From Waterburya sp. (GTDB lineage Bacteria > Cyanobacteriota > Cyanobacteriia > Cyanobacteriales > Xenococcaceae): DNA of 64,000 bases. Below the pieces are notes generated by a model, which worked only from the letters and a program-made list of their open reading frames with translations, made no database searches and was not told the origin of the DNA. Position 1 is the first letter of the stretch. Each line of letters starts with the position of its first letter. This document shows positions 1-64,000 of the stretch, piece after piece. Where the stretch lies: assembly GCA_965217895.1 (NCBI GenBank), contig CBDCJV010000002.1, forward strand, positions 4,512,001 to 4,576,000, given 5' to 3'. The position numbers were made by a program, and so were the translations under genes.

Positions 1-610
1 GCTACATTTAATAATTCTCCTTTGTGATTGATTGCCAAATGAAGTTTGAAACCATAAAACCAATCTACGGATGTTTTTCCTCTTTCAGCGATTGCTTGAA
101 AAACTCGATGCTGTTTAATACGTCGATTGTGACAGACTTTTAGACTCGTTGAATCAATAAATCCGATTCCCGTACTTGCTCCTAAACGGGAGCGAAGATA
201 TGCCATTAAAGGAATTAGAGTGCTTGGTTGCCATTCGACAAAACGGTTATAACTGACTAAGTTTGGGAAAGCCTCGCGCCAATAGAAGCTAACAATTTCT
301 AGGTAAAATGTCTTGAAAGTTTTGTAGGCAGACAAATGAAATGCTATTTCTATAGTCAACGCGGTGGTTGGACAAGCTGCTTACGAAGCAGCGTCCCCCA
401 CCGCCATAATTTCACTCAAACTTAATCGGCGATTACGAAGACGACGTTTTCCCTGTGTCAATAGCTGCTGCTTCCAGCCAAGCTCAAAATTAGAGCAAAA
501 ATCGTCAACAGAACAAAATAATTCTTCTAAACTGAACATAGGGCAGGTTTACTGAATTTGTCGTTATTTTCAGCTTACTACCTGTCCCTTCTCTTATCCC
601 GAACTCACGT
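1..610 (-). mobile_element. IS982-family element (partial, runs off window); transposase from ATG 539 disrupted by a 48-bp hairpin insertion
   Basis: Minus strand reads MFSLEELFCSVDDFC...LSLSEIM / TIEIAFHLSAYKTFK...FIDSTSLKVCHNRRI...WFYGFKLHL. End-like sequence CTTATCCCGAACTCACGT at 593-610. Insert 357-404 brings an in-frame TAA. Confidence 0.85.
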
Positions 611-2154
611 TAATATGGAAAGCGCGGTTGCAATCAAACTGAGCTAAATTTATTCTTCCCGCGTCAAAGGATTTTCCAGTACCAGTATCACTGGCATCAA
701 ACGTGCATTTACCAGTATCTTGCCAAGTATCTAAGCGGTAAGATGGTTTTGTAGTAATTAGGACTAATTAAAGCTTGTTGATAACCCTTAACTTGCTCTT
801 GAGAGAAACCCCAAGCAGATAATCTTTTCTTAGTTTGTTGCTTGTATCTTTTGAGGTCGCCTTCGATCTTCTCGAATAACGATCTAGAGCCAAACTTTAG
901 ATCCCACTCCTCTTTACTTATGGTCTTGTTATGAGATTTTTGTTTCTCTTTCCACCGTTTAACAGCAGCCTGTTTATATTCGGCATCGTGTTCCCAACGA
1001 TACCAGTGAATAAATTTGGTTAACCCCTCACTTTTCCTAGCAGAATTAGGATTATTTAAAAGTGCCGAACGCCAAATAGCATCCCATTCAAATTGATTCC
1101 AACCATTACCACTACTACAGTTGAGACAATAGCTAATAAATAATTGATAGGAGTCACCATCACAACGATAGCCATTATTATTCAGCCATGACTGACAACC
1201 AATTAAGTCACAAGCAAGAGCGTATCCTGTAATATTGCGCTCGCTGTTTACTCCAGATAAAGCCTCTTGATTGGCTTGAGAAAGACATTGGGTTAAAGGG
1301 ATTTCTCCTTGATAAATGCTAGATACAACGGGAAACTCGATCGCCTGAGATCGAGGATACAGTTTGGCTTCAGTCAGAGTTAATACTTCATTTCCCAATC
1401 GCTTCCACAACCGCCAGCGATCGTCGGATATATGCTCTGGAAAGCTAATATTATTAGCTGTAAAATAAGCCTTAAATCCTATTATCAGATCATCATAGCT
1501 AAAAGTGCGATCGCTCCAATAACAGAGAGTTTGCTCTCGATCTTTCTCACGACGGTAAAATCCAGCCATCCGCATTGGTTGGTGAGGATTGGTAACTGCG
1601 GGGTCGGAATTCAAGGCAATACAAAGTAACCTTCTTAGATAAATAGTCTGTTCTATCGGAAGGTGTTTAGTGGCTTTCCAGTGCGGGTGATAGGATTTAG
1701 AACCACTGTGAATGATATATGCTGGCTTTAGTCCCGATAGCTCGATAAACTCCTCTATTTTATCCCATTGCTCTATCTGAGTACCATCATCCAATTCGGC
1801 TGCAATGTCATCGCTAAATTTAATGTAATCCTTAAGAGGATATCCTATAGGTTGGGTAGGAATAAAAAAGACACCACCATCATTATTTCTGCACCAGTTA
1901 GAAACAAACTCCCAGCAGTCAGGATGATAGTGAGTTTTAACTCTATTTGTCTTTTTTCCTAAAGTTTGCCAGACACCAAATCGTCCAGAGGAATCGTAAT
2001 CTCCTACCAAAAACAAATTGTGTCCCAGCTTCAACCACAATTCTCGATTGTTTGTTTTGGCTTGAGTTAGCTGTAGCACTTTTTGAAATGCCACTAACCC
2101 AGTCAGATTCTGCGATCGCTTTAATCTAAAGGAACGATCTTTATTATTCAACAT
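611..2154 (-). pseudogene. Plasmid-type primase/PriCT-2/helicase replication protein, frameshifted and truncated by IS982
   Basis: ORF 709-2154 has the primase-like HSGSKSYHPHW and DPAVTNPHQPMRMAG motifs. After a frameshift near 747-750 the frame continues RLDTWQDTGKCTFDASDTGTGKSFDAG (Walker A) up to the IS end. Confidence 0.7.
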
Positions 2155-2645
2155 GATTTACCTCGCTTGATTCGGTACGGGGCAAACTTCAACAAATTAT
2201 TAGCACAAAATCGGCAACACTAATGGCTGTAGAGCCTGGGCATAGGGTAAACTGAAATTATCTTTAAATTGAGGTGTCACTGATTTCGACAGTTTTTTCA
2301 ACTAATTTTCTATCTCTTTTTGCAGAAGAAGTAGAAAGTTGACATAGTTTAAAAAACACACAATATTGTTGAAGTTATACCCTTTTCTTCTTTAACTACT
2401 GAAATATTCCGTTTGAGTTTTAAAGCTATTAAGCTATTAACTTTAAAGCTCTACCAATACTAGAACGGTACATTTTAGATTTATCTACAGAGAAATCCTT
2501 GGCAATCTGAACGAGTGTTAGAGAAATCTTTTTGTTGTCTGGATCTAGAGAGCTTACATAGTAGAGAAAAATTAGCTCACAATGAGTTAATTGTTTAACA
2601 GTTTCAACCCATTCTTCACTTTGAAGAGGATAAAACTTTCCTTGA

Positions 2646-4153
2646 ATTCTATGTGATTTTGGTCAGCTATTTGAACCTTCAGTTAATCAGTCAACAGTAG
2701 CTCGTTGGGAGAAGGGGGAGCAAACTCCAGACAGAATACATTTTCCTAAAATTGCTTCATTGATTAATATGTCTTTTGAAGAGTTGATGGAATTTATTAA
2801 AAAACCAACATTTAGCTTTAACGAACTGGATATAGAAAATAAAACTCTTACTTATAACAAACGGCATTTCTCAATACTGAAAAAAGGAGCAAGAGCTTGG
2901 AATAGCTGGAGAAAGAGAAATCCTCATATTATTCCACAGTTATCAAGTATTTACTTAGAATCTGAAAAATATGGTGATTTAAGCGGATATGATTTAGGTC
3001 ATGCTAATTTAGCGGGTTTTCAGGGATTTTTTATATCTATGAGGCATACAAGCCTAGTTGAAGCAAACTTAGAAAGAGCTAATCTTGAGGGAGGTTCTTT
3101 TGATGGAGCAGATTTTTCAAGCGCAAATTTGAAAAATATTAAGATTAAGGATACTAGTTTTTCAAGAGCTATTTTAAGAGAAGCTAATTTAAATGAAGCT
3201 AGTATCTCGGATTCAGATTTCACAGAAGTAACTTTGGAAGAGGCTTATATGGAGAAAATACATCTTTATAATGTTAATCTTTCAGGAGCAAATTTAAAGC
3301 AAGCCAATCTTAGCTGCGCCAATCTGTTTGATGTACAGCTAGTAGAAGCTAATTTAAATCGAGCTTCTCTTGAGAAAGCTGTCATGAATAAATGTTCTAT
3401 TTTTGGAACTACATTTATAAAAACTAATTTTAGTGAAGTAAAAGCTAACGATGTATATATTTCCTCACAAGGAATGAAAGGAGTTCCTATAAGTGATTTA
3501 ACTTTAGCACAATATGCTTGTCTTAAACAATGCGATTCTCCTTTAACTAAAAAGTTTATTAATATTTGTAATTTGGAAGGTGAAATTATTAGCTATTCCA
3601 AGATTCTTATCGATAAATATGGAGGCTATAGATTAGATGCAAGGGAAATTTCAGCTTGTTTAATAATTCCAATGAAGTTAATGAAGTTAACGAGCTTCCT
3701 CTTGTTCAGATGTATAAAGATAATAGTTGTTTTTATATTGAATTTTATCCAAATTACAATAATAAGGATTGTAAATCATTAAATAGATACAAAGCTAGAA
3801 AAATCTTAGAAATTAAAAACAACTTAATACAAAGTGATTTGAGAATTGAAGATTTAAATGTTATAAAAAATACGTTAGAAAAACAAACTAAAGAATTTAA
3901 TCGTTTGATAATAATTGCTATAAAAATTCTGGAATCAACCAAACAAAAAAAGTTTGTTGGTCAGGAATATATAATTGAAGAAATAAATGAGGAAATTATT
4001 ATTTGCGAAATAGTTAAAGATATTGAGAATGATGAAGAAGAAGAAATACTTAGAGGTAAGCTAGCTAATAATCAATTTGAAATTCTTAGATCTTGCCTAG
4101 TTGATAGGAATATTGTCGATCTTCAAGATATACTAATAAATCTTGTGACCTAG
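2646..4153 (+). pseudogene. XRE-HTH/pentapeptide-repeat fusion protein, lacking its start and probably frameshifted (ORFs 2760-3782 and 3656-4153)
   Basis: In frame upstream of 2760: FGQLFEPSVNQSTVARWEKGEQTPD (XRE helix), bounded by TGA at 2643. Many ANLxx pentapeptides. Overlapping second ORF suggests a frameshift. Confidence 0.65.
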
Positions 4154-4236
4154 ATTGAAATAAAAATAATTACACCATTTATCAAAAGTGGCTAGATAAA
4201 TTGAAAATTTGAAATAATGATATATCAAAAATTCAG

Positions 4237-4715
4237 ATGATGGCAATTACCCATTGCGCGATCGCAGAGGCTACGGAATATCCTTAGTTTTAGGAACTGG
4301 TCAACCTTTACCATTAGGTTTGGCTATTCTTGGCTCACAAATTCCTGATATCGACACCACCACCAGTACCATTGGCAAAATCCTCTATCCAATTAGTAAT
4401 TGGATAGAGGATCGTTTTCCCCATCGCTTCATTACTCATTCTCTACTGGCACAGATATTGCCCAAATCAAATCCTAGACGGAGATTAAAAACTGGTCGGA
4501 CTGGTGAGTTGTGGGTATTAGGAATTGCGATCGCTCTACTGATTCTAGGAATTACCATTGCCGACAGTGGGGGCATCACTGCCAAAGTCAGTCAGAATCT
4601 AGGTTTGAGAGATGGCATTGTTAGAACATATAACGAGAACGCTAGTACTAATAAAATATACGCGAGGATCGCAGGTTACTGGACGAGCGATGCCTTCGGC
4701 TAGCTTCGCAATCGC
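4237..4715 (+). pseudogene. Metal-dependent hydrolase (YdjM-like) remnant
   Basis: MMAITHCAIA, frameshift, then GSQIPDIDT...FPHRFITHSLL. Apparent internal deletion. Ends at a disrupted HIP1 site. Confidence 0.75.
4691..4711. repeat. 21-nt small dispersed repeat (SDR5-like) inserted in a HIP1 site
   Basis: GCGA|TGCCTTCGGCTAGCTTCGCAA|TCGC. Confidence 0.75.
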
Positions 4716-5281
4716 CTACATGAACCCCAACAACCTCTTTGGTTTTTACGTCCAAAGCTAGCCAAATCCACTGTTTATTAGCTTTGTTGGTCACGAAAGA
4801 CCACATCTCATCACATTGAATTATTAGTTTTCCTGCCTTGGTGCGCGTTCCCTAGCTGCGGAAACCGCAGCGGGGTCGCACCGCTTTTTTAGTTCTTATC
4901 TCAACTTGTTGAGGAATTGACTCAAATTTGGCATTAACATAGGTCTGTAACCATGGTTCTGAAACCTCTGTAACTCTGGCGATTCCAGCCAAGGGAATTT
5001 TTTCCAAAAGTAATTTGTCAATTAAGTTTTTGATTTCTTGACTAATGATTTTATTTTGCGGATCTTCTACGAATTGCCTTCTACAGTCACGGCACTTGTA
5101 ATTTTGCGAGACACTCCGTTGGGCGGTTTTACCGACTTGAAGGAAGTGTCGAGGGTGTTTGCCATTATGTATTTTTCCGTTTTTGACAATTTTTTCCGAC
5201 TCACATGATGGGCAATCTAACGACATAAAAATAAAAAGTGCTACGATTTTTATTCTATATCCTTATTTCTTTAGGACTACC
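4712..5281 (-). mobile_element. IS1-family element, truncated; InsA/InsB interrupted by two hairpin inserts
   Basis: InsA zinc ribbon CPSC...KNGK...QNYKCRDC. InsB IQCDEMWSFV...QWIWLALD. End GGTAGTCCTAAAGAAA at 5281. Confidence 0.85.
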
Positions 5282-5414
5282 CAATGGTTTATGTTCGCGG
5301 GACGAGTGAAGACTTACAAAGGGATGTGGAACAGATTGCTTGGCAGTGAAATCTGAAAGCTATGAATGGTGAGGGTTAGAGAGAGATGTGGCACGTTTCA
5401 ATATGTATGTCGGC

Positions 5415-7760
5415 GTGTGATTCGTTTCTGCCCAAGTCAAACCAAATGAGGTTTGAAATAAAGCAGAGTCAAGGTATTAACCTTGATAACTCAATTTTTG
5501 TGTGGTGAGTCCAGTTTGGACAATTCCAACTCTTCTGATGCTGGAGTAACAAACAGCATATCCCTCATGGGGGAGACTGACTCTCAATCCTATGAAGCAG
5601 GGATAAAAGGCGGTAACTCTAAATTTGTCTAGAGAACCCCGTCAAGCAAAGTCGAATATGGCTAACTTAGCGTGAACTCATGGTTGAACCATCATTAACG
5701 TGAACAAGCTCAAACAGGTTAATGGGCTTGCCCAAAAAGGGAAAGGATATAAGAGGCAAGCGGTTGCCGAGCCGACTTGATAAGCATCCTCAACAAACAG
5801 GCGTGGAAAGTGAGAGCCTAAGTTCGACGGAAAACAGAAATTGGGAACGAAGTAACCCTCATAAGCACTCTCTGAGTCATCAGATATCAGAGTAGGCAGT
5901 CAGCTAGGTGTCTTATGAGGGAAGGATTGTCTCATAAGCTAATGGTTAGAGGAAAGCTCAAACATATGCAGACGGAGACACAGCAATCTGGAAGATAAAG
6001 TTGTCAGTAGCAATGAACAAGTCATGAGCAAGTTAAAGACTACGTATGAATGGAGAGACATCCCCTGGCAGAAGCTAGAGAGGAAGGTTTTCAAGTTGCA
6101 AAAGCAAATTTATCGAGCCTCAAGTTTAGGCAAACGAAGCAAAGTTCGACGACTTCAACGACTCCTAATTAAATCCTGGGTAGCCAGGACGTTAGCAACA
6201 CGAAGGGTTAGCCAAGACAACCAGGGCAAGAAAACAGCAGGCGTAGACGGAAAGAAATCTCTCTCCACCAAACAACGGCTGATTCTCGTCCAAAATCTCA
6301 AGCTAAATACGGAGAAAGCATCCCCTACTCGTCGTGTTTGGATTCCCAAACCTGGTTCAACGGAGGAGAAAAGACCTCTTAATATCCCCACCATTTTCGA
6401 CAGAGCCAAACAGACTCTATTCAAAATGGCACTAGAACCTCAATGGGAAGCGAAATTTGAAGCTAATAGCTTTGGCTTTCGCCCTGGAAGTTCCTGCCAT
6501 GACGCGATTGTAGCAATCTTTCAAAATATCTGTCATAAACCCAAGTGGATTTTAGAAACAGATATCTCGAAGTGCTTCGATAAAATCGCTCATCAACCGT
6601 TACTGAAGAAACTCAAAACCAGTCCTTTTATCGCTCGGCAAATCCGAGCTTGGTTAAAAGCTGGCGTGATGGATGGAGCGAATTACCACAAAATAGCTTC
6701 TGGCGTACCACAAGGGGGTAGTCTATCTCCTTTACTCGCTAATGTTGCTTTACACGGTATGGAAAATCGGATTAGCAAACGCTTTTGAGGCGCAAAACTA
6801 ATTCGCTATGCTGATGACCTTGTGGTGATTCATGAAAAACTGGAAGTTATCCAGCAAATTCAACCCTACCTTCAGAAATGGTTGCAGAAGATGGATTTGG
6901 AATTGAAACCTAGCAAAACCCGCATCCGTCATACTCTCAAACGGGTTGAAGGACAAGTGGGCTTTGATTTTCTCGGCTTCAACATTCGCTCTTATGAAAT
7001 GAGTAAATATAAGTCAGGAAAATCAATGAAGGGATTTAAAACCATTATTCAACCGAGTGCTACAGCAATTCAACGACAGTCTCGTAAATTGCGGGAGGTA
7101 ATACAAAGGCATAAAGCTGCACCACAAGCTGCTTTAATCGACCATCTCAACCCCATTATTCGGGGGTGGTTAGCCTATTATTCATCCCAGTGCAGCCAGG
7201 AAGTTTATAATCATTTGGACTTTCTACTATACCAAAAACTACGCGCTTGGGCATACCGTCGTCATTCAAACAAAAGCGGTAGATGGATAGCCAGCCGATA
7301 CTGGCTGGTTAACAGTGGTGGAGGGTGGGTCTTTGCAGCTAAGTCAGGTGAACAACTGCTGAAATTAGCCACACACTCACAAACTCCCATCGTGCGACAT
7401 ATAAAAGTTAGGGGAAATCGCAGTCCGTTTGATGGCGACTGGAGTTATTGGGCTAGAAGAACAGGTAGTCATCCTGAGTTACCAACTCATATTGCCCAAT
7501 TGTTGAAGCGACAAAGGGGTCAATGCTCCTATTGTGGACTTCATTTTGAGTCGAGTAATCTTTTGGAAGTTCACCATTTGGACGGTGATCGCCATAACCA
7601 TATATGGAATAACTTAACTTTGCTTCACCAACATTGCCACGACCAAGTTCATGGAGGTGTGCATGACAAGCACCCGATTGTTGAGAAGCTGGATGAGGCG
7701 AAAGTTTCACGTCCAGTTTTGCAGACGAGTCGGAGAGGTGACTCTTCGGCTTAGTTCAAA
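5415..7760 (+). mobile_element. Group II intron (ribozyme plus intron-encoded protein)
   Basis: 5' end GTGTGATTCGTT. Domain V GAAGCTGGATGAGGCGAAAGTTTCACGTCCAGTTTT near 7685-7720. Domain VI hairpin ending TAGTTCAA. 3' end uncertain by 1-2 nt. Confidence 0.88.
6024..7754 (+). pseudogene. ltrA: Group II intron RT/maturase/HNH endonuclease with one in-frame TGA (6786-6788)
   Basis: KTAGVDG, PQGGSLSPLLANVAL, stop, then in-frame IRYADDLVV, FDFLGF, maturase LNPIIRGW and C-terminal CSYC/HNH motifs. Confidence 0.92.
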
Positions 7761-7828
7761 TGTACGCCATTTACGGTTCTAGCTATTTTGTATATATTAT
7801 ATGGCTAGAACCATAAACAATCTCGAAC

Positions 7829-8188
7829 CTAATATTCGCTCGGTAGCATCAGCACGTTTTGGGTAAAATAGAGAGATATTTTAGGCAAGGAAAAATCGGT
7901 TAGTTTTATCTCTTGAGTGACTGCTACATTTCCAGAATCCCGTTCGCAAATCAATACAGCAGAGTTATCCTGATTAACTTTCAGCTTCCAAAATTGGATA
8001 TCTTGTAGCATGGGGTCTTTCTGAATATTGGGGTCGAATTGCCAGGAAACAATTGCATCAATGAGCCAATAAGCTTTTCCCTGTTCGGCAACATATTGAA
8101 CTCCATCCGTGTATAGAAGTCCCGTTAAATGTTTGTAATATCGTGTCGTGCCAGTGAATTGAGTTAGGTCAGATTTATTTAGAGTCAT
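7829..8188 (-). CDS. DUF6876-like protein (likely start ATG 8188)
   Basis: FTGTTRYYKH...YTDGVQYVAEQGKAYWLID...VLMLPSEY signature. Confidence 0.75.
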   Translation of the reverse strand: MTLNKSDLTQFTGTTRYYKHLTGLLYTDGVQYVAEQGKAYWLIDAIVSWQFDPNIQKDPMLQDIQFWKLKVNQDNSAVLICERDSGNVAVTQEIKLTDFSLPKISLYFTQNVLMLPSEY

Positions 8189-8249
8189 AATTATTTGTGG
8201 CTGAAGCCTTTTAGGATCAATTTCAGTTCCAGCCACAGGACTTAATTAT

Positions 8250-8684
8250 TTATTTGTTTCTCTGTCTTCGTTCGTGGACAGCGATAATACATTTTAGGGT
8301 TTCGCAATCAAACAAATGTAATGCTCTATTCAAATCTCGCCATTTGTCCCACTTTTCCAGGCAGTAATAATCGTTTTCTATCCGCTCCTCAGTCCAATCA
8401 TCTTTCTGGAGAATTTGTTGACAGAACTCGTAGAAATCTAGATTCCAATAAAGGTAGGTTACTGCCACTTGTAAAGTGCCAAAGTCGATACTTTTTTTAG
8501 ATTCAGATTCTAGGTTAGCTTTATCAAGTTCGCCATTGACTATTCTAGTTTTGGTATTGTGCCAACCCGTAAGATAATAGTGGTCATCAGAGTTTGGTGT
8601 TTCTAGAGTCAGCGCATCATTTTCACCTTCAATGCGGGCAAACAAAGCATCTTCATCTCGGCTGTTGAGTTGTGAGTAGTTCAT
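8250..8684 (-). CDS. Hypothetical protein
   Basis: 144-aa ATG ORF, co-oriented in the cluster. Confidence 0.6.
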   Translation of the reverse strand: MNYSQLNSRDEDALFARIEGENDALTLETPNSDDHYYLTGWHNTKTRIVNGELDKANLESESKKSIDFGTLQVAVTYLYWNLDFYEFCQQILQKDDWTEERIENDYYCLEKWDKWRDLNRALHLFDCETLKCIIAVHERRQRNK

Positions 8685-8749
8685 ATTTAATTAATTAATT
8701 TCACCCAAACCTCAACACGAGACTATTGTTTCTTTTGCTTTTTGTTTTT

Positions 8750-9283
8750 CTACTTAATTCTGATTACCAAACTAATTTCAGTGTCTCCCCAATCAGCCCA
8801 AGGAAATTCATCTTTGCTAGTCTTCAAAGCTTGTTTTAGATCGTTTAGCTTGGCTTCTACTTTGACTCGCTGATATTCTTCTGGCAATTCCTCTGGTGTT
8901 ACTTTGAGAACTACTGGCTGTCTGGTTTGCTGATAAATAGTTGAATAATTCCCCTTAACTTTGCTAATTCCCCTTTCCTGCATCGCCATTAGAATGTATT
9001 GCTTTAACTTAATAGCCGAGTTAAGTTTGCTGGCGTATCTGACTTTTAAATCATCAATCATCGATTTAATTGCCTCGGCTTCCTTCTCCAGGCATTTAGC
9101 AGCATAGGCAGCAGACTCTAGCTTTGCTTTCCAGTCCTCCTCTTGACCTAACCATTGCTGAAAAAGCTCTTGAGAACGTTCGTCTTTTTCGGCTTCAGTT
9201 AATTCTTCGCTGTTGGCAATTTCGGCGATCGCTTCTTCTAAATCAATGAGGTCTTGAGTTTTGTTCCAAAGATTATTGTTCAT
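8750..9283 (-). CDS. Siphovirus Gp157-family protein
   Basis: Coiled coil, LKQYILMAM...KVKG, ELPEEYQRVKVEAKLNDLKQALK. Confidence 0.8.
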   Translation of the reverse strand: MNNNLWNKTQDLIDLEEAIAEIANSEELTEAEKDERSQELFQQWLGQEEDWKAKLESAAYAAKCLEKEAEAIKSMIDDLKVRYASKLNSAIKLKQYILMAMQERGISKVKGNYSTIYQQTRQPVVLKVTPEELPEEYQRVKVEAKLNDLKQALKTSKDEFPWADWGDTEISLVIRIK

Positions 9284-9378
9284 GATTTGTGTTTTCTTTG
9301 TTATGTTGATTTCATTTGCCCCGAAGGACTCATTATTTTTAAATTTATTTTGGTATTGTTGTATTAACGAGATTTACG

Positions 9379-9759
9379 ATGGTTATGAATTATTTAGAAC
9401 AGCAGATACGCGATCGTTTAATTAAAAGTTGTAGCGAGGTCAAAGCAGGTTTACTCAAGCTATGTCAAATCCAGATGGTTGTAGTAGAAGGCAAATCGGC
9501 ATTACTGATTCATTTTCCTAACGCCTGGACGGAAGAGCAGTTAGATGGATTTCTGATGTTGGGTGATTTGGGACGATTGCTTAATGATTTAGGTATAGAG
9601 CAATTGGTTCTGAACAACGGTGAAGGGTCGGCAACATACCATCAATGGAACGAAACTTACTTCGATTTCAATGGTTATTTCATCGATGGGGATTTGACTA
9701 AGCTTGAAATCGTTAATATTCCCACAATCGAGGAATTGGAAAATATGACGGGTAACTAA
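9379..9759 (+). CDS. Hypothetical protein
   Basis: 126-aa ORF filling the gap between minus-strand genes. Confidence 0.55.
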   Translation: MVMNYLEQQIRDRLIKSCSEVKAGLLKLCQIQMVVVEGKSALLIHFPNAWTEEQLDGFLMLGDLGRLLNDLGIEQLVLNNGEGSATYHQWNETYFDFNGYFIDGDLTKLEIVNIPTIEELENMTGN

Positions 9760-9788
9760 TAATTAATCACCCGTCAAACATTATCTGC

Positions 9789-10331
9789 TTAAAAATCAAC
9801 TTCGACTTCTTCATAAACTGGTTTGGCGGTTGGGAGTTCTGGGAGTTCTACCTGTCGCTCGTTCATCCTTGCAGCATAAACTTGGTGTTGAGCATCAAAT
9901 AACTTCAACTCTTCGATCCGCCCTTGCTGACCTTCATTCCAGTCAAATTCAACGGCGTAATAAGTCCCCAATTCAGAAGACCGCTTATTCATCTTCGCTG
10001 TCACAATTCCTGCACCAATAGCAATCCCCTTAATTCCTAAGTCAAGAAGAAGATTTAGGAAGTTATCAAGAGATTCGGTTTTAAGTAAAATATGACCAAC
10101 AATATTGTCTGGGTCTACAAAAATTATCTCCAACCAGCTTTGATAAGGATAGTTAAATAGTTGCTCTTCAAAGGTACGAAAACTGAGAATTTCTAAGTTT
10201 AGTTTGTTACCAATCATCTTTGACTCGCCAATCTTGAACACGCCAGCTTTACAATCAGCGCGATACTGACGGGGACGACCTGTAATATAAACAATTCCGT
10301 CCATTTTTAAGGGTTCAAAAGCATTAACCAC
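9789..10331 (-). CDS. Hypothetical protein, possibly SSB-like
   Basis: Beta-rich 180 aa with acidic tail ending EEVEVDF. Confidence 0.6.
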   Translation of the reverse strand: MVNAFEPLKMDGIVYITGRPRQYRADCKAGVFKIGESKMIGNKLNLEILSFRTFEEQLFNYPYQSWLEIIFVDPDNIVGHILLKTESLDNFLNLLLDLGIKGIAIGAGIVTAKMNKRSSELGTYYAVEFDWNEGQQGRIEELKLFDAQHQVYAARMNERQVELPELPTAKPVYEEVEVDF

Positions 10332-10428
10332 GATCTATTATTCTCCAAATTAATTTTACAATTGCCGAAGGTTTTTTAAGTGTCAGATTTTATTTTTTTG
10401 TTTCTCTAACACTTTTATTTAATTCAAC

Positions 10429-10869
10429 TTACGCGGTTATTAATTCTTTGGATTTATCAATATATTCCCTCAAAGAAGAACATTTGAAATAATTTAAAAC
10501 CGAATAACAATGTTTGCAGCAAGCTTTACCTAAATGCTTCTTTTGATTAGCCCAATCATTGCAGTCACAAATTAATTCTTGCGAATGAGCCGAAACTTGA
10601 TACCACGTATTTTTACCAGGATTTTGAACGGTAAATAATTCTTGGTTGTAGAAGTGAGGTGTAGTTTTTAATCCAATACTTCTAGCTTTGCGCCAATCAA
10701 CAAAATGTTGTCTAAAATTCTTTTTAGAAATAAACTTATTTTTTTGATATCGAACCTTAACTAAGATAATTTTATCCCAGATTTCTATGTTTTCAATTAG
10801 GATATAATCGAGGTTTAATATTCTAGCAGCAGCAGCTTTGGAATAGATTAAGTTCTGAGCAGTAATCAT
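10429..10869 (-). CDS. SWIM zinc-finger protein
   Basis: CDCNDW...CCKH motif. Confidence 0.7.
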   Translation of the reverse strand: MITAQNLIYSKAAAARILNLDYILIENIEIWDKIILVKVRYQKNKFISKKNFRQHFVDWRKARSIGLKTTPHFYNQELFTVQNPGKNTWYQVSAHSQELICDCNDWANQKKHLGKACCKHCYSVLNYFKCSSLREYIDKSKELITA

Positions 10870-11061
10870 TGTTGTTTTCCTTCATTAATTTCACCGCTAC
10901 CGAAGGACTTTTATTATTTTTGTTTTATTTATTTACTATTATTAATTGATTAGTTTTAAAGGTTTAACTTAACTACTTTGCATCTTAAATATTAGGGTGT
11001 GTGGTGGGTTGGGAGTGAGGAGTGGTAGGGCTTGCCACTGCCCGACGAATGACTAATTTTA

Positions 11062-11107
11062 AAATAAAGATAAGCTCAGGGCGTGAGTCCTGAGCTTATC
11101 TTTATTT
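11062..11107. terminator. 19-bp perfect hairpin, likely terminator
   Basis: AAATAAAGATAAGCTCAGG-N8-CCTGAGCTTATCTTTATTT at the stop of ORF 11106-11486. Confidence 0.65.
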
Positions 11108-11486
11108 ATCTATTAAACCTTTTAGCACTACGCTCTTGATTTTCTTTAAGCAAATACTCTAAAGTTATCTTAGAGTCGATTCGCTGTTGTCCATATTCAA
11201 CCATTTCTTCAACAGTCGCTTTAATCATAGCTGCGTCAAATTCGGCGGTGAATTCCTCCCACGCTTCGGAGAAAAGCTGTTTGATTATATCTTCGGGAAT
11301 ATCGCCTCGCTCGACCGTACCTGACGCGATTGCATCTGTTAAAATGTGCTTTCTAACTTTATCCCAAACTAAACGACGCAAGGTGTAAAACACTGCCTGC
11401 CATTTACGAAAAGCAGCCTTTTTTTCTTGTTCTTTGAGTGTTGGAACTTGGAACTTAGAAGATAAAGCGTTGTGATCGATTGTCAT
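11106..11486 (-). CDS. Hypothetical protein
   Basis: 126-aa ATG ORF with GAGG RBS. Confidence 0.6.
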   Translation of the reverse strand: MTIDHNALSSKFQVPTLKEQEKKAAFRKWQAVFYTLRRLVWDKVRKHILTDAIASGTVERGDIPEDIIKQLFSEAWEEFTAEFDAAMIKATVEEMVEYGQQRIDSKITLEYLLKENQERSAKRFNR

Positions 11487-11508
11487 GATTTTCCTCGTCT
11501 TGTTTTAT

Positions 11509-12661
11509 AGAACCTATTTGGGATCTATCTAACCAGCAGCTAATCTTTTGAGCATCAGTCTGACAAAACAAAGGTTAATCTTGGTGGTGGCATTCTCAAG
11601 AGTTCTTTCAAAATTCTTGACTAAACTTTTGCACCTTTGCATCCAGGAATTGGTTCTTTCTATAACCCACCTAGCTTTAACTGGTACAAATCCTGTTTTT
11701 CCTTCCTTTTTCTTTTGTGCTTTCGACGGTTTGGGCGAGAGCAAAAATTTGCTCTTGGTCATGATCTGAGGCTAAATTTTGGTCAACTCCTGGATTAATT
11801 TTTCTGGGTGGTATCCATTGTCAAGTAGAATGGTTATCCTAGGAATGTTGACAGGCTTCGATTTGAAGTAATCAATGTTATCTGACAACATTTCAATTAA
11901 ACCCAGATCATCTGACACTGAAGCTTTGGTGCAGTGAGTCAAGAAAGGAAAACCCCAAGTATCTACCGCTAAATGCCTCTTAATTCCGTTCGTAGATTTG
12001 TAAAAACAAAACCCCTTAGACTCTACACTGGCGTTACAAGTATTTTTTACCAACTCCTTCGGAGTTAAGTAGCAGCCGCGTGGAGTTCGCGCAGATAACA
12101 GATAGCAATTAAGTAACTCCGAAGTTGGTCTAAAGCGCAGAGCCTGAAAGGCTCAGATCGTCGTTGAAGACGACTGGCAACGCTTGCGCGTTGCGCTCTT
12201 TAAAGACGAAAAAAAATAAAACACATTTCTTTGTTTCAATCCTCTTGTTTTAACGAGAGGTAAAATTGCTACTTGCTACTTGCTACTTGCTACTTGTGAA
12301 CGCTTGTGAATCGATTATGATTAAGGTTGTCCATTTGGTTTTTTTTTATTTGTTGACGGACTTGACCATGTAATACATCCCTGATATCTTCGATTACTCC
12401 TTGTCCTCGCCACTGTTTGTAATGCCAAAATACTGTTGAGTAAGGTGGTAAATCTTTCGGTAAATCACACCAGTTACAGCCGTTCTTGAGTTGATACAAA
12501 ACCCCATCCAAGATTTCTCTTTTGCTCCATGTTGGAGGCTTGGTTCTTTTCTTCTTAGGCAATAGGGGTTCAACAATTTCCCCCTCTTTATCGGTCAAAC
12601 TGCTTGAATAAGGCATTTTGACCTGATTATACCTCTTTTACCAAGATCCCAAATGGCTTCT
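11509..12661 (-). mobile_element. IS5-family element with inactivated transposase
   Basis: IRs AGAACCTATTTGGGATCT / AGATCCCAAATGGCTTCT. MPYSSSLTD...DLPPYSTV, IIIDSQA, LLDNGY, RWVIERT. A-run frameshift, 250-bp insert (12051-12300), premature stop at 11772. Confidence 0.88.
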
Positions 12662-12793
12662 ATAAATTCATCTGGTTTTTATTTGAAATGACTATACAAC
12701 CACTTTGTATGTTTTTATACAGTATTAACTCAAGTTAATGTATACGGTATACAAGTAATTCAAGCAAACAAAAGTTATATCTTTTGGCATAAA

Positions 12794-13468
12794 ATGAACT
12801 ACGCATTTGATTTTTCCGTAATCTGGGAAAATATCGATGTCTTATTGGCTGGAGCTTGGCTGACTATAAAGATCTCGTTTCTGGCGATCGCCTTTGGCTT
12901 AGTTATTGGAATTTTGGGTTCACTATGTCGGACTTCTGACAATAAAATTCTTAATGCGATCGCTTTGGCTTATGTAGAAGTGATTCGCAACACGCCCTAT
13001 TTAATTCAGCTATTTTTTATCTTTTTTGGGTTGCCCAATCTAGGCATTAAGCTATCGGCAGAACAAGCAGCAATTCTGTCTTTAGCGGTTAATTTTGGCG
13101 CGTACTCTACAGAAATCGTGCGGGCTGGAGTCGAAAGTATCCCGAAAGGACAATGGGAAGCGGGGATGGCGATTGGCTTTAAGAAACTGGCGATATTTCG
13201 CTACATCATTATTCCGCCAGCTTTAGCCAATATCTATCGAGCTTTAATCGGTCAAGTTATTCTGGCTGTACTGTTTACTAGCGTCGTCTCACAAATTGCA
13301 GCCGAAGACTTAACTTATGCAGGAGATTATTTAAACTCTCGTACTTTTCGTAGCTTTGAGATTTATTTTACTCTCGCCCTGCTTTATTTAGCAATTGTTT
13401 GGCTAATAAAAGGGATGGCATTTCTAATTGAAAATCAGGCATTTAAATTTGCTAAATACAGACGTTAA
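12794..13468 (+). CDS. Polar amino acid ABC transporter permease
   Basis: YVEVIRNTP and SIPKGQWEAG EAA loop. Confidence 0.92.
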   Translation: MNYAFDFSVIWENIDVLLAGAWLTIKISFLAIAFGLVIGILGSLCRTSDNKILNAIALAYVEVIRNTPYLIQLFFIFFGLPNLGIKLSAEQAAILSLAVNFGAYSTEIVRAGVESIPKGQWEAGMAIGFKKLAIFRYIIIPPALANIYRALIGQVILAVLFTSVVSQIAAEDLTYAGDYLNSRTFRSFEIYFTLALLYLAIVWLIKGMAFLIENQAFKFAKYRR

Positions 13469-13473
13469 TTGCT

Positions 13474-14127
13474 ATGGACGGATTTACACTTTCTCGTATC
13501 TTTATTAACTTGGTCATCGCTACTAAGTGGACGTTAATTCTCAGTGCGATCGCCTTTATTGGGGGTGGTATTGTTGGTTTTATAGTTATGCTGATGCGGA
13601 TTTCTGCTAGTAAATGGCTAAGAGGTATTAGCTTTATCTACGTTGAGTTTTTCCAGGGAACACCCTTGCTGCTACAGCTATTTTTGGCATTCTTTGGTCT
13701 TTCGGTAGTGTTTGGCATAAACTTATCTCCCTTAGCAGCAGCTAGTTTGGCTTTGACAGGATTTACTAGTGCCTTTTTAGCTGATATTTGGCGCGGTTCG
13801 ATTGAATCTTTACCTCAAGGACAGTGGGAAGCGGGTTCGGCAATTGGCTTTGGCTATGTAAAACAAATGCAGCTAATTATCTTACCCCAAGCAGTAAGAA
13901 GTGCGATCGCACCTACTGTTGGCTTTTTAGTGCAGGTAATTAAAGGGACTTCTCTAGCTTCAATTATTGGCTTTACCGAACTATCGAGGGCAGCAGCTTT
14001 GATTAATAACGTAACTTTGCAATCACTTTTGATTTTTGGTTTGGCAGGTTTGATTTATTTTATAGTCTGCTATCCCCTATCCATCTGGAGTCAGCATTTA
14101 GAAAAGAAATTATCTTATGACGCTTAA
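13474..14127 (+). CDS. Polar amino acid ABC transporter permease
   Basis: QGTPLL, LPQGQWEAG, IKGTSLASII. Confidence 0.92.
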   Translation: MDGFTLSRIFINLVIATKWTLILSAIAFIGGGIVGFIVMLMRISASKWLRGISFIYVEFFQGTPLLLQLFLAFFGLSVVFGINLSPLAAASLALTGFTSAFLADIWRGSIESLPQGQWEAGSAIGFGYVKQMQLIILPQAVRSAIAPTVGFLVQVIKGTSLASIIGFTELSRAAALINNVTLQSLLIFGLAGLIYFIVCYPLSIWSQHLEKKLSYDA

Positions 14128-14142
14128 GGAAGAGCGATCTCT

Positions 14143-15045
14143 ATGACCTTAGATTTTCTCAAAGCATTGTTTCCCACCAGCTTTAAAAGAGCCTTGGCAT
14201 TATTCTTTGCCAGTTTTTTCCTAACGGTAAGTATTGCTTCCTGTTCGGGAGAAGATTCAGATTCAGTTAAATCCCAAGCAAATGTTTCAAGCGAAGATGT
14301 TGCCCAGATATCGACAGGAAAGACTTTAGAAGAGATCCAAAAGTCGGGAGAAATCAATATTGCCGTACCTGCTGACTTTCCTCCCTTTGGGGCGGTAGGA
14401 GTCAATATGCAGCCTCAGGGATATGATATCGACGTAGCTAATCAAATTGCTAAAGGATTGGGGGTAAAAGCAGAACTGGTCACGGTAGTTGGAAATTACC
14501 GCATTCCTTTTTTACAAACAGATCGGGTCGATCTAGTAGTTTCTAGCTTGGGCAAAAACGAAGAAAGAGCAGCAATTATTGACTTTTCCCAACCCTATGC
14601 ACCTTTTTTCTCTGGGGTTTATGGCAGACCTAATATTGAAATTAGTTCTCTTGACGATCTTAAAGGGCAGACTATAGGTGTGGCGCAAGGTTCTTTAGAA
14701 GACCTGGAAATCTCCAAGCTGCCTCCAGGTAAGGTAGATATTAAACGCTATGCCAACAATAGCTTGACGGCTTCGGCATTAGTATCGGGACAGGTAGATT
14801 TGATTGCCACAGCAAATGCAGTAGCAGCCAAATTAATTCAAGACAATCCCGACCAAAAAATTGAGAATAAATTTATCCTCAAAAATTCTCCTTGTTATGT
14901 TGGCATTCGGAAAGGGGATACAAAACTCTTACAAAAGGTGAATAATATTATTGCCAGTCTCAAACAATCTGGAAAATTAAATCAATTGTCTATGGAGTGG
15001 TTTGGTGAACCTCTACCCAAAGATTTTGCTACTGCTACTAGTTAG
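14143..15045 (+). CDS. Amino acid ABC transporter substrate-binding lipoprotein
   Basis: Lipobox IASC, DFPPFG, GYDIDVA, DFSQPY. Confidence 0.92.
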   Translation: MTLDFLKALFPTSFKRALALFFASFFLTVSIASCSGEDSDSVKSQANVSSEDVAQISTGKTLEEIQKSGEINIAVPADFPPFGAVGVNMQPQGYDIDVANQIAKGLGVKAELVTVVGNYRIPFLQTDRVDLVVSSLGKNEERAAIIDFSQPYAPFFSGVYGRPNIEISSLDDLKGQTIGVAQGSLEDLEISKLPPGKVDIKRYANNSLTASALVSGQVDLIATANAVAAKLIQDNPDQKIENKFILKNSPCYVGIRKGDTKLLQKVNNIIASLKQSGKLNQLSMEWFGEPLPKDFATATS

Positions 15046-15255
15046 CAAAATATAAGTAGACAAAAATTATAGTAAGTTTTTTGTGGAGCAATTATTAAGT
15101 CTAAATCAGTTAAGTTTTTTATCTGTGTATAAAGCAAATCAACACAAATAATAAATAATAATTTATATCTATAGTGAATTGCAACAAAAGCTACTGCATA
15201 GTCTGTATTTTACCAAGATAATCAATTCATAAATTATTTAACTAATCAGATAAAA

Positions 15256-16797
15256 ATGACTCAAACACAACAAAAATCATTATTAATACCGATATTGATT
15301 GGAATCATTGTTGGTATCTTAGTTGGTGGATTAATTCCCGCAGTGGGAACTTCTGTTTCTTTTATTGGGGAACTATTTATTAACGCCTTATTAATGTTAG
15401 TAATTCCTTTAGTAATGACCTCAATGATTACTAGTATTACTGGTTTGGGAGATGTTCGTCAATTAAGAGGAATTGGTGGTAAAACACTTTTTTTTTACGC
15501 TCTAACTATGGGATTAGCTGTTTTATTAGGCTTGATCTTAGTTAACATTATGCAACCAGGAATTGCTGATACCGAAGCCAAGCGAATTGCTCTTAGAGGC
15601 GGTCAAGTTTTAGAAAATGTTGACTACAGTATTAGCAAAAACACGATTAATCTTGATGGTGCAACTGTCAGAAAACCATTTGACGATCGCTATATGGCGA
15701 TTCTCAAAGACCAAAAGAATATTCGCGGTACGATCGCTCCTCAAGAGAAATTTCAAAATAATAGTATTACAGTAACGGGTTGGACTAATCCCGCAGGAGA
15801 GGCAGTTACACCAAATTCTACGGGTCAAGGTATACAATTGGATTTGACAGTTGCCGACAAGGTAAAAGGGAAAGAACAAAGCTCGATCGGCGACGTTCTC
15901 AAACAAGTCATTGTTGGTTTATTGCCCCAAAATCTCTTTGGAGCCATGGTGGATAATGATGTATTGCCCTTAATTATTTTCTCTTTATTATTTGGTGGTG
16001 TTTTAACTACTTTGGGGGAAATAGGCGAGGGAGTAATTCGCTTGGTTGAAGGTCTAAACGAAGCCATCATGAGAATTATCGATTTGGTTTTATTAACCGC
16101 CCCTTTCGGCATCGGTGCATTGATTGCAGGACGTTTGGGGGAAGCTGGAGGGTTTACTGGCTTTGTTAGCGAGTTTACCAGTTTGGGTAAATATGCAGCA
16201 ACGGTAATTATCGGTTTGTTAATTCATGGCTTGGTAATTTTACCTTTAATTTTAAAATTCGTCGGCAAACGCAACCCTTTCGTCTTTATCAAAAGGATGT
16301 TACCCGCTTTAACTACGGCTTTTTCCACCGCCTCTAGTTCTGCTACCCTGCCTTTGTCGATGGAGTGCGTCATCGAAAAGAACCATGTTTCTTCTAGAAT
16401 TGCTAATTTTGTCTTGCCTTTAGGGGCGACGATTAACATGGATGGCACGGCTCTTTATGAAGCTGTCGCTGCCGTGTTTATCGCCCAAATTTACGGCATT
16501 CAATTGGGTTTTGGTCAATTAGTGGTTATCTTCCTGACAGCGACTTTAGCAGCTATTGGTGCAGCAGGAATTCCCGAAGCGGGCTTGGTAACTATGGTCA
16601 TCGTGCTACGAGCAGTTGATCTGCCTATTGAAGGTGTTTCTTTGATTTTGGTAATTGACTGGTTTCTCGATCGCTGTCGTACAACCATTAATGTCTGGGG
16701 AGATTGTGTGGTTGCAGGAGTAATTGATCGCCTAGAAAAAGGCAAAGGCACACCAGCAACTGTAGAAGAGCCAGTAGTAATCCCTACTGCTATTTAA
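15256..16797 (+). CDS. Dicarboxylate/amino acid:cation symporter (DAACS)
   Basis: FSTASSSATLP, GATINMDGTA, DRCRT. Confidence 0.93.
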   Translation: MTQTQQKSLLIPILIGIIVGILVGGLIPAVGTSVSFIGELFINALLMLVIPLVMTSMITSITGLGDVRQLRGIGGKTLFFYALTMGLAVLLGLILVNIMQPGIADTEAKRIALRGGQVLENVDYSISKNTINLDGATVRKPFDDRYMAILKDQKNIRGTIAPQEKFQNNSITVTGWTNPAGEAVTPNSTGQGIQLDLTVADKVKGKEQSSIGDVLKQVIVGLLPQNLFGAMVDNDVLPLIIFSLLFGGVLTTLGEIGEGVIRLVEGLNEAIMRIIDLVLLTAPFGIGALIAGRLGEAGGFTGFVSEFTSLGKYAATVIIGLLIHGLVILPLILKFVGKRNPFVFIKRMLPALTTAFSTASSSATLPLSMECVIEKNHVSSRIANFVLPLGATINMDGTALYEAVAAVFIAQIYGIQLGFGQLVVIFLTATLAAIGAAGIPEAGLVTMVIVLRAVDLPIEGVSLILVIDWFLDRCRTTINVWGDCVVAGVIDRLEKGKGTPATVEEPVVIPTAI

Positions 16798-16847
16798 ATC
16801 TAAGTAGTAGTAGCTTATTCTCGATAAAAACAAGCCAAGAGCTATAA

Positions 16848-17612
16848 ATGATACTAATCGTTATTTTTCTAACAGGAATTATAGCTGGCTTCGTAGATGC
16901 GATCGCTGGTGGTGGTGGCATGATTATGATTCCAGGCTTAATCTTTAGCGGCTTACCCGTAGCAACGGCGATCGCCACTAACAAACTCTGTGGAACTTGT
17001 GGTGTGCTAACTAGTTCTTTTAAATTTGCTCAAGCCAAGCAGGTTGATTGGCAAGCCTGTATTTATATGGGTATTCCAGCGGTTTTTGGTTCTTGGTTTG
17101 GTAGTCTTTCGATTGATTTTTTACCTAAAGCTTGGGCAGAACCAATCGTAATTTTATTGATGGTGGCAATTACTTTATTTGTCGTCTTCAAACCCAACTT
17201 TGGCTTAGAAAAAGCCAATATGGCGATCGCCAAAGCTCATAATTCAATCCAGATTATAAAACTGGCGTTCTTTGGCTTAATTATTGGTTTTCACGATGGT
17301 TTTTTTGGTCCTGGGGCAGGTACTTTTTTGGTATTTGCCTTAGTGTCTATCTGGTCATTAGACTTTCTTCGTGGCACTGGTTCGGCTAAGGTCATCAACC
17401 TATTGACTAATCTTATTGCCCTCATATCTTTCTGGATTTTGGGTGCAATTAGTTTCCCCGAAGGTATTTCTGGCGCGGTTGGAGTGGCTATTGGTGCTTA
17501 TTTTGGCTCGACATTCGCTACCAAAAAAGGAGCTAAGTTTATCAAACCGATTTTTATTACCGTTACCACAGTTTTGGTCGGCAAATTGCTGTGGGAATAT
17601 TTTTATCGTTAA
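16848..17612 (+). CDS. TSUP (TauE/SafE) family transporter
   Basis: [24 protein letters not shown]. Confidence 0.9.
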
Positions 17613-17656
17613 CCAAGATTTCAAAATTAAACTGTTTCAATATCGAAGGAAAAAAA

Positions 17657-18445
17657 ATGACTAACTTTCAACCGCAATCAAACTCATCAAATACAACTAC
17701 CTTAGAAACAAAACCAATTATTGTCGCCCGTGACGTAGAAAAATGGTATGACAATGGTTTTCACGTACTCAAAGGAGTAAGCACAACCATCAATCAAGGT
17801 GAGGTTGTCGTGCTAATGGGCCCCTCTGGTTCAGGTAAATCTACCTTTATTCGCACCTTTAACGGTTTAGAACCCTATCAAAAAGGCAGTATTGCCATTG
17901 ATGGTACGGCGATCGCTCACAATAATAAAGGAATCGAACTATTACGCCGAGAAGTGGGCATGGTATTCCAACAGTTTAATCTGTTTCCTCATTTGACGGT
18001 GCTTAACAACATTACTTTAGGACCAATTCACCTGCGAGGCTTATCTAAACCCCAAGCCAAGGCAAATGCTATGGAACTATTAGAAAAGGTTGGTATTGCC
18101 CATCAAGCCAATAAATATCCAGGTCAACTTTCTGGGGGTCAACAACAAAGAGTTGCGATCGCCCGTGCTTTAGCCATGCAGCCTAAAGTGATGCTGTTTG
18201 ACGAACCTACCAGCGCACTCGATCCAGAAATGGTCAGAGAGGTATTAGATGTAATGCGGAAATTGGCAGAATCGGGAATGACTATGGTTTGCGTCACTCA
18301 TGAGGTCGGCTTTGCCCGCGAAGTAGCCGATCGCATTATCTTTCTAGCAGATGGTACTCTGGTTGCTGACACCACGCCCGATGAATTTTTTAATAATCCA
18401 AAGGAAGAACGTTTACAAAAGTTCCTCTCTCAGATTTTGCATTAG
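17657..18445 (+). CDS. Amino acid ABC transporter ATP-binding protein (likely start ATG 17657)
   Basis: [25 protein letters not shown]. Confidence 0.93.
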
Positions 18446-18472
18446 TAGGGGCAAATGGCTGTTCGCCCTTAC
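18445..18472. repeat. GTAG-type REP-like palindrome (relatives near 49378, 52023, 63847)
   Basis: GTAGGGGCAAATGGCTGTTCGCCCTTAC just after a stop codon. Confidence 0.6.
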
Positions 18473-18789
18473 ATCTAATCTAGTTTGCGCTTTTTTGTCG
18501 AGCGGGATTTTTGATGCCAGAAAATCCGTAGGACATCAGAATTGCTGCGGTTTGAGGATTAACTGACTCGGCAGCAGTTTTGTTTTGGTGATTAGAAAAC
18601 GATTTAAACAATCTCATTATGTTTGCCCCTTAGCTGAAATGACTTGAGGCGCGTTCCTTCAGGCTATTCCTTACTTCCGTCCTAATTTACTTGACTTAAT
18701 TTGAGGATGAACGTTTTATTTTCTGTATTTCGCAATTGATCGATAAGATTAAGTCCTATCGCTTTTTTTGCCTTAATTATGAACCAGTC

Positions 18790-18990
18790 TTAGAAGTCTA
18801 CACCATAGGCAGAACTTAAATATCTGCTCATGTTAATGAATTTTTCTGTAGTCCAAACATCTGCTTTTTTGCTGAATTTAGCGGAATTTAGCCCTGGATT
18901 ATAGGCTTTGCCTAAGTTATTACTAAAGTCGATAAATTTTTTGCTGTTCCAAGCTTGATTGTTAGATGTTGCGTTGCGGTCGATACTCAT
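18790..18990 (-). CDS. Small hypothetical protein
   Basis: 66-aa ATG ORF with AGGAG RBS. Confidence 0.6.
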   Translation of the reverse strand: MSIDRNATSNNQAWNSKKFIDFSNNLGKAYNPGLNSAKFSKKADVWTTEKFINMSRYLSSAYGVDF

Positions 18991-19383
18991 AACTGATCTC
19001 CTTTTTGTTTTCTGTAGCTAAATATACCTTTTGTATATATTTAGATAATAGCTTGAGCTAGATCTAAAAGCCAAGGTGGTAACATCCGTACAAGATATTG
19101 TTAAGTGTTTAAAGGTTACTCAGTATGGTTTGTCGGCATTTGTTAAATACTTGTTTTTTGAATATTGAATATTGAATATTGTATATAGCTACTCCGAATA
19201 AAAGCGCGATCGGTAATTATCTAAGAATATTAAATAATAAATGTCTTATCCCAGAGATTTAATCGGTATTAATATTAATGTTGTTTTTATTACTAACAAG
19301 GTAGTTAAATACACTGAAATAATCTTTTCAGGTTCATTAACCTGTAGTTAACTAAATATTAACTACGGTTCAAATTTATTCAG

Positions 19384-20808
19384 ATGATTTTGCCAAATTC
19401 GATTGATTTACTAGCATTCACCGATATATTTCGATTGTCAAATTCTCATCTGTTGCTAACAACTGAAATCGCCCAAGCCGATCCTTCAATTGTCTTGGCG
19501 GGGGTGTTACTTAGTGCCGTTACTATCTATTTTGCTGCCAAACTGGGTGGGGAAATTTGCGCTGCTTTTGATTTTCCCTCCGTTTTGGGAGAACTAATCG
19601 CTGGTGTCATTGTCGGTGTTTCTGTTTTGCATTTTTTGGTCTTTCCCGAAGGAGGAATTGAAGCGGGTGACTCCCTAATTATGCAGTTTTTGCAGATGAC
19701 CTCGGACTTAAATCCAGAAAATGCGGCTGTAACTTTTCATCTCCAGTCTGAAGTGATTTCTTTGCTAGCTGAGATCGGAGTCATTGTGCTGTTGTTTGAA
19801 ATTGGTTTAGAATCCAACCTCAAAGAGTTGATGGAGGTAGGTACTCAGGCTCTTACCGTAGCTATTATTGGCGTAATTGCTCCTTTTGCTGCTGGTACTG
19901 CGGGATTGATGATTATTTTTAGCATTCCTGCTATTCCTGCAATTTTTGCGGGTGCTGCTCTTACAGCCACTAGTATCGGCATTACTTCTAGAGTACTCTC
20001 GGAAATGGGACAGCTAACTTCTAAAGAAGGGCAAATAATTTTAGGTGCTGCGGTAATTGATGATGTCTTGGGAGTAATTGTTTTAGCCGTGGCAGCAAGT
20101 TTAGCCAAAACAGGAGAGGTTGATGTTGGTAACGTTATTTATTTGATTATTAGTGCCACTGGATTTTTAGTGGGGGCGATTTTATTGGGTAATGTCTTTA
20201 ATAGAAGCTTTGTCAAAATAGTTGAGCTATTAAAAACTCGTGGAGGTTTAATAGTTCCTGCTTTTACCTTTGCTTTTGTGATGGCATACTTGGCAACTGC
20301 AATTCACTTAGAAGCGATTTTGGGAGCATTTGCTGCGGGACTAGTTTTGGATGAAACCGATAGGAGAAGAGAGCTACAGCGTCTAGTTGAGCCTGTATCG
20401 GATATGCTCGTGCCAATCTTTTTTATTGCGGTGGGTGCCAAAACTAACTTAGGCGTGTTGAATCCAATCAACCCTGAGAATAGGGAAGGCTTAATTATCG
20501 CTGCTTTTCTAATTACTGTCGCTATTATTGGTAAGGTTTTGGCAGGATTTACTGTATTTGGTCAGCCAGATTTGGACAAGTTGGCGATTGGTGTTGGTAT
20601 GATTCCCAGAGGAGAGGTGGGTTTGGTGTTTGTGGCGGTTGGTTCATCGAGCGGTGTTTTGACTCCATCACTAGAAGCGGGAATTGTCGTTATGGTAATT
20701 GCCACTACTTTTATTGCACCTGCTTTGCTGCGGCTTGTCTTTAAGTCGGAAGAGAAGATAGTAGAAGCCTCGTCAGAAATGTCTTCTGTTCCTGAGACCA
20801 CTTTGTAA
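19384..20808 (+). CDS. Na+/H+ antiporter (CPA2, NhaS3-like)
   Basis: LLFEIGLES, ATSIGIT, AAVIDD, GMIPRGEVG. Confidence 0.9.
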   Translation: MILPNSIDLLAFTDIFRLSNSHLLLTTEIAQADPSIVLAGVLLSAVTIYFAAKLGGEICAAFDFPSVLGELIAGVIVGVSVLHFLVFPEGGIEAGDSLIMQFLQMTSDLNPENAAVTFHLQSEVISLLAEIGVIVLLFEIGLESNLKELMEVGTQALTVAIIGVIAPFAAGTAGLMIIFSIPAIPAIFAGAALTATSIGITSRVLSEMGQLTSKEGQIILGAAVIDDVLGVIVLAVAASLAKTGEVDVGNVIYLIISATGFLVGAILLGNVFNRSFVKIVELLKTRGGLIVPAFTFAFVMAYLATAIHLEAILGAFAAGLVLDETDRRRELQRLVEPVSDMLVPIFFIAVGAKTNLGVLNPINPENREGLIIAAFLITVAIIGKVLAGFTVFGQPDLDKLAIGVGMIPRGEVGLVFVAVGSSSGVLTPSLEAGIVVMVIATTFIAPALLRLVFKSEEKIVEASSEMSSVPETTL

Positions 20809-20840
20809 TTAGTATAATTTTACATTTCCTCCCCAACGAC

Positions 20841-20875
20841 AAAGCGATAGGCATAAAGTTCTATCGCTTTTTTTA
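20841..20875 (+). terminator. Rho-independent terminator
   Basis: AAAGCGATAG-loop-CTATCGCTTT followed by a T run. Confidence 0.75.
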
Positions 20876-21207
20876 TTAATATTCATCTGTATAGTTTTGA
20901 TGTTTTAAGTTCTTAGAAAAGCTAGTAATCAAATAATTACAATATAGTTTAACAGCACATTTTAATTAACAGCAAATTAAGAAAAGAATAATTTTTTTTA
21001 ACATTACTTTTTATAAAATATATCTATCTGAAGATAGAATATGTTTTTCGTGTTTTACAATTATATTTAAACGCAAAGACAGATAATAATTTTTAGATTT
21101 GGAAATCATTATTATTGTATAATTATAGGTTTTTAATTTTGATAAAAATTGATAATTGCCTAGGAAAAACTATTAAAAATCTAAATTAGAAACCCTTTTA
21201 CAAAATT

Positions 21208-22158
21208 ATGACTTCTACTACTGTTAACTCAAAAACAAATAATAAAAAACGTTCTTCTACAGAAAAACGTATTGATCGCGGTTTTATTTGGCTAACGGCT
21301 ATCTTAGCGTTTGCGATCGCCGGAGTTTTAGTTTGGATCGCAATTCAGGTAGGGCTTGAAGCTGTTCCTGCCATCAAAGAATATGGCTTACCTTTCTTAA
21401 CGGGCAGTTCCTGGAATCCTCCCGAAAAACAATATGCGATTTTGCCGATGATTTATGGCACGGTAGTTAGTTCTCTTATTGCTTTACTGATTGCTTTTCC
21501 TATTGGAGTGGCCTGTGCGATTGTTTTGAGTGAAAACTTTATTCCTAAGTCCGCGCGTCTGATTTTAGTATTCTTAGTTGAGCTACTAGCAGCGATTCCC
21601 AGCGTAGTCTATGGATTATGGGGAATATATGTATTAATTCCCTTTCTTAAGCCGATTGGCTCTTGGTTACATAATAATTTAGGCTGGATTCCCTTATTTT
21701 CAACCAACTATGTTGGTCCTGGGATGTTTCCTGCGGGGATAATTTTGTCCATTATGATTTTACCCTTAATTACGGCGATCGCTCGTGATTCTCTAGCTTC
21801 CTTGCCCGACAATCTCCGTTCGGGTTCTTATGCAGTAGGTTCAACCCGCTGGCAAACTATTTTTAGCATCCTAATTCCTGCTGCTTTTTCGGGAATTATC
21901 GGTGGTACGATGCTGGCTTTAGGTAGGGCTTTGGGGGAAACGATGGCAGCAACTTTAGTCATTGGTAATAGTAACGCTCTTAATTTCTCTATACTTGCTC
22001 CTGCCAATACTATTGCATCCTTGATGGCAAATCAGTTTTCTGAAGCCAGTGGTTTACAAAGACAATCTTTGATGTATGCAGGATTGGTCTTATTCGCCAT
22101 TACCTTAGTGGTCAATATTTTGGCAGAGTTGATTATTCAGAAAGTGAAAAAGTATTGA
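21208..22158 (+). CDS. pstC: Phosphate ABC transporter permease PstC
   Basis: ELLAAIPSVVYGLWG, GRALGETMA. Confidence 0.95.
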   Translation: MTSTTVNSKTNNKKRSSTEKRIDRGFIWLTAILAFAIAGVLVWIAIQVGLEAVPAIKEYGLPFLTGSSWNPPEKQYAILPMIYGTVVSSLIALLIAFPIGVACAIVLSENFIPKSARLILVFLVELLAAIPSVVYGLWGIYVLIPFLKPIGSWLHNNLGWIPLFSTNYVGPGMFPAGIILSIMILPLITAIARDSLASLPDNLRSGSYAVGSTRWQTIFSILIPAAFSGIIGGTMLALGRALGETMAATLVIGNSNALNFSILAPANTIASLMANQFSEASGLQRQSLMYAGLVLFAITLVVNILAELIIQKVKKY

Positions 22159-22250
22159 ATAAAGCTATTAGCTTTTAGCTCTTAGCTCTAAAATTACTCC
22201 CTGTAAGAACGAACTAGGTCACATCAATACTTACTACCTACTACCTAATC

Positions 22251-23135
22251 ATGTCATCTTCATCACATAACCAAAAAAACAGCCTATATGCTTTAGAAGT
22301 CTCTAGTAGTCGTCCCCGCACTATTATTGACAAATTGCTAACTATTCTGGCTTTTTCCTTGCTAGGTATAGCTTTGTTACCTTTAGTATTAGTAATTGCC
22401 TATGTAATCATCAAAGGCGCAAGTCGTTTTAACTTAAACTTGTTTACCCAGTTGCCTCCTGCTGCTTTTCAAGAAGGTGGTGGTGTGGCTAATGCAATTG
22501 TCGGTACGCTCATCTTAGTTGGTATTGCTGCTGCTATTAGTATTCCGATTGGGGTGTTAGCAGCAGTTTATCTATCGGAGTTTGCACCTAAAAGAGTTGC
22601 TCGTTGGATTCGTTTTGCTACTAATGTTTTAAGTGGCGTACCTTCAATTGTCGTAGGCATCTTTGCCTATGGCGCGATTGTCCTTAGAACCGGCACTTTT
22701 TCGGCATTTGCAGGTGGTTTTGCCCTGGCAATATTAATGCTGCCGATAATTGTGCGTACCACTGACGAGGCTTTGCAGATAGTTCCTCAAGAAGTTCGCT
22801 GGGCATCGGTTGGTGTTGGTGCTTCTAATTTTCATACGGTACTTAAAATAGTTTTACCCGCAGCCTTACCTGCCATTGTAACAGGAACAACACTGGCGAT
22901 CGCTCGTGCAGCAGGAGAAACTGCACCTTTAATCTTCACTGCCTTATTTACCCAGTTTTGGCCTAATGGTTTATTTGAACCGATTCCCTCTCTTTCGGTT
23001 TTAATTTATAACTTCGCTACTGTTCCCTACCAAAGCCAGAAAGAGCTTGCTTGGGCAGCATCATTGATTTTGGTATTGATGATTCTAATTGCCAGTATTC
23101 TTTCCCGTTGGGCAACCCGCAAGAGTGTTTATTAA
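22251..23135 (+). CDS. pstA: Phosphate ABC transporter permease PstA
   Basis: GVPSIVVG, ARAAGETAP. Confidence 0.95.
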   Translation: MSSSSHNQKNSLYALEVSSSRPRTIIDKLLTILAFSLLGIALLPLVLVIAYVIIKGASRFNLNLFTQLPPAAFQEGGGVANAIVGTLILVGIAAAISIPIGVLAAVYLSEFAPKRVARWIRFATNVLSGVPSIVVGIFAYGAIVLRTGTFSAFAGGFALAILMLPIIVRTTDEALQIVPQEVRWASVGVGASNFHTVLKIVLPAALPAIVTGTTLAIARAAGETAPLIFTALFTQFWPNGLFEPIPSLSVLIYNFATVPYQSQKELAWAASLILVLMILIASILSRWATRKSVY

Positions 23136-23162
23136 ACAACTAACAACTAACTAATCAATATC

Positions 23163-23978
23163 ATGCCTATTCAAGAAGAAAAACAATCTCAATCTCAGCA
23201 AACAGAAACGATTTTAAAAGCCGAGGATATCACTGTTTCCTATGATGACTTTGCTGCGTTGCGAGGAGTCTATATGGAAGTTCCTAAAAATCAGGTTACG
23301 GCTTTGATTGGTCCTTCAGGCTGTGGGAAAAGTACCCTTATACGCTGTTTCAATCGTCTCAATGATTTAATTGATGGTTGCAAAGTAAAAGGTAAAGTAA
23401 TCTACCGCGATAAAAATCTTTATGGCGATAACATCGATCCTGTAGAAGTGCGCCGAAGGATTGGTATGGTGTTTCAAAAGCCCAATCCATTTCCTAAATC
23501 GATCTATGAAAATATTGCTTACGGTGCGCGGATCAATGGTCATGAAGGTGATATGGACGATTTAGTAGAAAAGTCTTTGAGACAGGCAGCTATTTGGGAT
23601 GAAGTTAAAGATAAGCTCAAGCAAAGCGGTTTATCTTTATCTGGGGGACAGCAGCAGCGTTTATGTATTGCCCGCGCGGTTGCTCTTAAGCCCGATGTGG
23701 TACTAATGGATGAGCCTTGTTCTTCTCTCGATCCCGTATCTACTAGCAAGGTAGAAGATTTGATTCACGATCTAAAAGAAGAATATACGATTATTATTGT
23801 GACTCATAATATGCAGCAAGCTACTAGAGTTGCAGACATGACTGCATTTTTTAATGCTGAAGCAGGAGATTCGGGAAATCGCTTTGGTTATTTAGTGGAA
23901 TACGACAAAACAGAAAATATTTTTGATAATCCTCAAGAAGAATCAACTCAGAAGTATGTTAGTGGGCATTTTGGTTAA
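23163..23978 (+). CDS. pstB: Phosphate ABC transporter ATP-binding protein PstB
   Basis: [30 protein letters not shown]. Confidence 0.95.
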
Positions 23979-24413
23979 TTTAGTAATTAATAATTATCAG
24001 CAGTTTAAGTTACAGATAATACTGAATTTAAAATTTCAAGTTGCTTAAATAAACCTAAGCTTAACTGTTGATTAACCTTCGGGTTTTAAGATTAGAATCA
24101 AAGGTAATTCTTGATAGCGATCGCCTGTATTTATGCGATTGATTGCGGTCGTGTAATCATATTTTAAAGTTGCTAAAAGTCTTGTCTTGTTTGAGTTTAG
24201 TCAAAGGCAAGACATACATTTGTTCTAGTTGTGCTAGATAAGTTTTAATTAATTTATGACTTTTGATAGAGACATTATAAGCAATAAAAGGCTAAAAAAA
24301 TTTGTATTTTGTTGAAAGCAAGGCAGTAAAATTCTGATTATTATTATTTTACTTTTTCATCAATAAATTATTGTTTATATTGAATGTATAACGTCCTTTA
24401 GTAGAGATAAAAA

Positions 24414-26825
24414 ATGGTTTCAACTCCAACTAATGCTCAACAAATTGAACAAGCGACTTTAACCTCTGAAGAACTAAGAAAAATAGATGCCTACTGGCGC
24501 GCCTGCAACTATCTGGCACTCGGCATGATTTATTTGCAAGATAATCCTTTACTTAAAGAGCCTCTTAAATCAGAACACATCAAGCAACGTTTGCTAGGAC
24601 ATTGGGGTGCATCTCCCGCTCTCAGCTTTACCTATATTCATCTTAATCGTCTGATTAAAAAATATGACCTCAACAGTATTTTTATTGCAGGACCTGGACA
24701 TGGTGCGCCTGGGGTGTTGGGTCCTGTATATTTAGAGAGGAGATATTCCGAAGTATATCCTGACAAAAGCCAAGATATACAAGGGATGCAAAAGTTTTTC
24801 AGACAGTTTTCTTTTCCTGGCTATATTGGCAGTCATTGCACCCCAGAAACTCCTGGGTCAATCCATGAAGGCGGTGAATTGGGCTACAGTATCTCCCATG
24901 CCTACGGTGCAGTTTATGATAATCCCGATCTAATCGCTGCTTGCGTTGTGGGTGATGGAGAAGCGGAAACGGGACCTTTAGCAACGGCATGGCATTCCAA
25001 CAAATTTCTCAATCCGATACGTGATGGTGCGGTACTGCCGATTTTAAACTTAAACGGCTATAAAATTGCCAATCCAACAATTTTGGCTCGTATTAGCTCT
25101 GAAGAACTGGAATATCTCTTTCGGGGTTATGGCTATACTCCCTATGTGGTCGAAGGTTCAGATCCTAAGACAATGCACCAAAAGATGGCAGCGACGATGG
25201 AGGAGTGTATTAGCAAAATTCGCGAGATTCAATCAGAAGCCCGCAGTCAAAATAAGGCTTTTCGTCCTCGTTGGCCGATGATCGTTCTCCGAACTCCTAA
25301 AGGTTGGACAGCACCAGATAGAGTTGACGGCAAGAAGGTAGAGGGCTTTTGGCGGGCGCACCAAGTGCCTCTAGAGGGAATGCACGAAAATCCCGAACAT
25401 CTGCAATTGTTAGAACAGTGGATGAAAAGCTATAGACCAGAAGAGTTATTTGATGAGCAAGGAACTTTGATTCCTGAACTACAAGAGTTAGCACCAAAAG
25501 GCGATCGCCGTATGAGTGCCAATCCGATAGCCAACGGCGGTTTGGTACGTAAAGATCTATTAATGCCCGACTTTACAGAGTTTGGGGTAACGATAGACCA
25601 GCCAGGAAGAGTTAAGGCAGAAAATACTAGGGTGTTGGGTAAGTTTTTACGGGAAGTAATGCGTCACAACATGACTAACTTCCGTGTCTTTGGTCCCGAT
25701 GAAACTGCTTCTAATCGTTTGGCAGATATCTATGATGTTACTAAAAAAACCTGGCTAGCCGATTACCTACCTGAAGACGAAGACGGCAGTATGTTATCTC
25801 CTGAAGGTAGAGTGATGGAGATGTTGAGCGAACATACCTTAGAAGGTTGGTTAGAAGGATATTTGTTGACTGGTAGACATGGTTTCTTCGCTAGCTACGA
25901 GGCTTTTATTCATATAATTAGCTCAATGTTTAACCAGCACGCAAAATGGTTGGATATCTGCAAAAAAGAAGTTTCCTGGCGTGCGCCTGTTTCCTCTCTG
26001 AATATCCTGCTTTCTTCGGTAGTTTGGCGACAGGATCATAACGGTTTTTCCCACCAAGATCCAGGCTTTATTGATGTAGTGACTAATAAAAGTGCCGATG
26101 TTACCCGCATCTATTTTCCACCCGACGCTAACTGCCTATTATCCGTTGCCGACCATTGTTTAAAAAGTAAGGGTTACGTCAACGTAATTATTGCCGATAA
26201 ACAGAATCATCTACAGTATTTAACCATGGATGAAGCAGTTAAGCACTGTACCAAAGGCATTGGGATCTGGAATTGGGCAAGTAACGATGACTGTGGCACA
26301 CAGGCAGATGAACCTGATGTAATTATGGCTTGCTGTGGTGATATTCCAACAATGGAGTCATTGGCAGCCACCGCAATCTTACGTCGAGAATTTCCCGAAC
26401 TGAAGGTCAGGTTTATTAACGTAGTCGATCTCTATAAATTACAATCAGAAGCCCAACATCCTCATGGTTTGTCAAATAAAGAGTTTGATATTCTATTTAC
26501 TGCTGAAAAGCCAGTAATTTTCAACTTTCACGGTTATCCTTGGTTGATTCACAAATTGGCTTACCGTCGTACTAATCAAGATCGCATCCACGTTCGAGGT
26601 TATAAAGAACAGGGCAATATTAATACTCCACTCCAGCTTGCCATTATCAATCAAATCGATCGCTTTGATTTAGTTATCGATGTAATAGACCGCGTTCCTA
26701 GTTTGGGTTCTCGTGCTGCCCACGTCCGCGAAAGAATGAAGGACGAAATTATCGACAACCTAGCTTATGCAAAGGAACATGGCATGGATAAGCCAGAAAT
26801 TTCTAACTGGAAGTGGGGAGATTGA
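24414..26825 (+). CDS. xfp: Phosphoketolase
   Basis: [34 protein letters not shown]. Confidence 0.95.
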
Positions 26826-26855
26826 TGAACATTGAGCATTAAACATTGACCACTG

Positions 26856-26908
26856 GTGACAAGTTAAGAATGTGTGTTGACTAGAACTATTTTTTCTTAA
26901 CTTGTCAC
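26856..26908. repeat. 15-bp inverted repeat (possible terminator or processing hairpin)
   Basis: GTGACAAGTTAAGAA...TTCTTAACTTGTCAC. Confidence 0.55.
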
Positions 26909-26928
26909 GACTAAAGATTGACTGATAA

Positions 26929-27210
26929 ATGGTAAATGAAATGACGTTATCTCAGGACAGATTGGAGCAACATATTGTGATTGAAGATGACCGTGCTGGT
27001 TTAGATCCTGCTACGATTAAAAGAGCGATCGCCGATAATTTGTTCTATCTTCAGGGTAAGTCGGCTAAAACCGCATCTTTGAATGATTATTATTTGGCTT
27101 TGGCTTATACAATTCGCGATCGCCTGATGCCAGGTTGGTTAGCGACAGCGCAAACTTATTTAGCTTCAAACATCAAGACAGTTTGTTATTTTTCTGCCGA
27201 GTACCGATGA
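26929..27210 (+). pseudogene. glgP: Glycogen phosphorylase N-terminal stub
   Basis: IADNLFYLQGK...DYYLALAYTIRDRL...KTVCYFSAE, then similarity ends. Confidence 0.85.
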
Positions 27211-30200
27211 TGGTTATGCAGTAAGTGATGCTTCTATCGTCGAGATTAACGTCAGCGATGCACCGTTAACTAGCCTTGATTTTGTCGAGCGTAATCCGAA
27301 GTTAGAGGTAGGCGATCGGGTTGAATTGCAGGTGATTGCTGACTTTGCCGACCAAAAAGATGTAATTGTTCCTGGGGATTATCTCAACTGGAGTTCTGAG
27401 TCTGAAGCTGTGGCAACGGTCAGCGATCGCGGAGTAGTCACTGGTGTTAGTAACGGCACTACGATCTTTAGCATCGAACGTAACGGCTTGAGTGCTGTAA
27501 CCGCTTCTAGAGTCGGTCAAGCAGGATTTCCTGGCACCGAAGCTGAATTAAATACGGCGATCGCTGAATACTATGGCTTGGATGTTTATCCCGATGCTAG
27601 TACTTTGACTATTGGCACAGAGAGACAAATATTGGTCGGCTATGCCTATGTAGGAGATTATCGTAGTGGAAGTATTTATATAGTCGATATTGATTCAACA
27701 TCGGATACCTATCATCAGGTAGTTGAAATAATTAATATTGCCGATGCAGCCAACGGATTCCATTCACTAGCAGTTAGCAGCAATGGTAAGAAGTTATTTG
27801 CTAGCGTGCCTAGTGGTAATTCAAAAGCAGATAAAGGCAAAGTTTATGTCTTCAATATTGATTCTGAAGACAAGCCCAAAGAATTAGAGAATGAACCAGG
27901 ACAATTTGAACCCAATACCCAGAAATGGCATGATGTTATTGGCGTGCTAGAAGTAGCCAAAGGAGTTGAGGGAATATCCGCCACACCAGATCCTAACGTG
28001 ATGGTGTTTACTAATCGCTTTGAGGATTTTCAAGGTTTTGGTCGGATTAAAATTACTGGTGACGAGCCGACTCAATTTGCTGCCAGTGTTAGCTATACAG
28101 CTCTAGGATTGGGAAGTACAGGGGATTACTTTGATGTTAACGAAGGATTCGATACTGTTGTTACTAGTGATGGTAAATATGCCTTCGTTGCAGGTAGAAA
28201 TGCTCGTAATTTTGGTAGTGGTGCGCCTAGTATTGATGGACCAAAAACGGAAAATGCCAAGCTGGTTGCTGCCACCAGACCGATTCCCAATGCTTGGACC
28301 AGCAGTATTACTATTTCTAGCGACGATAAGTATCTATTTGCATCCTATCCAGGGGTAGGTGGGGTTTATGCTTGGGACGTAGAGGAGATGATCTCGACTA
28401 TTGACGATCCTAGTTCTTATCAAATCGATCATCGGGGACGAGGAGTAGCTTCTCCAGTTTTTCTTCCTTCTACACAAAAAAGTGCCACTAAAGCCGATTT
28501 CAGTAGTGTCCCGATTGATAATATTAACCCTGATATTACCATCGCTTCAGATCTACAGTTGACTAAAGACAATTTGCGGTTTGATGGTTTTGAATATGTC
28601 AATGATGTGGAGTTTGGTGTACCTGAAGATTCAACTCGCGCACCATTAACCATAGGTGGTAATCCTTGGTCGGTGGCAAATGTAAATCATCGCGATTGGT
28701 TAGAACTAGAAAATGAACAATGGAAAGAAATAGAATATAGTGCGACATCTGATGATGATGGTAATGTAACGATTAAACCAACATGGGTTGATTCATCTTC
28801 TGCTAATATCCCAGTTCCTCCAACTTCTCTCGATGAAACAGTTTCAACCTCAAAACTACAAACTTTACCAGAACTCGAACCAATATTCGTACCAGCGGGC
28901 GAACCAGCACCACCCATCAAAATACCCAGGATAAAACCAGGTACAGGTTTAGTAATTGGAATTGGGCTTGCCGTACTTACTTGGTTGATTACAACCAGTG
29001 ATGTAGTCGAGGTTGAATTGAACATCAGTACTTCGCCTTCTGGAGAGGGTCTATTTAGTGAAGAAGATGATTTTGTTCAACGACCACCTGCTGCGGGGAT
29101 TAAAGAGGACGATTTAAAAACTACTAAAAATGGAATTGATGACTATAATCCCAATCGAATTTATAGTGCAAAATGGATATCCGCTGGTCCTGGCAACGAT
29201 TTAGGAAGATGGCTAGTAAATGGAAAACTTATTGAAGCTTTATTACCTCCTACTGTTTTCCCGTTTGCACATTTACTAAATCTGACTGCTGGACAAAAGT
29301 ACTTCTATGGTGTGCGAGCGAAAAGTCAAACCAAGGGTTGGGAAACTGAAAATGGTGGGGAATTCACCTTACCGTTAGCTGATGTTAAAGGTCGTAATGA
29401 TATTGGTGGCATACCACTTCCAGGGGGAGCAACAGCCTATAGTAGCGTCACCTTTATTACTCCCGAAGCAAGTGCTTTGGATCCTCAAGGTTTAGTAAAA
29501 GCCAATGCAATCGCTCAAAAGATAGTTACGGATATTGAAGGCGACGCTGACGGAGAAAACACTGTTAATGGAACGGTTTTAAAATACGATCCCGATACTG
29601 GAAAATGGGATAAAGTTTCAGGCGATCGCGGATTGGGTAAACCGCTAGTTTTGATAGCTGATTGGTCTCAAGATTCTGTTGCCGAAAATTATAATTCTGG
29701 TTTTGCTGAGGGTGCAGCCGATAGTTTATTTGCCTCACTAGTAGAAGAAAATAGTGTCTTTAAGGGGGTAAATGAAGATGCGTTATTTGATTCTCCATTC
29801 CACTTTATCGGTATGGGCAGAGGTACGGTAGTAAATAGCGAAATTATCCAAAGGTTGGGAACTTTCTATCCTAAGCCTGTCGAGCCAGATAATTTTGAAG
29901 ATCCTAATTACAAGAACCGAAATAAGTTTCCCGATCTGCAAATGACCACCATCGATCCTAACGATTTCAAGCAGTCAAATATTGCAGGATTGTCATTAAA
30001 TAATTTCTACGACCCAGCAATTCAGGTTTGGGATAATGTTACTTACGCAGATAATTACTATCAAACTGCTAGCTCTAGTAATCCTAGAGGCAGACATATT
30101 AGTAATACAATTCCCGAATATTTTCTACCACCTGACAGCACTAACTATATCAACGAACCAGATTTGTCAGTTCATTTAGGTGGTTATGAAGAAAACAGCA

Positions 30201-32137
30201 ATCAGCTTCTCGAACGCAGTCGAGTTGGATTTACTCCCGATAGGGCAGAACAGCCTGCTGATGGCAAGAATCCCCATAACAGAACCGATACTTGGTATGG
30301 CGGTACGGTTAATGTCAGTTGGGATAGAGATAATAATCCCTTTAACGCACCGATACACCGCCGAAAAGGAGACTTTAGTGATACTGAACTCAACCCCGAC
30401 CCCAATTATCTCTATCCTTGGTATACGCCTACTCATATTCCCAATCTAGAAGTGGGAGATGAAAAAGCGCAGTGGGAAGGAATTGGTACGGGTTGGTACT
30501 ATTCTCCTCAAGGTGGTGGTTATAACAGACGTGCTTTGACTTTGGATTCTCCACAGTCGGTTACAGCCTCTGATAATTCTCCACGTACTCCATTAGGGTA
30601 TGACAATACAATAGAAGCTAGACAACGTGGTGATTTTGCCGTTCCTACTTTGTTTGATGGGAATTTTGACGCGATTTATGCCAAAAATCCTGCTCAACCT
30701 ATTCCTGGTTGGACTAATGATGGTTCTGAAAAGAATTTGCAAAAGTACCTGAAATCTGGAGTGGCTGACAATCAGAGTTATGCTTTGGAGTTGGGTAACG
30801 GTTTAGATGAGATTACTCATAATCCTTTTGTTGTTCCTGATTGGGGTACTTTACGTTTCGATATTCATACTGGAGACGTACCAGCAACTTCAACTGATAG
30901 GTTACAGGTTACTATACAAGCAACGGATGGTAGTGAAGTTTCAACTCAAATTGAGCTTCAAGAGGCTGGAGGCACAGCAGGTCAATATTTGAATGATACA
31001 CGTCGAATTAGCTATGGAGAAACTGGTTTTGAAACCTTTACTTTAGATGTACCAGATGAATTACGGGGTAAAGTTGCAACTCTAAAATTTGAGCTTACAG
31101 GTGGTCAAGAGGTTTATTTAGACAATGTTTTCTTTAAGAGTCAACATTTATTGTTTGGTAATCCATCGGAAGCTAGAAAACCAGATAATCCAGAATTAAA
31201 TAAAAACAATTATCTACTAGAAAAACCTCAATATGCTGTTTCATATAATGACAGTACTAAACAGCCAAATTTAGTAAGTTGGCAAGTAAATCAGGATTGG
31301 GTAGGAACAGGCAGAGATGCTGATTGGGGACAAGATGAAACTCTACCTGATGACTGGTATAAAGTTACGGATAGTGATTACAAAGCAACAAACTTAAATA
31401 ATCTTTTTGATGATTTTGATTTATTTGGGAATCCCCTATTTGAGGCTCCAGGAACTCCTCAATTAGTATCTTATAATCGAGGACATTTAACTCCTAATCG
31501 GGCTCGAAATCGCAATCGTAAAGATTCGCAATCGACTTTCTTATTTAGTAATGCTTTGCCCCAACATCCTAATGCAAATCAAGGTGGTTCTCCTTGGTTT
31601 AATCTTGAAGAAGATTTAAGAGATATTTATGTTGATAGAAATAACGATGAACTTTATATTACCGCAGGTTCATTAGGAACAAAAACTCAGCCAGTAGAAG
31701 GTGGAATACCTGGAGAAACCGAACCCGTCCAAATTCCGTTACCAAATGATAACATTAGCACTCCAAATGAAAAATTTATCAATGTACCTCAATACATTTG
31801 GCAATTCGTTTTAGTTTTAGACCAACCAGGATACGGTTTAGAAGATGTAATTGATGGAACAACAACAGCAGAAGCCATTGCTGTAATGATGCCTAACTAT
31901 AAATATAGTGATGCGATGACTACTCAACCCATCACTTTACCTACTGGCAAAGTAGTTAATATTAACTCTTTCGATGATTGGAAAAATTGGGAAACATGGC
32001 GAGTAAATGGTAACGATCTCGAATCGGTTACTGGCTATAATTTTCTATCTAATTTGCCAGAGTTATTACAAGATAATATTGAAGAAGCTGGGGTAAGTCC
32101 TTCATTGACAGCACCTTTATTAGCAGAATCGGCAGAA

Positions 32138-32701
32138 TTATCCACAATTGAGATTCCGAATACTACCGTCGGGCATAATAGTATCGCAAAAAATAGCACG
32201 ATCAGTGTCAACATCCCATTCAACACCAGTCAAATCAGTCTTGATGAAAATAGCGTTGGTCAAGGTAACGTGTTCTATTCTGGCTCTACGCAAAGTAGCC
32301 TTGGTGAAATTAACTCCGTGGAAAGTACACTCCATGATGACAGTATCGTCCATATTGGCTCTGTAAAAGATAGCTCCACGGACAAAAGACTCAGAGAAAT
32401 GAGTTTCACTCAAGTCGGCATCGATGAAAATTCCTTCATAAATTTGAGTCCCGCTCAAGTCAGCCCTACTCAAATTAGCTCCAGTGAAGTTGACTTCTTC
32501 GAGTTTAGCCCCACTGAGGTAGGCGTTGGTGAAATTGCTCCCACTCAGATTAGCGTTCCTAAAATCAGCCCCACTGAGGTAGGCGTTGGTGAAATTGCTC
32601 CCACTCAGATTAGCGTTCCTAAAATCAGCCCGAATAATTCTAATCTCACTAAAATCTCTTTCGCCAGCAGCATATCTCCTGAGCAATTCTTCTCTGTCCA
32701 T
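32138..32701 (-). CDS. Pentapeptide-repeat protein nested antisense in the giant ORF
   Basis: Typical N-cap MDREELLRRYAAGERDF, A(D/N)LSG repeats, C-cap AIFCDTIMPDGSIRN. AGGTG RBS 7 nt upstream of ATG. Confidence 0.88.
   Translation of the reverse strand: MDREELLRRYAAGERDFSEIRIIRADFRNANLSGSNFTNAYLSGADFRNANLSGSNFTNAYLSGAKLEEVNFTGANLSRADLSGTQIYEGIFIDADLSETHFSESFVRGAIFYRANMDDTVIMECTFHGVNFTKATLRRARIEHVTLTNAIFIKTDLTGVEWDVDTDRAIFCDTIMPDGSIRNLNCG
32507..32626. repeat. Perfect 60-bp tandem duplication
   Basis: AGCCCCACTGAGGTAGGCGTTGG...CCTAAAATC twice. Confidence 0.95.
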
Positions 32702-35700
32702 AATTCAACACCTAAAATTACTAATGTACTCAATAATAGCGCAACAAATATCTGGTCAGATTTACTCCAATCAGAAACACAGCTAGATATTGATTTCCAA
32801 ATTACCGACTTACCCAAAGGACAACTAGCGTCAGCTACCATTACTGGCTTTGACGATGCTGGTAAACCCAACGCAGGAACAATCCTCATCGACCATGATG
32901 CCAACGGGATCGGCTGGTTTATTGACGAAACACCACTAGATAATTCAGAATTTACTGCTCAAAATACAGACAGTTACCTACTCGCTGCCACCGAGTCTGA
33001 AGCTGATGGTAAGTACGATCTTCTAACTACCGTTCTCCACGAACTGGCTCACCTGTACGGTTTTATAGAAGGGTATTCAGGGTTTGACGATTTTGTGTCT
33101 GGGGAAAGGGAAAAGGTAAAAGGTGAAGGGAAAGAATCTGATACCTTTACCCCTGACCCCTTAACCTTTAACCAAGGCGAAACCTTATCTTTTGATGGCG
33201 AACACCTAGATAAATCCGTTCATCCTTACGATCTATTGAATACCCATCTCGCGCCAGGAATGCGTAAACTACCTTCCGAGCTAGACGTACAAATACTACA
33301 GGCTATTCTGGCTGAGTCAGACGGGGCGACTTTAAGACGGGGCGACGGGGAGAATTTGGAGGCATCTTTAACTTCAGATCCCTTGCTAGCTATCAATAAC
33401 GGCGACTTTGAGATATCTGACACCACTACCGATAGCTTTGCCTGGGATACTCGTGGTGCTAGCGGTATAGAAAACGGTCAAGCAGTACTGACAGAAAATT
33501 CTCCATTCTTAAGTAACTTCACCCAAACCTTTACCGTTCCTGAAGAGGCGAAAACAATTCAGTTTAAGTTAATCGAGACTCAACTAGGAGCGAGTGAATT
33601 AGCACCACCCGATGCTTTTGAGGTGGCTTTACTTGATGCCAACACCAATGAATCTCTAGTAACTGATACTGGCTTAACGGAAACAGATTCTCTACTCAAT
33701 ATCCAGAATGACGGCACGGCATACTTTAGCGATAAGGTAAGAATCGGCGGAGCAACATCGGGAGACATTATCGGACTCGATCGATCCCGCACCGTTACCG
33801 TAGATATCTCCGACCTTACTCCAGGTACAGAAGCCACACTCTACTTCGACCTGCTTGGCTTTGGTGATGTAGATAGCCGCGTGGTAATTGATGATGTACG
33901 CCTATCAGACCAAAATCTCTTACCGCCTACGGTAGTAGACGACACTGCTACGACTACTCAAGGACAATCTACCATTATTGATATCCTTGCCAATGATACA
34001 GACGATGATGGCGCGATCGCAACTGACTCAATTCAAATCGCCACCGAACCTACTAACGGTACAGTAACCGTTAATGATGACGGCACTGTCTCTTATACTC
34101 CAAGCGATCGCTTTGTTGGTACAGACAGCTTTACCTATACAGTCCAAGATAACGATACTCAATCCTCCGAAGCCGCTACGGTTAACATCACGGTAGAAAA
34201 TGCTGCGCCAGAGATTACCGAGGTTCAGATTCCCGATAACATTACTGAAGGAGATGAAGTTACACTGAAGGCGATCGCAACTGATGCAGGTAATGATGAA
34301 TTGACCTACACTTGGGAGTTTGGTGATGGCAGTCAAGCTGAGGGTCAAAGTGTAAATCGCACTTATGCAAACAACGGCACCTATGCAGGTTCGGTTACGG
34401 TAACAGATACCTTTGGCGGTAGCAATACCCAAACCTTTAAAGTAGTGGTTGAAAATGCTGCACCAGTAGTTGATGCAGGAGAAGATCGGACTGTTGATGA
34501 AGGAAGCAGTGTAGCCTTTACTGGCAGCTTTACCGATGCTGGCATCAACGATACCCACACAGTTACCTGGGACTTTGGCGATGGCTCTAATCAATTATCA
34601 ATAAACAATGAACAATTATCAATAGAACATACTTACACTGATGATGGGGAGTATATAGCGACTTATACAGTTACAGATAATGACGGTGCGGTAAGTAGCG
34701 ATGAGCTTACAGTTACCGTAAACAATGTAGCTCCTACCATTACTAATCTTACAGGTGATAGTTCAGTCAAAGAGGGCGATCGCGCCAACTTCTCTGCTTC
34801 TGCTACAGATCCAGGCTCTGACGAGCTATCTTACACTTGGGACTTCGGTGATGGAGAAACTGCTACAGGCACAGACGTTACTCACGCCTTTGCTCAAAAT
34901 GGCAACTATACCGTAACTGCTACAGTCACCGACGATGATGGAGCTTTTACAAATTCTACTCTTGAAGTAGTTGTCAATAATGTCGCTCCAGTAATTGAAA
35001 GCTTGACTGGTGATACAGAGGTTAATGAGGGCGATGTTGCTAACTTTAGCGCGATCGCCATTGATTCTGGCAACGATGAATTAACCTACAGTTGGGACTT
35101 CGGCGATGATAGCGAGGCTGTAACTGGTCGAGATGTAAATCATACCTTTTTTGATAACGGCGACTATATAGTAACCCTAACTGTTACAGATTCTGATGGA
35201 GCTTCCACTAGTCAAACATTAGATGTGGCAGTAAGTAATATAGCTCCTACTATTACCGAAGCCAGTGGCGATCGCATTATTAATGAAGGCGACACAGCTA
35301 GTTTTACTGCATCTGCGACCGACCCTGGCAATGACACCTTGACCTACACCTGGAATTTAGCTGACGGTACGGAATTAACGGGATCAAATGTATCTCATAC
35401 CTTCATCGAAGATGGGGAATATGATGTCAATCTCATCGTCACCGATGATGATGGTGCGACCGCCACACAGACTCTAACTATCACCGTCAATAACCTTGCT
35501 CCTGTAGTTAATGCAGGAGAAGATCGAGTTGGTGATGAGGGTAGCCCAGTCGCATTCAATGCCAGCTTTAGCGATCCTGGTATAGAAGATACTCATACAA
35601 TTGCCTGGGACTTCGGCGATGGTAATACAGTTACCGACACCTTGGATCCTACTCACGTTTATATCAACAATGGCGAATATGATGTCAGTCTGACTATTAC

Positions 35701-36720
35701 TGACGATGAAGGAGCAAGCACCACCAGTACTCTAAAGGTCACGGTAAATAACGTTACCCCGACGATTACATCTTTGACTGGTGATACAGAAATAAATGAA
35801 GGTGATGTGGCGAACTTTAGTGCCGTAGCTACTGACCCAGGAGCCGACGAACTTACATACACTTGGGACTTCGGCGATGGCACTACCCCAATAAACGGTC
35901 AAAACGCTACTTATCAATATCTGCAAGATGGGATATATAATACTACCCTTACCGTCTCAGATTCAGACGGTGCATCTACCAGCCAAACTACTCAAATTAC
36001 GGTCAATAATCTCCCTCCTACCGTCTCAGCTGGCAATAATCAAACGGTATACATCGGCGAAGCCGTCAACTTCAACGGCACCTTTGGCGATCGCGGTTCT
36101 CTCGATACCCACACCGTTACCTGGAACTTTGGTGACAACACCAGCACCAGCGCTACCAACAATCCCACCCATACCTATACGGCAGAGGGAATTTACACGG
36201 TTAATTACAGCGTCAGGGATGACAGGAATGCCAGTAGCAGCGATACCCTACAGCTAACGGTATTGAAGCTACCCACCCTATCGGTCAATGACATCAGCAT
36301 TGTCGAAGGGGATAGTGGCACGGCTAATGCCCTATTTACCGTTAGTCTAAATGAAGCCAGTACCCGTGCCGTGAAGGTTAATTACAGTACGGCTAACGGT
36401 ACGGCTACTGCTGGCTCTGACTATACAGCCACTTCAGGTACGCTGACCTTCAATCCAGGACAAACCAGTCAAACTGTAGCTGTTTCCGTCACAGGCGATC
36501 GCCTAGATGAAATCGATGAAAACTTCCGTCTCAATCTCACCAGTCCAGTTAATGCGACTATCGCCGATAACAGGGGCATGGCGACGATTATCGATAACGA
36601 TCCCGCTCCTAGCTTAACTATTAATGACTCCACTATTACCGAAGGCGACAATGGTACGAGCAATCTCACCTTTACCGTTAACCTCTCTGGGGCTAGTGGT
36701 AAAACCGTTACGGCTAATTA

Positions 36721-37813
36721 AGTGGTCAAGCAAAATTAATTACACTGGTAAATAGAAAGTCAAAACGAGAGTGAAAAGAGTGCATTTAGAGGGAAAACTG
36801 AGTTCAGAAACAGTCAAAATATTATGGCGATTGTATCGTCAACACCGCGATTAGAGAGGCTTTCTGACCGAAAGCCTCTCTCGCGGCCAAAGTAAAAACT
36901 ATCAAGTAAGAGCTAGAGCGCACTGTATATTGCTGATCGACTCAAGATACGAGCTGGAAGAACTAATTGAAATCTTTGGAGTTAGCCGAAAAACAATATA
37001 CAACTGGAAAAATAACTGGTCAAAGTACAAATTAGTAGGTTTGTATAATCGGCTTGGAAGAGGAAGAAAAGAAATTTTTAGTACGCCACAAAAACAGCAG
37101 ATTAAAAAGTGGGTTACACAAAATCCGAAAAACCTTAAGCAGGTAATTGAAAAAATCAGAGAAGAATGGGGAATAGTTGCTAGCAAAGACACAGTTAAAA
37201 GAATTCTAAAATGTCTGGCAATGAAATGGAAGAGAGTGAGAAAAGTAACCAATGGGCAACCAGACAAAAAGATGTACGAAGTCAAAAAGCAAATTCTCAA
37301 AGCTTTACAAAGGTTATCACAGCAGGGAAGTATAGATTTAAGCTATTTGGACGAAACAGGATTCTGTCTCACTCCTTATGTTCCCTACGCTTGGCAAGAA
37401 ACAAAACAGCAAGTGGGAATAGATAGCAAACAAAGTAAACGACTAAATATTCTAGGTCTTTTAAATAGAGAAAACGAGTTATATTCTTACATTAGTGAAG
37501 TAGTAATTAAATTTTTGGATTTATATGTTCAACAAATCAACAAATCCACGGTAGTAGTTTTAGACAATGCCCCCATTCATCGCTCACTAGCATTTCGGAA
37601 AAAGATAGCACAATGGCGTAAGCAGAAAATGGAAATCTTTTGGTTGCCAACCTATTCTCCTCAACTGAACTTAATAGAAATTTTGTGGCGATTTATGAAA
37701 TATGAATGGATCGAAGCTCAAGCTTACACAAGCTGGAAGCATTTAACTCATCACGTCGAACATATTTTGCGAGATTTCGGCGATCGCTATGTAATTAATT
37801 TTGCATAGGTACT
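36721..37813 (+). mobile_element. IS630-family element; transposase N-terminus interrupted by a 48-bp hairpin
   Basis: IR core GCAAAATTAATTAC at both ends, TA flanks. YLDETGF, VLDNAPIH, LPTYSPQLNLIE. Confidence 0.9.
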
Positions 37814-37815
37814 TA

Positions 37816-39989
37816 TAGTAGGTAATCCCTCGACCACGATTAAAATATTTACTGTTTGCCCCTGCATTGAGAGTCTGTACGGGAACGACAAAGCGCCTTC
37901 CATCGGCGGAAGCTACTTCACCACCACCCCAGCTTTGGACGATGGAAATCTTAGTTTGGGCATCAACTAACCGCGCATTAGCTTTGGTGACAGTATCAGG
38001 GCGAAAATAATTTTGTTCCACCCAGGATAAGCGTCCTCTCGTAAGTGCAGGAATTCTTTTTCTCACCAAGGGCGACAGTCCAATATTACAACCTTGAGCA
38101 ATAAGCACCGCACAGATGCTAGTTGAAAGATCTTTAACCTTGGCAAAACTTTCATTAAGATGGGTAAATTCGTCCATAAAACCCGTCTTGGCATTGATTT
38201 CCAACAAGACTTCGGGAAGATCGACTTGAGGTAATAGAGATTCAACTTTATCCCTCAAATTTAGATAACTTTTTGGGTCATCTAACTTATCCAGATTTCT
38301 GATGGTAAGGGTTTCTTTACCCTTGAGGTCTACTTCGATTCTGACTTCTGAGTTTTGAGGTAGGTTTGACGCAGTTTTAGTATAGGCTTGGTTTAACTGC
38401 TCCTGTAATACTTTCAGTTCTGGTTCTGGCTTGGAATTGAGTTCTAAAGTCCGACAGACCGATGTTCGTGCTGATTCCCATGCTTTTCCTTTGAGGAGCT
38501 TGGCACGAGGATTACTCCATCTTTCTCCCTTGGAAACAAACAAGTCGCGACGGCGTAATCCTTCCAATAACTGTCCGAGAACGCAGAAAGTGTATGCCCG
38601 ACGATCAATATCACCATCAGAGTTGACTACCCAAACAGCCCATTTTTTATCAACTATCTTTAAAGGCGCAGCATCCATTTTAGGGTTTCTTTTACCTTCA
38701 ATAGATTGGAGGAATTGCCATGCTTCGAGGGTTTTTTGACCAGCCTGATTACCTTCAAAATCAATGATTGAAAGTAGTTTGGGAAGAAAGCGACGAACCG
38801 AACGCCATTGCTTCAATAACTCGTCATAATAATTATCTTCTGGGGGACGAGCTATATCTTCGACATCAGTAATAGCTGAACTCAACTGTTCTGGAGTTAG
38901 CCGCTGCCAAACCTCTTCTCTAACTTGAGTATCTTCGGTAGCAGGATTAAGAAGAACTCTACAGGCTGTGGCTAGCTGCAACGCAGCAGCGTCTAGATCC
39001 CTGAGAGTTCTTAGGCGGTTTTTTCTCCCATCTGCTTGAGACTTAGCTAAAATATCTTTGACTAATAAATTCAGAACATCAAGAGCATCATCAATGGCGA
39101 TCGCTTCCATAACGTAAGCCCAGGCTACTAAAGTGGCAATTCTTCTTTCGGTAGACATTCGAGCAATCGCTTGCGCTCTGAGGGTAAAAGCAGTTTTAGA
39201 AAGAGCCTTGAAACGAATTGGTGGTATTTTACCTACATCTAATTTGTTGATGCCCAAAGCGCGAACTGTAACTAGACGATTTAAGGCATTAACCAAACTG
39301 GGCGCACTTTTCCTAGTAGGTGATTTTCTTAATTGTTCGAGAGGAGTAGTTCTGACTTTTTCTCCCACCACAATCAATGCTTCTAAATTCTCTATTTGCT
39401 TGGAATTGGGAAGCTTGGAGAGGATTTTCCAAGTGCGGTTAGCTACTCTTTCTCTAACTGCTGATATTAGTCGAGATAATACCGTTACTCCTGGCAGGAA
39501 GATTTTCTGTTCGACTAATCTAGCAGTGGTCAAATCAAACATCATTGAAGGACTTTCTCCACCTATCCAAGCCCTTTGATATAACCAACGAACTAAACGC
39601 CAGTGTCCTGGCTGCTCACTGAAATCACGATAGCCATAATGCCTCTTGATTACTAAGATATGTTCCCAGTGGGTATTGGTACGAAGCAAATATTGTGGCA
39701 AACAACTTATATCCACAATTTCTAGCTGAGATGCCAAATAATCAATCACTCCTTGAGGGACATCAATGGGATCGAGCAAAAACGTTCCTAAAAAGCGAAC
39801 CGTACACAATTGAATAGCAAAACCGAGTCGATTGTAGTCACCACGACGTTTCTGGACTAATTGTTTGGCAGCATCGTCAAGATGAAAGTAATGAGCTAAT
39901 TGAACAGAGGTTGGTTCGCCAACATAACGCCCATAACTATGTTGTTGTTCCGATGTAAGAAACCGAGATGACAAGCCCGAAAAATCCAA
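37816..39989 (-). pseudogene. tnpA: Tn3-family transposase truncated by IS630
   Basis: NRLGFAIQLCTVRFLG, WGGGEVASADG...GRGITYY; cut at about 725 aa, before the rest of the DDE domain. Confidence 0.9.
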
Positions 39990-40079
39990 TAATGTATCAT
40001 TAAAACTATAGTCTATTTGGTACGCTTAAAAGTAATGACACCGTAAGGGTTTTAACCGCCTTGGGACAGGAGGGTTTAA

Positions 40080-40694
40080 ATGGTACAGAAAGTGGCTATT
40101 TACTGTCGGGTTTCAACTACAGATCAATCTTGTTCTCGTCAGGAACTAGATCTAAAAGCTTATGCCAAGAAAGCAGGTTATGAAGTCGTTGGTGTTTGGA
40201 AAGAAACTGCTTCAGGTAGTAAAAATAATCGCCTTGAAAGAAAACAAGTTATGATATTAGCCCAGACTCGCAAAATTGATGGAGTATTAGTTACAGAACT
40301 AACTCGCTGGGGTCGCTCAACTATCGACCTAATTAGCACTTTACAGGATTTAGCTCACTGGGGGGTTTCGGTGATAGCTACGACGGGAATTCAGTTCGAT
40401 TTAACTACCCCTCAAGGAAAATTAATTGCTTCGGTAATGGCTTCATTGGCTGAGTTTGAAAGGGATTTAGTCAGAGAAAGAGTTTGTTCTGGCTTGGCTG
40501 CTGCGAAGACTAAGGGTAAAAAATTAGGTCGAAAACCAGGACAGAGAGTTAAAGCCGATAAGTTTGCCCCTAAAGTTTTGCAGATGGTTACGGAGGGTCA
40601 TTCTTATCGACATATAGCTCAGTCACTTCATTTAAGTAAGACAACTGTGAATGAAATTGTCAAACGTCATAGACGCGCAAATGTAACCCTCTAG
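40080..40694 (+). CDS. Serine resolvase/recombinase of the Tn3 element
   Basis: AIYCRVST, LTRWGRS, AEFERDLVRERV, C-terminal HTH; divergent from tnpA. Confidence 0.92.
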   Translation: MVQKVAIYCRVSTTDQSCSRQELDLKAYAKKAGYEVVGVWKETASGSKNNRLERKQVMILAQTRKIDGVLVTELTRWGRSTIDLISTLQDLAHWGVSVIATTGIQFDLTTPQGKLIASVMASLAEFERDLVRERVCSGLAAAKTKGKKLGRKPGQRVKADKFAPKVLQMVTEGHSYRHIAQSLHLSKTTVNEIVKRHRRANVTL

Positions 40695-40707
40695 TTCATC
40701 CTCAACC

Positions 40708-40758
40708 ATGACGAATTCAAAAACTATCTATCAACTGAAAATCAGTCTCAGAGATATT
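40708..40758 (+). pseudogene. pRiA4b ORF-3-like N-terminal stub cut by IS630
   Basis: MTNSKTIYQLKISLRDI followed directly by an IS end. Confidence 0.5.
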
Positions 40759-41921
40759 ATACTAAATCCGATTTATAAAGTATGTAAACAACAAGCGTTT
40801 TTTAGCCAATGATAGTTAGTCAATTTACGAACTTCATCTTTCATTTCACTGACTACACAACAACGCTCAACTAAAATGTCCTCTATCTCATTGATAGTTT
40901 CAAAATATTGATTTACCAGAGGTTCATCTACTAACTGCCATAACCTTTCGGCTGGCTGTAACTCTGGAGAATAAGGAGGTAAAAAATCAATCTTTATTCC
41001 CTCTGGAATAATCGCTTTTTTGCTGTGATGCCATCCTGCATTATCTTCTATCAAAAGAATTTTTTTTGATTATTAATTCCAGCATCAATAGCAAACTGTT
41101 GATAAACCAGATTCAGCCAATTTGTATTAACTCTGGGAATTAGATACCATAAAGTTTCTCCAGTTTTTGGCTTAACGAACCCATAAACATACAACCATTC
41201 GTATCGATGTTGTACTATTGCTTCTGGTCGATGACCAACTTTTGACCAAACCTTTTTTAGTATTGGTTTTAATCCTGCTCTATGCTCGTCGAAAAACCAC
41301 AGTTCTACCTCCACATCTGGATTTTCTTGTTCAAGTTGCTTAAGTTTCAATGGCAAGTTACTTTTGAACATCTCTTGCTCTAATTTATTGGCTTTTTTAT
41401 GTGTTGGTCTTGGACTTTGCCAAGAGTAACCGCACTTTTTTAAGTAGTCCCATCCTCTCTGATTCCCGACTTTTTCTCTGCCCGTTTCTTTTTCAATCCA
41501 GCGAGCTACCTTAGTTCCTGTCCAGATTTCTCCGTCTGGTAACTCTTTGGCGATCGCTTTTGTTAGTTTTTCTAATTGTGGTTGTGATAGTAACCTTTTT
41601 TTTCCTCTAACATGATTGCTGGTTTTATTTTGGCAATTTTTGACCCCTTCCTCTCCATAGAGGTTGTACCGACCGAGAATCTTTTGAGCATAAGAATAAG
41701 AACATCCCACAGCGAGCGCACTATTTTTAATCGTCCATCCCAAAGATATTTTCGCGATTCAGATGCCATCTTCTCACTTCCACTGAGTTTTGACTCTTCA
41801 GATACTTTTCTTTTAGTTCAGAAGAACTAAAATGTTTTGCTAAATAAGCTGTTTTTGGCATTTAACATTTTTAAGTTATTCCTCACTATTTTATACACAC
41901 TTTGGTAATCGGATTTAGTAT
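40759..41921 (-). mobile_element. IS630-family element with frameshifted transposase
   Basis: IR ATACTAAATCCGATT at both ends. FFDEHRAGL, DNAGWH, LPPYSPELQPAE. N-terminus from ATG 41861 is out of frame. Confidence 0.88.
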
Positions 41922-42470
41922 TACATGAGCATTAGGGTTTTGACTAAAACGTAATGCACACCAACGAAGCATTTTTCTTCTGAGAGATTTAAATTCTTTA
42001 AGATTAGGTTTAACAGTAGTTATATCTACATATATTTCTTCACCATTTGGCTTAACAACAAAAACATCGACACGCTTATCTTGGTCTATGTTTGTTACTC
42101 CAGACTGAATACTATTCCTAATCAAAGTTATTTCATTTTGTTTATTAGGTTTTCTTCTTTTTGTTTCTATTTCTGAACAAATTTGATTTATTAAAGCTTC
42201 TGTCTTATTATCTATCTGACCAAATAAATCGTATTGCGTATTTACTTGATAGCCAGCCCCTTCAGCTAATATTTTAGCAATTTGCTCATACAATGACATT
42301 CCAAAAGAAGTATATAAAGACTGCATTATAGATGCAATTACTACCGTTTCCTTGGTGAAAATTGCCTCAAAAAAGGGTTTATAATCTGATTCAGAAGTAT
42401 ATTTTTTGATCTTGTCATTAATCTTACTAGCTATTAAATTTTTAATCTGAAGCCTAGTAGTTTCATTCAC
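41922..42470 (-). pseudogene. Type II restriction endonuclease (TdeIII/MjaII-like) truncated by IS630
   Basis: YKPFFEAI...QSLYTSFGMSLYEQIA...VDVFV...DITTVKPN; C-terminus replaced by IS sequence. Confidence 0.7.
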
Positions 42471-42570
42471 AGTTTAATTTTATAGAGTTTACACTTTTTG
42501 TAACCGTAAACTCATTAGATGTCGAGAGTTTGAGAAGATTTATACGAATTGGCGATTGCTTTTTTACAAC

Positions 42571-42600
42571 AAAAAGAGTAGGCTTAACTATCACCTACTC
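42571..42600 (-). terminator. thiC terminator
   Basis: GAGTAGG/CCTACTC stem followed by a T run on the minus strand. Confidence 0.65.
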
Positions 42601-42634
42601 ATAGTTGAATTTATTTGTAACTATTAGTTGTCAA

Positions 42635-44115
<1,481 letters not shown>

Positions 44116-44489
44116 TTTGGAAATATATCATTTTTTCTGGCTACAATTTCTCCAGACCCTGATAAATTAATTATTTCTTACAATTTGCTCCTAACTTTTA
44201 ATACAGCTACGGCTCAAAATAAAAAAGATGCTCGACAGAACATCTCTAGTTAACAGTAATTGGTATATTTTATCTGCCAGCAGTTTTATAAATGATTTAG
44301 CTGGCAGTATTGATAATCATATTTATCAAATTAATCATAATTTGAACCCAGTGTCGAAGACAGTGATCTCTAGCACACGCATTAAAAATACCGAAGCGAT
44401 CGCACCTTTTAATAAATGGGTTTAAAGCCCCGCCACGATCAATTATTATTGTTAATTGTTAATTGATGAGAGCAACTGTTATTTAGTAT

Positions 44490-45464
44490 TTAATGTACCC
44501 GATCGCTGTCTTGTGGTTTAAATTCATTGCGTCTTAACCGTAGTTGAATATCTTCTAATAGCTGGCGGTTTACTCCCATCAAGTCAGCAACTAAACCAAA
44601 AATTAATAGCTGCACCCCAATTAAAATTAAGATTGCTGCCAAAATTAAGCTAGGAACACGAGGTTTGGCAGGATTATCACCAATAATGCCCCAAAACAGC
44701 AATAACCAACGGCAGCATAATAAGAATCCAACGCTTAAAGGTAAGCTTCCCAAAGCCATAAAGAATTGAAGTGGGCGATAGGTCATAAAGATCCGCACGA
44801 TAGTTAGGATCGAATGCTGTATATATGCCGAGATGCTTTTGACCAGCCGAGAAGGACGTAAATAAGCGTTGGTACGGATCGGCACAGAAGTAATTGCCAA
44901 ACCTCTTTGACCAGCCTGGATGATTGTCTCTAGGGTGTAGGTATATTCGTTGAAAACATTTAGCCTCAAAGCAGCCTCGCGACTAATTGCTCGAAACCCG
45001 CTGGGAGCATCTGGAATGTCGGTTTTGCTAGCGACGCGCACTACCAAACTACCTAACTTTTGTAAGAATTTTTTGAGCGGCGAAAAATGTTTGATATCTT
45101 GAATTTGTCTAGCACCGATAACTATTTCTGCCCTACCTTCAAGGATAGGCGCGATGAGCTTAGGAATATCCCCTGCACAATATTGATTATCAGCATCGGT
45201 ATTGACAATAATATCTGCTCCCGCCTTCAAACAAGCTTCAATTCCTGCCATAAAGCCCTTTGCTAGCCCTTGATTAGACTTAAAATCAACAATATGATCT
45301 ACACCACAGGCTTGAGCAACTTCCAGGGTGCGATCGCGACTACCATCATTGATAATCAACCATTCGACTCGATCTATACCTGGTAGCTGGCGGGGAAGTT
45401 CAGACAAAGCTAACCCCAAAGTTGCTTCCTCGTTATAACAAGGAATTTGAATAATCAGTTTCAT
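44490..45464 (-). CDS. Glycosyltransferase family 2
   Basis: IPCYNEE, INDGSRD, TDADNQY. Confidence 0.92.
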   Translation of the reverse strand: MKLIIQIPCYNEEATLGLALSELPRQLPGIDRVEWLIINDGSRDRTLEVAQACGVDHIVDFKSNQGLAKGFMAGIEACLKAGADIIVNTDADNQYCAGDIPKLIAPILEGRAEIVIGARQIQDIKHFSPLKKFLQKLGSLVVRVASKTDIPDAPSGFRAISREAALRLNVFNEYTYTLETIIQAGQRGLAITSVPIRTNAYLRPSRLVKSISAYIQHSILTIVRIFMTYRPLQFFMALGSLPLSVGFLLCCRWLLLFWGIIGDNPAKPRVPSLILAAILILIGVQLLIFGLVADLMGVNRQLLEDIQLRLRRNEFKPQDSDRVH

Positions 45465-47135
45465 TTAGCTAGCAGAAGATGATGGTTGATTGTCGCGCTT
45501 AATTGTCCAGAAAGGAAAATTTTGGCTAGGGTTAATCGCTACGCCGTCGATTCCATTTTGGGCAAAAACATAGTCCTTGGTTTGCCAAAGAGGAATATAA
45601 GGAACATCCTGCGCCAGTAATTCCTGTAGTTCGACAAAAATAGCTTCTCGTTTGGTGGGATCTTGTTCTTGGCGAGATTGCTCGATTAACTGATTAGCGC
45701 GATCGCTATAGTAAAACGAACCTCTACTCTGTGCCGCACCTTCTTCGCAACCAACATTGGGCGAACCTTTGCTACAGCTAAGAAATGGCTGGATGTAGTT
45801 GTCAGGATCGAGAAAATCAGGATACCAATCAACTAAGGCAGTAGGATATATTCCTTGACTTAGGTTGCTAAAAAAGGAGGCAGATTCTACGCTATTGGGT
45901 ATAAATTGAATAATCCCCCCTAACTCTTGTTCTGCATAAGCTTTAATCGTATCAGCAACAATACCGCGAGTAATTGAACCAGAAGGATGCCAAATCTCGA
46001 TAATTGCGGGATTTTCAGTAGAGTAACCCGCTTTAGTCAGTAGCTCTTTTGCTTTAGCCGTATTGCCATCGCCGTAGAGCTTTTCAAAAGTAGGTTTATA
46101 GCTATCAAAAGCTGTGGGAATTAAGCTGTAAATTGGTTCTGCCTGACCTTTTAATACCCTGTCGTTAATTAAAGCACGTTTAATAGCTGAAGCGATCGCC
46201 TGACGTACTTCTGGCTGATTCAGAGGTTTTTGCTGGAGATTAAGAACCAGATAGTTAACTACTGTGCCTGAACCTTCAATTACCTGCCAATTGTTTTCCG
46301 CGCTATCGATCAATTTATCAATTTGTTGGGGATCGAGAGACTGGTAAGCTACGTCTATTGCTCCAGTTTTAAAACTATTATATAAATTGGCTGAGTTTCC
46401 ACCATAGACCTGTAGATCGATACCTTTGTTAGCTGGTTTGTCTCCCCAATAATTGTCATTAGAATTTAGGCTAATCGAATCGCTCTTAAATTGACCCAGC
46501 TTATATTTTCCCGTACCAATCATAATATTGGGCTTAAACTCACCTGCGCCAATTTTGTATGCTTGAGGAGATACTGCACAAGCACCAGGAAAAGCTAATA
46601 AAGCAGGAAAGGCTGCAAAAGGCTGTTTTAAACTAATCTTTAGTTCATATTCTGCCTTAGCTTCTACTTTACTTATAACATCCCCCAGTAAAAAGGCTGG
46701 TTGTCCGCCATTCTGCATAAAGCGTTGCAAAGAAAAAGCCATTGCTTCGGCGTTAAATTTAGCACCATCATGAAAGGTAACACCTTGGCGTAAAGGAATG
46801 GTATAAACTAAGCCATCTTCACTAATTTGTGGCACAGCCGTTGCCAACAATGGCTCGATTTCAGTTGTTCCCAGTTTGTAGGTATAGAGACTTTCACCAA
46901 CGTTGTAAATAATGTTTAATCCCGCTAACTCATAATTATCGGCTGGATCTAAGGTACGGGGTTTTAAAGTTGTGCCGACAGAAATGCGATCGCTATCGAC
47001 GGTATTTTTCCCAGAGGATTTATTACCATTACAGCCAACGGTTAAAGCCAAACATAAAGAAAATAAGATTATATATTTATAAATTTTGCATAACTGCTGC
47101 CACAGGCAAGAAAACTGGTTGTTGCTCATTACCAA
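45465..47135 (-). CDS. Peptide/nickel ABC transporter substrate-binding lipoprotein
   Basis: Lipobox TVGC, LRQGVTFHDG, WYPDFLDPD. Confidence 0.9.
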   Translation of the reverse strand: MVMSNNQFSCLWQQLCKIYKYIILFSLCLALTVGCNGNKSSGKNTVDSDRISVGTTLKPRTLDPADNYELAGLNIIYNVGESLYTYKLGTTEIEPLLATAVPQISEDGLVYTIPLRQGVTFHDGAKFNAEAMAFSLQRFMQNGGQPAFLLGDVISKVEAKAEYELKISLKQPFAAFPALLAFPGACAVSPQAYKIGAGEFKPNIMIGTGKYKLGQFKSDSISLNSNDNYWGDKPANKGIDLQVYGGNSANLYNSFKTGAIDVAYQSLDPQQIDKLIDSAENNWQVIEGSGTVVNYLVLNLQQKPLNQPEVRQAIASAIKRALINDRVLKGQAEPIYSLIPTAFDSYKPTFEKLYGDGNTAKAKELLTKAGYSTENPAIIEIWHPSGSITRGIVADTIKAYAEQELGGIIQFIPNSVESASFFSNLSQGIYPTALVDWYPDFLDPDNYIQPFLSCSKGSPNVGCEEGAAQSRGSFYYSDRANQLIEQSRQEQDPTKREAIFVELQELLAQDVPYIPLWQTKDYVFAQNGIDGVAINPSQNFPFWTIKRDNQPSSSAS

Positions 47136-47273
47136 GTATGATGCTCTAAAAGTCTATCTCGCATGATAAATGCTAATTCATCAGATCGTCCTTAAGAAGA
47201 TATAAACTGCAAAACTTATTCTTGCTTTAGAACATATTTGCCAAAAATAACTTTTTAAACTATTCTAAATTAC

Positions 47274-47287
47274 AGACCGAACGGTCT
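47274..47287. promoter_or_regulatory. Putative TetR operator (second copy 47929-47943)
   Basis: Palindrome AGACCGAACGGTCT upstream of tetR; AAGACCGATCGGTTT downstream. Confidence 0.7.
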
Positions 47288-47301
47288 TAAATATTATTTT
47301 A

Positions 47302-47892
47302 ATGTCTAAAGCTCAACAAACTAAAGCTCGTATAATTCATCAAGCAGCAGAGTTGTTTAACCTCAAGGGTTATGCAGGTTCTTCTATTGCCGACATTATG
47401 CAGGCAACGGGGTTAAAGAAAGGAGGAATCTATAACCATTTTCAAAGCAAAGATGAATTGGCTTTAGAGGCGTTTGATTATACTTCTAACCTACTTAGTC
47501 AAAGGATTTGGAGTGTGGTAAAAACTAAGCGTAATGCAATTAAACGATTACAGGCACTAGTATCTAGTTACTTGATTTATATTAACGATCCGCCCATTGT
47601 TGGAGGTTGTCCAATATTGAATACAGCGATCGAGACTGATGATACAGATTCGCCTCTGCGCGATCGCGCTTTGCAAGCAATGAACTCTAGCCGTAGCTTG
47701 ATTGTACGTATTTTGCAAAAAGGTATTAAAAAAGGAGAAGTGCGGTCAACTGTTGAACCCGATACCGTCGCCACAATTATTTTTTCTACTTTAGAAGGGG
47801 CGATTATGATGAGCAAACTTGAACGGAATCCTATCCATCTAGAAAGAGCCGTAGCTCACCTACAAAGTTATATTCAAAGTAATCTTACTTAA
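47302..47892 (+). CDS. TetR/AcrR family regulator
   Basis: GLKKGGIYNHFQSKDEL HTH, GGCP. Confidence 0.93.
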   Translation: MSKAQQTKARIIHQAAELFNLKGYAGSSIADIMQATGLKKGGIYNHFQSKDELALEAFDYTSNLLSQRIWSVVKTKRNAIKRLQALVSSYLIYINDPPIVGGCPILNTAIETDDTDSPLRDRALQAMNSSRSLIVRILQKGIKKGEVRSTVEPDTVATIIFSTLEGAIMMSKLERNPIHLERAVAHLQSYIQSNLT

Positions 47893-47966
47893 AGCCAACT
47901 TAAATTACTGCTTTTTTTTAGGTAAAAAAAGACCGATCGGTTTGTAAATGTAATTTTAAATCTCAG

Positions 47967-48074
47967 ATGAAAAAACCACTTGAAGTAAGCCTAGAATTTC
48001 CTGTTAAAACCTATGACATCGATTTTGCAGGAATTGTGAGAAATATTGTTTATAACAGGATGTGTATATGTTAA
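47967..48074 (+). pseudogene. Acyl-CoA thioesterase N-terminal remnant
   Basis: MKKPLEVSLEFPVKTYDIDFAGIVRNIVY, then breaks. Confidence 0.65.
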
Positions 48075-48925
48075 ACATTAACAAAGGAACGACAGCGATC
48101 GCCTGTGCATCGGGTGGTTTTAAGGCAATCTTCGTACATGGGGTATTAAGTGCTTTTGAATCAGCAAACTTTCGTGCGGATGCCTATAGTTCTGCTTCTG
48201 CTTCGGTAGTGGTTGCAGCTTTAGCAAGTGTGAATAAGGCTAGAAAAGCGGGGATAGATTATTGGTTAAAAGGGATGAAAATGTATGATTGCACTAAAAG
48301 TATGAGTCAAGTTTCCTTGGCAGGAATTGATTACTTTAATATTAATGTTGGCGAAGAACTTTTTAATCGCCAGTCTCAGTTTTATATTGCCGCTAGTAAA
48401 GTAATCACCAAAGAGGCTGCCGAACAAACCCAAAGCAAACAAGCAAGAAGATTGGGCAAAAAACTATTAATTGCTGCTGCAAAAAAAGAGCGCAGTTGGA
48501 TAGATCGACATTTGAAACTAGATCTTTTTAGCACTACCGCAAAAGATAATTTGGCTTTAAATCGAGATAACTTTGCCGAGGTTGCTTATGCTTCTAGCAG
48601 AATGCTGCATATCTATGATGTACCAGCGTGGATTGATCGCAAGCCATATATAGATGCTTGTTATACCTGTATTTGTCCAGCTTTAGAAATGGTCGATATA
48701 GGATATCAAAAGGTAATCGCGATCGCAACTGAGGCGGGAAAGTTTGATCGCGATTTATTTCAATCGGAAGTTATTCCCACACAGTACAAACAAGTACCCA
48801 TACACATTGTCCAGCCAGATATAAATCCTAAAGAGTTAGGTGTAGATGTTTTCCAAGCTACACCAGAAGGAATAGCCGCTGTCTATCAACATGGTTTAGA
48901 TAAAGGCAGAGAGTTTTTAACATAA
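48062..48925 (+). CDS. Patatin-like hypothetical protein
   Basis: ASGGFKAIFVHGVL, SASAS, YIDA. Confidence 0.6.
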   Translation: MYMLNINKGTTAIACASGGFKAIFVHGVLSAFESANFRADAYSSASASVVVAALASVNKARKAGIDYWLKGMKMYDCTKSMSQVSLAGIDYFNINVGEELFNRQSQFYIAASKVITKEAAEQTQSKQARRLGKKLLIAAAKKERSWIDRHLKLDLFSTTAKDNLALNRDNFAEVAYASSRMLHIYDVPAWIDRKPYIDACYTCICPALEMVDIGYQKVIAIATEAGKFDRDLFQSEVIPTQYKQVPIHIVQPDINPKELGVDVFQATPEGIAAVYQHGLDKGREFLT

Positions 48926-48954
48926 TTACACAATAACTACGGAGGATTTAACTG

Positions 48955-49368
48955 ATGAACAAGCAAAGTAAAACTTGGTTACTGTCAATTTTTATTTTTA
49001 GCATTGCTATTACCAGTCTTCACTATACCGATAACGCTATTTTTGTTCGTGAATATCCCGAACCAGAATGGATTACAACTTCTGGTGTATTTATAATCTG
49101 GGTAGTAATGACTGCGATCGCAATTGTCAGTTATTGGCTTTATAGCAAACAACAATTTTGGTTAAGTTATTTTCTTTTGGGTGCTTATGCTGGTACAGGT
49201 TTATCTAGTCCCGCCCATTACTTTTATGGTGAACTATCTCAGTTTTCTGTAAAAATGCACGTCCTCATTTGGACTGATGTAATTGCAGGTTTATCAGTAG
49301 TTGCATTTCTTGTTTGGTCAGCATTAATTACTCAAGAATGGCGCAATATCCAGGAGACAGAAAGATGA
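48955..49368 (+). CDS. Membrane protein
   Basis: About 4 hydrophobic helices, GGAGG RBS. Confidence 0.7.
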   Translation: MNKQSKTWLLSIFIFSIAITSLHYTDNAIFVREYPEPEWITTSGVFIIWVVMTAIAIVSYWLYSKQQFWLSYFLLGAYAGTGLSSPAHYFYGELSQFSVKMHVLIWTDVIAGLSVVAFLVWSALITQEWRNIQETER

Positions 49369-49474
49369 GTACAGAGTTGTAGGCGGGCAAAGTAGATAAT
49401 TCTACCTGCCATAGACTATAAGCTTCTATTGCCCGCCAAAAAGCGAATGATTGGTAATCAAATAATTAATATTC

Positions 49475-50155
49475 ATGCTCAAATTTTATTACAATCCCTT
49501 ATCTCCTTTAGCCCGTCGTGTCTGGATTGCCTTGTTAGAGAAAGAAATATCTTTCACGCCCATAATCGTCAATCTTAAAGAAGGAGAACAGTTTAAGCGA
49601 GACTTTTTAGCAATTAATCCTTTTCATCATGTACCTGTAATTATTGATGATGGTTTAAGGGTTTTAGAGTCTTTAGCAATTTTAGATTATTTAGAAAGTA
49701 AATATCCCCAGAATCCTTTACTACCGAGCGATTCTTCCAGATTAGCTAAAGTACGCATGGCGCAAATGGTAGCCAATAATGAGTTGTCATCTTTAGTAAT
49801 TCCCTTGATTAGTGAAGCAGCAGACTCGCCAAAGCTAGCAGGAATAAAACGTAAAATCACCAGAATACTTGATTTTTTGGGAGAGTTGTTAGATGAAGAT
49901 GTTTATTTTGGTGGAGATAGCCTTTCTCTAGGAGATATTGTTGCGGGAAATGCCGTTATCTTAGCTTCTAAATTAGGCTTCGATCTAAGTCAGGTAGAAA
50001 AAATTGAGCGGTGGTGCGATCGCCTGATGCAAAGAGAAGTTTGGCAACAAACTCAACCCAATGACGAACAGGTAGAGATATTTAAGCAAACCGTACAGAA
50101 GTTAATTGAATCTCAAGGTCAAGCCCAAGTTATTTATCAGGTTAAGCGATCCTAA
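49475..50155 (+). CDS. Glutathione S-transferase
   Basis: INPFHHVP, ESLAILDYL, SLGDI. Confidence 0.92.
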   Translation: MLKFYYNPLSPLARRVWIALLEKEISFTPIIVNLKEGEQFKRDFLAINPFHHVPVIIDDGLRVLESLAILDYLESKYPQNPLLPSDSSRLAKVRMAQMVANNELSSLVIPLISEAADSPKLAGIKRKITRILDFLGELLDEDVYFGGDSLSLGDIVAGNAVILASKLGFDLSQVEKIERWCDRLMQREVWQQTQPNDEQVEIFKQTVQKLIESQGQAQVIYQVKRS

Positions 50156-50229
50156 GTAAAAAAACGCTCTAACTACAACTTTCAGTAAGATAAAAGCCAG
50201 TAATTTACCATATCCATTACAATTCAAAC

Positions 50230-50790
50230 ATGGCTAATTTAAGCTTAAATTTAGGGTGCGGAACAAAACTTCTTGACGGATATATTAATGTTGACAAATT
50301 TGGCGATCCCGATCTTTGCCTCGATCTAGAAACGTTTCCCTATCCTTGGCAAGACAATACTGTAGCTAAAATTGAAATGCACCATGTTTTAGAACATCTA
50401 GGACAACAAACCCAGATTTATCTCAAAATAATCCAAGAACTTTATCGCATTTGTCAGCCAAGTGCCAAGATACATATAACTGTCCCTCATCATCGCAGCG
50501 ACAGATTTTTCCACGATCCTACTCATGTTCGTCCCATTACGCCTGTAGGATTAAGTATGTTCTCAAAACAAAATAATCGAGAATGGCAAGCAAAGGGAAA
50601 AGCATTTACTTTACTTGCCTTGTATTTAGACGTTGACTTTGAATTAACCCAGGCAAAATATACCCCTAGTGAAATTTGGTTTGATCGATATCCAGAGAGT
50701 GCAGCCGATAAAAACCTTTTGCTAAAAGAAAGTGAAATATACTGCAACTTAATCAAAGATGTAGAAATGATTTTGACGGTAATAAAATAG
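50230..50790 (+). CDS. Class I SAM-dependent methyltransferase-like protein
   Basis: LNLGCG, HVLEHL, DPTHVR. Confidence 0.8.
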   Translation: MANLSLNLGCGTKLLDGYINVDKFGDPDLCLDLETFPYPWQDNTVAKIEMHHVLEHLGQQTQIYLKIIQELYRICQPSAKIHITVPHHRSDRFFHDPTHVRPITPVGLSMFSKQNNREWQAKGKAFTLLALYLDVDFELTQAKYTPSEIWFDRYPESAADKNLLLKESEIYCNLIKDVEMILTVIK

Positions 50791-50820
50791 TTAAGTTAGC
50801 AGAAAAAATAACGAGGTTAT

Positions 50821-51369
50821 ATGATTTTAACTACTTACAAATGGTCTATTGAAGAATGGCACGAATTAGTTGACTTTGGATTGCTAGAAGGAAAACCAGT
50901 TGAGTTTCTAGAAGGAGAAATTGTAGAGGTGAGTCCAGAGGGAATTGAACATAGCTACACTAATCGTTCTATTGTTAAATATTTAAGACAATTACTTGCT
51001 CAAAAAGCAGAGATTATCCAAGCTCAACCCATCACACTAGACAATAGCGAACCTGAACCTGATGTTACTGTTGCCAAACTACCAGAAACTAGATATCTCA
51101 ATCATCACCCTTATTCTCAAGATATCTATTGGCTGATTGAAGTATCTAATAGGACATTAAACAAAGACTTAAATCAGAAAATTATTACCTATGCTCGTAA
51201 TGGTATACCTGAATATTGGGTAATCGATCTAGTTAATAAAAAACTAATTATTCATACTCAAGTACAAAACAATGGTTACGCTCAAATTACTGAATATACA
51301 ACAGGTACGGTTTCACCTTTAGCTTTTCCTAATATTGCGATCGCCTTGAATGAATTATTGCTTTATTAA
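50821..51369 (+). CDS. Uma2-family endonuclease
   Basis: SEPEPD, LIEVS, YARNGIPEYWVIDL. Confidence 0.92.
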   Translation: MILTTYKWSIEEWHELVDFGLLEGKPVEFLEGEIVEVSPEGIEHSYTNRSIVKYLRQLLAQKAEIIQAQPITLDNSEPEPDVTVAKLPETRYLNHHPYSQDIYWLIEVSNRTLNKDLNQKIITYARNGIPEYWVIDLVNKKLIIHTQVQNNGYAQITEYTTGTVSPLAFPNIAIALNELLLY

Positions 51370-51405
51370 ACATCAATAAGGCGATCGCCGTTATATATTT
51401 GCTAT

Positions 51406-51660
51406 TTAATTACGCCCTGCGGTAACTCCCCCATCCACAGGTAATACAACCCCTGTAATCCAACCAGAGCGATCGCTATCGGCTAGAAATAAAACTGCTT
51501 CAGTAATATCTTGAGCTTGTCCATTACGACCAAGAGGATGAAAATCATTAAACGAAGCTAACTGTTCATTGGTTAACAACGAATCAAATAGAGGCGTTTC
51601 GACTACAGTAAGAGCGATCGCATTTACTCTAATTTTATCGGGCGCGAACTCAATTGCTAA
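51406..51660 (-). pseudogene. SDR oxidoreductase C-terminal fragment
   Basis: AIEFAPDKIRVNAIA...HPLGRNGQAQDITEAVLFLA...WITGVVLPVDGG. Confidence 0.8.
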
Positions 51661-51664
51661 ATTT

Positions 51665-51802
51665 ATGGTTAATTTATGCTTAAATCTAGGGTGTGGTACT
51701 AAACGTCTCGACGGATATATTAACGTCGATAAATTTGGCGATCCCGATCTTTGTTTTGATTTAAAAACGTTCCCTTATCCCTGGGAAAATAACAGCAGTT
51801 AA
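51665..51802 (+). pseudogene. Truncated paralogous copy of the 50230 methyltransferase N-terminus
   Basis: LNLGCGTKRLDGYINVDKFGDPDLCFDLKTFPYPW nearly matches the start of 50230. Confidence 0.85.
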
Positions 51803-52134
51803 AAATCGTGAATTGAATAATTTATAGATTAAGCGTAATGCTGCAATATTCAAATTTTGAATTTTATTAAATTCTTGTTTGGCGATCGCTTATGCGCTGC
51901 CGAAGTAACCTTTGCTGCTAGCTACTTTTAAATTAGTAACCTTCTTGTACTTTCTAGGATAATAATATACAGTCTAATACCAAATCAATGAATGTTTGTA
52001 ACACCTGAAAATAATCTGAGGATAGAGCGGGCATTGCCCACTCTACAAGCGATCTGTTGCATTCTTTTTTCTATTTGGTATAAGTTCGGGTTAATTACCT
52101 AGCAATTATTTCTATTGACTGACAACCAAAAAAA

Positions 52135-52485
52135 ATGCCTATCTTGCCAGAGGCTGACTACCGTGAATTTTTATGGTGGCTTTTACGTCAAAGAAAACGC
52201 TTAAAAGTTACTGGAAAATCAATGCTGCCTTTGTTACAGCCAGGGGAAGAAATTCTCGTCAATCCCTATTCTTATCACAGAACTTTGCCCAAAATTAATG
52301 ATGTTGTAGTTACAACTCATCCTCTATATTCAGAGTTAACCATAATCAAAAGAGTTACAGCTATTGACAATGATGGCAACTGCTTTCTAATTGGCGATAA
52401 TCTTGCAGCCAGTACAGATAGTCGTCATTGGGGTGCAGTGAATTACAAAAACCTAATAGGAAAGGTTACTAGTCGTTTTGGCTAG
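52135..52485 (+). CDS. sodX: Nickel-SOD maturation protease (S26)
   Basis: VTGKSMLP, IIKRV, GDNLAASTDSRHWG. Confidence 0.85.
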   Translation: MPILPEADYREFLWWLLRQRKRLKVTGKSMLPLLQPGEEILVNPYSYHRTLPKINDVVVTTHPLYSELTIIKRVTAIDNDGNCFLIGDNLAASTDSRHWGAVNYKNLIGKVTSRFG

Positions 52486-52639
52486 AATAGACTAGTAACC
52501 ACAAATAATAATGTTAAATTGCAAATGCTCCAGGCAAAGAATAGCTATAAAAACAATTAAAGCTAAAAAAGCCAAGTTTTCACTGCCTTTTTAACTTCCT
52601 TTTCGCCAATAGCGTTTGAATAGATCGACCTAGTAAAGG

Positions 52640-52978
52640 CTATTGAGCGATCGCTCCTTGAAACGCATCTTGATTCTCAAATATTTCAAAAGCCTTATCC
52701 AATTGGGTAAGCTCAAACATAATACGTACAGAAGGCGCAAGAGAACAAATTCCAAACCGATGTCCTAGGCTTTGAGCCAGACGAAAAGCTTTGATTAAGA
52801 CCATTAATCCTGCGCTATCCATAAACTCTACTGCTTCCATATTTACAAGTAGAGCAGAGTTTACAGAAGATTTGATTTCTACAGTTAACTTCTCTAAAAA
52901 TTCTGAGGCATTAGCTGCACTTAAAAAACCTTCTGGTCTAAAAGTAGTGAATTCTGTTCGTAACTTTGTGCTGCTCAT
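52640..52978 (-). CDS. STAS anti-sigma factor antagonist
   Basis: VEFMDSAGL, FELTQLD. Confidence 0.9.
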   Translation of the reverse strand: MSSTKLRTEFTTFRPEGFLSAANASEFLEKLTVEIKSSVNSALLVNMEAVEFMDSAGLMVLIKAFRLAQSLGHRFGICSLAPSVRIMFELTQLDKAFEIFENQDAFQGAIAQ

Positions 52979-53614
52979 CTTTATTACTTTCCGCTTTAGA
53001 TATTACTTAAAAAAATAGTTCTGTGTCCCAACGATAATCCGTAACTTTACGGATTCAATCTACTTTACAGAATCTTGATAAGAAGATGAAGTATTACTAA
53101 AATCTGACTACAGGGAGGCTAAATACTGGCTGAATATATTGAGCCTATTCGCTTGTAAAAGCTTGATATTAAGCTAATCAGCTTAAGTCGGCTTTTATTA
53201 TGAGAAACACCCTACATTTATAATCAATTTTTAGCGGTTTCATATCGTGGTAATCACTGAATTTTCACCTTAACTTTACATAAACCAAACTGCTGTTAGT
53301 AATTGGTATAAATTATTATGATTTAATTTTTGTCAAAAGTTGGTATTAAAATTTACTAAATTTTAGTTTTCTTACAGACATACTTTTTTCTTTTTTTGTC
53401 CTTGCAGATAACCATAAGGCTAAATCATAAAAGTAAAAAACTCGAACAACATTGAGGATATATGATTTGTTGGTCAGCAATAATAACAGTAAAGTAATTT
53501 TCTATACTAGACTTCTTGCATGAATCAGGCGATCGCTAAATCTAGTCCGCTATTGTAGCAGCTACATCTATTACTACTACTTTATTCAACTCTCGATCAA
53601 ACGCAAAAAATATT

Positions 53615-54571
53615 TCAGCTTGGCTTAGTACCAATAATTGTCCGATGGCGAGGATCGCTAGCTACGGTAGTTTGATAATTAAAACCCGCTTTGGTGACTG
53701 CTGCTTCGACATCAAAAGTATAGTAGTCATCACTCCAAGGTTCGGTGCTTTTCATGAGGGTAAACAGTACTGGAGGTAAGCGTTGAATTACAGCAGAGGC
53801 AGGATTATTATCCACAATGCCTATTACACCTCCTGGTTTTAGAATGCGTAGCACTTCTGTGAAAATTTTTTGGGTTGCTTGGTGGGGTAACTCATGAATA
53901 ACGAATTGCAGGGTAACTAAATCCAGAGAATTATCCGCCAACTCGGTAGACTCTCCCATGCCATGCAGCCATTGAGCAATTTCTTGAGTATCGGTAGTTT
54001 TTGCCACTGCCAACATATAGGGAGATAAATCTAAACCAATGGTATTGATTGCACTTTCTTGTTTCTCGCAAAAGTAGCGATGTAATTCTCGAGTAGAAAT
54101 ACCTACAGAACAACCTAAATCTAAAATATCTGTAATTGTTTTTGGAGTATATTGTTCTAGTATCTGATAAAAACTATGGCGGAGTCTTTGCTGCGCTGTT
54201 TGCCAAGTAATATCTTCATCTTTCCAGATCCTTAACCCCATAGAATAAGTTGCAGAAGGAGCTTCAAAAGCTGCCTGCCAACATAGATTGCCTTCATCGT
54301 AGGCATGAAAAGGTACTTGATAGTAATCGGGATAAACTAAATCTTTATTGGTTAAGGAGTCTAACAAATCCTTTGCCCCAGACTGTTCTAATTCCTGATA
54401 ATTCTTGCGCCAGGGAATACCGTTTTTTTCAGCAGTTTTGATCAATACCTGTCGCGCTTGACGCTGCATCACTCTATATATTGGCTTGGTTTGAATTAGC
54501 AGGTTTACAAAGCGAGAAAGCAGATCTTTTCCTGCCCAATCTGGTTTTAATTTATCGGTGGAAATTGTCAC
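53615..54571 (-). CDS. Class I SAM-dependent methyltransferase
   Basis: ILDLGCSVG, GLDLSPYML. Confidence 0.88.
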   Translation of the reverse strand: MTISTDKLKPDWAGKDLLSRFVNLLIQTKPIYRVMQRQARQVLIKTAEKNGIPWRKNYQELEQSGAKDLLDSLTNKDLVYPDYYQVPFHAYDEGNLCWQAAFEAPSATYSMGLRIWKDEDITWQTAQQRLRHSFYQILEQYTPKTITDILDLGCSVGISTRELHRYFCEKQESAINTIGLDLSPYMLAVAKTTDTQEIAQWLHGMGESTELADNSLDLVTLQFVIHELPHQATQKIFTEVLRILKPGGVIGIVDNNPASAVIQRLPPVLFTLMKSTEPWSDDYYTFDVEAAVTKAGFNYQTTVASDPRHRTIIGTKPS

Positions 54572-54854
54572 AGTAGTTAGAATTTATGGAAGTTCATGAC
54601 GAGATAGAATTATAGGCGATCACGATCGCTTTTTTTAATTTAGATTTTATTAAACTACGGGATTTCTTAAAGGAGAATTCACTGCTACATCGAACTGTTT
54701 ATTTCCCCTTTGAGTCCTTTGTCACCCCGTGAGTCAAGCTTGTATAAAACAACAACTTGCCTAAACTAAACTTTGAATTAGCTATAATCGAAAATTCAGT
54801 TTTTTATGAGCAGTCTTTTTTAGGTTGTTCTAAAAAGCATTTTGCAATTGTGGA

Positions 54855-56369
54855 GTGAGTACAGAAGATTTGAGCAAGTTATTGAAATTTAAATACTTAC
54901 TGTGTTTTGGTCTCAGCTTGATTTTTTTTATATCTACTGCTGTTATATTCTTGACAACACAAGCTACCTCAGTAACTAATCCGCCGCCCAATATTGTATT
55001 TGTTTTGACCGATGATTTAGATAATGTTGAGGTTGACTATATGCCTCAGGTAAAGTCGTTTATGGCTGATGGGGGAGTTAGTTTTAGCAACTATTTTGTC
55101 AATATCTCTCTTTGCTGTCCCTCTAGGGCAACCATGCTACGTGGACAATACGCTCACAATACAGGAGTTTATACCAATAAAAAGCAAGATGGTAGCTTTA
55201 TTTATCTTTATCGACATGGTTTAGAGAAATCAACTATTGCCACTTGGCTACAGCAAAAAGGTTATCGTAATGCTTACTTAGGCAAATACTTTAACGGCTA
55301 TCCGCGACACGCACCGAAAAACTATGTGCCTCCAGGTTGGGATGAATGGGCTAGTCCAATCTACGATAGTGGTTATGTGGGATTTAACTATACTCTCAAT
55401 GAAAATGGTAATTTTGTTGAATATGGCGATCGCCCTGAAGACTATACTAGTGATGTCTACACAGCCAAAGCGAAAAAGTTTATCAATCAGGCAGCTAAAG
55501 ACAAACAACCCTTTTTTCTCTATATTTCTTATTTTCCACCCCATCAACCAGCAATTCCCGCACCCCGTCACAGCCAGCTATTTCCTGATGCTTTTCAACC
55601 TCGCACTCCTTCCTTTAACGAAGCAGACGTGAGTGATAAACCTGAATATATTCGTAATTTACCTTTGTTGAATCAGCAGGATAAAGATGAGATTGATTTT
55701 CTCTATCGAAAAAGATTGCGATCGCTTCAGTCCGTCGATGAAGGTTTAGTAACCTTGGTTGATACCCTTAGAGCCAATGGTCAGCTAGACAATACCTATT
55801 TTATTTTCACCTCAGATAACGGGTTTCATCTTGGTCAACATCGCTTACCTCCCGAAAAAGAGACGGCTTATGAAGAAGATATTCACTTACCTCTTTATGT
55901 CAGAGGACCAGATGTGCCTGCGGGCAAAGCTATGGATCAGATTGTTAGTAACCTCGATCTAGCACCTACCTTTGCCGAACTAGCAGGGGCGAATACTCCT
56001 GATTTTGTTGATGGTCGCTCTTTGGTTAGTTTATTTCGTCGCAATTCTGTTGTACCAAGTTCTTGGCGACAGGTCTTTTTTCTCCAGCATCGATTAAATC
56101 GAAAAACAACCCCTTTAATTCCTAGTTTTAGAGGTTTACGAACTGACCACTGTACTTATGTTAAATACATTACTGGCGAGGAAGAACTATACGACATTAC
56201 ACAAGACCCTTATCAACTACAAAATTTGGCCAGGGTAATTCAACCTCAAGTAATCAAAGAATATGCCAAACGTATGATCGATCTTAGTAAATGTAAAGGG
56301 GAAACTTGTCGAAAAAAAGAACTTAAACCTTTACCAGACTGTGCAATAGATAAAGAAAGAAGCGGTTAA
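54855..56369 (+). CDS. Sulfatase (N-acetylglucosamine-6-sulfatase-like)
   Basis: PNIVFVLTDD, CCPSRA formylglycine motif, FTSDNGFHLGQH, N-terminal membrane anchor. Confidence 0.92.
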   Translation: MSTEDLSKLLKFKYLLCFGLSLIFFISTAVIFLTTQATSVTNPPPNIVFVLTDDLDNVEVDYMPQVKSFMADGGVSFSNYFVNISLCCPSRATMLRGQYAHNTGVYTNKKQDGSFIYLYRHGLEKSTIATWLQQKGYRNAYLGKYFNGYPRHAPKNYVPPGWDEWASPIYDSGYVGFNYTLNENGNFVEYGDRPEDYTSDVYTAKAKKFINQAAKDKQPFFLYISYFPPHQPAIPAPRHSQLFPDAFQPRTPSFNEADVSDKPEYIRNLPLLNQQDKDEIDFLYRKRLRSLQSVDEGLVTLVDTLRANGQLDNTYFIFTSDNGFHLGQHRLPPEKETAYEEDIHLPLYVRGPDVPAGKAMDQIVSNLDLAPTFAELAGANTPDFVDGRSLVSLFRRNSVVPSSWRQVFFLQHRLNRKTTPLIPSFRGLRTDHCTYVKYITGEEELYDITQDPYQLQNLARVIQPQVIKEYAKRMIDLSKCKGETCRKKELKPLPDCAIDKERSG

Positions 56370-56546
56370 TCATACCAATTCTCAAGACGAGCGTGGAATA
56401 GCGATGTGACCCCGCGGATTTTTAATCCGCAAAATGAAGGCTTAAGCCGTATGTACGCGCATCAAGACAAGCTCCCTAAACGGGAGCATTTCCGCTCGTC
56501 TTAAACCCACGCGAAGCGCGTTCCACACCGTAGTCAATTAAAAAGC

Positions 56547-57083
56547 TTATTCTCTCATCCTTTTAAGCTTTTTGTCACCCCGTGAGGGGCTTTGCAGAAT
56601 AATAATTTGCTTGCTGTCTTGATATTCTGCTAGCTTTTCTACGATTTTGTGACGATGTAGCTTAGGAAAGTTCCAAACATATTGCAAAAATTCCCAGTTT
56701 AATCTTTCAGGACAACCAGCAGCCATATCTGGTCTTACCTTGTTAGGATACTCTAAATATCGTCTTATAACTCGCCACAAACATAAATAACGATTGAAAT
56801 CTAGCCAAATAATAGTGTCTGACGCAGTTAAACGAATATCCATTGTATTGTAATAATTACCATCAATAATCCAGCTATTCGCTTTAATTAATTCTTGCTG
56901 TATTTTTTGCCATTTGTTTTGATTGGTTTCTTGCCATCCTGATTGCCAATAATAAACATCCAAATGAATAACTGGCAAATTAAGCTGTTTTCCTAAATTT
57001 CTTGCCAAGGTAGATTTACCTGCACCACAAGAACCAATTATCAATATACGTTCTTGATTAGACTTTTGAAAAGCAACCATCAC
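56547..57083 (-). CDS. DNA topology modulation protein (FlaR-like P-loop)
   Basis: GSCGAGKST, WIIDGNY, RPDMAAGCPE. Confidence 0.85.
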   Translation of the reverse strand: MMVAFQKSNQERILIIGSCGAGKSTLARNLGKQLNLPVIHLDVYYWQSGWQETNQNKWQKIQQELIKANSWIIDGNYYNTMDIRLTASDTIIWLDFNRYLCLWRVIRRYLEYPNKVRPDMAAGCPERLNWEFLQYVWNFPKLHRHKIVEKLAEYQDSKQIIILQSPSRGDKKLKRMRE

Positions 57084-57096
57084 TTTTAATCGAAAG

Positions 57097-57549
57097 TTAA
57101 ACTAATTTTGAGCGCAAAATTTGGTCTACCTGTAGTCGCTTTGCTTGAGGAACCCAAATTTTCCATCTTTTGTACCACCAATTCCGACGTTTAAACTTTA
57201 ACAATAACTCTTCAGAACTTTTCCATTCATAGGACTGAATTAGTGACCAGCGAATGAGATAACCATAGGTCATAATTCCATTTTCTCGCACCTCTTCAGG
57301 ACAAAAAAGATCTATTAAGTAACTTGAAGCTAAACCTACAGAACCGCCACTAATTAAAGGACTCTGAATATAAAGACCTAAAATAATTAGAATGGTGCTT
57401 AATCCAATCAGCATAAACCGCCGAAACCTAGACATTGGTATGACTAAGAGTTGTTCTCCCGCTTGACGATACTGTTGCTTTAATAATGTAACAAAGATCG
57501 CGAAAAGTAAGATTGGCAGAATTAATGCAGCAGCTAGCTTAATCAACAT
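57097..57549 (-). CDS. Membrane protein (DUF5673-like)
   Basis: TM helices, then ENGI...IRWSLIQSYEW. Confidence 0.6.
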   Translation of the reverse strand: MLIKLAAALILPILLFAIFVTLLKQQYRQAGEQLLVIPMSRFRRFMLIGLSTILIILGLYIQSPLISGGSVGLASSYLIDLFCPEEVRENGIMTYGYLIRWSLIQSYEWKSSEELLLKFKRRNWWYKRWKIWVPQAKRLQVDQILRSKLV

Positions 57550-57806
57550 GGCTTTTTACCTTTAAATGTTATTTATTAGCTTTTATAAGTCAGTTTTTTT
57601 AAACTAATTTATCACCTCACCTTTAAAAAAATCAGTCTAAACTATTGCTCAGTGAAATGTTATTTATTGCTTTTAAATCATATTTTTTTTAAAAAAACAT
57701 CTAAATATTGACACAAAGAGTACTTTAAATTAAGGTTAATTTATGCATAAGATACTTAATCTTATGATATTTCTTGTATGTATAATTACTGATTATTTAT
57801 AATAAA

Positions 57807-58490
57807 ATGAATATATTTGATTATTCAATTATTAGCTTTTTAAATCAATTTGCTCAACGATCGGTAGAGTTGGATGAACTAGTGTTACTTATTAGTGACA
57901 ATGTGCTGCTAAAAGGCGTTTTCATTCTTGCTTTATTTTGCTATGCCTGGTTTAAGGAAGATAGCCGTAAGATCGTCAAAAAAAATCGTGAACATATTTT
58001 GATCACAATTTTGGCTAGTGTAGCGGGAATTTTTGGTGCAAGACTGCTAGTTTTGTCGCTTCCTTTCCGATTAAGACCTTTACACAATCCTGAAATAGCA
58101 CTGGAATTTCCTCTAAAAAGAGAATTTCTGGAAGGATGGAGTTCTTTCCCCAGCGATCATGCTATTTTATTTTTTACCTTAGCTACGGGTTTATTTTTTG
58201 TCTCGCGTATTTTAGGCACAATTGCGATCGCTCACGCCATCTTCGTTATTTCTCTTCCGAGAATTTATCTCGGATTGCATTATCCAACTGATATTCTGGC
58301 AGGAGCTTTGATCGGCATCGGCGTAGCACTTTTAGTCAACAGAAGAAGAATCAGCAACACAATCGCTAAACTGCCGATGCGCTTATTAGACAAGAATCCT
58401 AGCTTGTTCTATAGCTGCTTCTTTGTTGGAGTCTTTGAAATTGCCGAAATGTTTAATAGTTTGCGAAACATAGCCAGGGTTGTCTTCTAG
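57807..58490 (+). CDS. PAP2-family phosphatase
   Basis: SFPSDHA, RIYLGLHYPTDI. Confidence 0.9.
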   Translation: MNIFDYSIISFLNQFAQRSVELDELVLLISDNVLLKGVFILALFCYAWFKEDSRKIVKKNREHILITILASVAGIFGARLLVLSLPFRLRPLHNPEIALEFPLKREFLEGWSSFPSDHAILFFTLATGLFFVSRILGTIAIAHAIFVISLPRIYLGLHYPTDILAGALIGIGVALLVNRRRISNTIAKLPMRLLDKNPSLFYSCFFVGVFEIAEMFNSLRNIARVVF

Positions 58491-58540
58491 CTCTTCTCTA
58501 GCTTTGCTTAAAATTAGGTAGAAGAATAAATGTAGAGTAT

Positions 58541-58993
58541 TTATCTTGAAGAGTCTAAATAACTAAAACTCCAACCGTGTTGCTCAAAACCCAAAGATTC
58601 ATAGAATTTGTGAGTGCGATCGCGTTTTAGATTAGAAGAAAGAGTGACTTTATAGCATCCTGCATCAAAACTAATTTCTAAAGCTTTTTGCATCATTTGT
58701 TTGCCAAAACCTTTTTGCCGATATGCAGTAGAAATAGTAACAGAATCGAGGATAGCCGCTCTATGAAAACCTTGGTGCATCATGGTTGGCATAAATAATA
58801 AGCTAAAAGTGCCTATCTCCTTATTTTCCAAACAAGCCAGATAAATATAATAATTTGGAACTTGCTCTATTTGATTCCAAATAGCTGTTATTTCTGCCTC
58901 AGACATCAACGGTTTTCCATCCATGTCAGCATAAAAACGATTGAGAATTGGTAAATCTTGTTTTGTTGCCAGGCGAATCTTAATCTCTTTCAT
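58541..58993 (-). CDS. GNAT acetyltransferase
   Basis: YRQKGFGK, FYESLGF. Confidence 0.9.
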   Translation of the reverse strand: MKEIKIRLATKQDLPILNRFYADMDGKPLMSEAEITAIWNQIEQVPNYYIYLACLENKEIGTFSLLFMPTMMHQGFHRAAILDSVTISTAYRQKGFGKQMMQKALEISFDAGCYKVTLSSNLKRDRTHKFYESLGFEQHGWSFSYLDSSR

Positions 58994-59116
58994 TTTTAAT
59001 CATCGTTAAATATAAAAAAGCGTAAAACTCGGCTTCGTCACAAAAACCGAGTCTCTTACAATTTTTAGCCATTCAATTAAATTCAGTAATTTCTGAATAA
59101 CTAATCTATTTCAGAT

Positions 59117-59470
59117 TTAATCTGCTGATTTAGCTACTTCAACAACTTTTTCAAAAGCTTGAGGATCGACCATTGCTAACTGTGCCAACATTTTGCGATT
59201 TAAACCTACCTCAGCTTTCTTTAGCTGATGAGTAAACTTGCTGTAGCTTAAGCCGTGCATTCTGGCTGCTGCATTGATGCGGGTAATCCAAAGACGACGA
59301 AAATCACGTTTGCGTTTACGGCGATCGCGATAGGCATTACGCAATGCCTTCATTACCTGCTGATTGGCAATACGAAATAGCTTGGAATGTGAACCACGGA
59401 AGCCTTTTGCTAGCTTTAATATTTTCTTGCGACGTTTGCGGGCAACATTGCCCCGTTTGACTCTACTCAT
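59117..59470 (-). CDS. rplT: 50S ribosomal protein L20
   Basis: MSRVKRG...[12 protein letters not shown]. Confidence 0.98.
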
Positions 59471-59562
59471 AATTAATCTTTAGAACTTAGAACTTGTTTG
59501 ATGGGCGTTAACAACTAAATTTAGTAGTAACTTTTAGTTAAAAAAGACAGTATTAGCCTAAA

Positions 59563-59766
59563 TTAGCTATAGGGCATCATTGTGCGTACTGCTTTTTCGT
59601 CAGTCTCATGTACCACAGTCATGCTAGATAAACGACGGCGAGTACGTTCTTTGCTTTTACGTTCTAATAAGTGATTTTTGAACGCCTTGCGACGCATGAT
59701 TTTCTTGCCACTGCCAGTAATACGAAAACGCTTGGCAGCGGATTTTTTAGTTTTTAACTTAGGCAT
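59563..59766 (-). CDS. rpmI: 50S ribosomal protein L35
   Basis: [14 protein letters not shown]. Confidence 0.98.
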
Positions 59767-59983
59767 TGGCTACTAATAATTAGACACAATTTACAATTAT
59801 ACTATTCAGCTAATGTCAATTACAAATTTTTTAAAAGCTATAGGCATCGAAACCCCGCGTCGCCGTTAGGCGCAAGGGAATGCTCGACAAGACAGCTATA
59901 AGCTTTATGAAGACTAAAAATATTATTGCTGGCAAAAATTCTAATAATAAAAATATTAATTGAACGCGATGACGCGATTTACA

Positions 59984-60271
59984 TTAAGAAGCAGGAATAG
60001 TCCGTATAATTAAGGTAGTGATACTAGTAGTAACTGCAACAATGATCGGAACAATTAAAGATTTTGCTCCTATAAGACTAGATACGTCTGAAGTTAAAGT
60101 TTTTTGCTTGTCTTTTAGTTCTTTTACTGTCTCATCAATATTATTTACTTTTACTTTGATTTCAGCTTGACCTACCTTAAGATTACTAACTTCTTCTAGT
60201 AGCTTCTTTTGGTCGGATCTAATATCTTTTAATATTTCTGCTAAATCAGTTTCTATAGTTGGGTTGCTCAT
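59984..60271 (-). CDS. Small coiled-coil protein with C-terminal hydrophobic segment
   Basis: IETDLAEILK...LKVGQAEI followed by a hydrophobic tail. Confidence 0.65.
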   Translation of the reverse strand: MSNPTIETDLAEILKDIRSDQKKLLEEVSNLKVGQAEIKVKVNNIDETVKELKDKQKTLTSDVSSLIGAKSLIVPIIVAVTTSITTLIIRTIPAS

Positions 60272-60589
60272 TTATTTAGCATTTTTATTGTTATTTTAAA
60301 CTAAATTTATTGAAGAGCGATCTAATATTAGGTTCGGATGAAGAGTTAAATTTAGGTAGGTAAAGTAGCAAGTAGCGCGTTCTGGAGAACGCCGACATCG
60401 CTTCGCGATGGCGACACGCTCCAGCGTGTGCAGATAGCAAGTTTTTTAGACCCAGTTTTAATTATTTCATGGATACATATTGTATTAAAGCAATTATCCG
60501 AACTTGATCTAAAAGCGATCGCACAATCTCGCTGGCACAAAAGACAAGTCGCTTCACTGCTCTAACTGTCCTAACTGCCCTAACTGTTG

Positions 60590-61411
60590 TTAGCGATTTA
60601 ATGCCGACAGAAGTGCCTGCTGTCCTACTTTTTGATATACTTCAGCTAAATATTGTTGAACTGCTTCAGCATCGGCAGGAGGTAAAGGCATTTTGCCTAA
60701 AATATCTAAAGCTGTTTTTTGTTCTGTGGGTGGCGCGATCGCCACTAAACTTGATTCTAAGGGTTCTTCATATTGCCAAAAGCCCTTAACAACAGCAGAT
60801 GCGTCTTTTTCTGTATTGGTGAGCGAGCTAATTACCTTGGCTGATTCTGATTGCGCCGAGGGATTTATCCTAGCTGCTTTTTGACTACGTAGCTGACGCA
60901 AACGCTCAATAATTTGGTTTTTAGTGCGTCCTCGCAATTGAAAAATAATAAACGGATCTTCACTAAAGCGATCGCCCAATTGATAGTAAACTGCTGCAAT
61001 ATGCTTACAGGGATTGGCTTTGTCGGGACAGCTACAGCGAGAGCGAACTTCGTTAAGGGTAAAAGGAAATAGGCTTAATCCGCCAGCCGTAAATACAGCC
61101 TCAATAGTCTCTGGCATTTCCCCTGCTAGTAGCTGCGCTGAAAAAATTGCCTTCTCAGACATTTTTGAGATTACGTAATCCCAGTCTTCATTACTAAAAG
61201 ACTGTAAGGATAAAGATACTTTATAGGGTTCGGCATCACTACCCTGTACCGTAGCTTTAGCACGAGAGTCATTAAAGTCCATGCTTAGAACATTACCCTC
61301 CCTAGCATAGCTTCTTCCTCTTTCCAGGCGTTTTTTGAAGCGATAGGAACTAAGTAGCTCCAACCATCGCTCCACCCACCATTCTTGCTTTTCTACTTCA
61401 AAGTTGGTCAT
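60590..61411 (-). CDS. SWIM zinc-finger protein
   Basis: RLERGRSYAR, CSCPDKANPCKH. Confidence 0.9.
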   Translation of the reverse strand: MTNFEVEKQEWWVERWLELLSSYRFKKRLERGRSYAREGNVLSMDFNDSRAKATVQGSDAEPYKVSLSLQSFSNEDWDYVISKMSEKAIFSAQLLAGEMPETIEAVFTAGGLSLFPFTLNEVRSRCSCPDKANPCKHIAAVYYQLGDRFSEDPFIIFQLRGRTKNQIIERLRQLRSQKAARINPSAQSESAKVISSLTNTEKDASAVVKGFWQYEEPLESSLVAIAPPTEQKTALDILGKMPLPPADAEAVQQYLAEVYQKVGQQALLSALNR

Positions 61412-61416
61412 TTTTT

Positions 61417-61449
61417 TAGCTCTTAGCTCTTAGCTCTTAGCTCTTAGCT
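61417..61449. repeat. Heptamer tandem repeat (TAGCTCT)n, STRR-type
   Basis: About 4.5 copies; similar array near 22164-22190. Confidence 0.85.
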
Positions 61450-61510
61450 TCAGGAAAAAGCCAGTTACTATTTGCCAAATCATCATCTATCATTCTCTAA
61501 CAAAAAAGAA

Positions 61511-62344
61511 CTAATTTCTAGCTTTATAAAACGTTTCTAAGCTATCGCGATCGCCAACAAAACGCCAGTGCCAAGGTTCATAATTAACGCCTTGTTTATT
61601 ATTAAGCGGAAAAGATAGTTCAAAACTATATTTCAAAGCATTTTGTTTCAACCAGCGAAAAGCAGCAGTATTCACAAATGTTTCTTCTACGTTAGTCGCC
61701 GGGGCGTTGCCGTCGCCAATATCGAGGGCGTAACCTGTATGATGCTCACTATAGCCAGGAGGCGCGCTAACTTCGGCTCTGGTAGTAGCATTCTGTACTC
61801 TTTGCTCTTTAACTTTAAAGAACAGCTTTTCTTGCTCCTTTGCATTCCGAAAAGCGGAAATGGCAACCAAATTTACACCATCGGCTTTGGCAGCAGTCTG
61901 CATTTGCTGAAATTTAGCAGCAGCAGCAGGGCGCAACTTTAACCTACCGTCAACGGTAATTGGTACTAATTCGGATTCTGGAGCAACGTCATAGGGTAAA
62001 TGCCCTAATAAAGTTTCCTGACCAGGTTTTGCTGTTGTCAAAGTTTCCAAGGAATTTTGTAGCTCTGGTTGCTTATTTTTGGGTGAGATACCTTTTGCAA
62101 CAGGGGTTGATTGTTGCTCACTGTTTTTGACTTTAGGCGTTGATGATGATGGTTCAATAACAGGCTGTTGAACCGCCGTTTGAGTAGATTTATTGCTTAG
62201 AGAAATTAGAAACATTGATAATAACCCCGCCAATCCCAGGCAGGTAATCACCCCAAGAATTAAGGGTAAAGATAAAACAAAATTTGCTTTTTTAGGGAGA
62301 TCGTTCTCTTCTCTTATAGCCTCTGGAATTTCGATTTCATCCAT
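61511..62344 (-). CDS. D-alanyl-D-alanine carboxypeptidase (M15/VanY-like)
   Basis: SEHHTGYALD, EPWHWR. Confidence 0.92.
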   Translation of the reverse strand: MDEIEIPEAIREENDLPKKANFVLSLPLILGVITCLGLAGLLSMFLISLSNKSTQTAVQQPVIEPSSSTPKVKNSEQQSTPVAKGISPKNKQPELQNSLETLTTAKPGQETLLGHLPYDVAPESELVPITVDGRLKLRPAAAAKFQQMQTAAKADGVNLVAISAFRNAKEQEKLFFKVKEQRVQNATTRAEVSAPPGYSEHHTGYALDIGDGNAPATNVEETFVNTAAFRWLKQNALKYSFELSFPLNNKQGVNYEPWHWRFVGDRDSLETFYKARN

Positions 62345-62366
62345 AATTTGTTCAACAACTATTGTT

Positions 62367-63773
62367 TTATTTGCTAGTTATTGGTTTTTGGGCAACGTTA
62401 TCCTGTTGAGCAGCTTGGTAAACTGCCTGAGCCACTGCTTTTGATACTTTAGGGTTAAACACAGAAGGAATAATGTGTTCACGATCTAGCTCGGTATCCT
62501 CAACTAAAGCAGCGATCGCTTTGGCAGCTTCTAGATACATATTGCTAGTAATTGCCGAAGCCCGACAATCTAATGCGCCACGAAAAACTCCAGGAAAGGC
62601 TAACACATTATTGATCTGATTTGGGTAATCGCTACGCCCTGTTGCCATTACTGCCACGCTGTCGTAGACTAATTCAGGCTGAATTTCGGGAATAGGATTT
62701 GCCATCGCAAAGACAATCGGCTGTTCTGCCATTGTCTGCACCATTTCTGGAGTAATAACCCCTGGCGCACTTACCCCCAAAAAGATATCGGCATCTTGCA
62801 TAGCATCGACCAATTTACCACTATCTTTCACAGCAAATTCTTGCTTGTTAGAGTTTAAATCCTGGCGTTCGGAGGAAATAATGCCTTTTGAGTCGCAAAT
62901 CACAATTTTACTTGCCCCTGCTTGACGTAGCAACAGAGCGATCGCAATTCCTGCTGCCCCTGCACCATTAATCACAATCTTAACCTCGGCTAAATCTTTA
63001 CCGACTAATTTAAGCGCATTATATAAGGCTGCCAAAACCACAATAGCCGTACCGTGCTGATCGTCGTGAAAGACAGGAATATCAAGCTCTTGTCTTAATC
63101 TATGTTCAATTTCAAAACAACGGGGGGCAGCAATATCTTCTAAATTTATGCCTCCAAACACAGGGGCAATCTGTTTCACAGCCTTAATAATTTCTTCCGT
63201 ATCTTGGGTATCTAAGGCAATGGGAAAAGCATCAAGCCCAGCGAATTCTTTAAACAATAGAGCTTTGCCTTCCATGACGGGGAGTGATGCCCCTGCACCC
63301 AAGTTACCCAACCCTAAAACAGCACTGCCATCAGTAACCACGGCAACTGTATTACTTTTGATGGTTAGTTCATAAACTTTTTCAGGAGATTCGGCGATCG
63401 CTCGGCAGATTCTGCCCACTCCTGGAGTATAGGCCATAGCTAAATCTGACTGAGATTTAAGAGGCAACTTACTTTCAACCCTGATTTTGCCTCCCTGATG
63501 GATCGAAAAAGTGCGATCGCTAAAGCTAATAACTTTAACTTTAGGCAAATTTTTAATTGCCTCAATGATTTTGTCCCCTTGTTCGGTACTAGAAGCATCA
63601 ATCGTTAATTCTCGTTGAGTATATTTGAGATTGCGTTGCAGCAGCACAATATCTCCCAGACTACCGCCATGGTTAGCGATCGTACTCATAATCGAGGCTA
63701 ATGCACCAGGACGATTGGGAATTTCGATCTCGATCTTCAGGCTAAAGCTAGCACTAGGATATAAATCTACCAT
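62367..63773 (-). CDS. Malic enzyme with N-terminal ACT domain
   Basis: AYTPGV, INLEDI, FHDDQHGT, GAGAAG. Confidence 0.93.
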   Translation of the reverse strand: MVDLYPSASFSLKIEIEIPNRPGALASIMSTIANHGGSLGDIVLLQRNLKYTQRELTIDASSTEQGDKIIEAIKNLPKVKVISFSDRTFSIHQGGKIRVESKLPLKSQSDLAMAYTPGVGRICRAIAESPEKVYELTIKSNTVAVVTDGSAVLGLGNLGAGASLPVMEGKALLFKEFAGLDAFPIALDTQDTEEIIKAVKQIAPVFGGINLEDIAAPRCFEIEHRLRQELDIPVFHDDQHGTAIVVLAALYNALKLVGKDLAEVKIVINGAGAAGIAIALLLRQAGASKIVICDSKGIISSERQDLNSNKQEFAVKDSGKLVDAMQDADIFLGVSAPGVITPEMVQTMAEQPIVFAMANPIPEIQPELVYDSVAVMATGRSDYPNQINNVLAFPGVFRGALDCRASAITSNMYLEAAKAIAALVEDTELDREHIIPSVFNPKVSKAVAQAVYQAAQQDNVAQKPITSK

Positions 63774-63846
63774 TGTTTAGAATATATGTATTGCAGAATA
63801 AATTATTGTAAAACGTTTTCTGTTTCCAAAACTGTCAATTCATTTA

Positions 63847-63873
63847 GTAGGGGCGAAGGCCGTTCGCCCCTAC
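63847..63873. repeat. GTAG-type REP-like palindrome
   Basis: GTAGGGGCGAAGGCCGTTCGCCCCTAC. Confidence 0.7.
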
Positions 63874-63999
63874 TCATTTCGGCTGGGACTTTTGCAACAA
63901 AACTCGATATACGGGCAAATTTTTCTCCTGCACATATAACTCTCTTTCCGTGGGGACAGGTAAGGGATTAGTATCTAGCCAGACTGCTGTATGCTGTTG
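63874..63999 (-). CDS. trmB: tRNA (guanine-N7)-methyltransferase, 3' end only
   Basis: [26 protein letters not shown]...*. Confidence 0.75.
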
Positions 64000-64000
64000 A

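Follow-up and report, generated by a model that had tools for sequence, protein, structure and literature searches.

A pentapeptide-repeat gene nested antisense behind the nuclease domain of giant cyanobacterial genes: a likely immunity gene

In bacteria, long antisense genes wholly nested in another gene are considered rare, and gene callers discard one of each pair. A 64,000-nt window of a Waterburya sp. genome (the whole stretch of DNA analyzed here) holds a gene for a pentapeptide-repeat protein (PRP) inside a much longer ORF on the opposite strand (hereafter the giant), and it raises the question of whether both frames are genes and what the small protein does next to a nuclease domain. 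The 187-aa PRP frame is enclosed entirely by the giant ORF (27326-36721 on the plus strand), and the two share a codon register at offset 0 (Table 1). A first-pass annotation had called the PRP gene complete, with an AGGTG ribosome-binding site (RBS), and had placed it in register after a NucA-type nuclease; on both points the coordinates and Pfam (Pentapeptide, PF00805, E=1e-38, in four stretches; Endonuclease_NS, PF01223, at giant residues 1291-1579) agree.

The conserved domain that precedes the nuclease is here termed 'pre', and the HExxH domain beyond the overlap 'down'. The NRGH of the nuclease starts at 31475, and the domain has a G+C content of 0.35 versus 0.42-0.46 in its flanks. A perfect tandem duplication inside the overlap added one PRP coil and 20 spacer residues and broke neither frame. 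Judged by eye, the short ORF at the 5' edge of the giant presumably represents the N-terminus of a glycogen phosphorylase.

Table 1. Features of the nested locus (positions in the window)
Feature	Position	Strand	Evidence or remark
Short ORF; 3' end meets cut 5' end of giant at about 27204	26941..27210	+	Translation
Giant adhesin-like ORF	27164..36721	+	3185 codons stop to stop; 3131 aa from TTG 27326
'pre' conserved domain upstream of nuclease	30626..31144	+	Alignment; 0 Pfam families
NucA-type (His-Me finger, Endonuclease_NS) nuclease domain	31184..32083	+	Pfam E=1e-37; RGH 31478-31486, N145, E155 intact
A-x-L-L-A motif between nuclease and overlap, candidate processing site	32111..32128	+	L12/A14 nearly invariant (alignment)
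PRP gene, predicted nuclease inhibitor	32138..32701	-	Pfam, AlphaFold2, Foldseek, co-folding
Sense spacer opposite PRP, S/I/Q/T/E-rich, five-residue periodicity	32138..32701	+	Alignment
Perfect 60-nt tandem duplication	32507..32631		Tandem Repeats Finder: period 60, 2.1 copies, 100%
AGGTG, RBS-like, for PRP gene; within giant's coding sequence	32709..32713	-	7 nt before ATG
'down' HExxH zinc-metallopeptidase-like domain, candidate processing peptidase	32753..33400	+	HELAH 33038-33052; H, E invariant (alignment)
Ig-like (Big_9), eight PKD and Calx-beta repeats, ended by IS	33923..36721	+	Pfam
IS with DDE_3 transposase, truncates giant gene	36719..37816	+	At least 5 near-identical full copies in genome

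Constraint on the two reading frames

The PRP carries at least eight A(D/N)LXX-type repeats. AlphaFold2 predicts (mean pLDDT 97.4; five-residue strand period) an N-cap helix, a quadrilateral beta-helix, right-handed and of about eight coils, and a C-terminal hairpin, and Foldseek matches the model to HetL, Np275/276, AlbG, Qnr, and MfpA. The protein is net acidic (27 D/E versus 19 K/R). The idea that the predicted binding face bears a conserved ladder of acidic residues was rejected: only at columns 124 and 144 are more than half of the homologues acidic, in repeat alignments that are unreliable. RBS-like 4-mers precede 18 of the 24 nested PRPs described below versus 264 of 907 control windows, and a promoter scan around the PRP gave one site versus 3.2 expected, with none on the minus strand.

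The antisense stop codons TTA, CTA, and TCA are absent from the PRP, as had been noted for its leucine codons. Leucine is written TTG (7), CTC (5), or CTG (2) and serine without TCA; the ordinary PRP gene at 2760-3782 uses 17 TTA, 2 CTA, and 8 TCA. The chance of zero such codons in 187 is about 2e-6 at the genome's codon frequency and 10^-5.5 given the protein's own Leu/Ser content. The 25 other PRP stretches of the genome contain 2-36 of them each, and none of 34 terminal PRPs, which lie beyond the end of their giant gene, is free of in-register antisense stops (1-27 each). A depletion test suggested by the first-pass annotation gave the same picture across loci: in the sense direction, 0 of 4365 codons inside overlaps are TTA, CTA, or TCA versus 988 of 17707 in flanks.

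Nested PRPs also avoid codons that read Cys, Tyr, Arg, or Lys in the giant, and the depletion falls only at codon positions 2-3. GCA counts are 7/422 in nested PRPs, 107/806 in terminal PRPs, and 1837/6243 in the giants of the same loci; those for ACA are 5/241, 94/419, and 1920/8387, respectively. A broad bias against A-ending codons or against TA, CA, and CG dinucleotides is rejected, since GGA, AGA, AAA, and CAA are undepleted and the dinucleotides occur across codon junctions about as often as expected. In eight pairs, substitutions that change the PRP and are silent in the sense frame run at 0.069 per site versus 0.24-0.32 in the PRP-silent classes; residue change in the sense spacer runs at 0.237 per site versus 0.267 at downstream synonymous sites. 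Indels preserve both frames. By these comparisons the PRP is under strong purifying selection, and weak selection on the sense linker is supported, with stops and Cys, Tyr, Arg, and Lys avoided and change otherwise nearly free. The earlier proposal that both strands are under selection is upheld in this unequal form.

Likewise, the low complexity ascribed to the sense translation is confirmed. AlphaFold2 on a 20-row alignment gives the spacer no confident fold (about 30 pLDDT; 24-34 per block, residues 1-220), Pfam returns no match and the Atlas no usable one, and the idea that it forms a solenoid of its own is unsupported by the model. By sequence the locus is a nested antisense pair, the small frame lying wholly inside the large one and both staying open more than chance would allow. 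Sense stops are also absent from 33 of the 34 loci scored as being without a full nuclease, so that recent capture, contig ends, or another constraint is needed as an explanation there. One orphan PRP in the Waterburya genome, at 79% identity to a nested PRP and with its nuclease absent, has two sense stops.

A nuclease and its small neighbor on giant carriers

The best PDB matches of the nuclease profile are 2O3B and 1ZM8 (E=1e-69). G113 and H114 are invariant among 58 homologues and N145 and E155 nearly so; the window's copy retains the His-Me finger hallmarks R112, G113, and H114, the metal-binding N145, and the downstream E155. By sequence it is a NucA-type His-Me finger nuclease with predicted activity. 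Quick trees place the giant-borne nucleases in a clade apart from seven stand-alone NucA proteins and on longer branches. The sole genomic copy of NuiA (PF07924; C2:719112-719495) is unlinked, 3.8 Mb from the locus. This gene and the truncation of the giant at both ends are two points missing from the first-pass annotation.

That truncation leaves the window's giant a remnant, cut near 27204 on its 5' side and by a multi-copy IS on its 3' side. Contigs from another sample diverge from the window sequence at 27204, homology to an 8564-aa relative begins only at the relative's residue ~5198, and past 36720 the Calx-beta repeats go on in other contigs; a tblastn search found the lost ends nowhere else in the genome. 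With open frames of 8564, 10437, 10641, 10783, and 13403 aa among the relatives, homology identifies the window's giant as the remnant of a family of 5,000-13,000-aa proteins. The carriers are built from Ig, PKD, CARDB, and Calx-beta repeats and have a Cys content of 0.0%. Genes for PpiC, a C39-ABC transporter, and HlyD lie downstream of one complete giant. Neither an uptake domain nor any route into target cells, by receptor binding or uptake, was recognized. A distant homologue of the 'down' domain matches Peptidase_M10 weakly (E=3e-5), and the window's copy has no Pfam match. The A-x-L-L-A motif, as a loose pattern, is present in 21 of 24 nested modules and also precedes the peptidase in giants without the nuclease; as a relic of read-through it was found, under a stricter pattern, in 0 of 34 terminal gaps.

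We collected 82 homologous modules blind to the PRP, using the 'pre' domain as anchor. In 24 the PRP is nested, 50 end after the nuclease with a convergent PRP, and four have a co-directional PRP. All 24 nested pairs are in register 0 and 20 continue in frame into the peptidase, which bears out in homologues the antisense ORF behind the nuclease that had been proposed as a check. These PRPs come from 15 named genera and share about 36% identity. A PRP lies within 900 nt after the nuclease in 78 of 80 scorable modules, antisense in 74 and co-directional in four; in the remaining two it lies beyond an inserted ORF. Anchoring from the peptidase side recovered an in-register PRP before the peptidase in 37 of 40 loci examined. 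The nesting and its spread are established by these comparisons.

A NucA-type domain was present in each of the 'pre'-anchored modules examined, and giants without the nuclease likewise have no PRP. Among the loci examined, no other enzyme replaced the nuclease together with another antisense gene; in distant giants that have the same peptidase preceded by an RHS-linked variable region no PRP was seen, other antisense ORFs there being judged only by eye. Cassette arrays and PRP strings occur, with up to seven PRPs after one nuclease, and there are orphan PRPs without a nuclease. The trees do not support the view that the nested state, or the terminal one, arose only once: starred branches force at least four ('pre') or at least six (nuclease) changes, and these quick trees do not give the direction of change.

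The PRP travels with the nuclease (partial r 0.51) rather than with the upstream domain (0.13). In four pairs the upstream-domain distance is 0.07-0.24, the nuclease distance 0.59-0.76, and the PRP distance 0.70-0.80: the PRP diverges as fast as the nuclease, and the flanks are conserved. Sequence comparison establishes that nuclease and PRP are exchanged as one cassette between constant flanks, the toxin variability seen lying within one enzyme family.

It may be added that simple adjacency would also give co-travel of PRP and nuclease.

The predicted complex and the role of the PRP

Co-folding of the pair, another check proposed earlier, placed the PRP over the nuclease active site with a score of 0.84, versus 0.00 for the best of three controls, which were unrelated proteins, neither other PRPs nor non-cognate nucleases. 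Among solved complexes 116 of 157 attain that mark, as against 2 of 215 mismatched pairs, and these figures apply only roughly here. Runs share at least 88% of contacts with partner pLDDT of at least 91, and the predicted interface comprises N111-G113, N145-G148, F152, and E156. The PRP is predicted to plug the active site and so is likely an immunity gene built into a toxin cassette that can be swapped. The inhibitor or immunity role inferred in the first-pass annotation gains support from strict linkage, co-travel, orphan PRPs, and the model. We put at roughly three in four the probability that the PRP is a conserved gene, nested antisense in register, whose product is the cognate cytoplasmic immunity protein of the nuclease, with a beta-helix face across the active site.

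A milder role would be self-protection, in which the PRP, NuiA-like, inhibits a surface nuclease for extracellular DNA (nutrition, biofilm remodeling, phage or DNA exclusion) with no delivery into rivals. The nuclease does belong to the NucA family, whose Anabaena member is secreted and has a constitutive cytosolic partner, NuiA (PMC13522737, in part), and a carrier of Ig, PKD, CARDB, and Calx-beta repeats with no recognized uptake domain would suit it. We consider it unlikely, as it predicts neither the long nuclease branches relative to stand-alone NucA nor the cassette swaps, the strings of up to seven PRPs after one nuclease, or the orphans. Still less probable is a real overlap in which the PRP has a different job, such as protection of gyrase or DNA-binding proteins or chaperoning of the giant, and the nuclease linkage is historical. 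Known PRP functions in the portion of PMC8145042 covered are gyrase protection by DNA mimicry, or unknown, and correlated distances arise from adjacency alone; against this, the model sets the PRP on the active site, the PRP is missing where a giant has no nuclease, and it keeps the nuclease's pace of divergence between conserved flanks.

Finally, only one frame might be a gene, either with the PRP region untranslated in the giant or with the PRP a shadow, openness being a by-product of repeats or codon bias. The low-complexity sense product, unfolded in prediction, and the sense frame open in 33 of 34 orphan loci would fit it. Against it, in-register antisense stops occur in each of the 34 terminal PRPs and in the genome's 25 other PRP stretches, the depletion, which is frame-specific, reaches Cys, Tyr, and Arg codons, and the PRP has a start, RBS, caps, pLDDT 97, purifying selection, and indels that spare both frames; we find this the least credible account.

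On the best reading, the locus is a polymorphic-toxin-like cassette of nuclease and immunity gene, the latter being read through as a spacer. The giant would be exported as an adhesin-like carrier, likely by type I secretion; the HExxH peptidase would likely release the nuclease by cutting at A-x-L-L-A, and the freed enzyme would likely attack competing cells, with the producer and its kin shielded by the PRP and orphan PRPs guarding against the nucleases of other strains. Nesting would keep an internal toxin and its immunity gene in one recombination unit, which the giant frame crosses as a loose spacer. In its widest form, a phylum-wide cyanobacterial conflict system of undescribed gene architecture, with the immunity gene on the toxin gene's back, and with an internal, protease-released nuclease and DNA-mimic PRP swapped as one locked cassette in exoproteins of 5,000-13,000 residues, the proposal seems to us somewhat better than an even bet. 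As the giant gene of the Waterburya genome is a remnant, the window's copy is likely, at most, an immunity gene plus a spare cassette.

Relation to known systems and significance

The closest parallels, in the parts of Zhang et al. 2012 (PMC3482391) considered, are Tox-NucA polymorphic toxins, which likewise combine a large repeat-rich carrier, a variable nuclease, a co-travelling variable small neighbor gene, spare cassette arrays, orphan genes, and an associated HExxH peptidase. Here, too, a recombining variable toxin domain sits on a constant carrier, with spare cassettes and orphan immunity genes. The toxin is C-terminal in the 50 terminal and four co-directional modules, but not in the window locus or the 24 nested ones, and in place of a same-strand downstream immunity gene the partner is antisense in 74 of 78; the nested form has an internal nuclease, a partner antisense within the ORF, and a peptidase after the nuclease. 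The immunity partners given there are Imm36, Imm-SUKH, and Imm-NTF2, and cyanobacteria are not listed for Tox-NucA; 'pentapeptide' occurs 0 times in the 300,000 characters of text searched.

The NucA/NuiA pair of Anabaena sp. PCC 7120 (2O3B, 1ZM8) has a nuclease of the same family, exported and met by the cytosolic protein inhibitor NuiA (PMC13522737, in part), whereas at this locus a giant carries the nuclease as one of its domains, fast-evolving, its partner is a beta-helix PRP, and NuiA (PF07924) is not adjacent. The right-handed quadrilateral beta-helix predicted for the window's PRP is common to MfpA, Qnr, AlbG, McbG, and the cyanobacterial HetL and Np275/276; the known targets of MfpA/Qnr-type DNA mimics are topoisomerases, while the predicted target here is a NucA-type nuclease. 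The functions of cyanobacterial PRPs are almost completely unknown according to the 2021 review PMC8145042, whose searched portion lacks 'immunity' and 'antisense'. YjbI-like PRP genes adjoin GH-E nuclease toxins (PMC5714182, in part), and a putative antitoxin of a T7SS toxin is annotated as a PRP (bioRxiv 10.64898/2026.07.13.738213, in part); neither is nested or directed against NucA. The NucA-trypsin system of PMC7159879 is a different one.

As an overlap, the pair resembles olg1 in tle3 of Pseudomonas aeruginosa (PMC8850804, in part), a long frame -1 (directly antisense) ORF in a toxin gene with stop-codon depletion. There olg1 is described as taxonomically restricted and as having arisen by overprinting, and it has translation evidence, whereas the window's PRP belongs to an old folded family, its nested form is conserved in at least 15 genera (about 36% identity), and its predicted partner is encoded by the gene around it, the translation of both frames here being predicted from sequence. 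The literature searched gave no description of a PRP nested antisense in a nuclease giant.

The overlap is kept in at least 15 cyanobacterial genera alongside natural non-overlapping and orphan controls, and this wide conservation with built-in controls makes it an unusually clean model for the origin, upkeep, and loss of overlapping genes. A DNA mimic with a beta-helix fold, directed against NucA-type enzymes, is proposed as a new class of nuclease inhibitor, and with it comes a testable function for cyanobacterial PRPs. If true, the pair would be among the oldest and widest fully nested bacterial gene pairs known, and a share of unexplained cyanobacterial PRPs would acquire a biochemical function. 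It would also draw attention to an interbacterial weapon, so far little studied, of cyanobacteria that form mats and biofilms, and show how a toxin internal to a protein can still carry its own immunity gene.

Nesting of the PRP gene and selection on both strands

The pentapeptide-repeat protein (PRP) gene ends ~55 nt 3' of the NucA-type nuclease domain (PF01223; best PDB matches 2O3B/1ZM8) encoded by the giant adhesin-like ORF. Its coordinates, its shared codon register, and its Pfam match (E=1e-38) agree with the first-pass annotation, which had described a complete PRP gene wholly within the giant frame. The product is confidently predicted to fold as a capped beta-helix (pLDDT 97.4), and its nearest structures are HetL, Np275/276, AlbG, Qnr, and MfpA. 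The gene had also been claimed to lack TTA and CTA; we count zero TTA, CTA, and TCA codons, with a chance probability of ~2e-6, versus 2-36 in each of 25 other PRP stretches of the same genome. A perfect 60-nt duplication has added one coil and kept both frames.

Features of the window and of its genome (G000, contig C2)
Feature	Position	Strand	Remarks
Short ORF fused to the cut giant gene	26941-27210	+	precedes giant ORF
Giant ORF	27326-36721	+	encloses PRP gene
PRP gene	32138-32701	-	187 aa
Antisense ORF in giant	28687-29025	-	112 aa; looks by eye like a repeat shadow
Antisense ORF in giant	34028-34594	-	188 aa; looks by eye like a repeat shadow
Mobile-element cluster	36719-40694		DDE_3 IS, cut Tn3-family transposase (37743-39989), resolvase (40080-40694)
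NuiA gene	C2:719112-719495		unlinked
Stand-alone NucA-like gene	C2:4027769-4028449		unlinked
Orphan PRP, locus L004	G000:C2:2355498-2355953	-	79% identical to nested PRP of locus L218

The query for homologs was the upstream domain, which precedes the nuclease and is blind to the PRP. It matched 134 relatives, of which the best 80 were kept (72 loci), and modules were counted if they held this domain together with a nuclease stretch of 550 nt or more. Among the resulting 82 distinct modules, including that of the window, the PRP is nested in 24, terminal (convergent to a giant that stops after the nuclease) in 50, and co-directional in 4 (L068, L082, L084, and L087), the ordinary toxin-immunity order. 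Two modules lie at contig ends, and two have no PRP within 900 nt; in both of the latter, a PRP is present past an inserted ORF that is transposase-like by eye. This is one family with three gene arrangements. The antisense ORF that the first-pass annotation had suggested looking for after the nuclease is in register 0 in 24/24 nested modules, and 20 of them continue in frame into a common HExxH domain. By record titles they span 15 named genera, including Acaryochloris, Calothrix, Chamaesiphon, Nostoc, Prochloron, and Xenococcus, and some are plasmid-borne; terminal forms with a named family belong to Microcoleaceae or Oscillatoriaceae.

With the HExxH domain as a second anchor (401 genomes; 40 of 50 places fetched), an in-register antisense PRP stands just upstream in 37/40 loci, is broken in one, and is missing in two; this set partly overlaps the first, and kin among them should not be counted as independent. 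Occurrence is patchy, with the system in 10/401 genomes drawn across the class. Giants of the same backbone without a nuclease (L050, L051, L199, L236) have no nested PRP, and within a single 8564-aa ORF (L036/L037, G101:C83) two distinct nuclease domains occur, behind each of which lies a nested antisense PRP of its own. Complete giants also have a second, more distant HExxH-domain copy near the N-terminus (L130:562-801, L131:6521-6733).

Because nested PRPs are stop-free in the sense frame by definition, evidence for selection must come from controls. After near-copies (>80% identical) and PRPs shorter than 115 aa had been removed, 24 nested (median identity 36%) and 34 terminal PRPs remained. 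Every terminal PRP contains antisense in-register stops (1-27 each), and under terminal codon usage the chance of zero is 10^-2.2 to 10^-7.1 per nested gene. In the giant frame, the anticipated TTA/CTA/TCA depletion is complete, with 0/4365 overlap codons versus 988/17707 flanking codons. An RBS-like word precedes 18/24 nested PRPs versus 29% of controls. Nested PRPs likewise avoid synonymous codons that give Cys (GCA 7/422, ACA 5/241), Tyr (GTA 8/191, ATA 16/254), Lys, or Arg in the giant; the same giant genes use the four Cys/Tyr-giving codons at 16-29% and terminal PRPs at 13-22%, and the Cys content of giants is 0.0%. Dinucleotides are depleted only at codon positions 2-3 (TA 0.13, CA 0.21, CG 0.22 of expectation, versus 0.86, 1.19, and 0.70 across codon junctions).

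In eight disjoint close pairs, several including orphans, single-difference codons (uncorrected; 120 multi-difference codons excluded) gave 0.030 changes per site for both frames, 0.069 for the PRP only, 0.237 for the spacer (the sense reading of the PRP DNA) only, and 0.32 for neither; synonymous sites downstream of the overlap gave 0.267. These rates identify the PRP as the constrained partner and the spacer as the tolerant one. The spacer must stay open and suit an acidic, Cys-free exoprotein, and is otherwise tolerant; structure prediction yielded no confident fold for it. Codon avoidance and rate classes support the earlier claim of selection on both strands, and the overlap is very likely real.

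Cassette exchange and remnants

Cassette exchange is evident from the distances: with the upstream domain held fixed, PRP distance follows nuclease distance (partial r 0.51), versus 0.13 for upstream-domain distance. Four pairs have near-identical upstream domains with nuclease and PRP both different, and ten show the reverse. In reads from the same habitat, one contig matches the window as far as 31165, where the nuclease starts, and resumes at 32698, the PRP start; on this alignment these positions are the cassette borders. Terminal loci hold spare-cassette arrays, with PRP strings of up to seven, and nested lineages hold PRP-plus-peptidase-stub copies without a full nuclease. The orphan PRP of the window's genome retains the nested codon signature, but two stops interrupt its sense frame and the locus has neither nuclease nor peptidase: here the PRP has survived the loss of its surrounding frame. 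It lies between short palindrome-like repeats beside an ORF that is transposase-like by eye, a setting that suggests repeat-assisted capture of immunity genes. Counting against so simple a story, the sense frame is open in 33/34 loci scored as without a full nuclease; some are contig ends, and all the others would need recent capture.

The window's giant ORF is itself a remnant. Its similarity to an 8564-aa relative begins only at residue ~5198 of the latter, a multi-copy IS interrupts it at 36719, and the absent parts were not found in its genome; contigs of other strains continue beyond both breaks. The short fused ORF resembles by eye the start of what we take to be glycogen phosphorylase, and blastn found no second copy of its DNA in the genome.

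Predicted complex and proposed role

Co-folding, a check proposed at the outset, places the PRP on the nuclease active site: nuclease, PRP, and Mg score 0.84 versus 0.00 for the best of three controls, a mark reached by 116/157 solved complexes and 2/215 mismatched pairs, counts only roughly valid here. Runs share at least 88% of contacts, with partner pLDDT at least 91. The predicted interface is a helix edge (PRP residues 23-24, 43-44, 63-64, 83-86, 103-106, 123-126, 143-146, and 163-165) over nuclease residues N111-G113, N145-G148, F152, and E156. No such complex is among the PDB matches listed. The model supports binding of the PRP to the nuclease.

We propose that the giant would be exported through a type I secretion pathway (genes for PpiC, C39-ABC, and HlyD lie 3' of one complete giant) and the nuclease freed at a candidate A-x-L-L-A site. 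The motif precedes the overlap in 21/24 nested loci, and also the peptidase in nuclease-less giants; after cleavage there, nested and terminal genes would yield the same product. The freed nuclease would act on rival cells while cytoplasmic PRP protects the producer. We put the probability that the PRP is the immunity protein of an interbacterial toxin cassette at roughly 0.75; an immunity role that includes plain self-protection is very likely.

According to PMC3482391, polymorphic cassettes have to arrive together with their immunity gene in a single recombination event. For an internal toxin flanked by needed domains, opposite-strand nesting would keep that gene along with the frame unbroken. 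Quick trees interleave nested and terminal states, with at least 4-6 changes. Because one stop ends read-through and a gain needs ~10 stops purged, the changes more probably ran from nested to terminal, by repeated truncation; no relic of read-through was found in terminal gaps.

The system would work like polymorphic toxin-immunity systems, but these pair a C-terminal toxin with a co-directional downstream immunity gene, and the nested form, having neither of these defining features, is not filed as a plain member. Nor is it a NucA/NuiA pair. PRPs are known as DNA mimics that protect gyrase; PMC5714182 and bioRxiv 10.64898/2026.07.13.738213 offer no more than hints that PRP genes can neighbor nuclease toxins of other kinds, and olg1 in tle3 (PMC8850804) is the nearest overlap precedent. 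No description of the nested arrangement was found in full-text searches that covered mainly papers outside subscription journals and, for PMC3482391, chiefly the main text. The gene architecture may be without precedent.

In giants on metagenome contigs (L150, L151, L160, L162), the same HExxH domain comes directly after an RHS core and a variable stretch, which in L160 looks HINT-like and nuclease-like by eye; no PRP is present at these four loci. Internal toxins followed by this peptidase may be a wider theme.
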